Source of the DNA: Rhizaria sp. SCN 62-66
Taxonomy: Eukaryota
Direction of reading: 5' to 3'
Length of the DNA stretch: 20,000 nucleotides
NCBI GenBank assembly: GCA_001724265.1
Contig: MEDY01000098.1
Coordinates: forward strand, 58,735 to 78,734
Shown here: piece by piece, positions 1 through 20,000 of the stretch
Position numbering within the stretch: position 1 is the first letter of the stretch
How the letters are laid out: every line of letters begins with the position of its first letter
The notes under the pieces: generated by a model
What the model was told of the DNA's origin: nothing
Databases searched by the model: none
Seen by the model: the letters and a program-made list of their open reading frames with translations, nothing else
Made by a program: the position numbers and the translations under genes

Positions 1-1
1 C

Positions 2-418
2 CGACGCAGAGGATGATGGCGCGGTCACGGTGGCTGCAGCGGTCGCCGCAGCGGTTGTGAGTTGAGGGGCCAGCGGAAGCGGCGCAGGCAGCGGCAGCAG
101 CGCGCGTGGGCGCGGGGGCAGCGGGCCACAGACGGCAGAGCCAGGGGGCCCGGCTGCGGCGAAGCTGAGCGACTGCTGGTGTTGCTGGTGTTGCTGTGCG
201 AGAAGTGGGGGCAGCGAGAGCGCGGCAGGATAGAAGCTGCCTGAGGCAAGCAGCCGCAAGCCGTCGCCAGCAAAGGGACTCTCACTGCACACATAACCCG
301 GCGGGAAAGCAGGCGCGGCAACGGGAGCTGCAGCGGCGGCAGTGCCAGCGGGGTTTGAAGGAGACAACCTGAAGGGGCTGCCTGGAACAGCGCCGGCCGG
401 CGCGGTGGGGGCCGACAT
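2..418 (-). CDS. 5' part of an unidentified Ala/Pro-rich protein gene, running off the left edge of the window
   Basis: ATG at 418 on the minus strand opens a stop-free frame to the window edge: MSAPTAPAGAVPGSPFRLSPSNPAGTAAAAAPVAAPAFPPGYVCSESPF...QQHQQHQQ...TAAATVTAPSSSAS (139 codons). It is preceded by a C-rich leader like other genes here, and is absent from the ORF track because it has no stop inside the window. Confidence 0.65.
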   Translation of the reverse strand, partial: MSAPTAPAGAVPGSPFRLSPSNPAGTAAAAAPVAAPAFPPGYVCSESPFAGDGLRLLASGSFYPAALSLPPLLAQQHQQHQQSLSFAAAGPPGSAVCGPLPPRPRALLPLPAPLPLAPQLTTAAATAAATVTAPSSSAS

Positions 419-1064
419 GCGCGGCGGAAAGCGCGGGGAGCCGGGAGAAGAGAGCGACGAAGCTGAGATGGGGCAGGTCGAGTTCTGGCTGAAGATGTGA
501 AGAAGTGGGCGAAGGGCGAGCGGGGCGCGTGGGGATCGGGTGAGTTGAACGGCGATGAAGGGTGTGCCGATGAAGTGTACTAAAGTGCAATTCTCTACAG
601 GAAAATGTCCGTCTATAGAAAAATAAACTCGCTCAACAAATGGAGCAATTAAAGAATGGTGTTCTGCAGTAATAAACAGAGCACTGGGCATCAGAGCGTT
701 GAGCTAACCAGGTTTTAGCCGTGCCGTAAAAATAACGTTCGCGAGCTGAGTGACCGTGAGCCAGTGACCGTGAGCAACCGCGGCCGCCAAAAGTAGGTCG
801 CACTCGCTGGGAGTGCTCGTCTTGCAGAGCTTCCAGCGGGGCTTATGAGGCACTGGAGAAATTGTGGATATTATACGTATTTGTATTAGGTTGTGTTCTA
901 TTTCGGAATTTGCAATTTTTCTTGTACTACAGTCTCTAGACGTCATACGGCTCCGCTCTTTGACCGTCCCGATGGCCTCACCGACTACCGTGCTCATTTT
1001 CTCTTTTTGTCTTCGCGTCATGCCTTCCTTGTTCTCCTGCCGCTTTTATTCTTCGCACAGACAG
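419..1064. promoter_or_regulatory. Divergent promoter/5' UTR region between the left-edge gene and NDUFV2
   Basis: Divergent ATGs at 418 (-) and 1065 (+), with AT-rich patches at about 590-680 and 860-930. Confidence 0.45.
749..775 (+). repeat. Tandem direct repeat AGTGACCGTGAGC x2
   Basis: Exact 13-mer at 749-761 and 763-775. Confidence 0.8.
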
Positions 1065-2150
1065 ATGTTGAAGCGTGGTCTCTCCGTTGCTCTTCGCGCC
1101 GCCCCTTCCGTGAGCCGTATGGCTCCCGTCGCGGCTGCTCCCCTCGCCTTCAGCTCGGCTCTCTCCCAGGTACGTTGGGTTCTACCCCACCTTGCCGCCG
1201 CCTCTCTAGCCAGCGCTCTCTCACTGCTGTCTTAGCAGAGCTAGCAACATTGCAACCGACTAAGGGCGTTAGTGTCTCTGGTTGCATTCCCCTTATCCAT
1301 GCTGTCTCTGGTCTATCCCACCAAGTCTCGCTCGAACCCAACCTAGCAACACAACTCGGCGCCGCTCACATGAACTCCACTCGTTTCTGTCTCTATCTGT
1401 TTCTTTCTTTTCTTCGCACTGCCCTTCTTGCATTTCACCCCGCAGCACGTTGACCGCCCGTACAACAACAAGAAGACCGCGTTCGACTTCACTGCCGAGA
1501 ACTACGCCCGCATCGACAAGCTTCTCAAGAAGTTCCCCGCCAACTACAAGCAGTCCGCCATGATGCCCATGCTCTTCCTCGCCCAGGAGCAGAACAACAA
1601 CTGGCTCCCGCTTTCGGCCATGGACAAGATTGCCGAGATCCTGGACCTTCCCCCGATCCGCGTGTACGAGGTCGCGACCTTCTACACGATGTACAACCGT
1701 GAGCCCGTGGGCCGGTTCCACATCCTCGTCTGCGGCACCACCTCGTGCATGGTCATGGGCGCCGAGGCCGTCAAGGCGGCCGCGAAGCAGTTTGCTGGCG
1801 TCGCGCACGACGGCGACATCTCGGCCGATGGCAACTTCTGCATCACCGAGGGTGAGTGCCTCGGCGCGTGCACCAACGCGCCCATGGTGCAGGTCAACAA
1901 CCACTGGTTCTACGAGAACCTCACCCCCGACTCGATGCAGCAGGTGATGAAGGACCTCGTCGCCGGCAAGGCCAAGCCTGGACCGCAGAACGGTCAGCGC
2001 GTCGCTGAGGGCCCCGCGGGCAACAAGACGCTGCTGGGCGACGCCGCGTTCCCCAAGTTCCGCGACATTGACGCGCTCATCAAGGAGGTTGATGCCAACA
2101 AGAAGAAGCAGGCTGAGGAGGCCGCCGCTGCTGCCGCTGCCAAGAAGTAA
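1065..2150 (+). CDS. NDUFV2: NADH dehydrogenase (complex I) 24 kDa 2Fe-2S subunit, mitochondrial precursor; exons 1065-1169 and 1446-2150 (269 aa)
   Basis: Exon 1 encodes an Arg/Ser/Ala-rich presequence with no acidic residues (MLKRGLSVALRAAPSVSRM...). The intron 1170-1445 is GTACGT..CAG and joins in frame. Exon 2 has the family motifs YKQSAMMPML, RVYEVATFYTMYNREPVG, CGTTSC and ECLGACTNAPMVQVN (four Fe-S cysteines). Confidence 0.97.
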
Positions 2151-3268
2151 GCGACAGGAAGGACGCGACACACCAAATACCTAGGCTCTTTCTTCGTTTA
2201 CTTGAGTGACAAGCCAGATGATATGCTCGTTCCGTTATTGTGATCAAAGCGGGCATCGTTTCTACTTGGTTGTTCATTGGAGTGTCTATGTATATGTGTG
2301 CACAGTAGCGAACACGCAGTTGTTTTATTGAGACGCTGCACTCTGCTATGTTTTGCTGTGCTGTATTGTGCTTTTCGTGGAGTGAAGCTTGCTTGTTCGC
2401 TCGCTTCCTCATGATGCCACAACTACACAGCGTTACGATGCGTTCACGTTACTGTTTATCCATACGCTCACACACTCACCGTATTTACATGCCTCTCAGT
2501 CGTATGCACGCGACAGCTCTCTTCCAGACTATCTAGTGCAGTTTCAATGAGCTGCTGCACGCACTGCATTGGCTGAGAGACACCACACACAAAGTGGCTG
2601 TGGTTATTACTGTTATGACGCAGAGCATTGCTCTGCGACGTCAACAACAGAACCACTGACATCACAATCAACACGACACCACACAACTTTATAATCTCTG
2701 ACATTTTCTTTGAAGCTTAACGAGTGTGTGCTGTATGTGCAACAATCACAGAGCGCGCCGCTCCCGCCCGCCCGCCCCGCCCCGCTGCCCCGGCGCCGCG
2801 CCGTTTGCCGGCCCCGGGCTCCAGCCGAGCGTGGTGCGCTGTGCTGGGCTATATCGCGGCGAGCGCGCTCTGACTGACGACCACAGCAACAACAACCGCA
2901 TCAACAAACGGTCCGCGTCCTAACTTATAAAACACGTGCTTGGACTAAGATGCGCTGTTGTCGTCAGATGCTTTTATTTTTACGATATGATTTTGGTTTT
3001 ATGTTATTTTCATTATATTTCAAGTTATTTCATACATAATAACATTATTACAACTTGCCAACTCTTTTGCATTCGTGTCAAGTTTGCCTAATTAGCAACG
3101 AACACAATTGATTTAAAACCATCTGTGTCAGACGTTAAAACGTCGGAGTTCTTTATTTAACAAAGTCACTATATAGCATTCTTCTTATCTTGATGTTCTT
3201 TGATGAGCAAAAATAATTCATCTGACATCTGACGAAGCAGAGACAATACTTGTCACAACATTTCTGTT

Positions 3269-6082
3269 TCACTTGCCAAGGCGTTGGTGCGAGTGCGCAA
3301 AAGCGTCTAGAGCAGCTGCAAGTGCCATATCCACGCGCACGGTCACTTGCAACCCATGAAGGAGCTTGGTGCTGGAGTTGGCAGCCATAGTAGCGTTAGG
3401 TCCGGGGCAGCTGTCAGCAGTGTTGATAGAGCGTGCCACCGTCACTGCAGTATCATACTGCGACTGCGGCCACTGGCCCTGCTGCTTTTGCTTCAGCGCA
3501 AGTGCCCGCGCACTGCTCACCGTCATTTGCTCGCTGCTCATAGTCAGCTGGCCGCTGCCCACAGTCACTTGGTGGACCTCAGCAACGCGCAGCAGCCACG
3601 GGGGGAAGCCGCAGAGCACACGCGCACGCGTCAGTCCGCCGCTGGCGCTGTCATAAGCGGCAATCGAGCTGCTGTCTGAGGTACTGATACAAGAGCCGTT
3701 GAGCTGGAGAATAAGTTGCGGCTCTGTCGCGGGCATCGCGATTGACGTCGCCGTTGCGGCCAACACGCGAGCACAGTCCTCAAGACGCGCATTTGCACTC
3801 AGATCCACCTTGTTTGCATCATTGGCAACGTGAGCCGCTGCCGCTGCCGCTGCCGCCGCCGCTGCTGCTGCTGCTATGACCGTGACGACTGCGAAGTGCG
3901 CACGCGCACTATCAAGTCTATCGGTGCCCATGCGCTGGAGCGAGTCGAGCGCGCGGCGTGCGCACTCGAACTCAAGAGTGCCACGTGTTCTCGCTGTCGA
4001 CTCACTTTCTGCAGTAGTTGGGCTCTTAACATCAGCGGAGATCTCCGGCTCTGAGTTAGTCTCAGCGTTAGTGTCAGCGTCAGCGTCCGGCGTATCTGCA
4101 GTGGCCGTGTTTGCTTGACTGGAGGAGATCGCCTTCGCTTCAGCCGCCGCTGCGGCGCTGTTGCATTGTTGCTGCAGCAGCGTGGCCGCCGCTAGCGCAA
4201 GCGCGGGCTTGCCATGCGCCGCGCTTACAGCTGTCACCCACACCACGCCCGCGCGCGGCAGTGCGGTAAGCTGGGACCGTGGCAGTAACGGCGGCAGCGA
4301 CCGCGGCCACTCACGGTCACTCTCGTCACTGGGCGGCTCACGGTCACCAACGTTGTTGTCATCACTTGGGGGTGTGTAGAAATAAAGCCGCCTCGGGGCA
4401 GTGCAGCGGGAGCCGTCGCAACACAGCGCTGTCCCGGCATTGGCTCCAATGTCGCAGTCATTAGACGCTGCGCCACCGTCTGCTGCGTCAGGTGGTTTGC
4501 TGTCAGTGGCAGTATTTGCGGTCACGCTGCTTAGACAGTCGCACATTGCCCTGACGACAAGAGCACGGCGGCGCTTGCCTGCAGTCACGACATCTGCCAC
4601 AGCACCCGCCACAATGCGCACTTGGTCCTGCGTGGACTGAGCCGCAGGCGACTGCGAGCTCTCAGGGGGTTGGTGCGAGCTCTCAGCGAGTGCGCAGTGT
4701 TGAGACTGAGTGGCAGTCGCGGGTGCGGGAGCGCAGGTACTTACAGCGCGTGAGTGGGTACTTAGAGGTGTAAGGGCCACCGACAGAGGCTCCACACACA
4801 ACACGAACATAGGCTCAGGAGGCGTTGCCACTGACGACGCCACAGGCACCAGTGACGCCGTACTCGCAGTTTCAGCATTAACAGATGCAGATGCAGATGC
4901 AGATGTGGATGCGGGCGTAGATGCGGATGAGGATGACGTTGCGGCGAGAGCAGAGACAGCTGTGTTCGCAGCAGCTGCCGACATGGGCTGGGGACCGACC
5001 GTGACAGCGGGGTGACTGTGAGCAACAGGAGATGCCTGCAACACAGCCAACTGACTGTGGGCAGAGGCCCGGCGCAGTTCAGCCACAAACAACGGCCACA
5101 GACGCCCAATATCATCCTCATTGTGACTCTGCGGCTCATGCGACTGCGCCTCTGACTGCGATGGGGGTGTCAGTGAGCCGGTGACGTCGTACAGCGTGCA
5201 GTCAACCACGCCCACCAGCGCGACTCTAAGCAGAGCGCGCGCCACAAAAGCCGCGACCGCGCGCCTCTGTTTCAACACAGAGTCACACGCACTACTAGTC
5301 GCAGGAGTATCACTGTTCGCGGTGTCGCTATTGCTGTAACTGTTGCTGTTGCTGTTGCCGTTTGCTGCTGTGGAAAGAAGCGAGGGCGTGAGCACGAGAG
5401 CAAGGTGCTGCGGCACTTTCTCTAGAGCAACGCTATTAGTCGCACAGCGCCCGTGACCAGCAGTTGACGTTGCACCCACAACGCTTGCATTGCTGTTATC
5501 GACAGCAGCAGCGACTGGTGACGGCCAGAGTCCAAAGCTCCAGCCCCAGTGCCAGGGCAGCAGCGCACGCAGCATCGTCGCCCCTGTCTGCAGCTGCGGC
5601 TGCGCCTGCGGTGGCAAATGTGGCTGCGAGCGCGCGTGTGAGAGACGGAGCAAGGCGCGGCGCGAGCAGTGCGCTGCGCGGTATGCGAGGCGGCTTAACA
5701 TGCGCACAAATGCGTTGCGGGGGTCCGCAGCGTAGAGGTTACCCGACGCGACAGCCGCAGTCGTCGCGACAGCAAGTGGCAGGCCTGGGCGAGCGCTCAC
5801 AGCCACGCTGCTGCTGCCGTTGGTGCGAGCGCCGCTGTTTGCGCCACTGCTGGTGCTTGCTGGACGGGCATAGGCAGCGCTGGAGATGGGGGGAAGGGCG
5901 AGGTAGCGCGCGCGCAACGCAGGGTCCATGCCCTCCGTAAAGGGACCGCCGGGGCTGCGCGCGGGGTCCATGGGGCGGGGCGGGGACGGGGGGCCAGGGG
6001 AGCTGGCGGGGCGCACAAGGGGGCGGACAGAAGCTGGCGTGTCAGCAGAGGATCGCAAGGACGGCCGCACGGAGATAAACAT
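3269..6082 (-). CDS. NUS1: Dehydrodolichyl diphosphate synthase complex subunit NUS1/NgBR-like (cis-prenyltransferase partner) with large low-complexity insertions; single ORF of 937 aa (900 aa if the ATG at 5971 is used)
   Basis: NgBR motifs appear in the expected order: LEKVPQHLALV, VGVVDCTLYDVTG, SAAHGKPAL, EPQLILQL, LCGFPPWLLRVAEV, and the C-terminal AALDAFAHSHQRLGK with the RxG motif, matching the QRLGK end of human NgBR. Confidence 0.9.
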   Translation of the reverse strand: MFISVRPSLRSSADTPASVRPLVRPASSPGPPSPPRPMDPARSPGGPFTEGMDPALRARYLALPPISSAAYARPASTSSGANSGARTNGSSSVAVSARPGLPLAVATTAAVASGNLYAADPRNAFVRMLSRLAYRAAHCSRRALLRLSHARSQPHLPPQAQPQLQTGATMLRALLPWHWGWSFGLWPSPVAAAVDNSNASVVGATSTAGHGRCATNSVALEKVPQHLALVLTPSLLSTAANGNSNSNSYSNSDTANSDTPATSSACDSVLKQRRAVAAFVARALLRVALVGVVDCTLYDVTGSLTPPSQSEAQSHEPQSHNEDDIGRLWPLFVAELRRASAHSQLAVLQASPVAHSHPAVTVGPQPMSAAAANTAVSALAATSSSSASTPASTSASASASVNAETASTASLVPVASSVATPPEPMFVLCVEPLSVALTPLSTHSRAVSTCAPAPATATQSQHCALAESSHQPPESSQSPAAQSTQDQVRIVAGAVADVVTAGKRRRALVVRAMCDCLSSVTANTATDSKPPDAADGGAASNDCDIGANAGTALCCDGSRCTAPRRLYFYTPPSDDNNVGDREPPSDESDREWPRSLPPLLPRSQLTALPRAGVVWVTAVSAAHGKPALALAAATLLQQQCNSAAAAAEAKAISSSQANTATADTPDADADTNAETNSEPEISADVKSPTTAESESTARTRGTLEFECARRALDSLQRMGTDRLDSARAHFAVVTVIAAAAAAAAAAAAAAHVANDANKVDLSANARLEDCARVLAATATSIAMPATEPQLILQLNGSCISTSDSSSIAAYDSASGGLTRARVLCGFPPWLLRVAEVHQVTVGSGQLTMSSEQMTVSSARALALKQKQQGQWPQSQYDTAVTVARSINTADSCPGPNATMAANSSTKLLHGLQVTVRVDMALAAALDAFAHSHQRLGK

Positions 6083-6332
6083 ATTAAGTGAGAGATTTAA
6101 TTTAGTATTTGAGCATACGTAGATAGAGCATCACCAGGCATTGCGTTTCAAGTCTATTGACGTTGCGGTAGTGAAGATATAGATGTTTATGTCAAGCCAC
6201 CTTAGGATGTGACTGTGGTCGCCGTCGCAGCCAGGGTGACCGGGCGGCCGATTTGCACACTGTCTGCTGTTGTCAAAGTCCGTTAGTTTAGCATTTAGTC
6301 CCTTTGTGGGCATTTTCTTTGAGGACTATACT
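6083..6332. promoter_or_regulatory. Probable bidirectional promoter between head-to-head NUS1 and NAA20
   Basis: Only 250 bp, relatively AT-rich, separate the two divergent start codons. Confidence 0.6.
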
Positions 6333-7385
6333 ATGGCCACTTTACGCCCTTTCCGGTGCATGGTACGTACACGTCTATCCCGCGCATGTTCGAATCGCAC
6401 TACATCTCTGTGGACCACGACGCTCACCAACCTCTTCCTCCGTCTACGTTCGTCGCAACCGCTTGCTTCCAGGACCTGTACCGCTTCAACCACGTCAACG
6501 TGGACCACCTTACGGAGACCTACAACATGTTCTTCTACCAGACCTATCTCGCCAAGTGGCCCGGCCTCTTCATCGCCGCCCAGGCGCCCAATCAGGACAT
6601 CTCCGGCTACAGTACGTTGTCGTCATTTTCATGTTGGTAACAAAGCTCTATTTGCGTGTACTGTACCCATTCTATTAGTGCGCTAGGTCTAAACTCACAA
6701 TTCAATGGTTTATTCCTTTGTGTCTTGTTTTCGCAGTGATCGGCAAGGTCGAGGGCAAGGGCCTGCAATGGCACGGCCACGTCTCCGCCGTCACCGTCGC
6801 GCCCGCCTACCGCCGTCTGGGCCTTGCGTCGCAGCTTATGGACATCCTTGAAATGCTCTCAGACTCACCGTACGTTATGCTATCCTGATCTCTTTGCTAG
6901 GCATGCAGTATATCACGAGATACGACTCGCTTATGTCTTAGGTCAAACGACTTGTGATTACACTAACTTCGAGTTCGCGACACATTTTTCAATCTCATCT
7001 CGCAATACTTCATCCTTATATTTATGGTGTCATTTCTCACAATTTATATTGCTTTTTCTATCTATTCCCTTCCCAACAACGACCATACCGATCATCTAAC
7101 GTATGTGTTGCGTTGTTCTGTTTCGTTCTGATTGTTCGCACAAATTGTACTCACATCAGTCACAAGGGCAACTTCGTCGACCTCTACGTCCGCGCGACCA
7201 ACTACGTAGCGGTTATGATGTACAAGCAGCTGGGCTACGTTGTCTACCGCCGCATTCTGGGCTACTATGGCAGCGAAGAGGACGCGTATGACATGCGCAA
7301 AGCACTGGTAAACCAGGACCCTAAGAAGAGGACTATGATACCCATGTCCAAGCCTTGCAAGCCGTCTGAGGTCGACACCATGTGA
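6333..7385 (+). CDS. NAA20: N-alpha-acetyltransferase 20 (NatB catalytic subunit, Nat3); exons 6333-6362, 6473-6611, 6737-6869, 7160-7385 (175 aa)
   Basis: Splicing three GTACGT..CAG introns gives MATLRPFRCMDLYRFNHVNVDHLTETYNMFFYQTYLAKWP...GYMIGKVEG...WHGHVSAVTVAPAYRRLGLA...FVDLYVRATNYVAVMMYKQLGYVVYRRILGYY...EDAYDMRKAL. These are typical NAA20 motifs, and all exon phases are consistent. Confidence 0.96.
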
Positions 7386-7759
7386 GTGACAAGTGTGTTG
7401 AACAACGGGGTGTTAACGAAGATCACAGATCTATGGAGAACATCGGAACACTCATGATCTAGAGCTGTCGCGATAATGGTCATGCGAGGGCCATTATGAA
7501 TGATAGCAATACAACACGTAAACGTATTATCTCGATATTCCGAGACGAATGAGTGTTATAACATAAAATCGTTTATTCTTGTATTAAACAATGTTGGGGA
7601 TATAGTATAGTTACATTCCAAAACACAAATAGTTATATTCATAAAAACTAAAACCATCCTACTAAAAATATGAGAAAGGAACTTCACACTATCTCCAGAA
7701 TGCGTATTGTACTTTCTCTCGCAAAGTTAATTTACTGTCAGGTGAGCTAAGCGACGTAT

Positions 7760-7913
7760 TTAGTCGTCGTCCTCGTCCTCGGAGGAGGAGCCGCCCTGCA
7801 TGAGCGACCGCGGCAGCCCGCCCTTGCCTTTGACGACCGGCGCGGCCTTGGCGCCCCCCACCCGCACCGTGCCGGCGTCGGCATCGACATCAACGGCGGC
7901 GAACTCAAACCCG

Positions 7914-7944
<31 letters not shown>

Positions 7945-10900
7945 AGCCACTGTTGCGCGCGTCCTCGCGGCCGCAGCGCTCCAGCCAGTCGCCCATGGGA
8001 TCAGAGCCCGAATCGCCGTTTCTAGAGGCCGCGGCCACGGCGGCGGCGGCGGCGGACCGGCGCGCCGCGGCCTTGGTCTTGGGTGTCCCAGTGCTTTTGC
8101 TGGCGTTAGAGCCGTTGGAGGCGCTCACTGAGCGGGTGGACGGGACGGGGCTCACCGTGGACGCGGATGCGGATGCCGACGCAGCAGCACCGGCAGTCGC
8201 GCCGGCGGAAGCGCTGCTGTTGGCGAGGTTGTGGGCCGGGCTGCGGAAGGGCGCGAGCGGCGACGCCGACGGGCCCAAGTCGAAGCTGCCGCGCGACGCC
8301 GGCAGCAGCGGGGAGCCACCGCCAGCGGCCGCGGCAGCCGCAGCGACGGCGAGCGCGGCGCGCGCGGCGAGCTGCGGGGAGACAGAAGCGCGCAGCCCCG
8401 GGCTGCCAGGCGGAGCGGCGTGGGGGGCGAGGTCGTCCGTCGCGTGCGCCGCGGACGAAGCGGCGGCCGCGGCGATGTCGGACGAGGTGAGGTGGCCCGC
8501 ACCGGTGCCCGTGTTTTGACTCTGCGTCAGCCCAACGACGACGGTGGTGGCCGTGGACGGCGCCGCCGAGGGTACGAAGGCGCCGCCGCGGCCGGCGTCG
8601 CCGCGGCTGGCGTCGCCCGAGTTGCTCCGCGACCGGCCGCGCACGCCCCCGAGCCCGCAGCCACTGGGGGAGGTCGAGCGCGAACGCGAGCGCGGGCGCG
8701 TGGCGCCGGCGGCAGCGGTCTGCGGGCGGAACGGGGAGCTGGACCGCAGCTCTCTGTTGCTTCCAGCGTCGGCACCGAAGACGTCGACGAAGTCAGCGCT
8801 GTTGCTGAGGTCGCTGCCGGCGGCGTCGTCGTCGTGCATGGCGGCCGCGAAGCCGCCTCTGACGGTGGTGTTGAAGCGGTCCCGCGCGCGGCCGTGGTGG
8901 ATGTGGCCCTCAGCGTCGTCGCCGCTGTGGTTGTCCTCGCCACCGGAGTTCGAGCCAGAGCCGGAGCCGGAGCCAGTGGTTGCGGCAGCGGCAGCGGCAG
9001 CGGCGCCGACCGCGGCGGACTTTGCGCCGACGCCGGTGAAGTTGGTGTTGATATTAGCAGCGGCGTTCGAAAAGACGCTCGAGACAACATCCCTGCCTTC
9101 GTCTTCGTCGTCGTCATCGTCGTCATCATCGTGGTGCTTCTGAGTGAACCGTGCCTTCATGCCTCTCAGCCCTGCACCGCGCAGCATCGCGTCGTCAGCG
9201 TCGTCTTCAGCGGCACGGAGGGCGGCGTCGTAGTCGTCATCGCCGTCGTCGTAGCCGCCGTCGTCGGCCTCGCCCTCAACGGACAGCATGCTGCGCTGGG
9301 CCTTGTACAGGCGCAGCTGCGGGGGCGCCGCGGTGATCGCGTCTTGCATCCTGGGAGATGGTACCAAGCAATAACAACAGTGAGATGCGTGTTAGAAAGA
9401 CTTGATGCAATAACAAATTTCAGAGACGATACATTATGAACGATTTTAGCATGGAATAAATTGTTTTCACAAAGATATGGGTTGAATACGTACCGGCCAG
9501 TGACGGTGGGCCAGCCTGCGCTCTTGCCGAGCACCGCGGCGAGTCCCGGCGACTGCCTGGCGACATGACTGGCCGCATCCGCGACCGCGAGCAAGTGTGG
9601 CACATACCCGAGTCCGAACCGGCGCTGCGTCGACGTGGTGGCGGTGATTGGCGGCAGAGCAGTCGTGGCGCCCAGCGACGCGTAGTCCTTGGCAAGTGAC
9701 TGGAGCTTGTACGCGGCCTCGGCGTGGAGACCAGCCGCGATGAACTCGGGCAGCAACATCGCGCCAGAGGAAACCGCTGACTCAGCAGTGGCTGCGGTGT
9801 CAGACTTGCCGTTCACGGCGGCGGCGGCGTCAGCAGCAGCAGCGTCGGGGGTGTCGAGGTTGGCGATGCTGTTAATGTCGTTCGAGACCAGCGCGCGCGC
9901 CAGCGGCGAGGGCCAGGTGGAGAGAATCGTCGTCAGAGTCGACTCGACGAGCGTGTGCATGATGTTGTTCCACGGATGGGCGAGGAAAACAGCGTACAAA
10001 GCCGAGAAAATTGCAGACGAGAGCAGGGCCTGGGTGACGGCGTCGGTGCGCTCCACGGCGGCCGCCACGAGCGCTGTCGCATCCGAGGTCGTCATGTCCT
10101 GAGTTGTTAGAGTTAACAGATACATTAAAGATATAAATGAGTGAGTTAAAAAGTAAACTTAAAGTAGCAGCTATAAAATACAATCAAGCATGCCGATACA
10201 AAAGAATAATTTTGATTGGGTATCGGTTCAACGCGATAGATGCGTACCTGTCCGATGGAGGCAAGGTTGGCCGAGGTGGCGGCGGAGTAGCGCACGACAC
10301 AGGCCTCGCACAGACGGCCGACAACCTCAACAAGGCGGTGGCGCAGCAGACCGAGCGGGCGGACCACGACGAGGGACTGGGCCGGGAGCAAAGCGAGCGC
10401 CGTCGCTGTCTTCACGATGCCGTCATTGTTGTTCGAGTCAGTCTGGCTGTTGTCGGCGTCGTTGTTCTGAGTCTTGGTGGCAGCGGCCTCGATCTTGGTG
10501 GCGGCGGCGTCGGTGGCAGCGAGCCCCACAGGGTCGCTCATCTCGTCGTACTTGCTCTCGCTCGCACAGTCCGCAGACTCACTAGCATTCTCAGCGGCGC
10601 TGTCAGTGCTGGTGGAGCTGGAAGTGACCGTGGGCACGGCGACGAGAGACGGCGCCGTGACCGTGAGCGCGGCCGCGATGGCGGGGATGTGGGGCGCAAA
10701 CGCGTCCAGGAACGCGTGGGCCGCCTCCACAGTCAGCGAACCCTTCAATTCACGCGCGGCAGCGTTACCGTCCTCGCTGTTGTGCGTCGTCTTGGCCGTG
10801 TCACTACTGTTGCGATTATTATTATTGTGATTATTATTATAATTATTATTGTTGTTGTTCGTAGAGTCGAGGTAGGTGCACGAGTACGCGGTCTGAATCA

Positions 10901-12229
10901 TCACGATGACGGCGGAAAGCACGTGCGTCACGACCGCATCACTGCTGACGACCGACACCGCGCCGCCAGTCATGGCAGCGTCGGCACTCTTGCCGCTCGC
11001 CCCGGTACCCGTGGGCTTGGATGCGAACGCGGCGTTGAGGATGCGGTGCGCATTCTCCTCAGCGAAAAAGGCCGCCGCCAGCTTGCTATCGGGCGTCTTG
11101 ATGAGCAAATCGACCAGGAGGCGGGCTGCGTTGAGCGCGACGTCGGGGCGCGCGCGGGGCTCCTTGTCAAAGCAGTCGAGCACGAGCGAGACGAACTGCG
11201 TGTCGAGCAGCCAGGACGGGTCGAGCACCTCGCCAGTGCCGACATCCCAGCCGAGCATGATGAGCGCCTCCATACCCGTCTGCGCGCCCAGGTGGCGGAC
11301 GAGCGCGGGGATCACCTCGTCGCTGTGGGCTTGGACATACCGCAGCACGGTGGCGTGGCGGCGCTGGATCAGCGTGAGCAGGACCTTGCGGACGTAGACG
11401 AGGCTCGACGGGTCCACGCCAGCGGGCGCGGACGTGAAGGCGCTGAAGAGCGTCGGCAGCGCTGTAGGCTCGGCCAGCACGCAGTTCAGCAGATGCGGCG
11501 GCGCGAGGGTCAGCGCCTCGGCGCAGACGTGGCGCAGGCGGGGCGTGGGCCCGCCGTCGCCGCTGTCGATGTCGTCGTCGTCGTCGTCGTCGCCGTCGCG
11601 CGCGGCACTGCCGCGGCGGCGGCCGTCCGAGTCGGAGTCTGAATCCGAGTCCGAGTCAGTGAGGCCCGACAGCGCGGCCGAGATTGCGGCTGACGATGAG
11701 CCGGCGGCCGCGCCGGACGCAGATGCGGCCTTAGCGGCAGTGCGTTCGGCCTTGGCGGCGGCGCGCGCGGCCTTGACCTCAGTGCGCGTGCGCTGCGCGA
11801 CGAGATGGGCGACGGCGGCGTCAGTGGCGGGGGTCCCGTCCGGGAACTGCGTCACGATAGGGCAGTGCGCGTAGCCCTGGCGCGGGTACGGACTCACCAG
11901 GTTTGACAGGAGTTCGCGCAACACCTCGGGCTTGGACAGGCTGCGCGGGCAGAGAAAAGAGAAACAAACAGATAGAAACGAGAGACATAAGTGAGATATG
12001 GTGGATACGGAGATCGGTAGTCCAGCAAGGTTGAGAAATGGCTTTGTTGACATAAGATTCGTTGGAGTGTGACGTACTAGGCAATAATATCATCGTTTCC
12101 TGACTTGATATCCTGCGTGAGCGCAGTGTGGAACATGACGTCTTTGAGCGTAAACGAGTCGCGCGTGAGCACCTCAGCGGCGGACTCTGAGGCGGCGCCA
12201 AACATCGCCCAAAAGGAGCCGGCGTCCAT
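7760..12229 (-). CDS. PPP6R: SAPS-domain (SIT4-associated) protein phosphatase 6 regulatory subunit; exons 12229-12078, 11940-10248, 10098-9494, 9350-7760 (1346 aa)
   Basis: N-terminal SFW...FTLKDVM...QDIKSGNDDIIAYLSKPEVLRELL, later PLGLLRHRLVEVV, FLAHPWNNIMHTLVE (cf. FFxYPWNNFLH) and LGYVPHLLAVA (cf. GYMGHLTxIA), then a long acidic disordered tail. Three GTACG..CAG introns join four ORF-track fragments in phase. Paralogue-level naming is not possible. Confidence 0.88.
10816..10859 (-). repeat. Coding (AAT/AAC)n microsatellite encoding an Asn-rich run (NNNNNNYNNNHNNNN)
   Basis: Direct reading of ttattattattgtgattattattataattattattgttgttgtt inside SAPS exon 2. Confidence 0.85.
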
Positions 12230-12918
12230 GGTCACGGGGGCAGGCAGCGCGAGCGGAGACGCGGGGTGGCAAAAGCCGGCGGTCGCTGTGTGTTGAGGGA
12301 CTGTTGCTGCGTTGCAAGTCTTCGGCACTCAGAGCTGACTTGGTTGAACAGTGCTCAAGAAAAGCACCGAGAACTGTGTAAGGTAGAGACGAAATCGAGT
12401 AAGAAGATAGGTAAGCGCGGTAGTAAAGACAATAGATCAGACATGTGCTTGAACTGGGGCTGCTGAGGGTGACTGCTGGTGTGTGTGCACGAGGTTGGCG
12501 AGGGCCGTATGCAAGGGTTGGTGGAAAAAGTACAGGATTTTCATGCTGTCTTGTACGATGTGCAGCGGGGTCTGTTTCGGTATTACGAGATACCTAAAAT
12601 AAATTGCTACAGCAAATCATCACCATCTGCCGCAACGCAAAACTCAAATTGATATAGGCGGACGAACAATCCCGCGACAACCTCATTCATATTTCCCTCC
12701 CAACACTTTGACTTGCCTAGCCTCTCGTTTTTCAAGAACCCCGACCGATCGACCCGCCCGTTGCAGTCGGTCTGAGCTGGACTGTGGGAAAAAGGTTAAG
12801 CCGCCCCGGTCTGCGGTTGGGGCTGCCAGTGAGTCGAGACGGCGCGGCTCGCGAGCGGGGTTTTCTTGTTGTCCCGACTTCGCTTCTGCAGAATTTAATT
12901 CTTTTTGCAGAGAAGCAA
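12230..12918. promoter_or_regulatory. Divergent promoter/5' UTR region between the SAPS gene and the mS45-like gene
   Basis: Divergent ATGs at 12229 (-) and 12919 (+), with an AT-rich core at about 12520-12700. Confidence 0.5.
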
Positions 12919-15900
12919 ATGTCTCGCCTTGTCCGTTACGGCCCCCGCGCTGCTCGGGCTACTGGTACGACGGTGCAGTCTCAGTCGCGCAGGGCGTTCT
13001 CTACTTCCGACAGCAAGAGCGCCCCCGAGGCGACCCCGAGCGAGGCCCCTGCCGCTGCTGCGCCTGCCGCCGCCGATCAGGATGAGTTCAAGATCGCTAG
13101 CCACAGCCTCACTGCGCGCAAGTCTCGCACGCAGATCACTGACGAAGCCCTGAGCCGGACGCCCGTGGGCGCCCGCGTGGAGCGGCTGCGCGACTTCACT
13201 GGCGTCGCGTCCCGCCACGGGGCCACCGACCCTGTTTTGCACGAGACTATCCGCCGCGCTGAGCTGTCCGCCGCCAAGAAGGATGAGAAGAAGAAGAGCG
13301 AGTGGAATAGCATCCTTGCGTCGAACGAGCCCCCCGCTGTTAAGTACGTTTACCGTCATTTTGACAAAAGATTTTATACTACCCCGCTTCACTCGCACCC
13401 ACCCCGTTTGCCCTTGTTTGCCCTTAGTTGCACCCTCTCACGGCTTTGTATATGCATTCTTTCTTTTTGTCTCGCTGTGTCTACCTCTCTACAGGGCTAA
13501 GAAGCTTATTGCTGCTGGCGCGCCTTCGAACATGATCCTTAACACCATGCACCACGGTACTGCTCGCGTCCGCATCAACAAGAGCGACCGGTACGTTTCA
13601 TTATAACCTCTCGCGATTGCTAAGTTCACTCTTTTGCTCCCAAACCTTTTGCCTTTTATATAACACGCGCCACCACATACTAACATATTTTTTTATTTCG
13701 CCCTCTTTTCTGTTTTCCCTTTCTATTTCTTTCCTTTCTTTCGCATTCACTTCACCCCCTCGTCACACCGGTTTGCTCTATTCGGACCTCAAATTGACTC
13801 TAACTGCCACACGACGCCACTACAAACCTAATCCTATCACAGTGGCAACACGGACTCTCAGGACTATGTGGGCGCCAACCGCGAGCGCTTCATGGAGGAG
13901 TTCGACACGTCCGCCCAGGACCACGAGAACTCGTCCGACCCCGACGTGCTTCCCCGCCAGCGTGCCTTCACGCGCGACGAAATGCACCGTCTCCTGCAGG
14001 ACGTCGAGCACAGCGCGCGCAACGAGGCTGCATACGACCAGCAGCTTATGCTGCCCGCGTCGATCATGCTCCAGCTCCAGGAGTCGCTCTCTGAGCTTAA
14101 CGTCCTCCACAACGCTGCCGCCATCTACGTCGACAACGGTATCCGTGTCCTCACCGAGCCCGACGCCCTCGACGAGCTCTATCTCGCCAAGAACCGCGGC
14201 GACCCCGAGATGAAGCGCGCCGAGGACCTCTCCGTCACCAACGCCGCCAAGCTCAACGGCGTTGCGATGAACCCCGCCGAGGGCCTTGCTGCCCTCCACT
14301 CGACCTACGCCGCCGGCTCCGGTGGCGCTGCCGCTGCTGCTGGCTCCGCCTCCGGCGCCGCTGCTGGCGCTGCTGGTGTTGCTGCTGGCCCCGCCAGTGC
14401 CGCCGCGTCCGGCGCCGCTCTCGCCGACGCCACCGCGTACGCCGAGACCCGCCAGCGCTCGCTCACTGCCTCCGCCGACTTCGCCGGTCTCCCGCTCGAG
14501 ACCCCCGACGCGCCCCAGGACCCGCGCCTGCCCCACGGCACGGTTGCGCGCCCGTTCAAGAACATCTTCGCCGAGGCCGAGGCGCGCGCGCGGTCCGCGG
14601 GTGTCAACGGCATTCTTGACCCCGACGTCCTCCCCTCTGCGCTGGCCCGCCCCACGGTCAGCGAGCTCACGGGCGAGAACGGTGACTTCCCGTTTCGCAG
14701 CACTGCCGACGGCGAGAAGCTCTGGGCCGCTACGCGCCCGCCCGGCATGAAGCCCGAGGACGACCCCATGGTGCGCCGCGGCCGTCTCGCCGCTGCCCGC
14801 CTCGCCGACGCTGGGCTCCCCGCCGACCTCGAGGTCGCGACCAACTACCGCGAGGCCGTGCACCTGCTCGGCCAGCCGCGCTTCCGCGGCTTCATCGAGC
14901 AGCTCTCGGGACTCGACCGCGAGGCGCAGCTGGAGAAGCTGCAGGCGCTGGCCGCCATCTACGAGCACGTGCTCTTCTCCCCCGTTACCGGTGTCCACTA
15001 CGAGGAGGAGGCCCGCGCCGCGCGCCGCATGGTCGAGGCCAACCGCCGGCAGACGTCCAACAACCCGCACCCAGACCCCGTGGCGCAGGAGGAGGCCGAG
15101 ATCATCGACCCGCCCAAGGAGGCCAACGAGACGATGGCGCTGCTGCGCGAGCTCACCAAGTTCTCCCGTGACCCCACGCCCGTGGAGGAGCTCGATCCAA
15201 ACAGCGACTACGACTACCGCTACGGCCGCTTCTCCAAGCCCGCGCCGGCGGATTTCACGATGAAGGACATGAGCGACACGATGACGGACGTGATGCGCCA
15301 CGACCGCTTCCATCAGTACTACGAGACGCCCCTCAAGACTCCCGACAACGGCACCGAGCCCCTCGCGGCCGAGAACACGCTCGAGTCGTTCAGCTCGCTC
15401 CAGCGCACCGAGTACCGCAAGCTCGCCCGCAAGGCCAACGACCCGCGGTTCACGACCGTGCTGGCTAACAGCAAGCTGCGCCGCTACCGCCAGGGCCTCG
15501 ACCTCTACTCGGGCATCCCGTCGCACCTGCTCGACTTCCTGCACTACTCGTCGCTGCCGGCCGACGACCCGCGGCGCGTGACGCACCCGCTCGCGGTCAA
15601 GATGGCTGAACAGGTGGGCGCCGTGCGCGACGCCATCGCGACCCCCGAGCACTCGGCGGGCGGCGCCGTCGCGGCTCACTCCGACCTCGAGACGGGCGCG
15701 CCCTTCCTCAACGGCGCTGTCCCGCCCGCAGTCGTCAAGGCCACGCATGCCGCGCGCGCGGCGCGCGAGGCCGCGGCGAACCCCGTGGAGTGGGATGCAC
15801 ACCTGGACCCCGTGACCGACACGGATTACGACCCCATCCTGTGGCAGCGCGTGGAGCCCTTCCTGGCCGAGGGTGAGAACACGCTCGAGTTCCCCGACCT

Positions 15901-18541
15901 CGAGACGGACCTCGAGCAGGAGCTCCAGGAGCGTTCACGCCTGCTGCCGTCGGCGACGGGCAAGCCCATCGCCGAGGACGACGTGCGTCTGGTCGACGCC
16001 ACCGATGGCGAGATCGAGCCCGTCAACGGCGTGTCGTCCATCAACCCGCTCATCGCCAAGATCTACGGCCGCGAGGCCCGCGTGAACCGCGAGCTGTCGG
16101 CCGCGCTGGGCACGTTCCCGGCCTCGCAGACGGCGGCGCTGGCGCAGCTCTTCGCGCTCGATCCCGCCGCCGCCAAGACCGCCGTGCGCGGCGCCGTGGA
16201 CCGCTACTCGGTGCTTGCGGCCATCGGCTCCGGCGAGCTCCAGGTGCCCAAGGAGCTGCTGCTCGAGGCGGGCCTCGGGTCGCTCAAGGCGCTGCTCCCG
16301 CCCGCTGTGGACTTTGCCGCCGCGCTCAAGGCCACGCAGGCCCGCGCTCAGGGCTCGCTCGCCCTCACCGGCAACGCCCCCGCTGCCGCTGCCTCCGCCT
16401 CTGCCGCTGCCGCTGCCCCTGCTGCTGGAGCGACGCCCATCTTTGCCGTGCCGGGCTCCGTGCTCGCCGGCAACGGCGCGCTTGACGGCAAGGCTGTTCC
16501 GGCCCTCGTCGACGGCCTCGACGCCGTGTCTGCCGCTACCACCTCTGCTGAGTCGCCCACGGTCGCCTTTGCCGCGGCCCTGGAGCGCGCTGCCGAGGCC
16601 GTGCGCCTGGACAAGATGCGCAAGATGCTCGCCTCGCGCGGCCTCGACTCGACTGGCGCCCAGCTCGCGCACCGCCGCGCCGAGAACGCCGCCAAGGCCG
16701 AAGCGCTCAACGCCGCCGCCGCCATCTCTGCCCTGCGCTCGCGCGCTGCGGCCGCGGGCGGCGACGTGCTGTCGCTGCTCGACCCCTTGGACCCGCGTCT
16801 GCAGGCCATGCAGGTGCTGCCCTACTCGTCCGGCGAGGACTCGACGCTGGAGCGCGACCCCGGTTTCGCTGACCGCAAGATCGTCGCGTCCAACGTGACG
16901 CAGCCCGTGTTCGAGGACGAGGACTCCGACAACCGTCTCGAGGCGATGCCCAAGGCCGAGCTCGGTGACAACGACTCGCTGTCGCGCACACTGCAGGACC
17001 CTGTCGAGTACTTGCAGGATAACCTCTCGCCGACGCAGTACCGCATTCTGTACAACAACGTCGAGCGCCGCCGCGAGAATGCGTTCCACGCCAACCAGCT
17101 CTCAGACGACGAGTGGATGTCTCTGTACTCGCGCTCGCGCTCCCGCGAGTCGCTCATGGGCATGGACGGTTCCGAAACGGAGGAGCGCGAGCTGCTGCTG
17201 ATGCGCCGTGAGATCACGACTGGCGCGCTCGAGGCGATGCGCGAGCGCAAGGAGGAGCGCCATAAGCTCAACGACCACGACACGGTCATCTACGACAACG
17301 ACGTCGACACCAAGGCCGACCTCGACGAGATGCACATGCACCGTATCTCGCGCCAGCTCCAGCCCTACGAGGTGCTGCCCGTCACGGACAAGGGCTCCGC
17401 GCCCTTCATCGCGATCGAGCAGCAGACGCACGTGTACAACCTGCACAAGCTCGACCCCGCGACGTTCCACCCCCGTTGGATCGCCAAGCGGCTTAACATC
17501 TCACCCAACGCCGTCGTAGCCATGCTCAAGGCGCAGGACCTGATCCACAAGACGCACATCCACGAGCGCTCCTCGCGCGTCGGCGAGTCGCGCAACCCCG
17601 ACCCCGCGGCCGACTCGTCCGAGGACGACGGCCGCCCGCTGCCGTCGGGCCCTGAGGTGGACCTGCTCGACGAGCGCGTGCTTTACCCGCGCACGCTCGA
17701 CGACCTCCAGATGCCGTACCCACCCGAGACGACGCTGTCGTCCGAGTCCACCGAGACGCTGCTGTCGCTCGACGCGCCGCACCTCATCGGCAAGGTGTCG
17801 TTCGAGGAGGATTCGTTCCGCGACCCTGCCTGGGGCCGTGAAAAGTACGCCCCCGTGCGCCTCATCCACGAGGCCGACCTCGACAAGCGTGGCGGCGCCG
17901 AGCGCGAGCAGGACCAGCTCAACCGCATGTGGGCCAAGAAGGAGCAGATCCTCGACGCTGTGGAGCGCGCTACGTTCGCCAAGTTCGGCCCCGTGCACTG
18001 GGCGTCTGGCCGCGGCACGCTGCAGCGCCCGCCCAAGATGCCCCGCGAGATCATCTCGCCCGACCTGCAGCCCCCCGCGCGCCACAACTGGGTGCTCACG
18101 GGCACTGAGGAGAGCTACCGCAGCACCTTCACCGTCTCCGTGCGCGACCGCGATGGCTACTTGCGCCACCCGACGTTCCGCGAGTTCATGAAGGTTCGCC
18201 GCCGCGAGCGTGACCAGCGCCTGCCGTTCTACTGGCGCAAGCACAAGGTTGTCGCCAAGCTGCCCGAGGTCAGCGCGATGTACGTCGACCAGGTGCTGCT
18301 GTCGCTCATGCGCACCGACGGTGTGTCGAAGCACGGTGCCCGCGTCGTCGACATCCACTCCGAGATGCACCAGGCCGAGGAGCGCGACGAGGTGTCCGCC
18401 GCCGAGCTCGACGTCGCGCTCGGTATCGACATCGGTGAGCAAATGCACGCTGTCGACGTTGTCCAGGACGAGACCTTCTACACTGTCGCCTCCGAGTCGG
18501 ACGGTGGGGTCTACTCTGACGGCGACAAGGCGCGCGCGTAA
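12919..18541 (+). CDS. Large putative mitochondrial protein (1739 aa) with a C-terminal region resembling mitoribosomal small-subunit protein mS45 (Bot1/GCD1 family); exons 12919-13343, 13495-13590, 13843-18541
   Basis: Presequence-like start MSRLVRYGPRAARATGTTVQSQSRRAF|STS. Two GTACGT..CAG introns join in phase, and there is strong C/G third-position bias. The motifs VYNLHKLDPATFHPRWIAKRLNISPNAVVAMLK and VSVRDRDGYLR lie near the C-terminus. The gene structure is well supported; the family call is from motif memory and less certain. Confidence 0.75.
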
Positions 18542-19730
18542 GCGCTCTGATGTCTCTGGTGGCGTTGCCGTCGTCGCAGTCGTCACAATTGCTGTCTCTC
18601 GCGACGTCGCCGCCGCTGTTGGCGGCGTCGCTGACTCGTCTTGTCTTGATCATTATCATCATCTTCACTCTTGTCTTGGTCTAGTTGTTCTTGGTCTGAT
18701 GTTGTCTTTGGTTTTGTTGCCGTTGTCGATATCATTATCTTCGTCTTCGTTGGTGTCGATAAGTTCGGTTGGTCTGGTTGGTGGTTGGTGGCCGCGCTAC
18801 ACTGCGGTCGTGGTGCATTTCCCGCTGCTGCAGCGCGCGCAACTGCGATGTGACTAGTGCGCGAGTGGATGAGAGTGTGTCGCTTTTTGTGTGGTTTCAT
18901 GGTTGTTATTGTTGCTACGACTGACATTTGATCCCTGTGTTGATAGCGTATTTATTATGTGTGTCAGTCACACACACGACGCAGGAGCTCAACTTTATCT
19001 CATCAGACAATGACACTGTCACACGATCGCGATCACTGCTATCTCTCACACTCTCTCGTGCGCTTAGTCACGCGTACTGTTGCTACTGTTGCGGTGTTGG
19101 CCACGCTATTTGCTTTTACTTTTATGTATTCGCTTGCAGGGCGCCTCGTTGCGACTGCAGGCCACGCAAAACTCGCTCTTGTTACGAACAGGTCGGAGAG
19201 CACAAGTATATATTAATATTCAATTTAAAACACATAACGAACAAAAAACACAAAAATATATGTATCTCAAACAATACAAATATCTTATTTACTCCAATTC
19301 TACTCCACGTCGCATCTTTAATTGTTAATACACCAGCATGAGCCACTGCAGCATCTTTGATTAAGCCGTACATCATCCTTGACCACACGAGAGGAAGCCG
19401 CAATTCACGCTGCAATCAAAGCTGATCATCAGCAAGCTTTTGGGTGAACACGCTTCCACACACTGCAGTGACGCTTACAACGATGAGTACACAGTAACAC
19501 TGAGCATACAGTAGAGATGCAGTTTGATTAAAGATGAGTCTGAAGATGCGACTTCGTTGATATGACTATGCGTTGATATGAAATGAAGAAAGATATGGAG
19601 ATGCTGAAAATGTCTGGATTTTTGTATTTTGTCGTTACTACAACGCACACATCGAAGAACTACTCGGGGTGCCTGTAAACACGCATACACAGAGAGTGCA
19701 AGAGGGTTAACTCCACCAACTCATCCTGTG

Positions 19731-19754
19731 ACACACGCACACACACACACACAC
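19731..19754 (+). repeat. Imperfect (CA)n microsatellite downstream of RPS11
   Basis: The sequence reads acacacgcacacacacacacacac. Confidence 0.8.
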
Positions 19755-19905
19755 GTAGCACGCAAGTCCCCGGCGCGCGCGCAGCAGCGGCGACGGAAGC
19801 AACAGCAAACGACAGTCACCACAACAGTGCACGGATTGACACTGTTGGGGTTACTGCCACCGCTGCTGCCCCAGGGTCTGACTAAGAGCGCGATCGATGC
19901 TCAAT

Positions 19906-20000
19906 TTAGAAGCCAGCGAAGGACTTGAGGGAGTCCTGGGAAGGGCCGGCCTTCTCGATCTTGACGAGGTTGAAGGAGACGGTCTTGGAGAGGGGGCGGC
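19906..20000 (-). CDS. RPS11: 3' end of cytosolic 40S ribosomal protein S11 (uS17), truncated by the right edge of the window
   Basis: The minus strand reads RPLSKTVSFNLVKIEKAGPSQDSLKSFAGF-TAA, matching the uS17 C-terminal signature CRPLSKTVRFNVLKV...KxFxxF. Codon bias is that of a highly expressed gene. Confidence 0.93.
   Translation of the reverse strand, partial: RPLSKTVSFNLVKIEKAGPSQDSLKSFAGF

Follow-up and report, generated by a model that had tools for sequence, protein, structure and literature searches.

The question raised by this locus is whether one gene encodes a giant mitochondrial protein ending in an mS45-type module and, if so, what the rest of that protein is. The sequence-only reading had proposed a mitoribosomal mS45 that was either hugely extended or fused to other proteins. 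The window, meaning the whole 20,000-nucleotide stretch of Rhizaria sp. SCN 62-66 contig MEDY01000098.1, was analyzed, and the features of the gene are listed in Table 1. Our best explanation, which we consider probable, is that a nuclear gene with three exons, from a GC-rich eukaryote, encodes a 1739-residue mS45/Bot1p (= mS22) protein of the mitochondrial small ribosomal subunit, extended at its N-terminus.

Table 1. Features of the gene, in window coordinates.
Feature	Position	Strand	Basis and remarks
Exon 1	12919..13343	+	ATG at 12919; presequence-like N-terminus of ~30 codons (12919-13008); start of conserved N-terminal block
Intron 1	13344..13494	+	151 nt, GTACGT...CAG, GC 0.46
Exon 2	13495..13590	+	96 nt; homologue P0004 aligns across
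Intron 2	13591..13842	+	252 nt, GTACGT...CAG, GC 0.42
Exon 3	13843..18541	+	4699 nt with stop codon; residues 175-1739
Conserved N-terminal block	13312..14125	+	Residues ~132-268, across both introns; BLASTP, alignment A4
Fast-evolving, helix-rich middle region	14126..17278	+	Residues ~269-1319; no family, fold or stand-alone homologue
Predicted A3T2-type three-helix (helix-turn-helix-like) domain	17399..17578	+	AF2; alignment with the Bot1p-positive stretch of relatives
Conserved C-terminal core, B2T2-like	17819..18271	+	Residues ~1500-1650; predicted strands and helix at 18041-18238
Acidic, poorly conserved C-terminal tail	18272..18538	+	pLDDT <50 at model residues 386-420

When joined computationally, the three exons comprise 5220 nt, that is, 1739 aa and a stop codon, the same length as claimed from the letters alone. 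The frame from 13832 to 18541 runs for 1569 codons, stop to stop, without interruption. Contigs of runs X1 and X2 carry the joints 13343>13495 and 13589>13842 (cut +1) at GT..AG boundaries with 0 mismatches, showing precise removal of introns 1 and 2; these two runs come from one sample, and their libraries are described as RNA-Seq cDNA with their nature flagged as uncertain ('RNA? probably DNA'). Intron 1 was skipped in the X1 and X2 contigs and retained in one X5 contig, and a contig from the poly(A) RNA run X3 extends 80 nt into it. Contigs of the cDNA-type runs tile the gene almost completely, from 12969 to 18564, and none of the run contigs covers the whole gene alone. The homologue P0004 spans both junctions unbroken (residues 132-256 against 143-268 in the alignment, with 44% identity). 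The three-exon gene for a 1739-residue protein is real. Public gene models of one relative give a 1089-aa and a 486-aa product, both with a longest contig of 6392, and the present model corrects such fragmentary models.

The composition of the gene was as had been read from the letters. The overall GC3 was 0.89, and none of 15 windows of 300 nt fell below 0.80; the other two frames gave 0.71 and 0.46, and the introns have a GC of 0.46 and 0.42 (Table 1). The strong codon bias is thus confirmed. Low-complexity windows, scored by a SEG-like measure, cover 295 of the 1739 residues (~17%), in keeping with the claim of mostly complex sequence. Residues 1-40 include seven R/K, with acidic residues starting only at position 31, which agrees with the proposed presequence-like N-terminus on a heuristic basis only. 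Internal repeats were not found by self-BLAST of the protein, nor were TM-like segments found in the 1739 residues.

Next, the identity of the C-terminal ~400 residues was examined. The sequence-only reading had tentatively assigned them to mS45, and direct domain searches did not bear this out. Pfam gave 0 families at E<=1 for the 1569-aa frame together with exons 1 and 2. At E<=10, neither PF12298 (Bot1p) nor PF10245 matched any of the 6 clade members, PF12298 likewise gave no match on the protein itself, and its gathering score (23 bits) was not reached by the 1739-aa protein. A phmmer search with the protein, as well as one with A1, a profile of its own clade built from 6 sequences, matched no ribosomal chain in the PDB. 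Standard domain libraries therefore miss the mS45/mS22 family altogether in this clade, and any link to mS45 is transitive, since there is no direct Pfam or PDB match.

At the level of profiles, the assignment held. Searching 1.84 billion representatives with A1 returned 48 proteins at E<=1e-3, the distant ones aligning through the C-terminal core. The Pfam scan took 39 of these 48, leaving out 5 clade members that were scanned separately and 4 fragments of 63-146 aa. PF12298 matched 17 of the 39 relatives at E<=0.01, 6 of them above the 23-bit cut-off, and all of these matches lie just upstream of the core, at model positions ~12-80. A second profile, A5, was made from 7 Bot1p-positive relatives and contains no sequence of the protein's clade. 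Aligned to A1 with hhalign, it gave a probability of 99.7% and an E of 3.2e-26 with 263 collinear columns over both blocks. A5 alone matched the solved plant mS45 chains (6xyw_BD, 6.1e-8; 9evs_e, 8.7e-8), and the plant match improved when the clade was added, to 4.4e-10 with A2 and to 1.1e-12 with A6, a profile of 36 sequences. The other A6 scores were 4.2e-5 for Chlamydomonas mS45, 0.012 for Toxoplasma mS45 and 0.052 for kinetoplastid mS22. These profile comparisons support membership of the C-terminal ~400 residues in the mS45/Bot1p (= mS22) family.

The part matching solved mS45 chains is the predicted A3T2-type domain, and the helix-turn-helix-like block was placed at 17405-17542, as had been claimed. 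Plant GCD1, to which the sequence-only reading had likened this block, is called a putative bL20m/MRPL20 in a review. In the AF2 model of the C-terminal module, the three helices (model residues 41-100) have a pLDDT of 81-90, and the strands and helix at model residues 255-320 have a pLDDT of 65-84. The core behind the A3T2 domain carries the near-invariant motif VRD..G.LR.PT..EF..VR.RE. According to an extract of PMC7947838, mS45 is a derived mS22, and two-domain A3T2+B2T2 forms are widespread. The module here looks like this two-domain mS22 type, with a helix-turn-helix A3T2 domain and a B2T2-like core. The B2T2 identity of the core is only weakly suggested: a core-only profile (A3) matched no mS22 chain in the PDB, and the PF10245 matches in relatives (4 of 39) were weak and all under the cut-off.

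The connection to mS45 runs through the A3T2 region, which is common to mS45, mL58, Neugrin/Rrg9 and mS109. This leaves room for a paralogue of the A3T2 superfamily, either related to Neugrin/Rrg9 or mL58 or a new branch, that would serve in mitochondria as a factor for RNA binding, assembly or translation instead of as a structural subunit, with the N-terminal part as its own functional region. The A3T2 domains of mS45, mL58 and Rrg9 are described in the same extract as easily confused (PMC7947838). In the ESM Atlas, Neugrin clusters ranked first (0.85-0.87), ahead of Bot1p clusters (0.82); all of these scores are below 0.9 and thus serve as leads only. The only Pfam-like signal of the protein's block was PF12824 (MRP-L20), at 13 bits and E 0.12, below the gathering score of 30.4 bits; sub-threshold matches to this family occurred in 11 of the 39 relatives and none was above the cut-off. 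However, PF06413 (Neugrin) was absent from all 45 sequences scanned (6 clade members at E<=10 and 39 relatives at E<=0.01). Bot1p was the commonest family among the relatives and, of Bot1p, MRP-L20 and MRP-S22, the only one above its cut-off (n=6). With A6, the score for plant mS45 was better than that for yeast mL58 (1.3e-3) by ~nine orders of magnitude. That the A3T2 domain is followed by a conserved core also fits two-domain mS22, whereas mL58 is presented without such a second core in the extract of PMC7947838. We therefore consider a paralogue unlikely, and favor the mS45/mS22 assignment.

The N-terminal ~1300 residues were then compared with known families and folds. A strongly conserved part, a block of ~70 residues, contains the invariant run ENSSDP..LP..R.FTR.E..R.LQDVE in the columns of A4 and is common to the long relatives P0003, P0004 and P0009. 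The middle region resembles P0003 only, at 41-45% identity over ~1000 residues, which indicates that the N-terminal region is under constraint. In two relatives, gene prediction gives one protein each, of 1808 aa and 1673 aa, with the conserved blocks in the same order. These data support a lineage-specific extension, mostly helical by prediction, and agree with the earlier suggestion of one, as the region is kept in only a handful of close relatives.

The sequence-only reading had also raised the possibility that several mitoribosomal or RNA-binding subunits are fused here. Only the size of the protein, and the fact that mitoribosomes in general tend to acquire additional protein, speak for the extension being made of other known proteins of these kinds. 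Pfam gave 0 families at E<=1 for the N-terminal sequence, no stand-alone shorter homologue was found at E<=1e-3 among 7999 scored candidates, the ESM Atlas gave no look-alike (best score 0.79), Foldseek on a low-confidence model gave no match at E<=1e-3 among 25 rows, and the protein lacks internal repeats, all of these being searches of limited sensitivity. With no family, fold or stand-alone homologue found for the N-terminal 1300 residues, the data do not support a fusion of known subunits, which we regard as highly improbable.

Another possible explanation is that the protein does not function at its full length. The mS45-like module could be made or used alone, through an internal start, processing after import or a separate transcript, leaving the upstream 1300 residues as a separate product or a degraded leader. 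This would be consistent with the need for several contigs to span the gene, the split public models of a relative, the fast evolution of the N-terminal region and its low-confidence AF2 model (mean pLDDT 41.3; 860 of 1145 residues score less than 50). It does not sit well with the single 1569-codon frame that enters the module with high GC3 throughout, with the near-complete tiling by cDNA-type contigs, with the two relatives predicted as one protein each, or with the identity to P0003. This explanation is improbable, though less so than a fusion, and the full-length, extended mS45/mS22 is preferred.

If this assignment is right, the last ~400 residues would form the family module, in which a linker connects the three-helix A3T2 domain to a short core that is rich in strands and resembles B2T2. 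Judging from mitoribosomes of known structure, the module would anchor the protein to the body of the small subunit. The ~1300-residue extension would open with the presequence-like signal, followed by the strongly conserved block, and most likely adds protein mass that protrudes from the subunit, much like the >400-residue extension of mS45 in Chlamydomonas. Mitochondrial import, full-length incorporation into the ribosome and the role of the extension are inferred.

Comparison with solved members of the family shows how far the protein departs from them. Plant mS45 (9evs_e, 6xyw_BD) has 383-420 residues, compared to 1739 here; neither the single sequence nor the profile of the clade alone matches it, and the HMMER alignment to it stops short of the C-terminal core. 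The match to yeast mS45 (S. cerevisiae Mrps35; 5mrc_66, 8d8j_6) was not significant (E 0.29 with A6). Fungal mS45, including Mrps35 and S. pombe Bot1 (identified as mS45 in an excerpt of PMC8565316), has lost B2T2 according to the extract of PMC7947838, whereas the protein here keeps a conserved core behind A3T2. Scores to two-domain mS22 of kinetoplastids and other protists (7ane_o, 9hny_Ca, 7pua_Ca) and to human mS22 (8k2a_SX, 6zsb_AR; PF10245) were too low to prove homology. A precedent is mS45 of Chlamydomonas reinhardtii (7pkq_C, 999 aa), which is also extended. A portion of PMC8660880 calls mS45 'highly variable' and describes the >400-aa extension as a protuberance of the body in Chlamydomonas. 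The extension here is ~3x longer, lies wholly N-terminal to the module and has no detectable similarity to anything beyond its own small clade. Since an extended mS45 is already known, the present protein takes a known trait to an extreme, and the gene does not represent a new type of system. Kinetoplastid mS48 (1788 aa) and mS49 (1181 aa), large mitoribosomal proteins that form protein scaffolds in the account excerpted from PMC8998825, are comparable in size; they belong to unrelated families, so the comparison concerns size only.

Among the mitochondrion-specific subunits of the small ribosomal subunit, mS45/mS22 already counts as the most variable, and the gene would raise its size to 1739 residues, near the largest mitoribosomal protein recorded (mS48). 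A bolder reading, plausible but short of probable, is that mS22/mS45 has grown to ~190 kDa in a small clade of GC-rich eukaryotes from wastewater and activated-sludge samples, and that its helical, 1300-residue N-terminal arm, anchored by the ENSSDP..LP..R.FTR..LQDVE block, builds a large, protein-only protuberance of the small subunit that is absent from all solved mitoribosomes. If true, the protein would be among the largest mitoribosomal proteins known. Should the full-length protein be present in the ribosome, this lineage would have a markedly remodelled small subunit, worth a structure. Long arms also occur in other members of the family: in 22 sequences of at least 700 aa (the spliced protein here and 21 database matches), the core lies near the C-terminus, and the N-terminal parts form several groups that are unrelated to each other. 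This suggests that mitoribosomes have repeatedly expanded at the N-terminus of mS22/mS45, and these unrelated arms would offer a set of natural cases in which to study how ribosomes accumulate protein.

The giant gene was reconstructed as three exons on the plus strand, with a second frame, opened by an ATG, upstream of the long stop-to-stop frame. The two introns have CTAAC-like branch sites, as read from the DNA; together with the GTACGT donors, these do no more than hint at a fungal origin, a reading that was weighed and set aside. Joining the exons in a script gave 5220 nt, which encode 1739 codons and a stop, exactly the protein length claimed in the sequence-only reading.

Features of the window, with positions as read on the forward strand
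Feature	Position	Strand	Remark
Exon 1	12919-13343	+	Opens with ATG at 12919
Intron 1	13344-13494	+	GTACGT donor, CAG acceptor
Exon 2	13495-13590	+	
Intron 2	13591-13842	+	GTACGT donor, CAG acceptor
Exon 3	13843-18541	+	
Stop-to-stop frame	13832-18541	+	1569 codons
In-frame skip in one contig	14307-14356		48 nt, 16 codons, ends CG..GG
Helix-turn-helix-like block	17405-17542	+	
Open frame	3269-6130	-	953 codons; no Pfam family at E<=0.01
Long frame	7760-9391	-	
Long frame	9166-10158	-	Marginal SAPS match
Long frame	10146-12089	-	
Possible common upstream region	12090-12918		

Two independent lines support this gene model. Contigs from the sequencing runs X1 and X2 contain the joints 13343>13495 and 13589>13842 (cut +1), both GT..AG and with zero mismatches in the records. 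X1 and X2 come from one sample and are described as RNA-Seq cDNA, but the nature of these runs is uncertain, and strictly the joints could stem from cDNA after splicing or from a DNA copy that lacks the introns; on either reading, the three exons are read together. The second line is P0004, a long relative of 1808 aa, which aligns with the window protein without a break over both exon junctions (residues 132-256 against 143-268, 44% identity). A poly(A) RNA contig from run X3 extends 80 nt into intron 1, and contigs from run X5 cover the introns and intergenic DNA. When the contigs of X1-X3 and X5 were compared, no single one spanned the whole gene. Cover by X1-X3 was absent upstream of ~12748 and thin beyond 18572, and this was not taken as evidence on transcript ends.

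Other joints in the contigs (14344>14575, an opposite-strand one at 16351/16662, and those in which extra letters were inserted) were rejected as splicing since they lacked splice-site ends or looked like assembly chimeras. The skip seen in one X1 contig lies inside an Ala/Gly/Ser-rich low-complexity run and is not a splice; variation in length or a slip of the assembly on repetitive sequence may explain it. Between 12300 and 19000, the X5 contigs showed 24 listed differences from the window, mostly C>T and many in the introns and flanks, and they had 16 nt inserted behind 18718. Such differences suggest that the other sample contained a second strain or allele of this organism.

The three long minus-strand frames lie head-to-head with the giant gene and could together make up a single gene that is transcribed divergently from it, with 12090-12918 as the upstream region of both. 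The middle frame gave a marginal match to SAPS (SIT4 phosphatase-associated protein), with an E of 7e-6 that is exactly at the cut-off. Several other frames of 100-300 codons were, like the 953-codon frame, without matches, and Rfam and tRNA scans found nothing in the window.

The composition of the gene bore out what had been described from the DNA. Strong codon bias was seen in the coding sequence, with a GC3 of 0.89 (at least 0.80 in all 15 windows of 300 nt) compared to 0.71 and 0.46 in the other two frames, and the introns have a GC content of 0.46 and 0.42. Codon use is extreme: AAG occurs 62 times and AAA never, and GAG 128 times against 6 for GAA. The protein is mostly complex, as only 295 of its 1739 residues fall in low-complexity windows, mostly Ala-rich runs. 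The N-terminus appears to fit a mitochondrial presequence by a heuristic count, with seven R/K in the first 40 residues and the first acidic residue at position 31. No internal repeats were found by self-BLAST and no TM-like segments were seen in the 1739-aa protein, and the helix-turn-helix-like block was located where it had been claimed.

A direct profile check of the C-terminal module against mS45/Bot1p had been proposed, and it failed. No Pfam family matched the window protein at E<=1, and Bot1p (PF12298) was not matched in any of the six members of its close-relative clade that were scanned, even at E<=10. A phmmer search of the PDB with the window protein returned five rows, all with E>=0.089 and none ribosomal, and the clade-only profile (A1) returned no PDB rows.

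Searching 1.84 billion representatives with A1 brought up 48 proteins at E<=1e-3; the more distant among them match through a C-terminal core, in which VRD..G.LR.PT..EF..VR.RE is nearly invariant. The Pfam scan took in 39 of them, leaving out five clade members scanned before and four fragments of 63-146 aa. Bot1p was matched at E<=0.01 in 17 of these relatives (six above the curated 23 bits), always upstream of the core and at model positions ~12-80. Sub-threshold matches to mL58 (PF12824) fell on the same stretch in 11 of the 39, sub-threshold matches to mS22 (PF10245) fell on the core in four, and Neugrin was matched in none. In P0029, a distant family member, the Bot1p stretch (520-573) is the one that BLASTP aligned to the helix-turn-helix-like block (P0001 residues 1191-1237). 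An hhalign comparison of the clade with seven Bot1p-positive relatives gave 99.7% and an E of 3.2e-26 over 263 columns, with both blocks in the same order. Without the clade, the seven relatives matched solved plant mS45 at 6e-8 to 9e-8; this improved to 4.4e-10 when the clade was added and reached 1.1e-12 with a 36-sequence profile. The same profile matched Chlamydomonas mS45 at 4.2e-5, yeast mL58 at 1.3e-3, Toxoplasma mS45 at 0.012, one kinetoplastid mS22 at 0.052, and yeast mS45 at 0.29.

By these profile matches, the C-terminal module is a member of the mS45/mS22 family, with plant-type mS45 as its nearest solved relative. The mS45 assignment therefore stands by way of the relatives' profiles and not by any direct Pfam match. 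The evidence is transitive and passes through the A3T2 region, a three-helix domain common to paralogous families; mL58 and Rrg9 are described as A3T2 paralogues (Valach et al., PMC7947838). The protein might instead be a non-ribosomal paralogue within the A3T2 superfamily, a reading that the mL58 matches would suit; with plant mS45 matched far more strongly than mL58, we consider it unlikely.

Structural prediction was consistent with an mS45 identity, but it was not decisive because Foldseek gave no row at E<=1e-3 on the AF2 model of the C-terminus and because sigma-factor region 4 and other helix-turn-helix domains scored as high as mitoribosomal chains. This model of the last 420 residues, built from a 20-sequence alignment, had a mean pLDDT of 61.5, with three helices at model residues 46-100 (pLDDT 81-90) and three short strands and a helix at 258-309 (pLDDT 65-84). 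In the structural search, both predicted domains were spanned only by the plant and Chlamydomonas chains. According to Valach et al. (PMC7947838), mS22 consists of the A3T2 helix domain and a two-strand domain, B2T2, and fungal 'mS45' is mS22 minus B2T2. The layout of the window module, in which a linker joins an A3T2-like block to a conserved core rich in strands, fits the two-domain mS22 type. The core is probably B2T2, as its place after A3T2, the secondary structure predicted for it, the four sub-threshold PF10245 matches, and low-Z superpositions on mS22 chains each weakly suggest. A core-only profile (A3) found no mS22 chain in the PDB; its only two rows were exoribonucleases at E ~0.87, which were dismissed as chance matches.

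The N-terminal ~1300 residues had been read as either a lineage-specific extension or a fusion of subunits. Residues ~132-268 form a block that P0003, P0004, and P0009, all long relatives, strongly conserve; the ~1000 residues that follow show 41-45% identity, to P0003 only, whose place P0004 and P0009 (1673 aa) fill at similar length but with little of the sequence retained. Pfam found no family in this region, no shorter homologue occurred among 7999 scored candidates, and the ESM Atlas held no look-alike, the best score being 0.79 to phage hypothetical proteins that were disregarded. The uneven conservation points to a constrained but fast-evolving extension. A fusion of known subunits, which the great length could suggest, is very improbable given these searches and the lack of repeats. 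The AF2 model of 1145 N-terminal residues, from only four sequences, was poor (mean pLDDT 41.3, pTM 0.23, 860 residues below 50), with 620 helical and 6 strand residues. Of the 25 rows that Foldseek returned for it, none fell below an E of 1.6, which is uninformative for such a model; no fold match was found, and the region may yet have a known fold.

In the public genome record of the closest relative, there are two gene models, P0003 (1089 aa) and P0005 (486 aa), for which the longest contig has an identical length (6392). P0003 begins with residues resembling a translated intron just before the conserved GNTDSQDY and has no counterparts of exons 1-2, so the annotation seems to split and truncate the same giant-type gene.

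Among 22 sequences of at least 700 aa (the spliced window protein and 21 stored matches), the core lies near the C-terminus, and the N-terminal parts form several mutually unrelated groups, such as P0012/P0017 and P0025/P0045/P0050/P0029/P0036. All are protein predictions based on genomes and metagenomes, and faulty gene models may be among them. Many distant members, including P0012, P0017, P0030, P0033, P0041, and P0050, are 900-1600 aa long and end in A3T2 and the core; the parts that precede this module have no relationship to that of the window protein and, for the most part, none to each other. N-terminal growth seems recurrent in the family.

If the protein is imported and incorporated into the ribosome, the C-terminal module would, by homology, most likely dock on the body of the small mitoribosomal subunit, and the helical N-terminal arm would, by analogy, project as extra protein mass. 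There is a small chance that the module is used without the arm; P0004 and P0009 keep the full length. The closest precedent for a projecting arm is Chlamydomonas mS45, whose extension of >400 aa forms a body protuberance near the mRNA entrance; mS45 is termed highly variable in the same paper (PMC8660880). Among the mitoribosomal proteins named in one review, the largest are mS48 (1788 aa) and mS49 (1181 aa) of kinetoplastids (PMC8998825). Our literature search found no long mS45 form of this size, which is no proof of absence, and the supplement of PMC7947838 may list long two-domain forms. On this evidence, the window protein is an extreme variant of an already known kind, mS45.
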